From Octopus vulgaris (lineage: Eukaryota): 64,000 nt of DNA. The notes beneath the pieces are model-generated. The model was not told the DNA's origin. It made no database searches and worked only from the letters and a program-made list of their open reading frames with translations. Positions 1-64,000 of the stretch are shown here, in pieces. Location of the stretch: contig OX597832.1 in NCBI GenBank assembly GCA_951406725.2, positions 64,046,001 to 64,110,000 on the forward strand. The letters are read 5' to 3'. Numbering within the stretch: position 1 is the first letter of the stretch; every line of letters begins with the position of its first letter. The translations under genes were made by a program, and so were the position numbers.

Positions 1-412
1 AACAAAACCCGTCAAAGGGCGGAGGAACTCTTGAGAGTCAACGGCCATCCAATAAATGTCATAAGGCTGTATCATGCGCGGGGACATAGAAATAATCGGA
101 CTGAATACCCGATCGCGCGGTTAAACCATTGGGAGTGAAGGACTCCTAGCCTTTGTTAGGGCATCCTTCCTTGGAGAAGGTAACTCAGGTAACTGGGCTA
201 ACTCCGACATAAAACCTGCGGCTCAGTGGTTACCGTAGATGTTGACTTGTTCTTCTTTTCAGATTATGGCTGCCGTTGCTTAGTGAGTGGGATTGACTCT
301 GTGCACAGCCTTTCCTCACTTTAAAAAAATCTTCTTGCACAGGCATTGCCCAATAACAATATTGATTAAGCTTCGCACAATGGCCATACTCGATAACGAG
401 GTGGCAGCCATC
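1..412 (+). mobile_element. Probable RTE-clade retroelement 5' UTR-derived fragment
   Basis: Motif gggcatccttccttggagaaggtaactc resembles the GGCAACC..CTAGGAGAAGGAAAACTC motif of RTE 5' UTRs; non-coding; runs into a (TA)n tract. Confidence 0.35.
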
Positions 413-449
413 ATATATATGTATATATGTATGCATATATGTATGCATG

Positions 450-482
<33 letters not shown>

Positions 483-974
483 ATGTATATATATGTATAT
501 ATATATATTTATATATATGTATATATGTATATATATGTATATATGTATATATATACATATATATATATATATACATATGTGTATATATATATGTGTGTAT
601 ATATATGTATATATATACATATATATATGTCTGTGTGTATGTATGTATATGAATGCAGGGACACAGTCTCCGGAAGTGTTCGATTGGTAATTTGGTGTTT
701 TTCTTTCATAGTTTTGTTTAAAATATCAAAAAGAACGTCATGATTATTTACATTTTTTCCCCTTCGTGTCGTAGCTTTATATAAATAATGTTGTCATTGT
801 GCACAGGTCATGACTATTGACCGAATGATTAGCTTAAAATTTGTTTAATTACTTTAACTCTTATTTATGGTATTTAAATTTAATGACAGGTTTTTCCCGA
901 ATCACATTTTCGTTCCATTTGTCATGTGTGTACGCGTGTATATATGTATATATATATATATAGACACACACATA

Positions 975-1033
<59 letters not shown>

Positions 1034-1194
1034 GTATATATATATGTGCATACAAACAAATACACATATACACGCATTGGTACGTACAAACACACATATA
1101 TACAAGAAACTTTGGCGAGAACAACTGATGGTGTGTGTCGACAAATATTGATTACAGTCACATCACAGAAGAGAAAAATTAGTTGACCCCAGAA

Positions 1195-1277
1195 AGGAAG
1201 GGGTGACGTCTGATGTAAATAGAATAGGGCACACTGTTGAGGGGTTTGGCCCCAAATGTCAGACGTCTCCGCTTCCT
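1195..1277. other. Isolated ~22-bp imperfect stem-loop (pre-miRNA-like or mini-foldback)
   Basis: aggaaggggtgacgtctgatgt (1195-1216) pairs with atgtcagacgtctccgcttcct (1256-1277): 20 of 22 positions pair on the + strand including 2 G-U; 39-nt loop. Confidence 0.4.
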
Positions 1278-1316
1278 CACAGCAAATTAAATTATCCAAT
1301 TGTGTGTGTATGTGTA

Positions 1317-1433
<117 letters not shown>

Positions 1434-2279
1434 GTATATATGTATATATATATATACATACACACGCAGACATACACATATGTATGTGTGTTTATGTGTA
1501 TATTTATATATGCGTATGAGTGAGTGTATTGTCTCTACGATTTGGTAAAATCCATTATCTGAACTAAATTTGCAAAGGTAAAAACAAAACAAGAACAAGA
1601 ACAAAAAGAAAAAAAAAACAAAAATGATTCGTTGTAACGAACAAGCAAATAAATATAAACATAGAAATCTATATAGTTCAGTTAACAAACAAACAGATAC
1701 TCCCATCAGACATGCAAACAAGAGGCACCCAATAAACGAATCAACGAACCTGCTTTAAAGCTAGCAGCGAGACACAGAGACACACAAACAACACTTAAAT
1801 AACAGGCAGCATAACATCAAACAAGCAACTTTACAAAACAGTAAAACAACAAATTAACAGGCATACACAATAACGATGTAGTCAATACTGAAGTAATTTG
1901 ATTCTTTTCAAAACCTAATTTGGCAAAGCCCCCAGCCAAATTATAATGTACATACGCGCACGCACACATGCACACGCGCAAGTATATCTATGTGTGAATA
2001 TATATATATATATATATATGTGTATATGTATACTACAAACATACATACGGATACGTACGAGGACACACCGGTCTGTCAATGAAAGCACATTAATGAAACC
2101 ACATGAGATATAGTCCAGGCGCTCGACAAACTCATCGTGTATTGCTTGCAGGAAAAGCAGATAGATGGCGGTGAATGGGAAGGAGAATAGAACGTTTCAC
2201 ACACACACACACATACGCGCGCACACATAACTCTATATATTTATAAATTTCATTTTCTGTATGTGTGGGAGCCTCTGTG

Positions 2280-2337
<58 letters not shown>

Positions 2338-2844
2338 AGGTGGGTAGAGAGAGAGAGTGAGAGAGAGAAATACTGTAAGATAAAGAGTAAGGTATGTATG
2401 AGAGGGGAAGTGTCTTAGAGAGAGTTAAAAACTAAAATAATAAACAGACGTAGATATAGCGGGACAGAAAGATAGACCGTTAGATAGACAGCTAACTATC
2501 TAGATTGCTAGATAGACCGCTACACAGATAGATAGATTGAAAGGTAGGTTGATGGATAGGCAGATAGATAGAAGGGGGCGTTGTAAGATTGTAGAAGAGA
2601 TGACCCAGATTATTGAGTTTCAGATCAAATGCTTTGCAGCTTCAGCCGTGTATCTCGTCGAGTGTTACGTTGACATTCAGCCTTCTGCGACCGATAAATG
2701 AAATACCAGCAGTATACTGGGGCCGATATTATCGACTATACTTTTCTTCAATTTCCGCTAGAAATAGTAGCCATACATCTTTTAATTTACTTTATCGCCT
2801 TCGGTAAGATAGCGAGCATATTGAAACATATTGTCCTACATATG

Positions 2845-2986
2845 GGCGCGGGCGTGGCTGTTCAGGTAAGAATATCGCTTCTCATCTATGTGGTCTCGGG
2901 TTCAGCTAACACTGTGCAGCACTTTGGGTAAATGTTTTCTACTATAGCCTCGGGCCAACCAAGGCCTTGTGGGTGGATTTGTTTGA
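2845..2986 (+). mobile_element. tRNA-derived SINE, 5' part (degenerate)
   Basis: ggcgtggctgt...ggtaag A-box-like and gggttcag B-box-like head; similar to copies at 6626, 14411, 19421 and 52145. Confidence 0.7.
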
Positions 2987-3507
2987 CCAAGAATTTTTGA
3001 CTTAAAATCCTCACTGCGGAAAGTAAAGAAATGGAAACATGGATTTTTTTTCAATGAATAAATAGAGAGATAATAAAAAGTATAAATGAAAATATTTCGT
3101 CGTGGGTTGTAAAAAATTTAGGGATTGTTGTCTCGAGTTTCTTATAAATTCTAGTCAAGAATTTATGAAAGACGAAATATCGCCGTCTCCTCTACTCAAA
3201 GCATCTTCCATTGCTCTTATCTGCTGATATCAAATAACAAAGCCAGCTTTCTGCCTGAAACGCCAGAACAGTTTCAATGGATTTTGGAAGAACAATCCCC
3301 AATTTTTCTTGCTCTAAGGAAATATCTCGGTGAAAAGAAATGTGCTTATTTTTGGATGCCTTTTTTTCTTTTCGCGTTTAAGATTATAGTTTAAGAATTA
3401 GAATTAAAATCTGGACAAAAATCAAAAGAACAAAAACAAAATCCGATTCAATGCATGCCATATTCTGCATAATACATACATAGCGCGTGTACAAAAATGT
3501 AGATACG

Positions 3508-3538
<31 letters not shown>

Positions 3539-3637
3539 GTATATGATATATATATATATATTACATACACAGGCCTAACACACATATGTATGAAATTAGA
3601 TGAGTATATACGTGTATATATACCCTTATGTATTCAT

Positions 3638-3669
<32 letters not shown>

Positions 3670-3800
3670 TTATATATATATATATATATGTATATATATG
3701 TATGCAAGTGTATGCATTTATATGCACACACATCTATATATACGCACGTATATGAATATACATATGCATGCATATACATATGGCTACACGCACCTATATA

Positions 3801-3860
<60 letters not shown>

Positions 3861-5327
3861 GTGTGTATGTTTGTATACACACATGTGTGTGCACATACAT
3901 ATATATGTATATATATAGACATTTTTCTTTTTAAAGGGCTTCTTGTAAATATATTTATAAAGGTTTCTAAATATATTTTCTCATTTTTTTTTCACAACGA
4001 CCATAATCATATTGAAAAGGAATTAACGAATCAGATTAAATTAACTAAAAGAAAATTTCCAACCAATCAACACATCGCACCTGTATATCTCTCCCTATTC
4101 CCCCTCTCTTTAACTATCATTAATACTTTCCGTCCTTCTGCCATTCTCCCCTTCTCTCTCTCTCTCTTTCTCTGTGTGTGTATATATATATATGTATATA
4201 TATATATACACATTTCTTTCTGCCTCTCTAGTAACTAAGTACACACACACACACACAAATATAAATATAACACCTTCACATATAACCAACCACAAACATT
4301 TACAATAACGTACACACACACGCTCGCGCACACACGCACGCAGTCACACGCGTATACACAAATGTTCATTCCTTTGTGCATACATACTCACCCACACACA
4401 CAGACACACATTTCAAGGCATGTGTGCACACAAACATACAAACACTGATTCATCTGTTCACACACACACACACATACATGCCGAAATATATACACATTGA
4501 AAGACACGTATACGCATACACACACACAAACACATATTTAATGATACGCATACGGAAACACTGACAATCATTGACACACACGCTTTTAAAAACACATATA
4601 CACAAATAAACTCAAGTATTCTATTCCCTTATATAATCATACATGCACACATATTTTAAAATACAAACACACATACTTTCAAAGCCACACACTCACACAT
4701 ACACGCACACACACATTGGAGGCTATTTACACGTGTGCACACATGCACACGAATATGCGTGCGAGCATGCGCGTACACACACAAACATACACACATTGAA
4801 GGCCATTTACACATGCACACACATACACACACGAATATGCGTGCGAACACGCGCACGTGCACACACAGAGGAATGCTCCTTGTTGGAAGCGCTGACCTTA
4901 TTGCATTTCAAAACAATTGTATATCACGGTTTATATCGTTTGCTTTCACTTCCGGCCAACAACAACAACAACAACAATTTTTTTTTTCTATCAAATGATA
5001 AAACAAAAAAGTCAAACCATCGCGCAACAACAACAACAACAAGAACAACAACATCGGCCTTTATTAATACTATTTGACATCTGAGAGATCAAAAGATGTT
5101 TTAAAAGAATTCGCTTTAAATCAATGATTTGATAGAACGCTGAAGAATGGCAGCAATGTACATTATAAACAGCGGACCCAACCAGCCAGCCAGCCAGCCA
5201 GCCAGCCAGCCGACCAGTCGACCAACAAATAAATAAACAACAAAATTAATACAGTAATAACAACAACAACAAACGCCGAAGATTTAAAACAAAACAAAAA
5301 TCAATAACGGAAACGAGAAATTTTGGT

Positions 5328-5361
<34 letters not shown>

Positions 5362-5875
5362 CCAGGACTAGAACAGCGAAGATGAAAAAGAAAGAGAGAA
5401 CCCAAGTTAACTAATTCAATTGATTAGTAATAGATTGTGTCTAATACATTCCGACGGACAAACGAGTCTTTTGATAGCTCTTCCCTGGTTAAAGATAGCC
5501 ATGGCATGGCACGACATGGCGTTGGTACACGTTTCTTCATTTTGAGGTTGGTTAAAAATTTACGAATATCTGAGAACCTTTGAGTCTTATAGCTTCTTGG
5601 ACGGCAATTTATGCGAGGCGAAAACTGTCTAGAAGCCCTTCCTTTTATGGGGGGGGGACAGGCTTTGTCCTGAGGTAGATTTAATATACATCGCTCTGTT
5701 TAACATCAGTACTATACTACCGACACATACACACACAAGTTACGTTGACGTCATTATTCTAAAGAAACTCTAAGAACAGCTACGCAACATTTACTGATGG
5801 CACGGCTCAATATCGAAAGTAGAGTCAAATTAATTGCAACGTTCCTGTTGACTGGGAGTTCAGATTGCGCCTTAG

Positions 5876-5934
<59 letters not shown>

Positions 5935-6625
5935 ATCTATCTATCTATCTATCTTATCCATCCATCCATCCTCAGGTGCACGCACACAATGAAATGAGAT
6001 TTTTCTGGGATTTAGTTTCGTCTGAGGGATTATTTAACCATTCTGACTGAATAAACCATCAAGCGAAGCTTGAAGTCGTTAGTGAAAATAGATCTTATAA
6101 TAAATTTGACTCTACTTGTCTTTTATAAATCTCCCATAAGTAAACATTCTGCTTTATTTTTAAAATTCTTTTAAATAGCAACCCTAATCCGACAACACAC
6201 ACACACACACACACACTATGTAATGAACGAAGCATTTGTATTTATGACCGCACAGTGGCAGAATGAGACCCACTTAGTTTGAAACAGTGATTAATATGTT
6301 GTGATGCATGCAGCTTCACTCTACGGCGTATATCTTCAAAATCCTCTTCGAGTTATGTTTTACCAATAAAGACTAACGGCAGACTAAAGGCGATCGATTC
6401 ACCCTCCCACCCCACCAGCATTGTCCCTGTTAAGGAACTGCTTCGCCATACCGAATCTATTCTATAATCTCCGCAGACTTTCTTTAAAAAGAAAAATCCA
6501 AGTAGTAGGGACGATTCGCTCGAGTAAACCACTTTAAAGCGGTGCTATAGTATGGCCGTAGTCCAATAAATGAAGCACAAAACTATGTGTGTGTCTGTGT
6601 GTATAATATATATATATATATATAA

Positions 6626-7020
6626 TCTTTTATTTCAGTCATTTGACTGCGGCCATACTGAAGCACCGCCGTTAGTCGAACACTTCGACCCCCAAGACAT
6701 TCTGTTGTAAGCTTGGTACTTATTCTATCGGTGTCTTTGGTCGAACCGCCAAGTTACGGGAGCGAAAACAAACCAACATCGGTTGTCAAGCGATGGAGGC
6801 GGGGCGACACACACAGACACACAAACATGCACACACACAAACACACACTTATATATACGACAGGCTACTTTCAGTTTCCGTTTACCAAACCCACTCACAA
6901 GGCTTTGTTCGGCGCGAGGCTATAGCAGAAGACACTTGCCCAAGGTACCACGCAGTGGGACTGAATCCGGAACTATGTGGCTGTTAAGCAAGCTACTTAC
7001 CACATAGCCACGCCTGCGCC
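6626..7020 (-). mobile_element. Full-length tRNA-derived SINE (family A, internal CA/TA microsatellite)
   Basis: Reverse strand starts ggcgcaggcgtggctatgtggtaagtagcttgc and ends ggcggtgcttcagtatggccgcagtcaaatgactgaaa; multiple paralogues in the window. Confidence 0.85.
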
Positions 7021-7418
7021 TATAAGTACTATATATATATAATGTGTGTATGTGTGTGTGTGTGTGTACAGCGTTTACTAAATTATTATCGACGGGGAGG
7101 TCAGACAGACTGGAAAACAGAAAAAAATTAAAGAGGCTAGGAATGAACTCGACCACCATAGACAAATGGAGGTAATCAATGTATTGATGCTGAGAAAAAT
7201 ACTGAGAAATCAAATTTGTCTCGTAAATTATCAACGCGATTCGTCAGCTTTTCTCTTGCTGCAAGCCAGCACGTGCACAAATTAGTATGATTACTTTGCG
7301 ATTTGATGGAATCGCTAAAAGTTCGCTAAGTTACCGGAGAGACTACATAACCATGATGGGTCTGAAACGAAAGGTGAAACGATCAAGAGGTTCTTTTTTG
7401 AAGAAGTAATAATAATAA

Positions 7419-7877
7419 TGGTTTCAAATTTTGGCACAGCGCCAGTAATTTCGTGAGAGAGGGTAAGTGGATTACATCGACCTCAGTGGTTAACTGGTAC
7501 TTATTTTAGGGCGGCGAGCTAGCAGAAGCGTTAGCACACCGGGCGAAATGCTTTGCGGTACTTCGTCTGCTGTTACGTTGTGAGTTCAAATTCCGCCGAG
7601 GTCGACTTTACCTTTCATCCTTTCGGGGTCGATAAATTAAGTACCAGTTACGCACTGGGGTCGATGTAATCGACACAATACCTATGTCTGTCCTTGTTTG
7701 TCCCCTCTATGTTTAGCCCCTTGTGGGTAATAAAGAAATAGGTACTTATTTTATCGGCCTCGAAAGGATGACAGTTAAAGTCTACCTCGGCGGAATTTAA
7801 ACTCAGAATGTAAATACGGACGAAATGCCGCTAAGCATTTTGTCCGGCGTGCTAACAATTCTACCAGCTCACCGCCT
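7419..7877 (-). mobile_element. SINE family B copy interrupted by a nested SINE
   Basis: Family core (gtcgactttgcctttcatcctttcggggtcgataaa...gtaccag, degenerate) on the reverse strand, split at a 13-bp target duplication. Confidence 0.8.
7509..7740 (+). mobile_element. Young nested SINE (family B) with 13-bp TSD
   Basis: ggcggcgagctagcagaagcgttagc head; flanked by ggtacttatttta at 7496-7508 and 7741-7753. Confidence 0.85.
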
Positions 7878-7895
7878 TGATAATGATAATAAGAA

Positions 7896-8023
7896 TGGTT
7901 TCAAATGTTGACACAAGGCCAGCAATTCTGGTGGTAGGTGTTAAGTCAATTACATCGACCTCAGTATTCTACTGGTATTTATTTTATCGACCCCGAAAGG
8001 ATGAAGTGCAAAATCGATCTCAA

Positions 8024-8106
<83 letters not shown>

Positions 8107-8305
8107 CCTTTCTATTGGAGGCACAAGGCCTCAAATTTTGGGGGAGGGGGCTAGTCGATTACAACAACCCAAGTGTTTATCGACCCCGAAAGGATAAATG
8201 GCAAAGTCGACCTCGGCGGAATTTGAACTTAGAAAAGTAGCGACGGACGAAATACCGTTATGCAATTCACCCACCGTGCTAACGATTCTACCAATTCGCC
8301 GCCTT
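7896..8305 (-). mobile_element. Two further family B SINE copies separated by (AAT)n
   Basis: Repeated atcgaccccgaaaggat core and acaaggcc tail. Confidence 0.75.
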
Positions 8306-8333
8306 AAATAATAATAATAACGGTTGCTTTTAA

Positions 8334-8557
8334 TGTCATGTGAAAAGTGGGGGCTACAGAAAGGCAAGACACGGTATGAGCACAAAACACAGGGAGTGGC
8401 AGAGTAGGTGGCCTGAAAATTCCCGTGGGATTTTCCAATTCTAACGGACCAGAAACTCGAACAGAGTAAGCCACACCTAGTGGTGGTGGGTAAAGTAAAC
8501 CACATGCGCTCTGTAGTTGATGTTGCATGCTGCTTTGAACCACGAATAGTCAAAAAA
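8334..8557 (+). pseudogene. R4/Dong-like non-LTR retrotransposon, restriction-like endonuclease region (5' piece)
   Basis: Translates to CEKWGLQKGKTRYEHKTQGVAE*VA*KFPWDFPILTDQKLEQSKPHLVVVGKVNHMRSVVDVACCFEPRIVKK, matching the WDF.IQTD...NRPD...IDVA pattern. Confidence 0.75.
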
Positions 8558-8580
8558 GCAGGCGAATATATACATATATT

Positions 8581-8800
8581 AAGGCGGCGAACTGGCAAAA
8601 ACGTTAACACGCTGGGCAAAATGGTTAATGGTATTTCGTCTGTCTTTACGTTCTGAGTTCAAATTCCGCCGAGGTCGACTTTGCTATTCATCCTTTCGGA
8701 GTCGATAAATTAAGTACCAGTTGCTTACTAGGGTCGATCTAATTGACTGGCTCCCTCCCCCCAAAATTCAGGTCTTGCGCCTAGAGTACAAAAGAATATA

Positions 8801-8864
<64 letters not shown>

Positions 8865-9083
8865 CACTTATATAAAAGAATATATATATATATACACACA
8901 TATATATATTTCGTCTGTCGTTACGTTCTGAGTTCAAATTCCACCGAGGTCGACTTTGCCTTTCATCCTTTTGGGGTCTATAAATAAAGTACCAGTTTCG
9001 CACTGGGGTCGATGTAATCGACTTAATCCGTTTGTCTGTCCTTGTTTGTCCCCTCTACGTTTAGCCACTTGTGGGCAGTAAAG

Positions 9084-9086
<3 letters not shown>
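8581..9086 (+). mobile_element. Two family B SINE copies
   Basis: aggcggcgaactggcaaaaacgttaac head; ctgagttcaaattcc(g/a)ccgaggtcgactttgc core occurs twice. Confidence 0.8.
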
Positions 9087-9141
<55 letters not shown>

Positions 9142-9145
<4 letters not shown>

Positions 9146-9420
9146 GAAATTTACAGAAAACAAAAGACGGAGAGAGATGTAGGAACAACATGCTGGTGTA
9201 TTAGTTTAACACTCGGGAAAAATGAAAAAGTCTTTTACGTTTCGAGCCGACACTCTTCGATAGAAAGGAATAAGATATGGGAAAATGGAGAGAATGAAAA
9301 ACCGGAGAGAGAAAAATATGCAGAGTTCAACAGTCCGACATGGTTAGATGACTGGAAAAAAATAGTCTGAATGAAAGCGAGATAATAACGGTAACGGCGA
9401 CACCCAACGAACTAAGGCGC
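9142..9420 (-). mobile_element. Penelope-type terminal fragment with a decayed minimal hammerhead (9232-9267)
   Basis: Reverse strand cttt-CTATCGA-A-GAGT-gtcg-GCTC-GAAAC-GTA-aaag; related to 21770, 29640 and 59620; abuts (TA)n. Confidence 0.6.
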
Positions 9421-9741
9421 GCAAGTGTGTGTGTGTGTGTGTATCTGTGACCAAACCGTGTGCATGTGTATGGTGTATATATGTGGGCGAATGTTATCGC
9501 TGTCTATGTATGTATGTTGCGTGTGTTAAGGCGAGTTGCGTGCGTATGTATATACAGCTTGTGTTCAGGTGTTATATGCTTGTGTAGGTGTTGGAGTGTG
9601 CATGATGGTGTGTTGTGTGTGTACTGAGTTAAACAGTGTGTGTGGCTGCTCATATAGTGGTATGTGTGGTGACGCTACTAAAGATTGCGTGTGGGTGTGT
9701 GGATAATGGTGTGTGGCGTGGGTGCTGAGAGATGTGTGTGC

Positions 9742-9775
<34 letters not shown>

Positions 9776-9777
<2 letters not shown>

Positions 9778-10060
9778 TACCCTCTTATATACGTGGTAGC
9801 TCGACTATGGAAAATGAAGAATGTGAAGGTTGTCAATTATTGTTGGATCTTTGAAGGCAGTATCAAAAGACATTGACAGGTATATAAAGAAAAGGGGAAT
9901 AGAGTGCCCAGTCAAACTGTTACAAAAGGCCTGCCTCCTTGGTATGACCAGAATAATCAGAAAAGTATTAAAGAGTAGAAAAGAACGAATAGCATGGTAC
10001 CGTAGGCCACAGGTAGCAATCCCGCTACGCATGCAAGACTTAAAGAATTCCAAGAAAAAC
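9776..10060 (+). pseudogene. R4/Dong-like LINE C-terminus and 3' UTR (continuation of 8334-8557)
   Basis: YYPLIYVVARLWKMKNVKVV / IIVGSLKAVSKDIDRYIKKRGIECPVKLLQKACLLGMTRIIRKVL with one frameshift. Confidence 0.75.
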
Positions 10061-10583
10061 TGAGCCAAAAGACTGATCATGATGATGATTTTGAATTTTG
10101 GCACAAGGCCCACAGTTTTGGTAGCTAACCGCTCAGTCAATTATATCGACCTCCGGTACGCAATTTGTACTATATTTTATCGGCTCCGAATGTATGGAAG
10201 GCAAAGTTGATTTCGGTGAGATTTGATTCCACAACGTAAAGACGCGTAACTAAATTCCGCCAGAAGTTATTTCCGACGCTCTAAATATTCTGCCAATTCA
10301 ACATACCCTAAAAATGATGATGATGATGATGACGTCATCATTAGGGAATAGGATTATACTTTTCGTTCATTATCACCCAAGTAACACTCAATAAGTAAAT
10401 AAACTCTCACTTGTAATTATATTGTTTCGGAGAAGCATTGGAGTGAAGTTCTTGTTGGCAGCAACGCACAACACAACACACACACACACTTGATCGAGTT
10501 GAACATTATACACACCGCTAGATATTACTCGCTTGGAAGTGACGGTTGTTTATTACCTATCTGTATGTATGTCTCTCTCTGTC

Positions 10584-10621
<38 letters not shown>

Positions 10622-11040
10622 GCCACGTTTCTATTGTATATCACCCCCCATCCTTCGTATCTACAGCCAGCCGTCAGTTAAGCGACCACCTAACCTCCAA
10701 TTTCTCTATTGAATTAAAACCGACCGATATTTAGACAGTTTTAGCGAATTTGATTTATCTTACAAGACTCAAGTTGTTTATACTTGACAAAACTGTCTAA
10801 TCAGAGACTATACAAACAGACAACCACAAACGCACGCATCCATACCGACATACATATACACATACCATGCATACACACACACATATATACCATACATACA
10901 TATCTATGCACACATATATACACGTTTGTTATTTGTAAGCAAAATATACAAACACACAAATGAACACATCAGTGTATGTGTGTGCGTGCGCGCATACACA
11001 CACACATACGTATTTGTGTATGTATGTAACCACATATTGA

Positions 11041-11076
<36 letters not shown>

Positions 11077-11368
11077 CGTGTTTGTCTACGAGTATTTAGA
11101 AATATAATTACATATGTAATTATATATATATACACACATAAGTACATATGTAATTACGCACACTTATGTATTTATACATACACACGCTCACATGTTCCCC
11201 CCTCCTACAAATATATTTTAATTACTGGTCAATTTAATGTCTGATTTTTGTCTTTTTGAATTTTAATTGAGACTCTTTGTCTCATAACCTTGTATGTTTG
11301 AAGAATTTCTGAAATTAGCCTTTATGTGTGTGTCGCTCTCTGTCATTGTGTGTGTGTGTGTCTGTGTG

Positions 11369-11414
<46 letters not shown>

Positions 11415-11972
11415 TGCGTGTGTTGTGTGTGTGTGCGTGGGTGTGTACGTGCGTGCGAGTTAGTTTGAAGAGGTCGGATGGAATGCTTTGCAGTAATAGT
11501 TCGATCTCTATGCGCTCTGAATTCAAATGTCGCACGCCTCAACTTTGCTTTTCATCCTTTTTTCTTTGGTGGTGGTCGTGACGGTGATGGTGTTTGGAGC
11601 GGGAATCGGTATATTTCAAAGCTGTAGTAGAGAATTAGTGGAAGAGATTCTGCCCCATACAGTTTAAAATGACAGCAAATTCTTAACATTTGATTTCATC
11701 CAAATCCTTCGAGTTATGAATTACTAAGTGGCCAGAGTCGAAACATATATAGGTTTTTGGAGTATCTTTTGTATTTAAATTTTCACTTCAAACTATAATA
11801 GAAATAAATTAACTATACATCTTCAGCTCTCCATTTTCTTACATCATTATTATTAATAATACTTGTTATGATAATGTATAACATATTGTAGAGATTTTCT
11901 ATGATGGAGATTAAATCAATGGATTTTTGGATTTACTAATCCCTAATGAGGACACGACATCCTTGAAATGAA

Positions 11973-12044
<72 letters not shown>

Positions 12045-13136
12045 TTTATATATATAAACAGAGACGAGGAACATATATGGATGTGTTTCAATTTTGGTTT
12101 TGCACCACTAGTATATCATAGTCTTACTTCTTTAACATAGATATGAAAAAAATAACATTACCTGAAGGATAATTCAGTCTTACGTTGACAAGGACAAATA
12201 GCTTAATTAAAACGGAAAGGAACTTCAGGAAAAAATAACTGAAAGAAGGTAATGTCATTGATTTTGTATTACAAATGACGGCGGAGGGTTTCCTGTATGT
12301 CGTACACGATATTAAAATTTTATTCGTGGAACTGACAATAATTTCTAACAACTCTGATGAGAAGTAGAAATCATTTCTAGGAATTTCGAACTACATTAGA
12401 ATTAGCATGATTTAGAGAAAAAGAGCATCTGATCTTCGTTCGGAAGATGGTGGTGAGCGATAACTTTGGTTGCGTTTTGCCCTCGGCTTAGCCTCGTTAG
12501 CATAGCATAGTCATTTTCTTCTCAGAAAAGTTATGGACATGTTAACCATTACGGAAAAAGAATAAGACCCTGTTAACCCTGCAAACTTTTCCTCATGAGA
12601 GCGAGAAGGAACTATGAGAAAATAACCAAAAGGGCTACTCGATCCCTCCTGCATCTAAGTAATTCATTCTTGCAATATATTCAAACCTATATCCTATAAA
12701 TGAATGGTAACGTTCCAATAGTAACCGATATCTCGAGATAAAGTTAATCAAAGCCTATATATATATATATATTTAATCATCTAAATATACCGGAAATAAC
12801 AGAATCTGTATGTTTCATTATTAAAATACCTAAGCGAATGATGCTACAAACTCTGGAATCTCAAACATTCGCGAGTTAAATACACAATAACAAGCGAGTG
12901 AAGAAAAACAAAATATACTGGAATAAATGGCACGACTAAGAATAAGCAGAATTTCATATTTACACACAGAATATATTTTGGGAATTGAATGGAGGTGACT
13001 TTACATTAAAAGTGGTGTTCTACATTTTAAGGAGACAAAAACCAAAATTAACTCTTGCAGTATCTACACATTGTTATATGCTATTAATATATGATTATTT
13101 ATGTGCGAATGTACTCGATGTCATAAGATAGAGCTG

Positions 13137-13186
<50 letters not shown>

Positions 13187-13229
13187 CCATGTATGTATAT
13201 TCATGTGTGCGTGTGCCTATTATCAAACA

Positions 13230-13446
13230 AAGATCAAAGGTACACTGCGGATTCTGTGGTGCATATATTCCACGCCACACCGGATGGGACGCTGTTCCGT
13301 CGGAGGATTACTGTTTTGACAGGAGAGTGGACTGGGGAAACATGAAATGAAGTGTTTTGCTCAAGAACGCAACGCATCACCCGGTTCAGACACTGAACTC
13401 AGATTCTTACGATCATGAGTGCAAGACCATAACCACTAAGCCATGA
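13230..13446 (-). mobile_element. tRNA-derived SINE (family C)
   Basis: Reverse strand catggcttagtggttatggtcttgcactcatgatcgtaag head; gttcttgagcaaaacactt body shared with 39743 and 43446. Confidence 0.7.
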
Positions 13447-13454
13447 GACTCCAC

Positions 13455-13703
<249 letters not shown>

Positions 13704-13794
13704 GATATTTTTCTATCTGTCTATCTGTACATATATGCCTACATATATACACACATATATACGTATATATATATATGCACATATATATGTGTCT

Positions 13795-13828
<34 letters not shown>

Positions 13829-14307
13829 GCATATATACAGGTAAATAACCATACATGTAAAACCATACCTGCCTGCTCTTTAACTTTCTCTGTCGTGTGT
13901 ACTCTGCGTAAGTTTGATCTGCTAATATATGTGTGGATATTCCTATATACAAACATATACATGCATGTAAATATGTCTGAATATATACATACATACATAT
14001 ATACATACATACATAGTTATATATATATATATATATATTATGTGAAATAGAAAGATGAATAATCTTGTAGTAGATTAATCAAAAGTTTCGCCATGGGCTC
14101 TTAGGAGCATAGTTCGATTTGTTTTTGCTCCGCCTCTGTTCTGTTTTTGTTTTTCCAACGGATTTCCTATTTTCTTCCTGAAGAGAAAGACACAATATGG
14201 TCCCATTATTCCATCGGATTTTGGTAATTTGTGCCTTTCGAAACACGTGTAGAATGAAATAAAACGATTTCTGTTCAATCTGCGTTCAGCTCCATTTCTT
14301 CAATTCA

Positions 14308-14896
<589 letters not shown>

Positions 14897-15029
14897 AAAT
14901 AAAAAAATGGAGAAATACACTTTAATCAATAATCAGCTACCAGATAATACCCAATCACATAATTTCGTTACGGTTGGTTCATTAAGGTATAGAGGGAAAA
15001 ATAACGAAAGATCACACGTACATCGATTA

Positions 15030-15092
15030 CTTGAGAACGCCGTTTCTAGATTAGTTGAATATAAAGATCGACATTTCCTTCGTCAGTTCAAG
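15030..15092 (-). ncRNA. Degenerate type I hammerhead motif
   Basis: Reverse strand cttgaa-CTGACGA-(long eroded helix II)-GAAAC-ggc-GTT-ctcaag; helix I pairs at 5 of 6 positions. Confidence 0.45.
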
Positions 15093-15498
15093 ATTTCTTT
15101 AGATTTGGATTATATATATATATAAACTCACGTATGTTATTTCATTTTCTGTCTTATTTATGAGAATTCTTCCTAGAAGGAATGTTCTGGTTTCTGACTC
15201 AGTTACAAAGCGCAAATCTGCATCATTAGAATTTGCATATCAACAGTGATAAGTGTTACAGGCTGAACTTTCAATAAACAAAAAAAAAACCCAACAAAAC
15301 AAACAAAACTAAAAAAGAAAAAGAAACCCTTGCATATTTAACGCTGTTCCACTTACAGATTTGCAATTGTAATGTAGGAGTTAGCAGTTTATTTTCCTGG
15401 CCTGAAAACCTTAGCTTTTCCAGATTGTCACTTAGTCATTTATTAATATAACCAAGTGCGCCAATAATTATTGGTGTTAAAGTGAATTCGTACCGAGG

Positions 15499-15556
<58 letters not shown>

Positions 15557-15870
15557 ATAATGGATGCGATGCACTTATGGCCTATTCTGTTTCTCACTGT
15601 AGTTACACAGATGTATAGGTGAATGCGTGGCTGTAGTTATGAGTAGGTCTGTGTATTTATCGGTGTGCCTGTTCCATTGCATTATTCACATGTGCATTAG
15701 AAAAAAGGCAATATATCAATGTATTTTAGTGTTAATGCCAGCTGTCCCATAAGAAATATAAACACGTAGCATTAATATACTGTTAAAAATCTGCTTCACT
15801 CCTGGGACACTTGATAGCAGTGAAAATAATGTATAAATATATGCATGTATGAATATATACATGTACATAC

Positions 15871-15966
<96 letters not shown>

Positions 15967-15969
15967 ACA

Positions 15970-16047
<78 letters not shown>

Positions 16048-16218
16048 TATATATATATATACATATACATATTTGAGTGTAGGTGTAGGTGTATGTGTAA
16101 AAATGTGCATAAATATATCTACACGGCCCCCCCCGCACAAACACACGCATATATATATGCACATACTCGCATATGCATTACAGAATGTTTTTATATTATA
16201 TAAGAATGTCGGAGTGCG

Positions 16219-16255
<37 letters not shown>

Positions 16256-16909
16256 TTTTAAATAAGTATATGTGCGTTTACGTATATATGTATACATGTA
16301 CATATGCATATACATACATATATATGCATGTATATATATATGCATTTACAACCATGTATACACACATACATTCATACACACACATACATATGCATATGCG
16401 CGCGCATATGTGGGTAAAAACGTATGTGTGCGTTTGAATAGAAAGCATACAGATACGAAATCCGCTACAAGCAGACATGCGCATTTACACGATCACGTGT
16501 CTATATGATTGTATGTATGTGTAACTTCGCGCACACATATATATAAATACAGCTTTAATGTATGCTACTCAGTATACGCACTTCGCAAATACGTGTGTTT
16601 ATACGCATATATGCGTATTTATGCATATATACGCTTGTGTGTTCGTTGCTATTTTGAATTCATTGGATGTAAATCACATGGTGCGCTTGTACCCACGGTG
16701 AGTGTATACGACTGACACGAACATACATATATACACACACGAACATAGTTTCTAAATTTGCATATGTGGTGGGTGTATATGGATGTTGATGTAGAATGGC
16801 ATATATCATGATGCCAAAATATAATGTGAAGACCAAAGCATTAAATTAAATATATGCAAATCTACGCACAAAACACACACACCTTCACCCAATGCACATG
16901 TATATATAC

Positions 16910-16968
<59 letters not shown>

Positions 16969-16986
16969 TGCATATATACGTGTGTA

Positions 16987-17021
<35 letters not shown>

Positions 17022-17034
17022 GTATGTGTATATG

Positions 17035-17065
<31 letters not shown>

Positions 17066-17071
17066 TATATG

Positions 17072-17117
<46 letters not shown>

Positions 17118-17358
17118 TATGTATGTTATGTGCGCGCACGTGCGCATACATAAATCTATCTCTTTAGCCATTAATGTAAACATCCTTTTATATAAACAGC
17201 AGCTATGTAAACATGCACACTGGCAACTGTACACTGTGTGTATACGTGAGTTTATATACACTCAAATCAATATCTGGTAAACATTTCAGAGATTGTATCT
17301 TTTCTGATATTGCCTCTATGTGCGTAGTGGGTGAGTGGGTGTATGTATGTATTATATA

Positions 17359-17425
<67 letters not shown>

Positions 17426-17450
17426 ATATATATATGTGTGTGTGTTTGTG

Positions 17451-17483
<33 letters not shown>

Positions 17484-17895
17484 GTATATATTCATGTGTA
17501 TGTGTGTGTATGTATCTGTGTGAAAATGTATTTAGACTACACACACACAAACACACACACACATATACATAAACGGACAGACACGCACGCGCGCACACAC
17601 ACAATATATACATACACCACACTGATGCTGATGATGAGTACATATCTCTGAATGCCTGTGTGCACGTATGTTTCTCACACACAATATGTGCAATGTAAAC
17701 AACCCAATTTGTTTTTATCCAGAGAAGGGCATTACGTGTTGCAGCTATGGCCACCTCATCTGGTACTTTTCCTCGGATACAGACATTCTAACAGACCCAG
17801 TAATCTTATCATAACATCGAATTTCGTATCGCGAGACACATTTCCAATTGTCTCCTTTGTTCATCAACTTACATGAAAATAAAACTCAATGATAA

Positions 17896-17968
17896 TTAGG
17901 CGTAGTGTTCAAGAGCGCGAGCTACTAACCCCAATATTCCGCGTTCGATTCTAAGCAGTGACCTTAAC

Positions 17969-18027
<59 letters not shown>

Positions 18028-18193
18028 TAATAATAATAATAGAAAATTGCACTACTAGGCACTGCACACATCCTACGCAGAACACTTTCCATACAATAAC
18101 CATCAGAGCATCACAACAAATCACAGCACATACCCAAGGCACACAGAGCTGCGCTCGGTAGTGAAGTGAAAGCACGCTATAAAAATAAAACTA

Positions 18194-18244
<51 letters not shown>

Positions 18245-18388
18245 TAATAACATCGAAAAATATCTTATGAATGGGAACCCAGGTTCGAAATATCCTCAAG
18301 TCACCTGATGAAGGCTGGAGGGTATATCAGCCGAAACATTGTGTTAACAACAAACAAGATGAGGAGAAATATCCGTCAAGTGTAAATA
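17896..18388 (+). mobile_element. tRNA-headed element with (AAT)n spacer and a 3' minimal hammerhead (18300-18345)
   Basis: A-box ggcgtagtgttc and B-box gttcgattc at 17899-17951; cac-CTGATGA-A-GGCTG-gagggtatat-CAGCC-GAAAC-ATT-gtg downstream. Confidence 0.6.
18041..18197 (+). mobile_element. R4/Dong-like LINE 3' end inserted in (AAT)n
   Basis: KIALLGTAHILRRTLSIQ* followed by a short 3' UTR; (AAT)n on both sides. Confidence 0.75.
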
Positions 18389-19420
18389 GGTTTCATATTG
18401 CTGAATTCAACATTACACAGTGTTTATGTAATGTGAGGGATGCGTATATAATGTGCAAGTCACTTTCGGACAAAATTCATCAGGTGCTTCTATCATAAGT
18501 GAGTAGAGTATGATTTGAGGATATTTTTGCCTGTTATTTCTAGCAGATGGCATATCCACGTAGATGCCCCCTGCATAGGAATATAGCAAGCTGGCAAATT
18601 CAGCGGTATTTCTGTCTGCTCTGTATGTTCAAATCCCGCCGAAGCAACTCCACTTTTCATTCTTTCGGGGTCGATAACATAAAATACCTGTCAAGTTTTG
18701 TGGTCGATGTTATCGACTGACTCCTTCCCCTAAATTTCCTGGCCTTGTGCTTAAATGGGAAACAAATTATTAAAAGCAGCGAGCTGGCAGAATCAGTAGA
18801 GCATCAGCAAAAATGCCCTGCGGTATTTTCGATGGCTCTTTACGTCGTGGGTTCAACTTTCGCCGAAGTTCATTTTGCATTTCATTCCTTCAAGGCCGAT
18901 AAAATAAAGTAGCAGTCAAATACTTAGAACGGCGTTATTGTCTAATCCCTTTCCCTAAAATTGCTGGTCTTCTGCTAAATTAGGGCTTATGTGTAACCCT
19001 TTTGATCATACCTATGATTAACCTCTTTTGATACCAAATCGGTCATGGATTGCCCCTCGTTCTATGATAGAAATTTTCTATTTTTAAAATGATCTTTCAA
19101 AAAACTTCCCATCAGAAGTTTGGGTTAATTTATTTTCCAGACACCAGTAAATTAAGTCTTTCAAGTTTTGGTAGAGGACCGGCTATTTTAGAGGAGTTAG
19201 GGGTAGCACTTGATTGCCACTCAGTCATCGACGGAGGAAGGATGAAAGGCAAGTTGCCCTCGGCGTTATTTGCATTCATAACCTAAAGAAGAAGTACTGC
19301 TTCAAGAAGTACTACTTCAAACACTTATGTAAATAATGACAGATTTACTGTGATAAAGGCTTCACTATTTTCAAAATTAATTGAAAGAAGGGCAATGCAT
19401 TTCAGTATAAATATACTAGG

Positions 19421-19775
19421 GACAGGCAAGGTTGGGTGGTTAAGAAGCTTGCTTTGCAAACAGTGAGGTATCGAGTTCTGCCCCAGTGCCCTGCGCCTTG
19501 GGCACTCTTCAACGAAAATTCCATGCCGACCAATGTCTCTTGAGTAGATTTGGTAGACGGAAACTGAAAGAAGCCCGTCGTGTATGTATACATGTGTGTA
19601 TGTTTGTGTTCCACCCATATGGCTTGACAGCTGGTGTTCGGTGGTTTATGCCTCCGTAACTTAGCGGTTAGGCAAAAGAGAACGATGTTTTAAGTACCTC
19701 ACTCCAAAAAGAAAAAAGTATGTGGGTGATTTATTCGATTAAACCCATCGTGGTAGAATCCCAATATGGCCGCAA
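19421..19775 (+). mobile_element. Degenerate family A SINE
   Basis: ggttaagaagcttgc head; gtagatttggtagacggaaactgaaagaagcccgtcg body. Confidence 0.75.
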
Positions 19776-20199
19776 AAAGGTTAAAATTACGACCATTAAA
19801 ACGTTGCGTTCTCTCAAAACACGATCTTTTGAAGACTATATTATCTTAGAATTTATTTATCGTAAACATGGTTGCTATTTTCAGCAGATCAAATAGCCAG
19901 TTAGTGATGGAGTCTACTGCGATGTGGCGAGTAGCTCTGGCCGAACGCCATGTCTAGAAACCGAGAAAGTGGTTTTGTAACGCTTCGCGTAGAAGAACGG
20001 AGCCTGGCTGCGATCACATGCGTTTCCATTTTGGGTAAAAATAATTGTTTATTGAATTAAACAAATAGGCAATATTGTTAATTACACCAGTAATTAACAT
20101 TATTATTGATTGTGTTCTAAATTTGGAGGAAAGAAAAATGTCAATATTTTAATAAATGTGGAAATAGCAACAATGAAGAAACATTACATAATGTCCATT

Positions 20200-20281
<82 letters not shown>

Positions 20282-20370
20282 CCTTACACACAAATATGTA
20301 TATATATATATGTATCTATCGGTATAAGTGAATAAATCATATACGTAAGTATAGAAATGTCTAAACACAA

Positions 20371-20430
<60 letters not shown>

Positions 20431-20434
<4 letters not shown>

Positions 20435-20941
20435 AAGACGGGAAGGATGACTTCCCTTTGCAAATACTGACAGGACACAGAAAGTGTGTCTATGGCCAGC
20501 TGGAGGAGTGTGTCCTCCTGGGGCTAAAAACTACAGTAGCATCCACCCTTAGGGGTTAGCCATATTGAAATGGCAAAAATACGTCACGATGTGTTACCGC
20601 TACTGTATATAACTCACTTTGATATTTATCATTGTTTGATTTCACTTTTTCAATATCAGCGACAGTGGACGCTGGAAAAAGTATAAGTATTTGTGAAGGA
20701 AATCTAATTCTCGGCGACAACTATGATTGTCACACGCTGACGAGAGGTCAATACCTCGAAACTCGAGTCCGTGTGTATCATAAGTTGAAGACGGGAAGGA
20801 TGAGTTCCCTTTGCAAATACTGACAGGACACAGAAAGTGTGTCTATAGCCAGCTGGAGGAGTGTGTCCTCCTGGGGCTAAAAACTACAGTAGCATCCACC
20901 CTTAGGGGTTAGCCATATTGAAATGGCAAAAATACGTCACG

Positions 20942-20943
<2 letters not shown>
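20431..20943 (+). mobile_element. Retrozyme-like element: 1.45 tandem copies of a 353-bp hammerhead-containing unit in (TA)n
   Basis: 20431-20590 is repeated at 20784-20943 with 2 substitutions; (TA)n on both sides; no coding capacity; canonical HHR inside. Confidence 0.85.
20722..20782 (+). ncRNA. Type I hammerhead ribozyme, canonical core, predicted cleavage after C20769 (GUC)
   Basis: tatgat-tgt-cacacg-CTGACGA-GAGGT-caat-ACCTC-GAAAC-tcga-GTC-cgtgtg-t-atcata: 6-bp helix I plus 6-bp extension, 5-bp helix II, palindromic helix III (ACTCGAGT). Confidence 0.92.
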
Positions 20944-20984
<41 letters not shown>

Positions 20985-21477
20985 ATATACACGTGCGCGC
21001 ACACACACACTACCAGTAGTACCTATTGTTGCTTAAGTTTAGAGATCCTGTCGGAAAAATGCCACACAGGCTATAACATTAATGTGGAAGATGGACATTC
21101 ACAGTGGTGCAAAACGGAGCTCGCCAAGACAAATACGCGCATACATAAACAGTTACGTACATAGACACATACATTACACACATACACACACACATACACG
21201 GATCCATATATAAGTACATAAATTACTAAAATGCTGAAAATCTCTATCTTTGGCCTCGAATGTTGACTAACTGGAAAGTATTGTAGTCTAGTAATACACA
21301 AGGCTGAAAAGAAGCCAAAGGTTAGCCGCTTTGCCAATTTCCCTGGTTGTAAGGTTTATTTTCCTGAAACCCACTGGCTACGGTACTAGCATACGGGAGC
21401 ATGTTTGGCGCACTAGCTAGACACAAGGCACGTTTTGCAGGCTTCGGACATTCTGTCTTCTCTAAGTATTTCAACCT

Positions 21478-21680
21478 GTAACCACGTATGAATCGTTGGC
21501 GATTTTGTTCCTCCGTCTTCCTTTTCTATTGGACTTTCCTCTGTTTCTGAAGAAGAGCTCTGCTCGAAACGTTAAACCATCTTTTTTTCCTTCCCTGGGC
21601 GTCTGCTAATACTTTACATGTACCACATCCACCCGTTGTTATTTTTTTGTTTGTTCTTCATTTTGGGGGGATTTACCTTA
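21478..21680 (+). mobile_element. Penelope-type terminal fragment with a minimal hammerhead (21543-21577)
   Basis: gttt-CTGAAGA-A-GAGC-tct-GCTC-GAAAC-GTT-aaac; homologous to 42612-42819 (-) and 22796-22880 (-). Confidence 0.7.
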
Positions 21681-21690
21681 TATATGTGTG

Positions 21691-21770
<80 letters not shown>

Positions 21771-21907
21771 AGAAATTCACAAAAAAAAAAAAAATACGAA
21801 GACAAATGGAGTAGAAAACAAACAGATGTATTAGTATAACGCTCGGGAACTGAAAAAATCTTTAACGTTTCGAGACTACAGAAAGAAACAGGGAGAGAAT
21901 ATATACA

Positions 21908-21959
<52 letters not shown>

Positions 21960-22569
21960 CAAAATAAGCAACAAGGATATCCAAGGTATTAAAGCATTAC
22001 ATCAGTTTTAAAATGTAGAGCAATCTGCAGCCACATATAGAATTTTTAAATTAAATATGACAATGTACATTTTTTATACTTATTCCATTTGCCAACATTG
22101 CAAAGAGGGTAGATATATAGACAGAGAGGTTAATTTCATCATTAAGAACATGATGGTAGAATGTCCTTCCCCATGTGCAGAGTTTTTATCACTGAGTTCA
22201 CTTCGCTATTTAGATTTATTAATGGGGAGGGGATTTTTTTATTTGGTTCAATGAAAACAAACAAGAATTTTCCCTATTTATAGATTGAGGAAGGGGTAGT
22301 ACAAATGTCAAAGCCATAAATCCACCCCCATTACGAGGAATTTAACTTTGGCATATTTGAATGTATTTTAGCTAAAGCTAGTAGGCTGAAGCTAGTCGGG
22401 TAGGGAGAATAGAGACTACTAATGCTCTAGAGATTTCTAATGTCCTTAACTATTTAACAGCCATCATTCTGCTTGCGATTTTAAATAAATATCCTATAGA
22501 TAGTTTTTCCAAAGGATTCAATAAATTTTAGTATCTTATATAGGGATGGAGAATATATAAATCACTTCA

Positions 22570-22618
<49 letters not shown>

Positions 22619-22721
22619 ATTTCTATTAATATAGATTTATAGTTAGTTAGTAAATAGTGATTTATTTTTATTAATGAGTTAAATTAAAGGAATATGCTAG
22701 ACATAATATTTATTACCTGTA

Positions 22722-22798
<77 letters not shown>

Positions 22799-22895
22799 TA
22801 ATCCAAACAAGAAAGCACAAAAAAACACAACAACGCGAGGACGTGGAACAAATATAGTATTATTGGACGCTCAGGAAAGGAGTATATATATATAC

Positions 22896-23425
22896 TAACT
22901 GAGTATCCTGGTAATATTCACAATGGAATGCCTTTATTTCAATGCTTTTATTCCATGTTAAATCATGTCGAATTTGATTAGGATGGGTTCCTGGATTATC
23001 TAGGGCAAAAAATAACGCCTCGATTAACGAAGTGTTTCGTTTTCCCACTTGGTGCATAGATGTACAGATTTTCCTTACTTCCTACCCTTGAACAACCAAT
23101 GTAAAGCTGACGATGGGCGAAGCAGAGCTCTTCAAGGTGTAAGCCGACAACCGTAAATGTTTGCCCTTGCGATTTCTTGATAGTCGTGGCAAAACTAAGA
23201 CTCACCTGAAATTGTAGTTGTTTGGATTGGAATGAGACGTCATGTCCTGAGTTTGTGCGTCGGAGATTCTATCAGTCTATGCATGTGTACCTCTTGAGAA
23301 CGCGTGACGGAAGCTCGTGTTCGCAAATCACCAAGTTTATTCCTTTTCCGTTTTGATGTTTTCTGATCTTACTGCTGAAGATTTGTGAGCGTCTTTCGAT
23401 TTATGATGCCCTAATGAAATTGCTT

Positions 23426-23485
<60 letters not shown>

Positions 23486-23715
23486 GTATATACACTCAAG
23501 TAATCGCCAGTTTAAGACGGCGGCTTCTAAAGAGAGTCAATGCTGGCGATCTGGAAGCTGAGTTATTTCTCCTAGCAAATATGTTTTTAGATTACTAATA
23601 TCCAGAAATTTTCTCCTTGGGACGCAAATTTCGAAAATTAGATCCGTTTTTCTCTAGACTTTCGGAGCATTTTCGGGACATACACACATACACGCGCGTT
23701 TATAGAATAAATATA
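22896..23715 (-). mobile_element. Non-autonomous Helitron carrying a PIF1-like helicase C-terminal remnant (~22996-23230)
   Basis: QLQFQVSLSFATTIKKSQGQTFTVVGLHLEELCFAHRQLYIGCSRVG matches the RepHel motifs FAMTINKSQGQ and HGQLYVA.SRV; decayed CTAG-like 3' end near 22896; 5' boundary less certain. Confidence 0.75.
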
Positions 23716-23958
23716 TATTTGAAATACCACCTTATTCCCTCACCCAATGCAATAGGGTAGATACTCTAAGAGGGTAGACTCTCTGTTAGTAAAACTGGAA
23801 CAAAATAATTTTTTTTCTTTTGCGTAAGATAATCCGCTTAAAAATTATATTTTTACGGATCTCCGTCACAGACGCTCGGTCGCTTCTATAACAACAACTC
23901 TAATATGAATGTTTCATTACAAAATTTTAAATACCACAACCATCACCACAACTACTAC

Positions 23959-24014
<56 letters not shown>

Positions 24015-24798
24015 AAATGTAATAATAAATTTAAATAATAATTTGTAGTAATAAATAATAATACTATGATGAAGTAGAGAAATGGTTATTTTCGTTGTGG
24101 ATTAATTCTTAATTAAAGAAGCGGCGACGAAAGACGTTTTGTAAGAGCTAAGGAAAACAGACTCAATAGAAGGAGAAAAAAAATCAACCTAATCTGTCTG
24201 CATGGGGAGATAATCCGATATGCTAAGTGGATAGAAAACATTCCTAGTTATTTTAGTAAGTTAGGTGGAAGGGGTGAGTAGGGTGGAAGTTGGGATTAGG
24301 TTTGGGTTATGTCAGTCGTTTATTGAATTATGTGCACTGCGAGTTTTGTTTTATTTTACTTCTTTGGAATTCTTTGAGATACTTAAAACTATGTCAGCAT
24401 GGCTAAGAGGGATAAATCATTAGAATTCGGACCCACGTTAATGCTTGTTTAATTCCACTTGAAATAAATGAATAATTAAAAACAAAAACAAAAAAAGCCA
24501 AACAAACAAAGAGAACAAACGAAGAATATAAACAGAGGATTTCTTTTCATTTCCTTTTGGTTAATTCTTCTGAGAAATTACAAAGAAATTCTCCATATGG
24601 TTCATGTTTTATAGCTGGTTTTTCTTAGTCTTAAGCAGATTATGAAAGAAAAAAAAATCTATGCTTCCTGCTGCAGCTTTCCTCACCATATTCCACTTCT
24701 GTAGGAAGTTATTTGCAAGTTAACTAAACCATCCTAAACGCAACGAAGCACACCAACTCCGCAGTGCTGCCGCTACCTAAATCTATTATTATTATTAT

Positions 24799-24856
<58 letters not shown>

Positions 24857-25308
24857 GCCTTGTGTCTAGAGTAGAAAAGGTTTTTCTTCTTCTTCTTCTT
24901 CTTCTTCTTCTTCTTCTTCTTCTTTCTGTCTGTCTGTCTGTCTGTCTGTGTGTATATGAGATTGGAAGAGAGAGACATATTTTCTTGATTTCAGAATTCA
25001 GTTCCACAGTTTCGTATCCGTGTGGTTAGGAAAAAAAAAAAAACCTTTGACGGACTAGCTGATGAAACGGATCCCTCACGGAATCTGTATACCTTGATGT
25101 GATTCGTTGTTTTGTTGTTTTTCCGTTTTAATTTTCACAGCTGGCTCCCTGTACTTCAGATCTTCACGTTTAATCTTATTGATATGATTTATAAGGTGTG
25201 GAAACTTACAACTTATGTTCATGTCTACGCATAGCTCTGAATGAGTGTATGAGAGTGTGTTCAAGTGTTGACTTGATGAGATTTTGGGTGCTACTAGTAA
25301 CATGTTAC

Positions 25309-25395
25309 TCATTACAATCTACCACATGGATTGCTATTTGTGTAACTATACAGGCATCCGTACCAGGCGAGTCAGTTGAGGAGAAATGCTGGCGT
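25309..25395 (-). CDS. Possible cadherin-repeat exon (end of an EC domain)
   Basis: RQHFSSTDSPGTDACIVTQIAIHVVDCN(D/E) resembles the TD.G.P...V.I.V.DxND pattern; donor ga|gtaaca; weak acceptor. Confidence 0.3.
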
Positions 25396-25529
25396 CTGTC
25401 AAACAGTTGTTTCTATTGCTTAGTATCTAGGAATTGTAATGGAGGTGGATATCATGGAAGTTTTCCAAATTATTACCTGTTGGAAATTTTCGCACTGTAC
25501 GCTCGTGCGTATATATATAAATGTATATG

Positions 25530-25592
<63 letters not shown>

Positions 25593-25794
25593 GCATTATA
25601 CATATGCATATTGCATACATATACATACTGCATACATATGCATAAAGGCATATATACGTATATAGAAACATAGATATACGTTTACACATATATATATATA
25701 TATGTATATATGCACACATATGCTTATATACATGTATACACACTCACGTTTATATGTAAATATATGTATATATATACTTTTTTATTTATTCATT

Positions 25795-25846
25795 TTTTAT
25801 TTATCTAGTTTCAGCTCACAAGCTGTGGCCATGCTGGGGCACCGCC
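25795..25846 (-). mobile_element. Extreme 3' tail of the CR1-like LINE family
   Basis: atctagtttcagctcacaagctgtggccatgctggggcaccgcc is nearly identical to 59774-59817. Confidence 0.75.
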
Positions 25847-25891
25847 ATATATATGTATATATATGTATATATATATATATATATATATAAT

Positions 25892-25922
<31 letters not shown>

Positions 25923-26151
25923 TTATATAAACATACATACCTCTATAGGCATACATATATAGATATATTTTTACATACGTACACACACCACGCACATGCA
26001 TATTCATATGTATGTGTATCACAGGCACACACATGCAGACATATACCATCAGATCGTAATTAGAGATAGTCTCAAATACACACACACACACACATAAGTA
26101 CAGCTCAGATAATTATAGAGTGAAAAACAAGATACTGAGAAGCAGAAGTAG

Positions 26152-26202
<51 letters not shown>

Positions 26203-26687
26203 AAGACAGATAGGGAGAGATTGACAGTGAGATAAATAGATAAGACAGAGAGCGGGAGAAATTCCTATAAGAAAATATATTTACACTAAGAGCTTTAGCA
26301 TGGCTGACAAGCAAGACATATTATTTAGTGTCTTTGTATCTACCACCTGAAATATCTGTGAACGGTTTCTCATTCGTGCGTAAACACGGACTGGTATTCT
26401 TGCTCCACCAATCAATGCTTAGCTCCTCAACAATAAGATGGCGGCCATTATCAAGATGTCCTCTTTTTCAACGATGACAGCTTTTGTATACGGACTAACA
26501 TACTGAACTCTCATTATTTAGGCATTCATGCGCGTATACAAATTAGTATACGTGCACGAATCTATATGTAACTATATACTATCGCACGCACACACACACG
26601 TATATACGTATATATGCAGGCATTTATGTATATATACTTTATATGTATATATATATATATATTTATGTGTTTGTGTATATATATATA

Positions 26688-26768
<81 letters not shown>

Positions 26769-27255
26769 CATATGTATATATGTATACATATATGTATGTA
26801 TGTATTTATGCGTGTATATATATGTTTATGTGTGTGCATATATATGTATATATAAAATATTTATATATAATGTACAAGTTCGCATATACAAAATTATACA
26901 TCTATCTATGACACGGATAAAGAGGGGGGAAGGAGACCAATATGCGCACATGCTTAACTATATTGAGAAATGTTCTATGTTCGTGTGTACGAATAACAAT
27001 AATAATGAGCAGGCGTGTGTTTATGCCTACAAATGTGAGTATGTATATATGAACATACATATATATAATACATAAACATACGTACATATAATACATATAT
27101 ACATACGTACCTATAATACATATACACATTTATACACACATGCACTTATGCAAATATGATACATCTACACACACACATAGACTAAAATGTGTTTACATTT
27201 TTATATATGTATATACATATACTCATATATATATAGGTGTATATTTATACAGACA

Positions 27256-27339
<84 letters not shown>

Positions 27340-27349
27340 TATGTATATG

Positions 27350-27406
<57 letters not shown>

Positions 27407-27516
27407 TTATTTATAACCTTGTAAAATTTCTAAAATATTACCTCACATGTAATCGACCATAGGCATTCTTATTCTTTTACCCGACCCCGACAAGGATTTA
27501 TTTGCATTTAAGAAGA

Positions 27517-27551
<35 letters not shown>

Positions 27552-27616
27552 GATCGAGTGCTGTTCAACTTGTTGAATCATTACTACATAAAATATATAT
27601 ACATATATAAATATAA

Positions 27617-27675
<59 letters not shown>

Positions 27676-28091
27676 TATATATATATATATGTATGTGTAT
27701 ATATATGTATATATATATATATGTATATGTATATATATATATGTTTGTATATATACATATATATATGTCCATATGTATATAAATATATGTATATATGTCA
27801 ATAAGCATGACAATGAGATGTTTTGCGTTCTTGTCCTATTTTGTATTATATATATATATATGATAGAAATATTAAAATAACTAAGTCTCTCTAAAAGAGA
27901 ACAGCGGCAGCGTTCCCGGAAAATAATAGTTATCGCCATACTAATATGGCATTCTTATAAAAATAAGAAAAAAGCTGTCCGCTTATTAGCTCCATGAGGC
28001 CATCGCCTTAAGTTAGCTATTTGATACACAAACTGTATCCATATAACCTTCGAACAAGGGAGGTCAGTCGCTCCACACTACTTGACCGGCA

Positions 28092-28133
28092 GCTACAGAC
28101 GCGTTTCGGAGTATTGCCCCTTTTCAATGCAGC
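28092..28133 (-). ncRNA. Type I hammerhead, U3-A8 core variant (minus copy)
   Basis: Reverse complement of 28676-28717. Confidence 0.8.
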
Positions 28134-28675
28134 GTAGCCAGCCAGTAGGTGTCGCTTCCGACAATCTCTGTTCGATGGTTTTATTTACCTAGTTTCGGTG
28201 GAATACATCCACTTGTTTTCAATAATAGAAATATTAAAATAACTAAGTCTCTCTAAAAGAGAACAGCGGCAGCGTTCCCGGAAAATAATAGTTATCGCCA
28301 TACTAATATGGCATTCTTACAAAAATAAGAAAATACTCCGAAACGCGTCTGTAGCTGCCGGTCAAGTAGTGTGGAGCGACTGACCTCCCTTGTTCGAAGG
28401 TTATATGGATACAGTTTGTGTATCAAATAGCTAACTTAAGGCGATGGCCTCATGGAGCTAATAAGCGGACAGCTTTTTTCTTATTTTTATAAGAATGCCA
28501 TATTAGTATGGCGATAACTATTATTTTCCGGGAACGCTGCCGCTGTTCTCTTTTAGAGAGACTTAGTTATTTTAATATTTCTATTATTGAAAACAAGTGG
28601 ATGTATTCCACCGAAACTAGGTAAATAAAACCATCGAACAGAGATTGTCGGAAGCGACACCTACTGGCTGGCTAC

Positions 28676-28717
28676 GCTGCATTGAAAAGGGGCAATACTC
28701 CGAAACGCGTCTGTAGC
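28676..28717 (+). ncRNA. Type I hammerhead, U3-A8 core variant, predicted cleavage after C28711
   Basis: gctgca-TTGAAAA-GGGG-caata-CTCC-GAAAC-gc-GTC-tgtagc: 6-bp helix I, 4-bp helix II, palindromic helix III (ACGCGT). Confidence 0.8.
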
Positions 28718-28880
28718 TGCCGGTCAAGTAGTGTGGAGCGACTGACCTCCCTTGTTCGAAGGTTATATGGATACAGTTTGTGTATCAAATAGCTAACTTA
28801 AGGCGATGGCCTCATGGAGCTAATAAGCGGACAGCTTTTTTCTTATTTTTATAAGAATGCCATATTAGTATGGCGATAAC

Positions 28881-28954
<74 letters not shown>

Positions 28955-29528
28955 CGGCGTAGTACACCTTGTTCTCTTATATGTAAGTACACATTTTATA
29001 TATACATATATATATGTGTGTGTGTATATATATATATACTCCCTCCCCCTCATCTCATCTCATCACTCCCTCTGCCCTCACCCTCCTCTTCTCCTCCCCT
29101 CCTCTCTCTTCTCTCCCTTCTCACTCTCTCCACAACCCCCACTCTACCCCAACCCCCAGCCGAACCCACACCCCACATGGGCTTTCCCCACTCTCGCCCC
29201 CCACTTCCCCACAACGTCACACCACACTACACTACACCATACGACATTACACATCACATCACAACACACCACCCACAGCACACCGCCCACATTACACATC
29301 ACATCACATCACAACACAGCACCCACAGCAAACCACCCCCACACACATCCCCACATCTTTACACCTACACATAGATACACATATCATATCACAACACACC
29401 ACCCACACATACATACATACATACACACGTCCAGACCACTAGCCCTCTTTCACACGCACATACATACTCTCTTATACACACACGCACCTTCGTGTTGGGG
29501 CGAAGTCACTTGAGCGTGTTATCTCCCC

Positions 29529-29684
29529 TACTATCCCTCAAGCGTCTAACGTCTGACCTCTGACCTCTGAAGTCAGAACGCCATGATGGACCGTTAGCTC
29601 CTACACGCATTTTTTTTCTCTCCTTGTTTCTTTTCTGTGTATCTTTCTGTCGAAGAGTGTAGGCTCGAAACGTAAAAGACTTGT

Positions 29685-29725
<41 letters not shown>

Positions 29726-29999
29726 TGAGACACATAGCCTAGTGGTTAGAGCAGCGGACTCCCGGGTTCGAGCCTCAGACCAGACGATGTGTGTGTTCAT
29801 GAGCGAAACACCTAAGCTTCACGCGGCTCCGGCAGAAGGTAATGCCGAACGTCTGCTGACACTCTTCGACAGAAAGATACACAGAAAAGAAACAAGGAGA
29901 GAAACAAGGAGAGAAAAAAAATGCGTGTAGGAGCTAACGGTCCATCATGGCGTTCTGACTTCAGAGGTCAGAGGTCAGACGTTAGACGCTAGAGGGATA

Positions 30000-30002
<3 letters not shown>
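29529..30002. repeat. ~130-bp inverted repeat of a Penelope-type terminus enclosing an HHR variant and a SINE head
   Basis: 29529-29660 is the reverse complement of 29859-30002 (12-bp duplication in the right arm); tcttt-CTGTCGA-A-GAGT-gtag-GCTC-GAAAC-GTA-aaaga at 29642-29679; tRNA-like head at 29727-29858. Confidence 0.8.
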
Positions 30003-30052
<50 letters not shown>

Positions 30053-30170
30053 GATATGTGTATATATGTGTGCATATATTTATATAGTTATGTTTATATA
30101 CATATATATTTATGTATACATATATATGTATATATAGGTATATATATGCATATAAACATAAGTATATACG

Positions 30171-30213
<43 letters not shown>

Positions 30214-30254
30214 GTATATACATATATATGTATATATATATGCATATACGTATA

Positions 30255-30313
<59 letters not shown>

Positions 30314-30954
30314 TTATGTATATATGTATATGTATATATATACATGTGTACGTACATATATATATAAAGCCATACATGCATATAGATATAGCTATATATA
30401 TCATTCTTTGATATTAGTCCAAATTCATTAGACTAAATTTTGACCTAGATATGCCTATTATTCTTACCTGCGATAGTACCTTCGAACATCTCTCCCTCGT
30501 TGGTTTATTCGTACGTAAGCATGACAATGCGATGTTATTTGAGGAGTGTTTTCATTATTACGTTTCACCGTTTCAAGAAATGTATAAAGGTCATCTTCCA
30601 TTGACATTAGACACACACACACACACACACACATACACACACACACACATACACACACACACACATGGTGATTTTGCAGGCGATTTGATTACTATATCTA
30701 ACAGTTCAAGAACCCATACATGTTACACATATACATACATTTATTCGAGGCAATGCTACCAATATTATCATATACTACAGATATGTACATATATGTGTAC
30801 ATATATACGAATATATATGTATATGCGTGTATGCTTGTGTGTGTGTATATGCATATATCTGTGTATATATTTACATACTTATGTTTATATATGAGCATAT
30901 ATGTGGGTATATATACATATTATATATGTGTGTGTTTATATGCATATATACATG

Positions 30955-31005
<51 letters not shown>

Positions 31006-31401
31006 TACAAGTGAATAATTGAGGTATGTTTAACATTTGTTAATCACGTATTTGTTATATGCATCTGATTGCACCAGCGTCCAAGCAATTGACTCTTTAT
31101 CGCATTTGCATGAGAGAGATCGATAGGGATCAATATTGACCGGTCGATTCATTGATCACCATCTGCATAAGTTTACCACTAGTTTTAAGTCTGGCAATGG
31201 ATGTAGTGAATTGTGATAGATCAAGGACTTCACTAAACACACACATGCATATAAGCATATATATGTTTATACATATGTAGAAACACACATATATACATAT
31301 GTGTTTACACATAAGTGTATATATATGTATATATAAATATGTATGAGCAAAAGTTAGGTTAGTTTATATATATATATACATATATATAGCAAGCATATAT
31401 A

Positions 31402-32313
31402 CGAGAGTGTACCCAAAAGAAACCGGAATTTTGCAATATAATTTTATTGACTTGTTTGTACATGTTTACACTTTCATCTCTTTCTAAGTATTCTCCATTT
31501 GAAGCAATGCATCGGTACAGACGCGTTTTCCACTGTTCGAAGCAGCACTGGGACTCTTGTGAAGTGATGCCTCTTAACGCCTCTGTCGTTTTATTTTTTT
31601 CACCTCTTTCACATCTGCAAATTCCGTATCACCAGCTTCCGTAATCAATAACGAGACCTTCGAGAAAAGTTCGGGATCAACTTCCAGCCGTTTTTTCAGT
31701 TCACGACACACATTCAGGCGTGACTGCTTTTCATCTTCCATGAACAAGCGAGGTACAAATTTTGCTGCAACTCTTTTCAGTCGGAATTCCTCGCTCATAA
31801 TTCGTCTGCAGGAGTTCCAAGAGTCACCAGTCATATTAATAGGTTCATCAATTGTTCGGTAACGGCTCTCTAAGATAATTTCAACAATTTTCATGATGTT
31901 TTCATTCATTCGGCAGGTCGATGGTCGCCCTGATTGAGATTGGTTTTCAAGCGACAAGTCCCAATTCCTAAAGCGTGGAAACCACTTGTAAACTTGTGTT
32001 TTGTTCATGGTAGCCTCCTTGTAAGCTATTTGAGGCATGGGAAATGTTTCGGCCACCATTTTCCCTAGCAGAAAACAGAATTCCACGGAAGCACGCTGTT
32101 CCTTCGTTTCGGCCATCGAAAAAAAAAATCGACGAACTGGGGAGAAGCACTACAAAACAAAGACGCACCACGTGGTAGTAGGATTACAGTCGACGACGCC
32201 ATTTGGCAGACTAATGCCTGGGGATCGCATCAAGTGGCTTCTAGCGGTGGAAGCCTGAACTACAACAGACTTGTCCAAAAGAACGTTTCCGGTTACTTTT
32301 GGGTACTCCCTCG
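31402..32313 (-). mobile_element. Internally deleted mariner transposon with TIRs and TA TSDs
   Basis: TIRs cgagagtgtacccaaaagaaaccggaa / ttccggttacttttgggtactccctcg, with TA on each side. Confidence 0.92.
31574..32116 (-). pseudogene. Mariner transposase N-terminal (HTH DNA-binding) portion; catalytic domain deleted
   Basis: EQRASVEFCFLLGK...VYKWFPRFR...SGRPST...KRVAAKFVPRL, then a jump to C-terminal FADVKEVK. Confidence 0.85.
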
Positions 32314-32391
32314 TACATATATATATATAAGTACCACATTCATCTTAATATATATTTACATTTACATATATATATGTACTTGTATTTATAT

Positions 32392-32431
<40 letters not shown>

Positions 32432-33214
32432 TTGACAAATATTTCGTTGACGAAACTAGAATATTTTCTGTGTTCACTAACCTTAATCCAAGATTGAGAA
32501 ATAAGGTAAATTCATATTTCTGAATATTATGCATATCAATGTAAAGATAACGTATTTGATATGAAGAAGAAACAGTTCTGTTCCGCATACATCAAAATAA
32601 ATATACATATTCTACATATTTGGTATATCTAAATGTAATACATCTTTCCTCGTTTAACACAGGGTCTCGCATAAAAAATCCCAGCCATAAAGAAATCGGT
32701 AATAAATGAATCAAATTCACTCATTTATAAATGTCACTAAATAAAGATTTATTGACACCAAGACTCGTAACTTACATCAGGAAATCTTGCATCGTCACGT
32801 ATTTTCTTGATAATCTCTATAATTCTCTGTGAAGATACACTTGCTTGTGTCGTTTCTTAGCATCAGACGCCTTCGTATTTATTCTGTTCACTGGCGCCAT
32901 GTCAATGGGCGCACGTAAATCCGTATGAAAAAATACAGCCTCATTGCAAGGTCACATGAGCACAAGCGACATTCAGTGCATTTTGAGTAGCTAAGCATTG
33001 TGGGCGCTCGCTGGAGCGTGTTTTTGTGACCCAAGTGGAATTCTCGACTGATCGCCGAGCCGTGTTATCATAGATCAATCTGTGATAGACGTAACTCGAT
33101 TCACAATACGTGTACCGTCTCATCCCAGATCAATAACGAATGAACGAGTGATAAACAAGGCTACATGTATTTCGTTTCTGTCATGTGCATATTTTTTGTC
33201 TTCATCAAGAGTTG

Positions 33215-33685
33215 TCAATTAAATCGACCCCAGTGTTCAAGCGGTACTTATTTTATCGACACCCGAAACGATGAAAGGTGAAGTCGACCTCGGTGGAATT
33301 TGAATTTAGAAAGTAAATGCTAACGCTTTTGCAAGTTTGCCGCCTTCGACCGTTTCTTAATATTAAGAGGTTATGAGTTGGCAGAATTGTTAGCAAACCG
33401 GACAAAAGGCATAACGACCATTTCAACGTTCTGAGTTCAAATGTCGCCGAGGTCCACTTTACCTTTCACAGTCGATAAAATAAGTACTAGTTAAGCACTG
33501 GGGTCGATTTAATCGACTTTCGCCTATCACGAAAGTGCTGGCCTTGTTCCAAAATTTGAAACCAATATTCATGATTGAAATAGGGCGGTTAGCTGGCAGA
33601 ATCGAGGTCGATTTAATCGACTTTCTTCTCTCCCTAAATTGCTGGCCTTGTGTCAAAATTCGAAACGAATATTCATGATTGAAAT
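33215..33685. mobile_element. Head-to-head family B SINE copies with a duplicated tail
   Basis: Minus copy 33215-33345, plus copy 33365-33580; the tail gtcgatttaatcgacttt...aatattcatgattgaaat is repeated. Confidence 0.7.
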
Positions 33686-34540
33686 GTTGTTTTGACATTT
33701 GATATTGTATTAATGAAATAACTCAACTACAAGTAAAACCCAATGTTTAGCCAATTTTTGTGGTGTATTTAATTTTGGTGAACCCCAGAAGGCTGTGGTG
33801 TTTAAGAAAACGATAGCAAAAGAAAGTGGGAGAAGGTTTGAGAAAGACTGGTATGGCGCAATCAAGAACGATCTGTGATGACCGCTCACCACCACCACCA
33901 TCACCACCAACGGTAACAGTAGAAAGACCAACACTCTCGCCAAACCAATGCAGAAATACCAGATAAGCAAGGAAATGGTTTATCTGAAGCAATAGATCGG
34001 GTCTTTCGACTAAGTATGGACATGTTATAGCTCGGTGTGATCAAAAACTGATCAAAGCAGCAACAACAACGAGAATAATATTAACAACAACAGCACCACC
34101 ACCGCTCTACGGCTACAATCCGAATTACAAAAAAAACAAAAGAAATCAACGGCTATAACAACAACAATAAAAATGATGATATAAGAATATATTTGATTAT
34201 GAAATACCATAAACCTAACAAACTAAAAACAAATAGTACCCCACCCAACAGCGGTGCGAAAAATACTGAAACTTAAAACACAAAGAAACGTAAAAATCAA
34301 TCAGCTTCGATGAAAATTCATTGCTTGTACAAATCAGATCGATGTTAATAGGTGGGAATAATACAAATTGTTTATAATGATAGCGAAGCATACCATTGAC
34401 CTAATCTTTATGCATGGATATATATATACACACACATACACCCACCCATCAACGTGTGTGTGTGTGTATGGAATGTGTGTACTAATATTTATTTAAAAAA
34501 ATGTTCTGTACACACACACTCACACTCATATATTAATGTC

Positions 34541-34645
<105 letters not shown>

Positions 34646-34712
34646 CTTACTTGGAAGAGGATGCGTGGCGTTCAATCATATAATAATATAAATAATATAT
34701 ATATGCATATAT

Positions 34713-34766
<54 letters not shown>

Positions 34767-34971
34767 ATTTACGGCTATGTATTTATATATATGTGTGCGT
34801 TGTGTGTTATGTATATATGTATATTTATGTCTATGCATGTGTGAAGTTACATTTATAAATACTTATACATATTTACACTCATATGTACACGCGTGTAAGT
34901 GTATACACCTGATTGTATGTGTATGTGTGCATTTATATACAGACACACACACGCGCACACGCACGCACACA

Positions 34972-35021
<50 letters not shown>

Positions 35022-35531
35022 CATATATCTGCATGTCGTTGCATTTATAAACGTGTATATATATTTATGTATGTGTGTGTGTGTACTCACCCGCACGTAT
35101 TTACACAGACACATAAATATATACATAGAAATGCATATATTGGCATTAGTCAGTCACATATTCAGTACTTCAATACTTCATTGTAAGCTGTTTTACCAAC
35201 TTTCCCTTGAACAGATAACCCCAGGTTTCGCCCACACACAGACACACACACACGCAATTTAATATTTACACATCCATGTGTATATACACTCACCTATATA
35301 CAGTGGTGTATTTAATGTGATTGTCCAATGCCTCTATACGGTTCATTAGTTACCTTTCATGTATGTCACCTGTTATTGTCCTGTCAAAATGGACGTTCAT
35401 TCACGATATATTTGTATCATGGAGCGCATGTCTTGCTTTAGAAGATATATATTTTTGTAATGTATATATGTAATCGGTATGTGCGCGTATATAAGTATGC
35501 GATGAGTGAATACATGCATTTTTGTGTGTAG

Positions 35532-35584
<53 letters not shown>

Positions 35585-35735
35585 AATAAATATACACACA
35601 CACATACACACACATACATATATATAAATATACATATACATATATACACATATATATATATATATATACTAATATACGCATATATACATATATAAAAACA
35701 CACATATATATACACATGTATATATACACATATAT

Positions 35736-35766
<31 letters not shown>

Positions 35767-36169
35767 CATCTAATATAGATACATATAAGTATATATACAT
35801 ACATACATATATTTATATATATATATATATATGTGTGTGTGTACGTATATATGCATATATGGGGACACAAGTATATTTATATATATTATGGTATGTATAC
35901 TTTTCTTACATAAGTAAAGTTCTTTGCAGACTTGAAGTTGTTCACTAGCAAATTGACAAGGCTTTTTTGTTCGTGTCAAGACAACTGCAGGTATTTGTGA
36001 TTACGTGAGAGCGAGTGCGTTTGCGCAAACCTGTGTGTGCAGGTGTATGTGTAGATATGCTTCGATTTATGTTAAGCGGGTGCATATCTCAGCGCATTTG
36101 ACTGCGCGTTTTGTATGTACGCATGTATGTAGGCAGCTTACTGTGTGCATACGTCTATTCTAAGAAACT

Positions 36170-36830
36170 CAAATGAAGAGTCTGAAATCTTTATAAATCT
36201 TCAGTGTACCATTACTCGATCGGATTTGTAAGATACAATCAATTTGTTTTGTTCTTTCTTTGAAAAATCTCCAAAAATGTTATGTAAATCTGTTGTTACA
36301 TAGGCCAGTATGTCTCCCGTAAATTGAACGAATACAATCCTGCAGCCTCAACAGAAGAGCTCCAGGTTCCTCTTTATATCACCATAGAACCACAAATAGT
36401 CTCTTGTCCAAGAGTTTTATACGTGACATTCACATTTACCGGATGTCTGACCTTTACTGCTGTGCATGGTACTGGTTCCTTACCCGTACCGGGTGGTTGA
36501 ACTCTTTTGGAGTACATAATTCTGGTTTCTTGTCCATGTCTGGTAGCTTTGGTCCCCTACCCAAACCAGATAACTGCTCATGAAACGACATCAGGTCTGT
36601 TATATATGTATGATATTCTCACCAGATTGCTGCTTTTATTGGCATGTTCCAGCAGCATTCAGTTTCTGGTATGTGTTTGGCATGGCTGGCAGTTGGGAAA
36701 TATATCCAGCAGAATAAATTATAAATTGTTTGCACAACAATATCATGCCTAATGGATTAATTAGCATATTGCAGACATTTCGTTCTCGTGTGTTGGTGGC
36801 AGTGTGTGTAGCTGCTGATCATTTAGGACA
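36170..36830 (-). pseudogene. Old R4/Dong-like LINE endonuclease remnant
   Basis: IRHDIVVQTIYNLFC, IW*, NRPDVV and YGDIKRNLEL...FSKKEQKQ...LQIRSSNGTLKIYKDF appear in the order expected for an RLE domain. Confidence 0.6.
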
Positions 36831-37581
36831 GTGAACCTCAGCCAGTTTTTGCCTATGAACCATTTTGATTCCAACTTTAGTTTCCTGAACACCCACAGAC
36901 ATTGAATGTTTTAAAGAAATCCCATTACATTTTTGTAGTTAGATATTGGGAATACTATAAAAAAATTTGTTACAAAATTTCGTGTATCTTAGAAATGTAA
37001 CCAGTTTATCTCGATAAACTTTAATAACAAAATCCTATATGGATCCCTAACCGACCGTATGGACATTTAAGGGACATATGAACCCTAAGGGCCAAACGAA
37101 CCCCGATTGAGAACCACTGAAGGGGACTCTTATCTTGCTCTGTTTGCAATTGATATTTTCTATTAGAAGTTGGAGGTTTGGCGGTGATATTGTGTTATTT
37201 ATGTCTTGGAGGGAGCTGGAATCTTTCACTTCTTATTTTTACTCATTAACTCGCATCCATGCTGGAGCACCATCTGAGAGGATTTAGTTAATCCAAGTGA
37301 TCGTCGCCCCTACTGGGATAATTCTTTTTCGGAAGTGTTTGATCATTTATATTTTTTGCAGAATCGCTAATTTATGGGGATGTGACCAAACCTACATCAA
37401 ACTATAAGCGTACATACAACATTTATGTACATACACAAAAGGCTTCCGTGCAGTTTCTGCAAGCCAAATTTTCATATAAGAGCCTGGTCGGTCTAGAGTT
37501 ATACTAGAAAATATCCGCGGCCTGGAACTAAACTCGAAATCATGAAGTTTGGAATTAGATTTCATTCGTGCTTGCGTTTAT

Positions 37582-37612
<31 letters not shown>

Positions 37613-37617
37613 GAGAC

Positions 37618-37694
37618 AGACAGCTCGACCTCTCTTTTCTCCCATACACACATACATAATATATACATATATATAACACTATATATATATATAC

Positions 37695-37726
<32 letters not shown>

Positions 37727-37842
37727 TTATACATATATATACATGTACATATATACATATCCAGTTACATTTAAACTATATACACACAATATGTATATAT
37801 AAAGGTATATATATATCATATGTGTATATGTATATATATATA

Positions 37843-37889
<47 letters not shown>

Positions 37890-38280
37890 AATGTATATAC
37901 ATACAAACAAGATATCTATCTACAATTATATTTAGACTCTCTCTCTCGTTACACACGCACAGCTTGACCTCTCTTTTTCCCCTACACACAGACATACACA
38001 TATGCATAATATATACATATATATATAACACTATATATATGTATACGTATACTTATCCAATTATATTTAAACTATATACACACAATATGTATATATGTAT
38101 ATAAAGGTATATCTATATATATATATCATATGTGTATATGTATATATAAATATTGTATATATATATATAATGTATATATACATATATACATAAATGTATA
38201 TACATATACATACAAACAAAAGATATCTATCTACAATTAAATTTAGACACTCTCTCTCTCTTGTTAGGCACACACACACA
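37618..38280. repeat. Diverged ~340-bp tandem duplication of microsatellite-rich DNA
   Basis: Anchors cagct(c/t)gacctctctttt, tttaaactatatacacacaatatgt and agatatctatctacaatta each occur twice in the same order. Confidence 0.75.
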
Positions 38281-38450
38281 CACACATACACTTTAGCAAT
38301 AGATAAAGTAGGGTTGTACGTTAAATCTCTGTTTACATTGGAGTCAGTGATTTCTGATTTCCAAAGTGAACATGAAAGGACGTTTATTATTCGCTTTCAT
38401 CTTCACTTTGTTGAACTGAACTAACGATATGTTTTTAAAAAATTTAAAAC

Positions 38451-38483
<33 letters not shown>

Positions 38484-38600
38484 ACACACACACACACGCA
38501 CGCTCACAAATACACACACATTGTCTTAACACGGCGAATAATGCGAACACTGTTAGTTCATTGTATGTAATATATATATACATGTGTATATATATATATG

Positions 38601-38653
<53 letters not shown>

Positions 38654-38656
38654 GTG

Positions 38657-38688
<32 letters not shown>

Positions 38689-38693
38689 TATAC

Positions 38694-38724
<31 letters not shown>

Positions 38725-38736
38725 CATGTGTATATA

Positions 38737-38776
<40 letters not shown>

Positions 38777-38782
38777 CATATG

Positions 38783-38845
<63 letters not shown>

Positions 38846-39018
38846 GTGTGTGTGTGTATAGATATACATATATGTATGCACTCATACATTTAATCAGATA
38901 AATATATATGTAAGAATATATAAAGTGTCTGTATGCATATATATATGCATGCATATATATAGATATACATATATAGATATGTTGCGCATTCTGTACGCGT
39001 GTGCATGCATGCATGTGT

Positions 39019-39057
<39 letters not shown>

Positions 39058-39742
39058 GCTCTCGATCACTACCGATCATGACAGCTTTTATAGTTATTTA
39101 ACTGCCTCCCTCCAGGCATCTTTTTGATCAGCTACGGATGTCCATGACACCACATTTCCAAATCTCATTTTGTTTCTTTTCACATCTAAGTTCCCCGTGG
39201 CTCCCATATATGTTACATTTATACAGCAGGCGAGATCGTCAGCTCTGTCTTTGCTCTTTTGATACTGATAAGTGTCTGCTGTTGACGTTGTTATTTAGCT
39301 TGAGGTCAACTCCGACCGCGTAGCCGTTTTGTCGTAGGCACTTCAACTTTTTGCTTGAAGGTATCTTGGACTCTATTACTTAATGTGTCCCCTTTTGCCT
39401 AAAACGCTCTCATGTATGATTGAATGGATATTTGGTTCGGTATTTCTAGTTGATCCGGGACCCAGCCTACCAGCTACAGGAAAAAGAATTGGAACCCCAT
39501 CATGCAGCCTGGTGTAGTCAACCAAGGGTAACACGAGAACGACCCTTTGGTATGAAACCCGAGGAGAGAAGGACGATACCTGGTGATGGTGGTGTTGGTG
39601 GTGGTAGTCGTTGATTGAATCAATCGCTAGTGTTTTATAGTAACGATATAATAAATCTAGATCTGGCAAAGATATTGATATGGCAACGATATGAATATAG
39701 TAACAATACAGATACAGCACCGATATGGATATCGTTACTGTG

Positions 39743-40076
39743 AAGGCGCATGGCTCAGTAGTTACAGCGTCGAGCTTACGATCGTGAGGTTGTGAGCTCG
39801 AATCCCGGACCGGGTTGCGCGTTGTGTTCTTGAGCAAGACACTTTATTTCACGTTTCTCCAGTTAACTCAGCTGTAGAAATGAGTTGTGACATCACAGGT
39901 GCCAAGCTGTATCGGCCGTTGCCTTTCCCTTGGATAACATCGTTGGCGTGGAGAGGGGAGGCCGGTATGCATAGACGACTGCTGGCCTTCCATAAACAAT
40001 CTTGCCCAGAACTGTGCCACGGAGGGTAACTTTCTAGGTGCAATCCCATGGTCTGTGTCGTGACCGAAAGGGGTCT
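39743..40076 (+). mobile_element. Full-length tRNA-derived SINE (family C)
   Basis: aggcgcatggctcagtagttacagcg...gctcgaatccc head; gttcttgagcaagacactttatttcacg body. Confidence 0.85.
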
Positions 40077-40173
40077 CAGAATATCGTTACTATATCTATT
40101 GTAGATAAAGATATAATAACGATAGAGATATGATTGATCTAGATATAGTAAGTCTAGATGTCATAGTATCAAC

Positions 40174-40458
40174 TAGACCACCAGATGCTGTTATACACCG
40201 TAGGTCACAATGAGCTTGCAATTCTGTCTCAATTGCGCCATTCATTTCCATGACTAAAATTGCTTGTCTAAGTCATTTTTCAAACGTTGTGGTGTCCTTC
40301 CAGTTCGCCTTTTCCGATCTCTTGGATACCACACAGCAACTGCATGGGTCTGCCTTTTGTCTGTGAACCTTGCGACATGTCCAGCTCAGTGGAAATTGCG
40401 CATACGGTACTTTGTGACCACATCGTTTACTCCGCTCCGTTCTCGAATTATAACATTT
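40174..40458 (-). pseudogene. RTE-clade LINE 3' fragment
   Basis: IRERSGVNDVVTKYRMRNFH*AGHVARFTDKRQTHAVAVWYPRDRKRRTGR matches the RTE C-terminal WAGHVAR...W.PR..KR..GRP pattern. Confidence 0.8.
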
Positions 40459-40588
40459 TGAAATTGTTCTCGAAGTCTAGATATACTAACGATTACGCCG
40501 CTAGGACAATTACAGCTGCCTTCCATAGGACAGTTCCTCCCGACGACAACTACCCCTTGGGATAATTACCCCTCTTGGGGCATCTGCT

Positions 40589-40939
40589 CGGCCTGCGAGA
40601 TTCCCAGATGTCACCGTGCATGATTCTTTTTCTTGTGGGGGTATGTAAAAGTTCGCGTTTATCTTCCACCACTACCCACGGACCTCGATGACCTTAAACA
40701 TCGAATGACAACAGCGATCAACTCAGTGGATCGTGATATGCTGATACGAGTCTGGGAGGAATTCTCTTATCGCATTGATGTTGCCCGTGCTACAGGTGGT
40801 GGCCACATTGAACACTTGTAACACAGGAAATAAAAGTTGATTGTGAGTAAATACTTCTGACTTAGCTGGAGTTTTCTATTACTTTTGCTTATCAAAATAT
40901 TGCGTAATGAACTCGGTTCATTATTTTTGAATAACCCTG
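40589..40939 (+). mobile_element. Tc1/mariner-superfamily 3' fragment with right TIR
   Basis: (W)PARFPD...FLWGYVKVRVY...LDDLKHRM...GGHIEHL*; ends ttgaataaccctg|ta. Confidence 0.85.
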
Positions 40940-42246
40940 TATATCATTACCATATGTCTATCTATTGACTATATATCGTTACTGAGTCTAGGACATTTAA
41001 CCACCATGGAAAATAACCCCCACCAAGGACATATACCCTTGAGGACAACAGATGATTTAAAACTTCTTAATATGTTGGAGAGGGGGTAATTGTCTTTATG
41101 GGGTTATTATAGTCAATAGATATGCATATGGTAATGATATAGATATATCAGAAATATAGATATAGTAAGAATACAGACGTTTTTGAAAAATGTATAGAAT
41201 ATATAGATATAATAACAATCCAAGGAATAAGCCTGAAAGTTGTCGCTGAACTCATTACAAAAAATTAGACACGAAATCTTCAGTCACGGTTTAAAGTCTT
41301 ATTGAAAAGACGCAGCAGATGATTGCTTATGGATTAATTGCAAAGAAAGGCAGGTTATGTGTGCCCTTATCAAAAGGAGCTCTTGGATTGGTTGTGATTT
41401 TAACTGGAGAAATAATCCACAGCTCAAGGATTATCCTTGTTCCCGCCCAAGCGTGGCTCTAATGTTTAGACGGATTCTGATTCTACTGAAGGTACCAATA
41501 AAAGCCCAGTGAGTTCTAGGTGTCTGAGATGAGTTCCATATACGTTAAATCCCTACAAATAGATACGTCTAAATACAATGAGATATTGTTACATTTGGAA
41601 CGCCATGAATGTTAGGTTTACTCAGCCACGTGCTGAGTATCACGGTGCTAAACATAGCAAGTATTTGCTTGGCGCGGGAAATGATAAATTATTGATATTC
41701 AGCATATCTATAACTAGGTATGTCTAAATAGTCATGGCTGGAATACCCTCGATTATATTTCTGCTTAATCACGTGCTAAACAACAACAACTAATACTACT
41801 ACTATTACTAACATAATAATAATAAATATTTCTTTGTTGTTGCCAGATAATGAAATCAACCAACCAGCCAATCGGACAACTCAAAAACTGAACGAAACAA
41901 CCAAAATATGCTAAATGTTCTCTCTGACTAAATATTGTCTATTATGGACAGCCATTATACATGGAGACCATTCTCGTTAGTAAGAACTGCCAGAATTTAT
42001 TGCTGTTGCCAACATCATCACTGTTAAAACTATTGATTCCACCTTATTATTATTGGACTGACAATAATAATGTAAAATTTTCGCTGATGTTTATAATAGA
42101 TAGGGCGTTTTGTAAGGCAAATATATACAAATTTACACATGTATACATACTGATAGACTCTCCCTCTCTCTCTCTCTTAGACACACATATGTATGTGTGT
42201 GTGTAAGTGTGAGTGCATATATATATAAATATATATATATATATAT

Positions 42247-42410
42247 GACATGTGACAATTATTCGGGTGCTATAATAAAACTCAGGGTTCCGGCATGTCG
42301 TCAGTTATTAAGACAAACTTAATGACTAACGAGATGCCGGAGCAGACTTCCGCCCCGACATCCGAAACTCTGAGTTTTATTATGGCAACCGACTAATTCT
42401 GACATATGAT
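42247..42410. repeat. Imperfect palindrome made of two divergent hammerhead remnants
   Basis: Minus 42273-42310 taataa-CTGACGA-catgccg-GAAC-cctga-GTT-ttatta; plus 42320-42382 taatga-CTAACGA-GATGCCGG..CCGACATC-c-GAAAC-tctga-GTT-ttatta. Confidence 0.7.
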
Positions 42411-42481
42411 ATTATAGATAAATGCCTCTATTTACATAGTATCGAGTTCTCATTCTTTCTTTTGTTGTCATACTATTACTA

Positions 42482-42541
<60 letters not shown>

Positions 42542-42574
42542 AATATACATACATAAACATACATGCATACTTCA

Positions 42575-42611
<37 letters not shown>

Positions 42612-42616
<5 letters not shown>

Positions 42617-42811
42617 ATCCAAACAAGAAATCACAAAAAAAAACACAACAACGCGAGGACGTGGAACAAATATAGTATTATTGGACGCTCAGGAAAGAAG
42701 GAAAGAAGGAGGGTTTAACGTTTCGAGCGGAGCTCTTCGTCGGAAACATAGAAGAAGGAAAGATCCAGAGAAGGGAAGACAGGAAAAAATCGCCAACGGT
42801 ACACACGCGAT

Positions 42812-42819
<8 letters not shown>
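42612..42819 (-). mobile_element. Penelope-type terminal fragment with a minimal hammerhead (42713-42747, U4C core)
   Basis: Reverse strand gttt-CCGACGA-A-GAGC-tcc-GCTC-GAAAC-GTT-aaac; (TA)n on both sides. Confidence 0.7.
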
Positions 42820-42844
<25 letters not shown>

Positions 42845-42973
42845 AATATGGTTAATGAAAGGCGAACGGGAACGTGATGTCTTTGCAGCTTTTTTAATAA
42901 AGCATATTATTCTACTTCCGGTATTCAAGTACTACCTTTTTCCACCTTGTTTCACATTTATGTGCTTACTTCA

Positions 42974-43063
<90 letters not shown>

Positions 43064-43353
43064 ATCATATTTTCTATATTTTCCAAGTCTTTTACTTCTA
43101 CCAATATAAAACCCGTTTAAGTAGTGTTGTTTTACTTCTGGAATACACATCTCCCTATCTCCTGCATTGCAATTCACATACACACATATTCATATTTCAA
43201 TACACAGTTTGTAATATAGATAAAGAATGAGGACCAATTTTAGAAATATTCGGGTCATTATTTAGGAATTAATTACGGGTAAAAGGCTGAAAGTAGTAAA
43301 TTAATTGATATGAATATTTAATTATTACACTATTACACCACCATCGCTCCCAT

Positions 43354-43427
<74 letters not shown>

Positions 43428-43445
43428 TTGCTGTTGCTGCTGTTG

Positions 43446-43770
43446 CAGGCGCATGACTTAGTGATTAGGGCATTTTGTTCAAGATGGTAAGGTTGTGATT
43501 TCGATTCCTGGTGGCGTGTTGTGTCCTTAAGCAAGACACTTGATTTCACGTTGCTCCACATCACTCACCTAGCAAAAATAAGTTTTTACCTGTAATTCAA
43601 AGGGCCAGCGGTGACACATTCTGTGTCACGCTGAATCTCCCCGAGAAATGCGTTAAAGTTATGGTTGTCTTTGAAACATTCAACCACTTGTCCGTTAATT
43701 TACAAATCTAGCTGTTCCGTTGATTGAATCAACTTGAACACACCCCGTCGCAACCGACGGAGTGCCAGTC
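43446..43770 (+). mobile_element. Family C-related SINE inside a (CTA)n tract
   Basis: aggcgcatgacttagtgattagggc head, ttcgattcc B box, gtccttaagcaagacact body. Confidence 0.75.
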
Positions 43771-43772
43771 GT

Positions 43773-43834
<62 letters not shown>

Positions 43835-43918
43835 TTAGAACCTGGCAACAACTACAGCAGCAAAATAACAATGTCAATTGCATGAAATATAACACAACGC
43901 AAAAGCAAGAATAATACG

Positions 43919-43992
<74 letters not shown>

Positions 43993-44133
43993 CATCGTCG
44001 CTACAAAAAGCAACAACAACAATAAAGACAGAAGCCATTTCAAAAGCAAAAACAACAGCAGAAATAGCACTAACAACAAAAACAATAACACAAATAACAA
44101 GAAGACAACGGCAAAACGATTAATGATGCAAAA

Positions 44134-44169
<36 letters not shown>

Positions 44170-44575
44170 ATGCTTATTAATAACAACAACATTATCATCC
44201 TCATTATCAACAACAACATTATTAATGCCAACTGTAACAAAAACGAATGAGTAATTGCACCGACAACAACAATAACAACTGCAAGTACAAATCTACACGA
44301 AATGAGAAAAATTCTGTCTATTAGAAATGGCCAACTTGCTTAAGTCATTAATAAATACACATAATGTTATAATTATCAACATACACCTCTCGCTTTCTCT
44401 AACGCATATACACATATGTAGGCTCAAGCGTGGCCGTAACAAGCTTGCCTCCCAACCACATGATTTTCGGTTCAGTCCCACTGCGTGGTATCTTGCGTGA
44501 GTGTCTTTTGCAATAGCCCCAGTCTGACCAAAGTCATGTCAGTGGAATTGGGATACGGAATCTGCAAGAAGCGTG

Positions 44576-44631
<56 letters not shown>

Positions 44632-44727
44632 TATATACACTATACATATATATATATATAAATTTTAAATTTGTTTACAGGAATCGTTATAAATATGCAA
44701 ATAAAACGCCTACTTCATTATGCTGGC

Positions 44728-44778
44728 CACCATCTAAGGATGCTGATTGGTGAACCAATAGAAACGCATGTAGTGATG
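44728..44778 (+). ncRNA. Degenerate hammerhead remnant (G5A)
   Basis: caccat-CTAAGGA-tgctgattggtgaaccaata-GAAAC-gcat-GTA-gtgatg. Confidence 0.4.
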
Positions 44779-45731
44779 CATTGAATATTTATAAATTCCA
44801 TCCAAGGATTATTGTTATTATTACCACACACACACACACACACACACGCACATAAATGTAACTGGTGTTGATATGCTTATCCCCCGCAAATTAGCGGTTC
44901 GTCAAAAGGGTCAACAGAATAAGTTGAAGGCTTAGAAACAGAAAGCAATGGAGTCGATTCGTTCGGCTAAAATTCTACAAGGTTGAGCCCCAGCACAGCA
45001 TATCCGCAGAGTAATGACGGAAGCCAGTAAAAGACACACACACATGCCCATGCGTGTGCACACACACACACCACACACACAAATCATGTACACACACAAA
45101 ATGGTGGATATTACGGCAATTTAACGAAAGATGATTCACTTATTCATTTCACAAAATTGTTTCCCCTCGCATTGAAATGGAGGTGATTTAAGCATATTTT
45201 CATTTCATTTATGCAAATTGCTTCGGTCATGAATCTGCTTCACTCTTTTTTGTATGTCTAAGTTTTCGTTCAGTTGGAAATAAAGTAAAACAATGATTTG
45301 GTGATGACGACCGCTCTTTGTCATTCTTTGTGGACAACCAAACGGACTTCTTAATGTCAGGTAAATTTTGGAGAATGTCCTGATATTCGCACGATAAAAT
45401 ATATTCCATCTTTCGATCTTTGTCTAGAAATTGAAAGAGAGTAGATTTGCCAATCGTCTGGTCCATTTCTCATGGATGATACTGTTTTCATGGTGTCTGG
45501 CAGTTTGTTTTGTTCCGTAATAAAAGATCTTCTCTTTCTCTAATTGCCGATCCACCTGTCTGTTTGTATATCTGCATACTCAATATATTAGAGCACTGTA
45601 ACGGAATGCAATAAGGTATTTCCTTGGGGATCTTTTGCGGTTGGGCATCGAAATGGACTCGAAACATCTTGCTCAAATGCATCAATAAATTAACATTGAT
45701 ATTTTTTTCACCTTTGTTACAATCATCTGAA

Positions 45732-46808
45732 ATGGAACTGTCAAAGCGCGATATCCGAACAATTCAACTTCAAAAAAGGACGTAAAGCAATTGAAACTGC
45801 TCGCGATATCAACGAAACATTTGGTGAGGAAATGACTAGTGAGTGGTCATTTCGAAAATGGTTTAAATGATTTCGCAGTGGAGACCTGGGCCTTGAAGAT
45901 CGTGAGCGTAGTGGACGCCCATCTGTCATCGATGACGGTAAATTAAAGACCGTCATTGAGAAAGATACACGTAAAACCACCCGAGAACTGGCAAATGAAC
46001 TTCAGGTTAGACAGAAAACTGCCTACAACCATTTGCATGCAATCAGAAAATCAAAAAGGCTCGACAAATGGGTACCGCACGATTTGAATGAAAATCAGAA
46101 AATGCGCAGATATGAAATTTGCTCGTCGCTTCTTCTCCGTAACCAGACCGACTCATTGCCTTACCGTATTGTAACTTGCGATGAAAAGTGGATTCTGTAC
46201 CACAATAAAAAACGTTCTTTGTAGTAGTTGGACCAAAATGAAACACCGAAAACCTCTAAACCCGAGCTTTTCAAAAAGAAGGTTATGGTGACTGTTTGGT
46301 GGTGTACTGCTGAACTCATCCACTATAACTTCTTAAAACTCGGAAAAAAACCATTACTACAGAAACATATTGCCATGAAATTGCCAAAAATGAACGAAAA
46401 TCTGTTACTCCTCCGTCCCGCACAGGTCAGTAGAAGAGGGCCAATGATTCTTCATGACAATGCTCGACCTCCCTAATGACGCTCCAGAAGTTGAGGGAAC
46501 TTGGCTACAAAGTTTTTCCGCTCCCAGTTTATTCTCCAGACCTTTCTCCTACGTATTATCACTTTTTCAAGCACCTTGATGGTTTCTTGCGAGAAGAGTT
46601 CAAAAATCAAACCGCTGCTGAAAGTGCGTTCAAAGAGTTCATCAGCTCCAGAACTCCAGATTTTTATGTTACCAGATTAAACAAACTTGGCAAAAATGTG
46701 TTGGTTGCAATGGTTCTTACTTTGATGAATAAAATGTCCGCATTGTTGAGATATATTGTGACGAATTTCATGTTTCAAAAGGTTACTTGCTTTTTACTCA
46801 GCCTGATT
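45732..46808 (+). pseudogene. Mariner (Mos1/Hsmar1-like, DD34D) transposase pseudogene with 3' TIR
   Basis: MELSKRDIR...SGRPS...KWVPHDL...RIVTCDEKW...KKVMVTVWW...LHDNARP...YSPDLSPTYYHFF with stops and frameshifts. Confidence 0.93.
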
Positions 46809-47027
46809 TAAGTATGGATTTGTTCATAGTTTACAAACGGAAAGAGCTGAATCTTCCACAAGCCTGCATTGACACACACGCACACACCACCACGCTTATA
46901 CTGACATGATCAACAAAATATCGTGAAACTCGGAAGAGCAACATTGAGTCATTTCAGCATCATGATAATTATTTACATTTTATTTGGTCACTGAGTATTT
47001 GTATAGGAATTGTGTGATTGTATGTGC

Positions 47028-47069
<42 letters not shown>

Positions 47070-47179
47070 GCACGTTCACAAGCACATATCCACGTGTATG
47101 AGTTGTAAAATATATAGTTCATAAACTATACAATATATACATACATGCATATATATATATATATATATACAATATATAA

Positions 47180-47211
<32 letters not shown>

Positions 47212-47506
47212 TCACACTGTCACGGGCATCACTCACATATAGACGCATCTATGTTTACCCCTGCACACACACATAATTGTATAGCATATATGCACGCATC
47301 GATAGCAACTAAATAGTTTACATAAAATTTTCCGTTGAATGCAGTGCAATTAAGCAAAAGATTGGTTAAGTTGAAATATTTTGTCAAAATATTCTGTTAC
47401 AATAACGCACTAATTAGGTTTTTGAGATGACCGCACTTTCAATAAACTCTTAAAGCCTTACTATTTACAAAAATGTCATATACGCATTTATCTGAGTTGT
47501 TGTTGC

Positions 47507-47562
<56 letters not shown>

Positions 47563-47563
<1 letters not shown>

Positions 47564-47781
47564 GGGAGTGAGCTAGTGGGATTGTTAAAACGTCGGAAAA
47601 AATCCTTTAAGGTATTTATCTCTACCGACTCTTTATATTGTGAGTTCAAATTCTGCCGAGGTCGATTTTGCTTTCCATCATTATGGGATCGCTAAAATAA
47701 GTACCAGTTGTATACTGGGGTTGATTTAATCGACTGGCCCTTCCCCCAAATTGCAGGCCTTGTGCCTATATTAGAAAGGAT
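47563..47781 (+). mobile_element. Family B SINE within (ATT)n
   Basis: tgagttcaaattctgccgaggtcgattttgc core; ggccttgtgcctatattagaaagg tail. Confidence 0.8.
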
Positions 47782-47800
47782 TTATTATTATTATTATTAC

Positions 47801-47849
<49 letters not shown>

Positions 47850-47959
47850 GTTGTTGTTGTTGTTGTTGTTTTTGGTGTTGTTATTATTATAGTTTTGTCT
47901 TCCCAGAACTGGTAATGGGTACTTTCATATGCCGAGAAATGGACAGTTTGGTAAAAACT

Positions 47960-48300
47960 ACGGCCAATGTGTGTGTTACAATTTATTTTCCATAGATCAG
48001 AGCGGGATGTAGAGGAGATGTAGCTTGTTTTGAACACCAAAGAAGAAACGAGGCGATAGATAGAGTTGTGAAGGTGCATGTCCTATCATATGAGAGAGAC
48101 GTAATACAATGAACAGGGCAAAAACATCGGTAGAAAGATTACATCTTGACTCGTAGCAAGCTGTAAGCGTAGAGAGAACATGAAACAATACACAGTCAGA
48201 AATGATGGAGGCTGCATGAATATGTAAATCCTGATAATCCCCAACGACTGTAATGCTACTCCCGATCAGGGGCTTATTGTGGCTTCAGAAAGAAATTATA
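47960..48300 (-). pseudogene. Possible highly decayed CR1/Jockey-group LINE 3' remnant
   Basis: LSTDVFALFIVLRLSHMIGHAPSQL weakly resembles HRRDVASL..FYRYYHGHCSSEL. Confidence 0.3.
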
Positions 48301-49062
48301 AAAAAAAAACCGGTTCAGTTGGTGGTACAGCATATAGAATGTAGTTTCTATACATGTGAATGCTACTGTGATTTAAGTCTGTTCCTCCTAAAGGAGTTGG
48401 AACAGCAGATCGCTAAAAAACAGGTTTCCAAAATGTTTCTGGTCGCAGGTCCAAGTTTTATGGAAAAGTCACTTCGATTTCAGGAAGTAACGGAGCTTGA
48501 GAGGTCTCCCTGTTGTATCTAACTGTCGTCTTGCAACGATAAGGCGAGGAAGGGTCTTGCAAAGTATTGTAAAAACGAGAGAAAACATGACTAAACAGAA
48601 GAGAAAACACAACTTGGGACTAAACAGCAGCATGACACCCTAGGGAAGACCTATCTCTTCCTGTGATGGGATGAAACATGGACAATAAAGGAAAGACAGA
48701 CGATGGGAACCATTTGAAAGAGAAGAACGGTAGGTGAGAGGACAAAGGATGAGTTTGAGGAAAACTTAAGTCAACAACAAGCGATTAGTTTATCAAGAAG
48801 CTCAAGCGAACTTGTCAGGGGTTGAGACAAAATTTGACCTCTGTTTAACATCAAGAACATTCACAGGCATTTTCAAGGATGCAGGGTTCCACTACTTGGA
48901 GCAATAGGAAGTCAGTCTTCTGTGATATCGTGAACTAGCGTCAGTGAAGTCTTTCTACTCGAATGTGGTTGTTTTAATTGCTTTTATTTATATCTATTTA
49001 TATTTACATTTTTTAAAATGTAAATTGCTTCTATTTCTTTACTGATTTTTTACCATACGGAC

Positions 49063-49146
49063 GTGGTGGGGGCGGCAGTGGTTGTGGTAGTGGTGGGGTA
49101 ATGGGTTTTGTGTATGGCAATGATGCAACGAGTAACCATTATTTTC
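49063..49146 (+). repeat. 84-bp dispersed direct duplication (copy 1; copy 2 at 55920-56003)
   Basis: gtggtggggg(c/t)ggcagtggttgtggtagtggtggggtaatgggttttgtgtatggcaatgatgcaacgagtaaccattattttc, one mismatch. Confidence 0.9.
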
Positions 49147-50603
49147 CCGAAATACTTGCCGTAATGTGGAACCACGCAAAGTGAAATGCACTTTCCTCAT
49201 GACTTCTCTTTAACACGAAATTTTATGTTGCAGAAATTCTACGTTACGGTAAAATGTTCAAATTCGCTCTTGTGTTTCAAAATCTGTCCATCTCTTTTAG
49301 CTAGGTTCTGAGATTTCTTAATCATAACGGTAAGCAAATGATTTTACGATGTTTATCCATTTTGTGTTCCACGATCATATCAAATCTCCTTCCTTCATCA
49401 ATATGGTCAAACTCTATTGAGAAACTCTATAAAATCTTGAAATTATTATATTTTATGACAATATCTGATACGTGTTCAGACCATTTACTTCTATTTCAAA
49501 TCCTCAAAGTTGGTTAACTTCTCAATTTACCTTTTATCGATACACAGTCGCCTGTCTTTTGCATGGTAGCTATTTGTATTGTCATTCGTGATTCAAGAGG
49601 ACCTCAGAAGGTGAAAGCAGAAGTAGTGGTAACAGTAGTAGCCTCAACAACATAAACGATAACGCTCCCTAATCATTTCCAAACACAAACACAAACGATA
49701 AATTCATATATAAACAAAATAAACAATGGAAAAATCAAACGAACAGAGCTTAGTTTCAGACAATAAAGCTGAAAAAGAATGTTAATTAATTTAAAACATT
49801 AGTTAAAGGAAAGCATTAATTTAGATGAATATAAAATTTAAAAAACAAATAACAAAACAACCAAATCTATTTGAATAGTACAAATAGAAACAACACACAA
49901 ACAACATGTACATTTCTCCTTTGCAAGCGTTGTGAGTCAAAAGGAGGTTTTGATATGAACCACTCGACAAAACGGTGAAGATGTGAACAAGGATTGGCGT
50001 GAGAGGCAGTGCATCCTCGTTCGAGGAATTTACCCAGGATACAGTGAAGAGAAATGCGTTATATATGCAAATTGTTCAATCCGATTTAGTGAAATAGTAA
50101 TAGTGCATTTACAAGTAGTGTCTCCTAGGATGGCTAAAATGGTTATTTGGTGTCTAACACTGTACTGGAATCACTCTGTCCGAACCCTCTAATTTCTGTT
50201 CGATAAAGTGCTACATACTGTTTATAGATTTATTGCCAAACACTGTAAAACCCACTAGACACGACTCCCCCACCACACACATATAATGATATATATATAT
50301 ATATATGAGTACGATACAAGTATGGGAGTGCGTGTATATATATATATATATATATATACATATGTGTGTGGGAGGGGTTATCTGTATTTTCTCCTCTTCA
50401 GCTTTTCTCACCCGCTCCCTTCCTTTCTGTCCCCTTCAGTGTATTTTAGTTATTAAATCGAAATGATAGATGCAGTGAGAAACGGCAGGAAATTGTAAAA
50501 TATACCACCACGCACGCTACACGCACTCTCACATACTTTCGCTCACACACTCACACACACACACACACACTTGCGCACACTCTTTCCCCCTCTCTTTCTC
50601 GAT

Positions 50604-50850
50604 CTCTCTTTCTCCCCTGTCTCACATACTCGCTTTCTCTCACTTTCACACACACATACACACTCTCTCTTCTCTCTCTCCCACACACTCACTCTCTTCC
50701 CCTCCCTCTCCCACACACGCTCTCTCTTTCCCCCTCTCTTTCTCCCCTGTCTCACATACTCGCTTTCTCTCACTTTCACACACACATACATACTCCCTCT
50801 TCTCTCTCTCCCACACACTCACTCTCTTCCCCTCCCTCTCCCACACACAC
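50604..50850. repeat. 130-bp tandem duplication in a CT-rich tract
   Basis: ctctctttctcccctgtctcacatactcgctttctctcac at 50604 and 50734. Confidence 0.85.
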
Positions 50851-51850
50851 ACTCTCTCTGCCTCCTCTCACTCTTCCTCCTCTCACTCTTCCTCTCTGTC
50901 TCCTATCTCCTTGTTCTCTCTCCCTCTCTCAGATACACCTTCTCCCCTCTCGTTCTCTTCCTTTCTCTCTCTCACTCACACACACATTCTTTCCTCACTT
51001 GTTCTCTTCCTCTCTTTCTCGCACACACTCTCTCTTCTCTCTTCCTTTTTCACTTTTACACATGCAACCTCTCCCACCACCATATATATATATATATATA
51101 TATATACATCTGTGAGTTATAATTAGTAGGCTATAAAAAAAAAACATTACACTGGTTAAGTGCACTCTTGTGATGAGTATTACTAAAAAGAAGACATGTG
51201 ACGTATTAGTTTCTCAAACGGATTAGTGAAGCTGTTTGTGTTTTCATGACGTTCAACAATTTACTCACCTCTGGCGATTCGTTTGGAAACTGAAACAATA
51301 TAAATCAAATCATATACATACCTCATTTAGCATCTATTTTCTTATACACCTCAATATTACACGGTGTATAAATTATTGTGTACAATCTGTAGCAAGCATG
51401 TGTGTGTGTGTGTGTACGCGCGTTTGTATTTTTATGTGCGTGTATGTATGTTTATGTGCTTGTTTAAGCACTTGCTTGTGAAAACAGTGTGAAAACAGCT
51501 CTTGTACGTGTGTACTTGTACATACATGTGTACATGTAGTTATGTGTGCATGTATGTTTTTGTGAGCTTTACATCAACACGCTCTTTATCTGTGCATGTT
51601 TTTATGTGTGTGCCATTTATATATATAATTATGTGTGTGCGTATGTTTCTCTTCGTGTGCGCGCGCCTCTTAGTGTACGTGTATATTTAGATGCGTTTGT
51701 TCGATATTTTTATATATAGGCATGTGTGTGTGTATGTGTGTGTTTGTGCACGTGAGTGTAAATGTATATTTTTGTATGCATATTTCTGTATGCTTGTATT
51801 TACATATTTCTATATGCTCATGAATTCATGTGTGAGCCTGTTTATAGACT

Positions 51851-52096
51851 TGAAATGAAAGAAATCTCGAACGCCGGAGAATGACCGAGAAAACAGATTA
51901 GAGAACCTAGTAATATATAATTATAGACGGAAATAAAAGTGGCCAGCGGGCCGCCATCGAGATTCGAACTCTGTATCGCAAAAAGAAAAGCGATTCTGTT
52001 CCCTGTACCCGCTTGCTGGCCACATTTCCCCCCCGGTTACATAGGTATTTGACTCGATTTCACAGCTATCCTGCGATCAAGATTTCTTTCATTCCA
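51851..52096. repeat. Old imperfect foldback (MITE-like)
   Basis: tgaaatgaaagaaatctcgaacgccgga pairs with tcctgcgatcaagatttctttcattcca; inner gtggccagc / gctggccac. Confidence 0.6.
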
Positions 52097-52144
52097 TGAA
52101 ATACGAATTCATTCGGGCGCTTCAATGTTTCTTCATTATATAAA

Positions 52145-52317
52145 GGCATGGCTGTGTGGTAAGAAGCTTGCTTCCCAATCACATGCTTATGGGTTCAGTT
52201 CCCCTGCATGGCACCTTGGGCATGTGTCTTCTACTAAAGCCTAGGGCCGACCAAAGCCTTTTGAGTGGATTTGGTCGACAGAAACTGAAAGAAGCCCGTC
52301 GTGTATATATATGTATG

Positions 52318-52401
<84 letters not shown>

Positions 52402-52560
52402 AGTAACATTTGTAGCCACTTTAACATGGCTGTCAGTTCGAGCAGACTATATCGCGATTTTTTTTAACCCCAAGAGAACATCTCCTCTTGCTGGTTAACA
52501 TCCCATAAAACTGCGAGCAGAGGAGAAGATCCCTACCATCTTCTAGCGACATATATATAT

Positions 52561-52613
<53 letters not shown>

Positions 52614-52860
52614 GTATATATGTGTGTGTGTGTGTGTGTGTATGTGTGTCTGTGTATGTCTTTGTGTCTGTGTTTGTCTTCCCACCATCGCTTGATAACC
52701 AATGTTGGTCTGTTTACGTCCCCGTAACTTAGCGGTTCGGCAAAAGAGCCCGATAAAATAAGCACTAGGCTTACAAAGTCCTGGGATCGATTTCTTCGAC
52801 TAAGAACCTTTAGAGCGGTGCTCTAGCATCGCCGCAGTCAAATGACTGAAACGTAGAGGA
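52145..52860 (+). mobile_element. Family A SINE whose internal (TA)n holds a foreign insert
   Basis: Head ggcatggctgtgtggtaagaagcttgc; the 3' half resumes at about 52620 and ends gccgcagtcaaatgactgaaac. Confidence 0.85.
52400..52550 (-). mobile_element. Fragment of the ~355-nt retrozyme-like family (no HHR retained)
   Basis: Reverse strand taaccagcaagaggagatgttctcttggggttaaaaa...gccatgttaaagtggc aligns with tagccagctggaggagtgtgtcctcctggggctaaaaa...gccatattgaaatggc of the 20.4-kb unit. Confidence 0.7.
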
Positions 52861-53108
52861 AAAAAAGAACATATATACATACATACAGATAAATATATAT
52901 ATGTGATTGTATTGTCGAGCAACATATTCCTGATTATGGCACGTAGACACTCAGACTGTAAGAGCCGAGTTTATTGCTAAGAGCAACAATCGGCGCGAAA
53001 CCTTCTGACCGGTTATACGCCATGGCTATTTCGTTCGACAGTACAAAAGTATAAAAGCAAGCTCTTTTAGAATGTGCGTTTTCACCCTGACCTATGGACA
53101 ACAAAGCG

Positions 53109-53149
<41 letters not shown>

Positions 53150-53231
53150 GCATATATATTTGCTTGTATAAACGGATGAATGTATCCAACATTGTCATAA
53201 TATATACGTAAGTATTATTAATCGTGTTTAC

Positions 53232-53316
53232 CTTGGCACTGTTCCTGACGAAGGCAAGAAATGTATAGAAAGGTGTCCGCTCGTAATCCAATGGTTGTCT
53301 GAGACGGATGCTGCCA
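53232..53316 (-). CDS. Internal exon of a cadherin-superfamily gene (extracellular cadherin repeat)
   Basis: ttttcctctttcag|t-GSIRLRQPLDYERTPFYTFLAFVRNSAK|gtaaac; 85 nt, phase 2 to 0; G.I.L...LDYE....Y.L signature. Confidence 0.85.
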
Positions 53317-53598
53317 CTGAAAGAGGAAAACAAAAGACATATCTTTTATAAAGAGTTCACCAAAAGCCCTACCCACTCTTTCATCTTCTGTAGTGAATGA
53401 ATGTGCTTATATTGTTGTTTCCCTGGCACTCAAATTTATTAGCTCTTCTGATTCACACACACACACACACATACACACACACGCACACACACACACACGC
53501 ACACACACGTACATACATTAGAAATATAAAAAAAATTTATACGCATAAATACCTACTTATATACAGATAGATGTATATACACATACATACACACACAT

Positions 53599-53639
<41 letters not shown>

Positions 53640-53739
53640 CAGACATATATATATCGATACACATGTATATATACATACATATTTATGTATACATACATGT
53701 GAATGTATATATATATATATATATATATATACACAACAC

Positions 53740-53787
<48 letters not shown>

Positions 53788-55156
53788 GTATTCATACATA
53801 TTTACATATATTTATATATATATATATACAGACGATATTCTCAAGCGCACACGCACACACACACACACACGTACATACAAATAACATACACACATACACA
53901 TATCTATCTTGATTGATTGATAAAAAAGAGAGAAAGTTTGTTTGGTGAGTGCGTATATAATAAAAAACGTCGTTCCATTGGTATTCCAAGATACATTTGG
54001 GATACGGCTATGATATCTTAGAAGATTTGTTCAAAATTATAGCTTTAGAACTTTGCTAAGACATAATAATTTAGTCTACAATACGAGATGGCGCCTTTAA
54101 GACTAACCAATATTTGTACACAATTTATCACAATCAGTTATCTATACAATCTTAAGAAACCATTTTAAAACACCGTTAAAGAAACCGCACCGAACTCATT
54201 TCTATATGTCAACATATTGCTAAATACTTTTTAGATATCATAATGTTAGACGGCCAATTGTATTCTGCAAGTTTTCTTTTCAAAAATTTTCTATTTTCTT
54301 AAATATATTATTAACGGCGAGTAACGTACCTCTTATAAATAGCTATTCTAGTTTCCCCCGTATAATTGCATAGAGATGTATCGTTACATATATCTATATA
54401 TATATATAAAAGGGTTAACTTCTGCTTTGTAATAAGTTTGTTTACGAAAAATCATGTTTAAAAACAATTTACATATGAATTATAATTAAACTGTTTAAAC
54501 GCCGCATGCATTCACATCCACCATATGTGCACATAATATAATTTGTTAGCTTTGTAACCAATGAATATTTAACTAAAACAGAATATGTTTCTAATACTAA
54601 CTATGACATATTTATATGTGAAAGAAGAACAATAGAACTTGTCCCGTTTTACCTGATCAATCTTGTGATGAGGAAACGGGAGTATATAGTGAGAATAACT
54701 ACTATTCAGCTATGGATGTATGTAAATATACATGCCAACATATATATGTATACTCAGAGAACACCCATATATATGCATACATATACGTACCTACACGCAA
54801 ACACACACACATGTATGCACACATAGCATACATACATATACTCATATACTCATATGTACCAGCATACGTATGAAGATACATGAACATACATAAACACATG
54901 CGTAAATGTGTGTATTCGTGTGTTAGCATTTGTATGTCATTATCTCCCTGACTCTATGTATGCGTTTATGATAGTGTATGTGTGTGTGTGTATGTTAAGT
55001 CTTCCCGTGTGTGCGCCTGTGTTCGCGCGTGTTTTATGTCAGCTTGCAGTCCTTCGTTTGTTTTATTGTCAATAAAGAAAACACGTGACTTCAATGACAC
55101 TTTAAATAACCCCAAGAATTGATAATTGATAATTGAATTTTTAGGAAAAGAATGAC

Positions 55157-55184
55157 CTGGAATCGATTCGTATCATAGCAACCA
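55157..55184 (-). CDS. Candidate 28-nt upstream cadherin microexon
   Basis: gtgtttcacag|tggttgctatgatacgaatcgattccag|gtcatt; splicing to 53316 gives MIRIDSSGSIRLRQPLDYE in frame; donor is weak. Confidence 0.3.
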
Positions 55185-55301
55185 CTGTGAAACACACGCA
55201 CACATATCTGCACCTATACATACATATATACATACATACATACATACATACATACACACAAACACATATATATATATATATATACACGCACACACACACA
55301 A

Positions 55302-55346
<45 letters not shown>

Positions 55347-55450
55347 TGTGTTTATATATATATACAAACATACATGTATGATATATATGTATATATATAT
55401 GCATATTTATATATAATTTTATGAACTCTTTTATATACATACAACGCATT

Positions 55451-55483
<33 letters not shown>

Positions 55484-56329
55484 ATGTGTGTGTCTGTGTG
55501 TGTGTATGCACATATGTATATATATGTATGTATATTTTATGTACACACATGTATTTTCATACACACACATCCCTATCTGCCTGTCTCTCTGTCTATCTGT
55601 GCGCGCGCAAGTATGTGCCTCCATGTGGAAGTGTAAACATGACGGTTCTACAATAAAAAGATCAGGCGATGTTATCTATGAGCAGTTCTACAGACACCGA
55701 TGTACATCCAACCACACACACACACACATTGCACAGAAAGAAAGTACTATGTCTTAGACATTGAAATTCAATTGTTATCTGAAGAAATAATGGTTGTTCC
55801 CTTGATGTATGGCACTGTGTTGGCCGTCGGTTATGGCGGCGGCGGTTACAGATGTTGTCAAGGTGTTGGTGGTGGCGTGCTGGTTGTAGTGGTGTCGATG
55901 GTGGGGGATCATTGTTAGAGTGGTGGGGGTGGCAGTGGTTGTGGTAGTGGTGGGGTAATGGGTTTTGTGTATGGCAATGATGCAACGAGTAACCATTATT
56001 TTCACGATGATGGTTATGATGCCGTTTTGTATGCGTGATCGTAAAAATTATGACGGTGGTAGTATGATGGTGATAGTAATTACAGCTATGACTCTGCTGT
56101 TGACTACGATGGTATGGTTGTAGTTGGTAGTAGTTTTGACGGTAGTTGCGATGGTGTTATAGGCAATAGTGGTTTGGTGAGGTTGTTATTGTATTGGTTA
56201 TGAGTCTCACTGGTGAAAGTGGTATGTGATGGTATGGTACTGGTTATAGTAGTGGTTGTGGTAGCAATTATAATGAAAGCTATGATAGAGTATTGAAGCT
56301 GAAAGTATTCCCACGCGGTGGTGTTTATA

Positions 56330-57056
56330 GGCGCAGATGTGGCTGTATGGAAAGAACTTTGCTTCCCAACTACTTGGGACTGGGTTCGATCCCTTTGCGT
56401 GGTACCTTGGGTGGGTGTCTTCTACTACAACCTCGGGCTGACCAAAAAAAAAAGCCCGTCGAATAAATGTAAATATGATTGTGTGTGGATGTGTGTTTTA
56501 GTCCTGCCCCATCGCTTGACAACCGGTGCTGGTGTGTTTACGTCCCCATAATTTAGCAGTTGGGTAAAAGAGAGAGATAAAATAAGTACCTGGCTTAAAA
56601 AAGTAACACATGCACATTCTTACACGCACGCACACACACACACACATACACACACACACACATACACACACACACACACACAGACATGGATATTCTTTTG
56701 CTTATTATTCATTGGACAACGGCCATACTGGGACACCGCCTTGAATGGAGTAGGGGAACAAATCGACCATAACACTATTTGAAGTCTGGTATTTTGACCA
56801 TTGTTCCTTTTTAAACGAACAAATAGCCTAAGGAAACGTAAACAAACCAACACCGATTGCCAAACGGTGTGGATGATGAACAAACACAAGGATACACAGA
56901 CACACAGACAGACATACACACACGCACAAGGCGGGCTCTTGTAGTATTCGTCAGTTCAAGGTTATAGGAGTCACCCAGCCTTGGTGTCGCAGAGTGGGAC
57001 GGAACACAAAACCAGATGGGTGCGAAGCGAACTTCTTAACGGCAGAGTCATGCCTG
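56330..57056. mobile_element. Convergent pair of degenerate family A SINEs
   Basis: Plus copy about 56330-56600, minus copy about 56695-57056. Confidence 0.7.
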
Positions 57057-57155
57057 CATTCATACATACATACGTATGGCTTTCATGTAACTGCGGAAGA
57101 CCATCACTGACCATTGCCCAAGCAAAATGCAAGCAATACCCATGCATTGCGTTTA

Positions 57156-57262
57156 CTGTACCAGCAGTCGACTTCCCCCGAGTTCGCATCCGCCGTTTGC
57201 ATGCTTGCCGCGGCACCCTCCTACTCGTCCGAGCATCGGACAGTCGCCTGGTCGGCGATTGC
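57156..57262 (-). pseudogene. Short diverged 28S rRNA fragment
   Basis: ctgtaccagcagtcgacttcccccgagttcgc...gccgcggcaccctcctactcgtc matches my recollection of antisense metazoan LSU rRNA (ctgcacctgcggcggctccacccggg...ccgcagcggccctcctactcgtc); GC-rich island. Confidence 0.55.
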
Positions 57263-57883
57263 ACAACCTAAAACTTTATGTCCAATAAAACTTGCACAGC
57301 AGCGCAGACTCTGTAAGCGACAGACTACGCTGATGACCTTGGAGATGTCTGCGTGTTTTATATACGTAGATATTAGCAAGTGAAACCAATGGTACATAGG
57401 TATTCGCTTTTATTTCGTATGTTTTCATTTGTCTTGCTCATTTCTTTACATCTTGGCGTTTTGCTGAGATTTGTTTCTTGAAAACACATTCTTCGTGGTA
57501 ATGGCGATTTGGCGTCTATGTTTAGCATATAAGGTACCCACTCAAATTTTATATATATATATATATATATTGTCAAACTTTCTGATAGTGTTGGGATCTA
57601 GTTTTCTTTTTTATTATAATTATACAGACACACATATATACCTCTATTCTTTACAACATCCCAACTTCATAGAAAAGTTTTTAAAATGTTGAGAAAATAT
57701 AAAAGGAAAAAAAATTCTTTTAAACGCCTTCCATCTCTAGAAATCAAAAAAATTACATTGATACATACATACACACACACACATTCACACATATATATAT
57801 AATTTATTAAAAAATTATATAGTATATATCAATGTGTATACATAGATGTGTATGTATGTATATATCAATGTATGTATATATAT

Positions 57884-57953
<70 letters not shown>

Positions 57954-58099
57954 TCAAGGCAAGAAATATAAGAAGCTATGGAAATTAGATGAATGTTGAG
58001 ATAAGAAGTCGATGACAAGCTTTTGTGGAGTTCGCTGTCAGAGGTGATATGAAGACAGTTTCACGTTTTCTTCCTACAGATTAAATTCGATTTGGATAT

Positions 58100-58148
<49 letters not shown>

Positions 58149-58640
58149 GCGCATGCGTAAGATGTACTTTGTGAATGTGTGCGTCTTTGTGTATGTTTGT
58201 GTCTAATTTCTTTAAATGCTTTTCTTTTCTGTTGCGAGTGTGTCCATATGTGTGTGTTTATGTGTATGTGTGTGTGTGAGTGTGTGTGTGTGTGTGTGTG
58301 TGTATGTATAGAGCGCTCTATTCTACGAATGTTAATATAAGTACAAATATATTGTGTGTATGTGTTGTGAATAAAATGTATGTGTGTGTGTGTATACATA
58401 TGTGTGTACGTATGTGTGTATATGTGTATATGGTGTTGTATTGTGTGATGTAAATGTGTGTGTTGCGAATGTGTAAGCATGTGTATGTGTTTGTGTTGGT
58501 TTATTCGACGAATGTGGAAATATGCGTGAGTGTGTTGTAAATATATACACGACGTATTCCTGTGTGTATTTGTGTTGGGTGTGTTTATGAGATTTGGAAA
58601 TGCGTGCAAACGTGTGAATGTATATCTATATGTTTACGTG

Positions 58641-59082
<442 letters not shown>

Positions 59083-59379
59083 CAGATAATCTGTCTGTCT
59101 GCCTACGTGCCTGCCTTTTTGTTTGTCTGTCTGTTAGTATCGCTAACTGTGTAAAAATATATGTCTCTGTATAGATGTGTGCGTTGACGTGAATACATCT
59201 GTACATGTGTGTACTTGTGGGTATAAGAAGGCAGGTGAGCGTGTAGATGTGTGTGACTAAGTATGAGGATCTGGGTTCGTGTGTGCTGTGTGTGCATGTA
59301 GTGAAGCGTTATGTAAGTGTGTGTGTGTATATTTATTACACGTGTATATAATCAATATATGTGTACATGCTCATTAATA

Positions 59380-59595
59380 CGAAGTAGGGTTGAAAGGTTC
59401 CTGGCTTTGAGTAAAAGAAAGTACAAGAGGATCGATTAATTATCATTCTATTGAACATACTCCATTCTCAGAGTCACACACTCATTGCAGCAGCCCTTCA
59501 GTTTTTCTAAACCCTGTAAAAGAACTAGGATTGTTGGGCCTCTGCTAGACCTTCCGCGATATCCTTAAAGCCAGGAACTTTTCAGCACCCTCTCG
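59380..59595. mobile_element. Mariner-derived MITE
   Basis: TIR-like ends ttgaaaggttcctggcttt / aaagccaggaacttttcag; second copy at 61116-61304. Confidence 0.75.
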
Positions 59596-59760
59596 AATAC
59601 ACACACACACATATAATGTTTCTCTCCTTGTTTGTTTCTGTCCCTTTCTGTAGAAGAGCGTAGAAGACTTTTTCTATTCCTGAGCGTTATACTAATACAT
59701 CTGTTTGTTTTGTACACCACCTGCCTTCGTCTTGTTTTTTTATGTAAACTCTCCCTATAT

Positions 59761-61013
59761 TTCATTTCATTTCATCTAGTTTTAGCTCACGAGCTGTGGC
59801 CATGCTGGGGCACCGCCATTCGGTGTTGCTACATGATTTTACTTCACGAATGCTTTTTAGCAATTGACATTTGGTGCATGAGAGAGTTTGATGCAGCTGC
59901 CCTCATCTGCACCTCCTGCCGTGAAGTTGGTTCATCTGGGACACCTGACAGGAAGAGGTCCAGCTTTATTTTAAAGACATCTGCATCCACCCCATGCAGG
60001 TCTCTCAGGTCCTTCGGGAGGATATTGAAGAGCTGTGGACCTCTGAAGCCCAGACTATCGCAGTATCTTGTCTTACATCTTGATAGCAAATTTGGAGTCC
60101 TTGGCACTATGCAGTGGCGCCCAGTTCTAGTATTTGTGTAACTCTCGATACCAAAGTTTGGGACAAGTCCTTCTAGGATCTTCCAGATGTATATTATGGC
60201 ATATCTTTCTCGCCTACGCTCTAAGGAGTAGAGTCTTAATCTTTTGAGTCTTTCCCAATAGCTTATATGCTGCATAGAGGCTATCTTCGTGTAGCTTCGT
60301 TGGATTGCCTCAAGAACTGTGATTAATTTGACACTGGTTGGTGACCATAGCTGAGAGCAATAGTCAAAGTGGCTTAGGACAAGTGTCCTCCAGAGGACCA
60401 TCATGGTTACCTGGTCTCTTGTTCTAAAAGCTCTACGAATCCATCCGGTCAGCCGCCTACATTTCATTGCCAATTTAGCAACATGCACATGAAAGGTTGC
60501 ATCATTACTCATATAAATACCCAGGTCTCGCACTGATTGTAACTCTGGGATTGCAATCCCTCTAGGTCCAGTGTATTTATAGGGTATTGCATTTAGTTTT
60601 GCATGCTGATAGCATAAAGCTTGACACTTTTCAGCATTGAACTGCATGCTATTCGTTTCAGTCCACTTGTATATTTTGTCCAGCTCACATAGTGTCTTCA
60701 GGGTTCTGTATTACCTGTGAAACTTTTGTATCATCTGCATAACTTGTGATCGTGGCTCTCTGCGTGGCTGGGAGCATGTCTGAGAGGGCCATTATGAACA
60801 GCAGTGGTCCCAAAACAGTGACTTGCGGAACACCGCTCACTATTTACGTGTTATTGGAGGTGGTCCCATTGACTACTACCACTTGACTTCTATCCTTCAG
60901 AAAGTCATGAAGCCATTCTCCCAATTTTCCAACTATGCCAAGATCACGCAGTTTGTGACATATCATTCCATGATCGATTATATCAAAGGCCTTTGCAAAG
61001 TCACTTCCACATT
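59761..61013 (-). pseudogene. 5'-truncated CR1/Jockey-group LINE: RT domain, C-terminus and 3' tail
   Basis: DFAKAFD, SGVPQ-TVLGPLLFIM, YADDTK, FNAEKC, VRDLGIYM, DYCSQLWSP, SYWERLKRLRLYSLERRRER; tail ends in (TGAAA)n. Confidence 0.93.
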
Positions 61014-61115
61014 TATAGCCCTTTTTACATCGTCTTCCTTTATATTGATGTAATCAATCATAATTGCCTCTGATTTTATATCTGCAGTGGTAAAGAAGTC
61101 AGTTATACACACACA

Positions 61116-61304
61116 CGCAAGGTGGTACTGAAAATTTTCTGGCTTTATGGAAAGGAATATACTGGAGGATCAGTTAATTATGATTTTATTCAGCATATTC
61201 ATCTCTCAAATTCACACCCTTATCGTAGCGGTCATTCAGTGTTTCTAAACCCTGTAAAAGAACTCGGAATACCCTTAAAGCCAGGCACTTTTCAGCACCC
61301 TTCG
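61116..61304. mobile_element. Mariner-derived MITE (second copy)
   Basis: Shares ttctaaaccctgtaaaagaact and TIRs with 59380-59595. Confidence 0.75.
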
Positions 61305-61367
61305 TACACACCTACATACATGTATGCGCACACACATACCTACATTCATATATATATATATACATAC

Positions 61368-61402
<35 letters not shown>

Positions 61403-61910
61403 GGTGTATACCTACATATGAGTAGAAATGTCGTCGGCTGTCCGTCATAGGTCGGATTGACTTTGACTCGTTTATTCAGTTGAAACAAAACACATTTGGA
61501 CGATGAGTGAAGCAGGTGGCATTGGCCGCACTATCAGACCAACTCTCTGGGCCTCCATACCAAATATTAAGTGGTGCACACGAGTGCAACGAGTATGGTC
61601 GTCAATGAGGCTGCCCCGCAGCAGCAGGTCAGACTCTTGTTGACGCTGATCCGTTGTATGGTGACACAGTTCTTCCTCATGGCCGCAATAACCCTCAGCT
61701 CGTTGCTCTAGGACGCCTCCACCTTGTTAGTTATCCAACGTCCTGCTGTCGGTGTTTTCCTCATATTTCTAGCTGGTGAGGCTAAGGGGTTACTAGCATT
61801 TGGCCAAGGTAACACTCCAGTCTACGGATGGAAGCGGCAAATTGCTCTCCCTTTTTCGACCTGCCGCTAATGTGAGTGCCGTACGGTACGGTACACACAC
61901 GCATGCATGC

Positions 61911-61943
<33 letters not shown>

Positions 61944-62294
61944 CAAACGGGGCGACTGATATCGTAAGTCAGTAGAAATTGTATTTATTGATAAAGTGTA
62001 AAAATCTTCACTTCTTATGACATCGAGAGATGGGATTCTGATATTTTGCGCAAATACGTCTTTGGGGATAGGTGAAAGATTTTATTCTTTTATTATACCT
62101 AAGAACGTGAACATAGTAGTGAATAACAGGGAATGCCCCAAGTTTAGTGCTTGCACATTCACTGGAAGGAAGTGGGTGGAAAGAGATAAGAAGGTATATT
62201 TGTACATGTGTATAGTTGCATACACCCATACACATACAAATGCAACGATGCATATGGACACATAAACATGCTCTTTTACCCACACACACACGCA

Positions 62295-62340
<46 letters not shown>

Positions 62341-63050
62341 TATATATACACACACTTGGATGATCGATTTCGCATGCACCTTCACAGACTAATCCAACGT
62401 AAACCGGGGGAAATTTTGGCCCTCATTTCAACACATACCAAACTCATTAACCACCTCTTCGTGTCCGGCGCTTCTGTACACCATTGCGGAACGTAACTGT
62501 CGGAAATGTACAAAAGCATCCTTCATATTAACATGCATGGGCAACAAGTGATCTGCCTTTTTCTGTTACGTTTTACCGTGTTTCCCCTCTTTTGGAATAA
62601 GGATGAAGAAAAACTGTCTCACGCTCAAAAGCAGGATTGCATCCAAAACGCTTGGAAAATCTGCGAACCGTGTAGTTGTAATTTACCAACATAATCTCAT
62701 TTGATTATATAAGAAGTTAAAATGACAAGGGAATATATATTATGTTATGAACTTCAATAGCTTACAGTTTTTTTCTGATATAAAATGCAAGAACTTATAG
62801 CCGAATGCCTGTGTATCAGCCTATAGGTTTGGAGCTCTGATGAATCTATTGTGTGATACGCAATCATTCAACAAAGAGTGCATTATATCTTATAGCAAAT
62901 GAAGCTCATGGCATAATTACTTATTCCTTTGTCATTTCAATTTATTACTGCTCTGTACTCAACTGACACTTTATACTGAAACGTGTGTGTATTGACTTCT
63001 GACACCAGGCTACTTGTATCTCTATGCTTAAACCAAATACAACAACAACA

Positions 63051-63153
<103 letters not shown>

Positions 63154-64000
63154 AATAACAATAATAATAATAATAAAAAAATAATGATGCTATATATGTA
63201 TATATACGTATAGTGTGTTTGTATCTTTATGTGTATAAGTGTGCATTACGTAGATACGTATCTGTGTCAGTGTGTCTATATATAATTGCATTGGAAGCAA
63301 TACCTTCTAACATATTCACATACAGACACATGCACAAAAATAGATTCATGCATACATACACATATGCATGCACTTCTTCACATACACACACACATTTACG
63401 GAACTGCATTCACAACCTAAGGCGTTCACACATACAAACACACATACGCATATACGAATTGACTGGCATACACTCATATACCATACAATCCCAATACACA
63501 CAGTCTTCAGGTACTGACACAGACATACATATTCACAATAGAGTGATAGGTACACACAGATGCATAAATGCGCATAAACAGACAATCATATGCGCGCAAA
63601 CACACACTCAGACATACATATTCTATGCGAATCTCACACATACGCACACTGAGAGTTATATACAGAAACGCACACACACATACACACACTGTAAGCAATA
63701 CAACACACACAGACTTATGTCGAATCACCTCACTCCATCTCTATTACCAATTTGTAATCAAACATTCACGCCATCTTATTAAATGTGTGTTATCAGCTAA
63801 GATGCTATCACACATCTTATTTAGATCAGTTTAATCAGAAGCGTAGGAGGTGATTTAATCATCTTGATACTATTTAAGAATTCTCTGCGATATATTTAAA
63901 CATTTCTTGATTTTGGAAATTAAAAGCAAACAGCATCAAAAACAAGTAAGACGAGATAAAAATAAAATACAGCTCTACAAAAAAATAAAGAAAGTATAAA

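Follow-up and report, generated by a model that had tools for sequence, protein, structure and literature searches.

Insertion ends of a hammerhead retrozyme family in the Octopus vulgaris genome

Known retrozymes and the octopus element

Non-LTR retrozymes have been described from mussel (350-390 bp), axolotl (Rtz_353/HHR_Amex2) and coral (Cervera and de la Pena, 2020; PMC7229834). According to that paper, retrozyme RNAs of all three animals undergo self-cleavage and build up in circular form, probably by way of RtcB; Penelope-like elements (PLEs) are proposed as their helpers. Vertebrate retrozymes are related to the pseudo-LTRs (pLTRs) of PLEs in the accessible part of 10.64898/2026.07.22.740005. 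PLE insertions themselves, according to PMC8557442, are partial tandems truncated at the 5' side; one arm is inverted, and a tail of 30-40 bp is often found at one end only. For an anole PLE, Frangieh et al. (2024; PMC11167929) report that two internal starts of reverse transcription define the tail in vitro, that both strands are cut and extended, and that the protein is predicted to be a dimer.

The window analyzed here is a 64,000-nt stretch of the Octopus vulgaris genome. It contains an element at 20431-20943 for which the first-pass annotation had proposed one 353-bp unit followed by a 160-bp terminal redundancy with two mismatches. This was confirmed, and the element was located between two (TA)n runs (Table 1). 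The direct repeat (20431-20590 and 20784-20943, period 353) differs only at 20451/20804 and 20494/20847, and its identity ceases at both of the ends given. The unit contains neither a tRNA gene nor any plus-strand ORF reaching 90 aa, and the sole frame overlapping the element is on the minus strand and passes through the microsatellite. The unit RNA is predicted to fold better than 100 of 100 shuffled sequences (z -6.6).

Table 1. Coordinates of features of the retrozyme insertion (window positions) and of a local Penelope-like element (locus positions).
Feature	Position	Strand	Remarks
Left (TA)n target microsatellite	20375..20430	.	
Single-armed retrozyme insertion, 1.45 units	20431..20943	+	5'-truncated at unit position 1; 3' end is S1
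One full 353-bp unit	20431..20783	+	Unit position 1 is 20431; GC 42.5%
Structured region enclosing S1	20474..20606	+	Kept across diverged families; 8 of 31 predicted pairs changed on both sides; candidate RT-binding domain
S2 (unit 202-206)	20632..20636	+	Second fixed 3' end of sister copies; internal here
Unit 281-300	20711..20730	+	20 bp duplicated around a 4.56-kb LINE in sister copy L101
Type I hammerhead with extended helix I	20723..20781	+	Predicted cleavage after C20769
Terminal redundancy (unit 1-160), 160 bp	20784..20943	+	2 mismatches to first copy
S1 (unit 157-160), fixed 3' end	20940..20943	+	Within predicted hairpin loop; putative first reverse-transcription start
Right (TA)n target microsatellite	20942..20962	.	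First bases overlap element end
Young autonomous PLE	L144:281-5072, relatives L132-L148		Unit ~4.7 kb; 479-aa frame upstream of 781-aa ORF

Retrozymes have been recognized as head-to-tail, non-coding units of 150-450 bp with a GC content below 50%; here the units are of 353 bp and 42.5% GC, in arrays of up to six. Further likenesses to the metazoan non-LTR retrozymes are the unit size near 350 bp, the structured RNA, the co-occurrence with PLEs, the presence in each unit of one canonical hammerhead of type I whose helix III has 2 bp and a tetraloop, and target-site duplications (TSDs) longer than 4 bp, in this case 11-15 bp. Cleavage and circular RNA have been demonstrated for those retrozymes, whereas for the octopus element cleavage is predicted from the motif and circles are proposed; insertion ends (two fixed 3' ends, inverted arms, (TA)n) are counted here, a difference from the available accounts of the others. 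Some Xenopus families have a pLTR homologue in the accessible text, but none was found for the octopus unit in 70 loci. By these features the element is identified as a new member of the already known class of animal (metazoan) non-LTR retrozymes.

Plant LTR retrozymes are, in the parts of PMC7229834 and PMC7761336 that were available, also non-autonomous, with a hammerhead in a direct repeat and a proposed circular intermediate; their hammerheads are of type III, their LTRs are true ones with fixed ends and their TSDs are 4 bp long, whereas the octopus element has a type I hammerhead, variable 5' ends and TSDs of 11-15 bp, on which grounds identification as an LTR retrozyme or TRIM was rejected. 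A SINE was rejected for the lack of a tRNA gene, the scattered 5' ends and the presence of two 3' ends, and an autonomous PLE because neither the element at 20431-20943 nor its family has an RT and GIY-YIG ORF. The other Rfam matches in the whole window (150 listed of 390) were set aside as microsatellite-driven chance matches, all below gathering score.

An intact canonical hammerhead had also been proposed at this locus, and it is borne out by the presence of all core bases (CUGACGA at 20737-43, GAAA at 20758-61, C17 at 20769) and by a match to the full Rfam Hammerhead_1 model at 20731-20775 (32.2 bits, E 3.3e-6), which just misses the gathering score of 34. Helix II has 4 bp and the loop UCAAUA. 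The extension of helix I (6 bp, then 5 bp more beyond a UGU/U internal loop) and the palindromic helix III, both likewise noted earlier, can be read directly: helix III, ACUCGAGU at 20761-68, is an 8-nt palindrome that as a monomer would form 2 bp with a UCGA loop. The predicted catalytic fold has -11.0 kcal/mol versus -17.8 for the minimum free energy structure, in which the core mispairs; tertiary contacts are unscored in both.

The hammerhead was aligned in 11 copies, the one in the window and 10 diverged copies hand-picked from 41 distinct matches. Paired bases occupy 81.8% of cells, and in 5 of 17 pairs both bases have changed. Covariation is mixed. On three of five measures the alignment outscores every one of 500 shuffles, and on the other two it fails to (209 and 372 of 500); kinship among the copies can inflate these values. 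In seven of the 11 copies a helix II base pair is disrupted. By eye, helix III is self-complementary (G-U allowed) in seven, so that dimeric cleavage is possible; with a canonical 2-bp helix III, a dimer may not necessarily be needed.

At least two tandem ribozymes are the "active" criterion of Li et al. Fourteen of 61 arms in the family census described below pass the cleavage site twice or more, and such tandems are thus present in the family. The insertion at 20431-20943 has one, and therefore cannot itself release a monomer or circle; this copy is probably a dead end. Contigs of four sequencing runs guessed to be RNA span the whole unit, but may be DNA or read-through of insertions and are uninformative as to strand, level or circles, and were kept out of the evidence. 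Runs under seven organism labels contain 68-97% of the sampled words of 20431-20943 (close relatives or transfer).

Copies in the genome and their insertion ends

In the 2.8-Gb O. vulgaris genome, the ribozyme core has 439 exact matches, and the same pattern reversed has none. A motif near the 3' end of the young family has 597 matches, and a looser version 3282; all these are counts of units rather than insertions. Ends were counted in a census of the first 100 of the 597 matches, which comprise all of contig C1 and C2 up to 125 Mb. These form 41 clusters, or after removal of one duplicate 40 loci with 41 insertions (one a neighbor in the same locus); the motif under-samples very short arms. 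Excluded before counting were the duplicates L057 (of L052), L011 (of L010) and L099 (L064 again), overlapping loci of one insertion, pieces below 90% identity, and L132/L133 (the same as L108/L113). L028 was considered as a duplicate of the window copy and ruled out as such, despite nearly identical ends. An extra set of 23 loci, partly picked for full-length units and so biased toward long copies, was scored for pairing of ends.

The census copies average 98.8% identity to the window unit. Older subfamilies (~75-93%) and a family of ~70% identity have the same layout and retain both S1 and S2. Diverged families at L031:392-970 and L037:1748-1951 (62-70% identity) have the identical two end sites; in the L031 hammerhead, core position 3 is U and helix III is another palindrome, likewise perfect. 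Seventy-three candidates scored from a genome search with Hammerhead_1 yielded six unrelated ribozymes without likeness to the unit. A hammerhead family with a ~60-nt insertion in helix II, also unrelated to the 353-bp unit, is found at L153, L154 and L157.

The 41 insertions of the census have 64 outer 3' ends, of which 61 are at unit positions 154-162 (S1, 35 ends) or 201-208 (S2, 26 ends), while 5' ends are scattered along the unit; S2 lies 43-46 nt beyond S1, and this interval constitutes a tail. Permuted endpoints had been anticipated in the first-pass annotation, but the permutation is not free, the 3' ends being fixed at two sites. Fixed ends with TSDs, as in an LTR element or SINE, had been named as the contrary outcome; fixed 3' ends and 11-15-bp TSDs were indeed found, but with 5' ends scattered in a manner unlike either. 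The combination fits a PLE-type target-primed footprint. The start of the window copy 15 nt past the cleavage site had been singled out as well. The position is correct (20784 versus 20769), but stops near it (unit 346-2) are few, two in 68 passes, with no pile-up of ends, and the offset is therefore probably a chance truncation.

Twenty-three census insertions are two-armed, with the arms inverted and the 3' ends outward. Twenty of these pair one S1 with one S2 end and three have one end elsewhere; in the extra set, 9 of 10 two-armed insertions are S1+S2. Combined, S1 is paired with S2 in 29 of 33, and pairs of like ends are absent. If ends were chosen independently at even odds, 29 unlike pairs in 29 would have a probability of 2e-9. 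No earlier mapping of retrozyme insertion ends, and no S1+S2 rule, was found in the literature searched, of which subscription papers were a poorly covered part.

The targets are predominantly (TA)n. A (TA)4 sequence begins within 3 nt after 54 of the 64 3' ends, versus 6.4% of window positions, and also follows 9 of 18 outer 5' ends. Among 10 loci with flanks inspected, TSDs of 11, 15 and 12-14 bp were read at three two-armed insertions in unique DNA (L092, L032 and L060, respectively); elsewhere they are masked by (TA)n. Obligatory addition of (TA)n by the reverse transcriptase was rejected, L092 and L032 having no (TA)n run.

Probable circular and multimeric templates

Sixty-one arms with a canonical 3' end were available for examining the template. 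Forty-four reach the cleavage site and 42 of these pass it; 33 are longer than one unit and 11 longer than two. Their lengths are not distinguishable from an exponential distribution (KS P 0.48), with no step in stop rate at 353 nt. Three stops fall at 335-345 versus 1.7 expected (P 0.24), and the densest 12-nt window has at most seven of the 61. With the junction crossed by 42 of 44 arms and no excess of stops, cleaved linear monomers are not the usual template. The earlier suggestion of reverse transcription round a circular or multimeric RNA is backed by these crossings and by the longest arrays, of 5.1 units in the census and 6.0 units in another copy.

Sequence variants carry further information on the template. 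Variable sites with multiple coverage within a locus number 283 (a count that includes gaps and junction artifacts); the variant is in all copies at 62 of them, in one copy at 206, and in some copies at 15. Among the 62 all-copy variants, 37 span both arms, and 18 are near-private (fewer than three loci). Near-private variants are common to both inverted arms at 10 sites, and they can fill an array: two variants are in five of five units at L084, and at L096 six of six copies carry one. Such filling implies that many units were derived from one, as could happen by rolling round a circle. At L096 (G000:C2:54864000-54867000), two variants are also specific to particular turns and occur in register on the one inverted arm as on the other, which points to a template of at least three unlike units, linear or circular. 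Taken with the 15 partly shared sites, this is not predicted by a monomer circle. The template was thus likely a circle or an uncleaved multimer.

Linear, uncleaved multi-unit transcripts of genomic arrays could be copied by the same PLE machinery, with no circle present at insertion. The heterogeneous template demanded by L096 is in keeping with this, as are the accumulation of linear multimers in axolotl (available text of PMC7229834) and the use of unprocessed RNA as the main substrate of the anole PLE in vitro (PMC11167929, in the part available). However, 5' ends do not accumulate at any place in the unit, a candidate start region (three stops in 62 passes) included; the near-private variants filling whole arrays at L084 and L096 call for a one-unit-to-many step; and linear copying alone could presumably only shorten arrays. 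Exclusively linear templates are accordingly considered unlikely.

Arrays might also have grown after insertion, by unequal crossing-over or slippage between the terminal repeats of short copies, as in the satellite model of array growth of Li, Clavereau and Pollet (available text of 10.64898/2026.07.22.740005). The units of an array would thereby become homogenized in their variants, with the 160-bp redundancy as a possible substrate. It leaves the first crossing of the junction and the pairing of S1 with S2 unexplained, however, and is at odds with the 33 of 61 arms that exceed one unit without a step in stop rate at 353 nt and with the near-private variants common to inverted arms at 10 sites. 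Growth at the DNA level is therefore thought very unlikely to account for the arrays. Nor is it favored that one arm was copied from the other by fold-back: the S1 arm is the longer in 11 of 20 pairs, and the L096 variants are in same-unit register.

Irregular copies were seen at three loci. At L027:1942-2176 and L095:974-1514, internal jumps (unit 300 to 1 and 273 to 342) omit most or all of the hammerhead hairpin, possibly as template jumps across structure. At L083:812-1285, an S2 arm halts at unit 335, by the cleavage site, and begins anew at S2, perhaps having jumped off a cleaved linear template.

Penelope-like elements as candidate helpers

The genome contains a young autonomous PLE with many near-identical copies and a 781-aa RT and GIY-YIG ORF. 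The full frame is open in at least 17 copies, among 150 scored of 6136 GIY-YIG candidates. A C-X4-C-X2-C motif in its linker fits the Neptune-type linker described in PMC8557442. Copies of this PLE have their 3' ends within (TA)n, at either of two sites separated by ~40 nt; 28 ends are of the short kind and 9 of the long (two duplicate loci removed, and limited to alignments reaching that region), and all three of its two-armed copies carry one short and one long end. A hammerhead-like motif of minimal type occurs in the pLTR of this element; as judged by eye, the usual C3 and G8 of its core are replaced by U and A. Two further minimal motifs of the PLE pLTR type are found in the window, at 21547-21575 and 18305-18340; the first sits in a short repeat ending at a (TA)n run at 21692.

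The retrozyme insertions share the PLE footprint: 5' truncation, partial tandems, an inverted 5'-truncated arm, a tail at one end and a bias toward microsatellites, besides the position of the hammerhead upstream of the start sites (PMC8557442; Frangieh et al., 2024, PMC11167929, in the parts available). The octopus unit is unlike the PLEs of the same accounts in having 353 nt versus several kb, no RT/GIY-YIG ORF, and a canonical rather than minimal hammerhead. No PLE sharing sequence with the unit was found in 70 loci (150 of 6136 GIY-YIG candidates scored); two apparent matches are neighboring retrozyme copies outside the PLE, and one 45-nt match of 76% concerns the second family. Other PLE families of the genome likewise end in (TA)n. 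With matching footprints, no common sequence and several PLEs at (TA)n, the helper can be assigned to a class, not to a family.

An orphan pLTR, the 5'-truncated end of an autonomous PLE yet to be found, would have the end grammar of PLEs by descent, and 24 of 57 Xenopus retrozyme families show pLTR homology in the available text of 10.64898/2026.07.22.740005. Against this, arms longer than one unit run into more copies of the unit, in arrays of up to six, the homologous PLE is absent from the 70 loci examined, and the hammerhead is canonical rather than of the minimal PLE type. That the unit is such a remnant and not an independent retrozyme seems very unlikely.

The evidence makes it probable that insertion is by a Penelope-like RT-endonuclease copying mainly circular, sometimes multimeric, retrozyme RNA. 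As in other retrozymes, arrays with at least two ribozymes would be transcribed, self-cleave, and be ligated into 353-nt circles. The location of 3' ends beside (TA)n, with TSDs of 11-15 bp, suggests a staggered double-strand cut, and the occurrence of one S1 and one S2 end per two-armed insertion that both DNA ends are primed, at two internal RNA sites. The arms traverse the cleavage junction up to five to six times and halt at scattered places; two arms would then be joined head to head, or a single arm survive, as may have happened at 20431-20943. Some findings count against parts of this scheme: in vitro, the anole PLE mostly used unprocessed linear RNA (PMC11167929); only one of nine predicted retrozyme dimers from Xenopus underwent cleavage in vitro (10.64898/2026.07.22.740005); and the 43-46-nt tail compares with ~40 nt in the local PLE and 30-40 in print.

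More tentatively, and with somewhat less than even confidence, a dimeric Penelope-type enzyme could prime both ends of the staggered break on a single retrozyme RNA ring, with one subunit using S1 and the other S2 in every case, and each rolling round the ring. The PLE tail would then be the footprint of asymmetric twin priming, and retrozymes would be recognized by RNA shape with no sequence in common. The rule of one S1 and one S2 arm is sharp, and bears on how PLEs make their tails and inverted repeats; more generally, a young family with countable ends provides genomic support for copying across the junction and for mobilization by PLEs, both of which are proposals in the available literature.

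Insertions of other elements were also noted. A 4,564-bp L1/Tx1-like LINE lies inside a retrozyme unit at L101:1211-5776 (G000:C1:76901511-76906075), with RT, zf-RVT and zinc-knuckle matches; unit 281-300, which lies just before the ribozyme, is duplicated (20 bp) on its two sides. L040:1716 and L041:1346 apparently mark the two sides of a second LINE, inserted at this position in an older copy. A similar LINE end is found directly upstream of a U2 gene (L183), and by eye a 5-nt word occurs ~59 nt upstream both of U2 starts and of unit position ~284. In a 35-nt comparison for an snRNA-type promoter, 42-299 of 300 shuffles were as good. Unit 281-300 is a weak candidate for a transcription start region. 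Elsewhere in the window, an open frame at 31574-32149 on the minus strand matches a Mos1-type transposase helix-turn-helix (HTH_48, E 3e-5) and is a mariner fragment.

What the first reader, a model, noticed from the sequence alone, without database searches (positions are those of the whole stretch)
27863..28886. Very young inverted multimer with a natural U3-A8 hammerhead core
Seen: the core reads UUGAAAA instead of CUGANGA, a double change that preserves the 3-8 pair, with intact helices and GUC. About 1.3 minus units join about 1.5 plus units, and the inversion point (28332) falls inside loop II of the ribozyme. This creates ~410-bp near-perfect arms (27923-28331 vs 28478-28886). Established: the C3-G8 tertiary pair tolerates compensatory swaps, and inverted partial copies are a hallmark of Penelope-type integration. 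Inference: recent Penelope-RT-mediated insertion. If the locus lies in the cadherin intron, the minus HHR is in the sense strand and the long dsRNA is a likely ADAR substrate.
Basis: partly seen in the sequence, partly recalled or inferred. Interest (0 to 1): 0.82.

Follow-up and report, generated by a model that had tools for sequence, protein, structure and literature searches.

The report
Penelope-type hammerhead retrozyme inserted head-to-head
This is one young copy of a short jumping RNA element that carries a self-cleaving hammerhead motif; its copies nearly always land as two back-to-back halves starting at two different fixed points, which suggests that Penelope-type enzymes copy RNA into both broken DNA ends at once.

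Summary
Observation confirmed: a 362-bp unit, 1.31 copies minus joined to 1.53 plus, 411-bp arms, type I hammerhead with U3-A8. It is one of many copies (1,356 core matches) of a young non-LTR retrozyme. U3-A8 is published for Penelope hammerheads (PMC4209133) and is fixed here, with no C3-G8 copy. The loop II breakpoint is chance (1 of 120 ends, 1.7 expected). The family is the real result: 69 of 89 loci are head-to-head, mostly in (TA)n, and all 60 with two canonical ends pair one short end with one 63-nt-tailed end. Twenty of the 60, including this one, cannot be fold-back copies. Best model: a Penelope RT-endonuclease primes both target ends at two RNA start sites, and the cDNAs join by microhomology. 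The partner enzyme was not identified. The copy probably lies in a ~68-kb cadherin-like intron, where its hammerhead would be buried in the hairpin; editing, cleavage and this locus's own junction are untested. In passing: an L1/Tx1-like LINE inserts at one fixed site in the unit; the scan noted similar targeting in two other genomes.

The parts
27860..28333 (-). Minus arm, 1.31 units (unit position 127 through to 238), ending at the tailed 3' end
27860..27922 (-). 63-nt tail (unit 176-238) that only this arm carries at its end
   Evidence: tail concept from PMC8557442 and PMC11167929
28083..28144 (-). Complete type I hammerhead, U3-A8 core (U3 at 28127, predicted cut between 28098 and 28097); sense to the cadherin-like gene and masked in the long hairpin
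28332..28333 (.). Head-to-head junction, 2-nt overlap; one extra substitution at 28320
28332..28886 (+). Plus arm, 1.53 units (unit 345 through to 175), ending at the short 3' end
28332..28355 (+). 3' half of a hammerhead (from loop II through the cut site and stem I 3' strand)
   Evidence: sequence
28665..28726 (+). Complete type I hammerhead, U3-A8 core 28682-28688, predicted cut after 28711
28650..28666 (+). Empty target site (unit 301-317) of a site-specific L1/Tx1-like LINE; mirror site at 28143-28159 on the minus arm
28388..28397 (+). Unit 39-48, short palindromic hairpin; family hotspot of junction ends (also 28750-28759)
   Evidence: 19 of 120 ends, 3.3 expected
28587..28625 (+). Second, degenerate hammerhead-like motif (UUGAAAA, 5-bp hairpin, GAAAC) starting at the tailed end; not shown to be a ribozyme
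27847..27862 (.). Left (TA)n target tract
28884..28953 (.). Right (TA)35 target tract
27817..27850 (+). Short end fragment of another high-copy repeat that supplied the left (TA)n tract
   Evidence: tables 2 and 7
53232..53316 (-). Cadherin-like exon (AG...GT bounded) upstream of the intron that holds the insertion; next candidate exon about 15 kb left of the window (L169:4742-4864)

Best explanation
A non-autonomous 362-nt hammerhead retrozyme was copied into a (TA)n tract by a Penelope-like RT/GIY-YIG enzyme using both ends of the cut target. Inferred steps: the endonuclease cuts both strands in (TA)n; one 3' end primes reverse transcription at a start site near unit position 238 (tailed) and the other at a site near 175 (short), always one of each; each cDNA runs a variable distance (29 nt to about 10 units) on circular or multimeric RNA; the two cDNA ends anneal through 1-7 nt and are filled in, giving head-to-head arms. 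Shown: the architecture, the two fixed ends, their strict pairing, the overlaps, the target. Inferred: the enzyme, the order of events, the RNA form. The U3-A8 hammerhead is probably an active, dimer-dependent ribozyme of multimeric transcripts (inferred from structure-keeping variation), but this intronic copy is masked by its own hairpin.
For:: 69 of 89 loci head-to-head, none tail-to-tail; 61 of the 69 with (TA)n on both sides; 60 of 60 with two canonical ends are short+tailed, 0 short+short or tailed+tailed (0.5^60 if ends were drawn independently at equal odds); overlap of 2 nt or more in 31 of 41 young junctions against 16.5% by chance; 20 of 60 arm-length pairs, this locus among them, cannot be fold-back copies; the arms share subfamily markers (position 350: 26 of 27; N7: 27 of 27); two young intact RT+GIY-YIG families (781 and 775 aa) also end at two sites beside (TA)n, and 4 of 4 inverted pairs seen are short+tailed; the 781-aa family has its own U3-A8 hammerhead; 14 of the 15 joints shown (38 in all) are head-to-head junctions of other copies in three independent short-read sets. 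PMC11167929: a purified Penelope protein cuts and extends both target strands, starts at two internal RNA sites that bound the tail, and is predicted to be a dimer; pair-keeping changes in stems I, II and the loop III palindrome; N7 free (A, C, U).
Against: No partner found: neither intact family shows more than short AT-rich blastn matches to the unit. A single RNA template for both arms is not shown: locus-private substitutions are in every copy of both arms in only 3 cases against 111 otherwise, and marker agreement could reflect one active source at a time or conversion between arms. The arms overlap in sequence, so one template needs strand displacement. Forty of 60 loci are compatible with fold-back by length, and ends pile up at a palindrome (39-48). 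PMC11167929 saw no difference in start site between strands in vitro and found the hammerhead dispensable. Junction ends are not enriched at the predicted cut (5 of 120, 3.3 expected). Twenty of 89 loci showed no adjoining inverted arm.
Confidence: 0.72

Rival explanations
1. One target-primed cDNA folds back at a palindrome and copies itself, or self-priming occurs on an antisense template (the model in PMC3846280); the tail difference arises when the second end is resolved.
For: Hotspot of junction ends at the 39-48 palindrome (19 of 120) and some symmetric junctions (44/44, 79/79); 40 of 60 loci fit by length; explains marker agreement and tail on one arm only without two primers.
Against: 20 of 60 loci, including this one (tailed arm 474, short arm 555), have neither arm contained in the other; would need extra template jumps.
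Confidence: 0.15
2. Mobilised by a LINE through classical twin priming, for example by the L1/Tx1-like element that associates with the family.
For: A LINE is tightly associated with the unit; twin priming gives inversions with microhomology (recalled).
Against: Twin-primed arms should not overlap in sequence (recalled), these do; no poly(A); that LINE inserts into the unit at one site with a 16-17-bp duplication, not into (TA)n.
Confidence: 0.04
3. Two independent insertions met in one (TA)n tract.
For: (TA)n tracts are reused; the left tract belongs to an older repeat end.
Against: No TA spacer at most junctions, no tail-to-tail pairs, strict short+tailed pairing, subfamily agreement.
Confidence: 0.02
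4. Fold-back or assembly artefact at this locus.
For: Its own junction was not shown in the contigs displayed; inverted Penelope structures trouble assemblies (PMC8557442).
Against: The flanks are not mirrored, arm lengths are not nested, ends obey the family rule, and the same class of junction is in independent short-read sets.
Confidence: 0.04

Closest known systems
Metazoan non-LTR retrozymes (PMC7229834; bioRxiv 10.64898/2026.07.22.740005)
   Same: Non-coding tandem unit within the 170-400-nt range, one type I hammerhead per unit with stem I 6 bp, stem II 4 bp and a short palindromic stem III, strongly self-paired, dispersed short multimers, co-occurs with Penelope-like elements.
   Different: U3-A8 core; mostly head-to-head insertions with two fixed ends and a tail, which I did not find described for retrozymes in the parts read; no pLTR homology to the two autonomous families checked; expression, cleavage and circles not shown.
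Endonuclease-bearing Penelope-like elements, Neptune type (PMC8557442, PMC3846280, PMC11167929)
   Same: Inverted 5'-truncated copy, tail on one end only, microsatellite targets, hammerhead, microhomology junctions.
   Different: No ORF; tail 63 nt rather than 30-40; a strict one-short-one-tailed rule is counted here (60 of 60), where those papers call the tail optional or often at one end.
U3-A8 minimal hammerheads of Schistosoma Cercyon-type elements (PMC4209133)
   Same: Same 3-8 swap, about 1,300 hits there.
   Different: There mostly single, heterogeneous minimal motifs; here a canonical-size hammerhead in a homogeneous young family.
Target-specific Tx1-clade LINEs: Tx1 in Tx1D, Keno in U2, Tx1-Mar (PMC4494074)
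   Same: The associated LINE has one fixed target in another repeat and forms tandem arrays.
   Different: The target is a retrozyme just 5' of its hammerhead; older copies abut other sequences, one the start of a U1 gene; clade not tested by a tree.

Membership tests
Type I hammerhead ribozyme | Three helices around the conserved core, with a 3-8 pair and an NUH triplet | tested here: met
   U3-A8 in 15 of 16 variants; GUC in all 16
Type I hammerhead ribozyme | Structure-keeping variation in homologues | tested here: met
   3 pairs change on both sides, 0 in slid controls; the rows were chosen by me and are related, and the pair count did not beat shuffles (175/500)
Type I hammerhead ribozyme | 3-8 covariation within this family | tested here: not met
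   no C3-G8 copy; U3-A8 fixed
Type I hammerhead ribozyme | Rfam model match | tested here: not met
   0 matches at gathering score (also none for the C3-G8 motif at 20737)
Type I hammerhead ribozyme | Self-cleavage | not testable with these tools
   only assembled contigs were on offer
Non-LTR retrozyme | Short non-coding tandem unit, one type I hammerhead per unit | tested here: met
   362 bp, up to 9.9 units in tandem
Non-LTR retrozyme | Dispersed young copies, mobility through RNA | tested here: met
   fixed 3' ends, variable 5' ends, many chromosomes
Non-LTR retrozyme | Expressed as linear and circular monomers | tested here: inconclusive
   one closed-cycle contig in a run only guessed to be RNA
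Penelope-mobilised element | Inverted truncated copy, tail on one end, microsatellite target | tested here: met
Penelope-mobilised element | Sequence shared with the pLTR of an autonomous partner | tested here: inconclusive
   none with two families; other GIY-YIG families seen were not followed to intact copies
Autonomous Penelope-like element | RT plus GIY-YIG ORF | tested here: not met
   no ORF of 90 aa or more within the unit
Tx1 clade (associated LINE) | Zinc-knuckle ORF1, endonuclease-RT-zinc-finger ORF2, fixed target | tested here: met
Tx1 clade (associated LINE) | RT phylogeny within Tx1 | not tested
   label rests on recalled architecture

The most novel reading that the evidence does not exclude
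Penelope integration is obligately two-primed: one dimeric enzyme-RNA complex gives one start site to each target end, so head-to-head arms and a tail on exactly one arm are the normal product, and animal retrozymes are true Penelope cargo. The same unit has become the dedicated landing site of an L1/Tx1-like LINE that may have shifted from snRNA-like targets and may use the hammerhead about 45-60 nt downstream to define its RNA 3' end.
Probability: 0.45. Interest if true: 0.75.

Novelty: new variant of a known kind. Interest (0 to 1): 0.52.

Why it matters
What the family adds is a countable rule, one short and one tailed end in 60 of 60 insertions. That constrains how Penelope enzymes finish integration, a step PMC11167929 leaves unvalidated and PMC8557442 names as open. 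It also gives insertion-structure evidence, not only co-occurrence or homology, that Penelope machinery moves retrozymes. A 362-nt RNA with two mapped start sites is a compact test substrate. Each insertion also plants a long near-perfect hairpin, in this case probably in an intron.

Tried and rejected
Loop II significance: rejected. Within-family 3-8 covariation: not found. Cleavage signature at junction ends: none (5 of 120 at unit 1-10). Same-molecule test: one search showed L039 and L048 variants in every copy of both arms, but the systematic count gave 3 against 111 (it trims arm ends and drops alleles seen at other loci), so not claimed. Partner search: the 781-aa and 775-aa families gave only short AT-rich matches; the protein search gave 576 RT/GIY-YIG relatives and no useful name. 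No RNA holder listed among 24 runs; this says nothing on expression. Run X8 (RNA is a guess) gave a 392-nt contig, 362+30, which a circle, a multimer or tandem DNA would all give; it showed no A>G or T>C differences at depth 8.5, which is no test of editing. My cadherin motif scan over 264 kb found one exon only; this was a filter fault, and the splice-site scan found more. Rfam: nothing in the window. The second hammerhead-like motif at 28587 lacks a proper 10.1-11.1 pair and is left unexplained. Earlier scan notes by place, by sequence and by one word search: none. The wider fetch of LINE loci could not be made, so LINE 5' ends rest on 15 short stretches.

Full report
OBSERVATION. The element is a 362-bp unit in two arms: minus 27860-28333 (1.31 units) and plus 28332-28886 (1.53 units), overlapping by 2 nt, with a 411-nt inverted repeat holding one mismatch. 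It lies between (TA)n tracts. I number the unit from the base after the predicted GUC cut (window 28350). Each arm holds one complete type I hammerhead with UUGAAAA, stem I 6 bp plus an extension, stem II 4 bp, and stem III 2 bp around a palindromic dinucleotide. The unit folds at z = -7.06. Rfam gave nothing at gathering score. The host is a 2.8-Gb animal assembly in 227 contigs; a cephalopod by my recall of size and microsatellite load, not tested.

FAMILY. A DNA search gave 1,211 candidates, 40 scored, 168 matches, most at 99-100%. A 25-letter core pattern gave 1,356 matches and 0 for the reversed control; 99 of the 100 listed were U3-A8. C3 occurs in 4 of 1,356, always with A8; a looser pattern found G8 twice, always with U3; the exact C3-G8 form was absent. 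So U3-A8 is fixed and there is no 3-8 covariation inside the family. N7 varies (A, C, U), as expected of the free position. On 16 subfamily variants that I chose from 62 distinct ones, 96.7% of cells pair and three pairs change on both sides (stem I extension, 10.1-11.1, loop III palindrome), with none in slid controls; the pair count alone did not beat shuffles (175 of 500) and the rows are related. Activity is therefore inferred, not shown. U3-A8 is in print for Schistosoma Penelope hammerheads, about 1,300 hits (PMC4209133).

INSERTION RULE. I mapped arms at 89 loci: 60 of the 61 C1 loci among the first 100 core matches (the LINE-split locus was left out) and 29 identity-ranked loci (two long multimers spanning several records were left out; both are short+tailed). 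Both samples need a core or a full unit, so short insertions are missed. Sixty-nine are head-to-head and none tail-to-tail; 61 of the 69 have (TA)n on both sides. Outer ends fall at unit 168-180 (short) or 232-241 (tailed). In 60 loci both ends are canonical, and all 60 pair a short with a tailed end; 9 have one non-canonical end; 20 show no adjoining inverted arm (one is short+tailed across a 133-nt gap). Inner ends are scattered: loop II 1 of 120 (1.7 expected), hammerhead core 7 (9.9), unit 1-10 five (3.3), but unit 39-48 nineteen (3.3). Overlaps of 2 nt or more occur in 31 of 41 young junctions against 16.5% by chance. In 20 of 60, including this locus, neither arm could be a copy of the other. 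Arms agree at position 350 in 26 of 27 and at N7 in 27 of 27; common-variant calls agree 258 to 29; locus-private substitutions are shared in only 3 cases against 111.

PENELOPE LINK. A GIY-YIG search gave 6,136 candidates, 150 scored. One family has a 781-aa RT, CxxC linker, GIY-YIG frame (Neptune type by the linker described in PMC8557442), a U3-A8 minimal hammerhead and two 3' ends about 30-37 nt apart beside (TA)n; its 3 inverted pairs seen are short+tailed. A second family (775 aa; all 150 scored copies at 100% rounded identity over 200 aa) also has two ends, and its 1 pair examined is short+tailed. Neither matches the unit beyond short AT-rich stretches, so the partner is unknown. PMC11167929 reports cutting and extension of both target strands, two internal start sites bounding the tail and a predicted dimer, but no strand difference in start site and no need for the hammerhead. 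PMC3846280 instead proposes self-priming at palindromes.

MECHANISM. Best reading (0.72): two-ended target-primed reverse transcription, one start site per end, then joining of the cDNAs by microhomology. The ends, pairing, overlaps and target are shown; the enzyme, timing and RNA form are inferred. Fold-back (0.15) explains the palindrome hotspot but not the 20 non-nested loci without extra jumps.

READS. Twenty of 24 listed runs, from 12 studies, hold the stretch, all as contigs. I laid 27797-28475 on 4 runs: 14 of the 15 joints shown, of 38, link a minus-arm place to a plus-arm place with 0-4 shared letters, 4 of them in two runs. They are junctions of other copies, so the class is real in short-read data. 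This locus's own junction was not among the 32 pieces shown.

HOST CONTEXT. Splice-bounded cadherin-like exons lie on the minus strand at 53232-53316 and, left of the window, at L169:4742-4864 (with a DxNDNxP motif, recalled) and L168:8323-8598 (ending in a hydrophobic stretch); the first two join in frame, giving an intron of about 68 kb. Pfam support is weak: E 0.011 for the first, no cadherin match for the other three tested. In that strand the antisense arm is made first and all 62 hammerhead bases pair into the 411-bp stack; forcing the ribozyme fold costs 112 kcal/mol. Cleavage of the pre-mRNA is therefore unlikely; editing is plausible and untested.

ASSOCIATED LINE. A 5.35-kb LINE (zinc-knuckle ORF1; endonuclease, RT, zf-RVT ORF2) splits one locus with a 17-bp duplication of unit 301-317. 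Of 30 3' ends examined among 41 matches, all 19 at 97.9% identity or more (15 places; 5 copies form one tandem array) and 1 more abut that site; the 10 others (83-96%) abut other sequence, one the first base of a U1 gene. Ten of 15 stretches held the 5' end and all 10 abut unit 317. Two earlier scan notes report similar targeting in other genomes; I found this case before reading them and did not check theirs.

LITERATURE SEEN. PMC4209133: parts 1-2 of 4 (abstract to start of methods). bioRxiv 10.64898/2026.07.22.740005: parts 1-3 of 5; its supplements were not seen and could bear on inverted retrozymes. PMC11167929: whole main-text section and passages; supplements not read. PMC8557442, PMC7229834, PMC3846280, PMC4494074: passages only. 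Other papers: search listings. I found no paper stating the strict pairing, head-to-head retrozymes, or a LINE targeting a retrozyme in searches; the library lacks most subscription journals and Repbase reports.

VERDICT. A real, young, Penelope-type retrozyme insertion; a new variant of a known kind. The headline features are known or chance; the family rule and the LINE give it moderate interest (0.52).

Noticed in passing
G000:C1:162622090-162627443 (L046/L047) and L111-L140, L226-L240; empty sites at window 28650-28666 and 28143-28159: An L1/Tx1-like LINE inserts at one site of the retrozyme unit just 5' of the hammerhead, with a 16-17-bp duplication; 19 of 19 youngest 3' ends and 10 of 10 5' ends found abut it; a 5-copy tandem array lies on C2.
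   Followed up: partly
L138:1749-1912 (G000:C18): An older copy of that LINE (83%) abuts the first base of a U1 snRNA gene; most other old copies abut ATAC- or ATAT-starting sequence, hinting at a target shift. L134 has a U2 gene about 400 bp away on the other strand.
   Followed up: partly
L240:640-708: A 69-nt 3' fragment of the LINE sits at the same site in the opposite arm of a locus whose other arm holds a full-length copy.
   Followed up: no
L141-L157; L158, L241-L244: Two young intact Penelope-like families (781 aa with a U3-A8 minimal hammerhead; 775 aa with no hammerhead found downstream of the ORF), both with two 3' ends beside (TA)n.
   Followed up: partly
window 20725-20780 +: Canonical C3-G8 type I hammerhead with a palindromic loop III, from a different repeat.
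   Followed up: no
window 21538-21585 + and 18296-18355 +: Two more hammerhead-like motifs (minimal type, CUGAnGA core); not verified.
   Followed up: no
window 28587-28625 + (mirror 28222-28184 -): Second, degenerate UUGAAAA...GAAAC motif starting right at the tailed end of the unit; resembles a Penelope minimal hammerhead.
   Followed up: partly
window 28388-28397 and 28750-28759: Palindromic hairpin at unit 39-48 collects 19 of 120 junction ends; could be an RNA 5' end, an RT stop or an annealing site.
   Followed up: partly
window 27817-27850: End fragment of another very high-copy repeat finishing in TATTAT plus (AT)n; the retrozyme inserted into its tail.
   Followed up: no
L099:1-292, L184, L185, L063, L072: Older subfamilies of the unit (about 80-87% identity) keep U3-A8 (two U3-G8 copies aside) and similar ends, so the family has expanded in several waves.
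   Followed up: partly
window 31574-32149 -, 45871-46811 +, 59844-60710 -, 22996-23268 -: Fragments that look like mariner transposases, a LINE RT end and a helicase piece (by recall from translations).
   Followed up: no
L176:183-503 -, L169:4742-4864 -, L168:8323-8598 -: Further cadherin-like exons on both sides of the window, the last with a membrane-like stretch; many small exons over more than 130 kb.
   Followed up: partly
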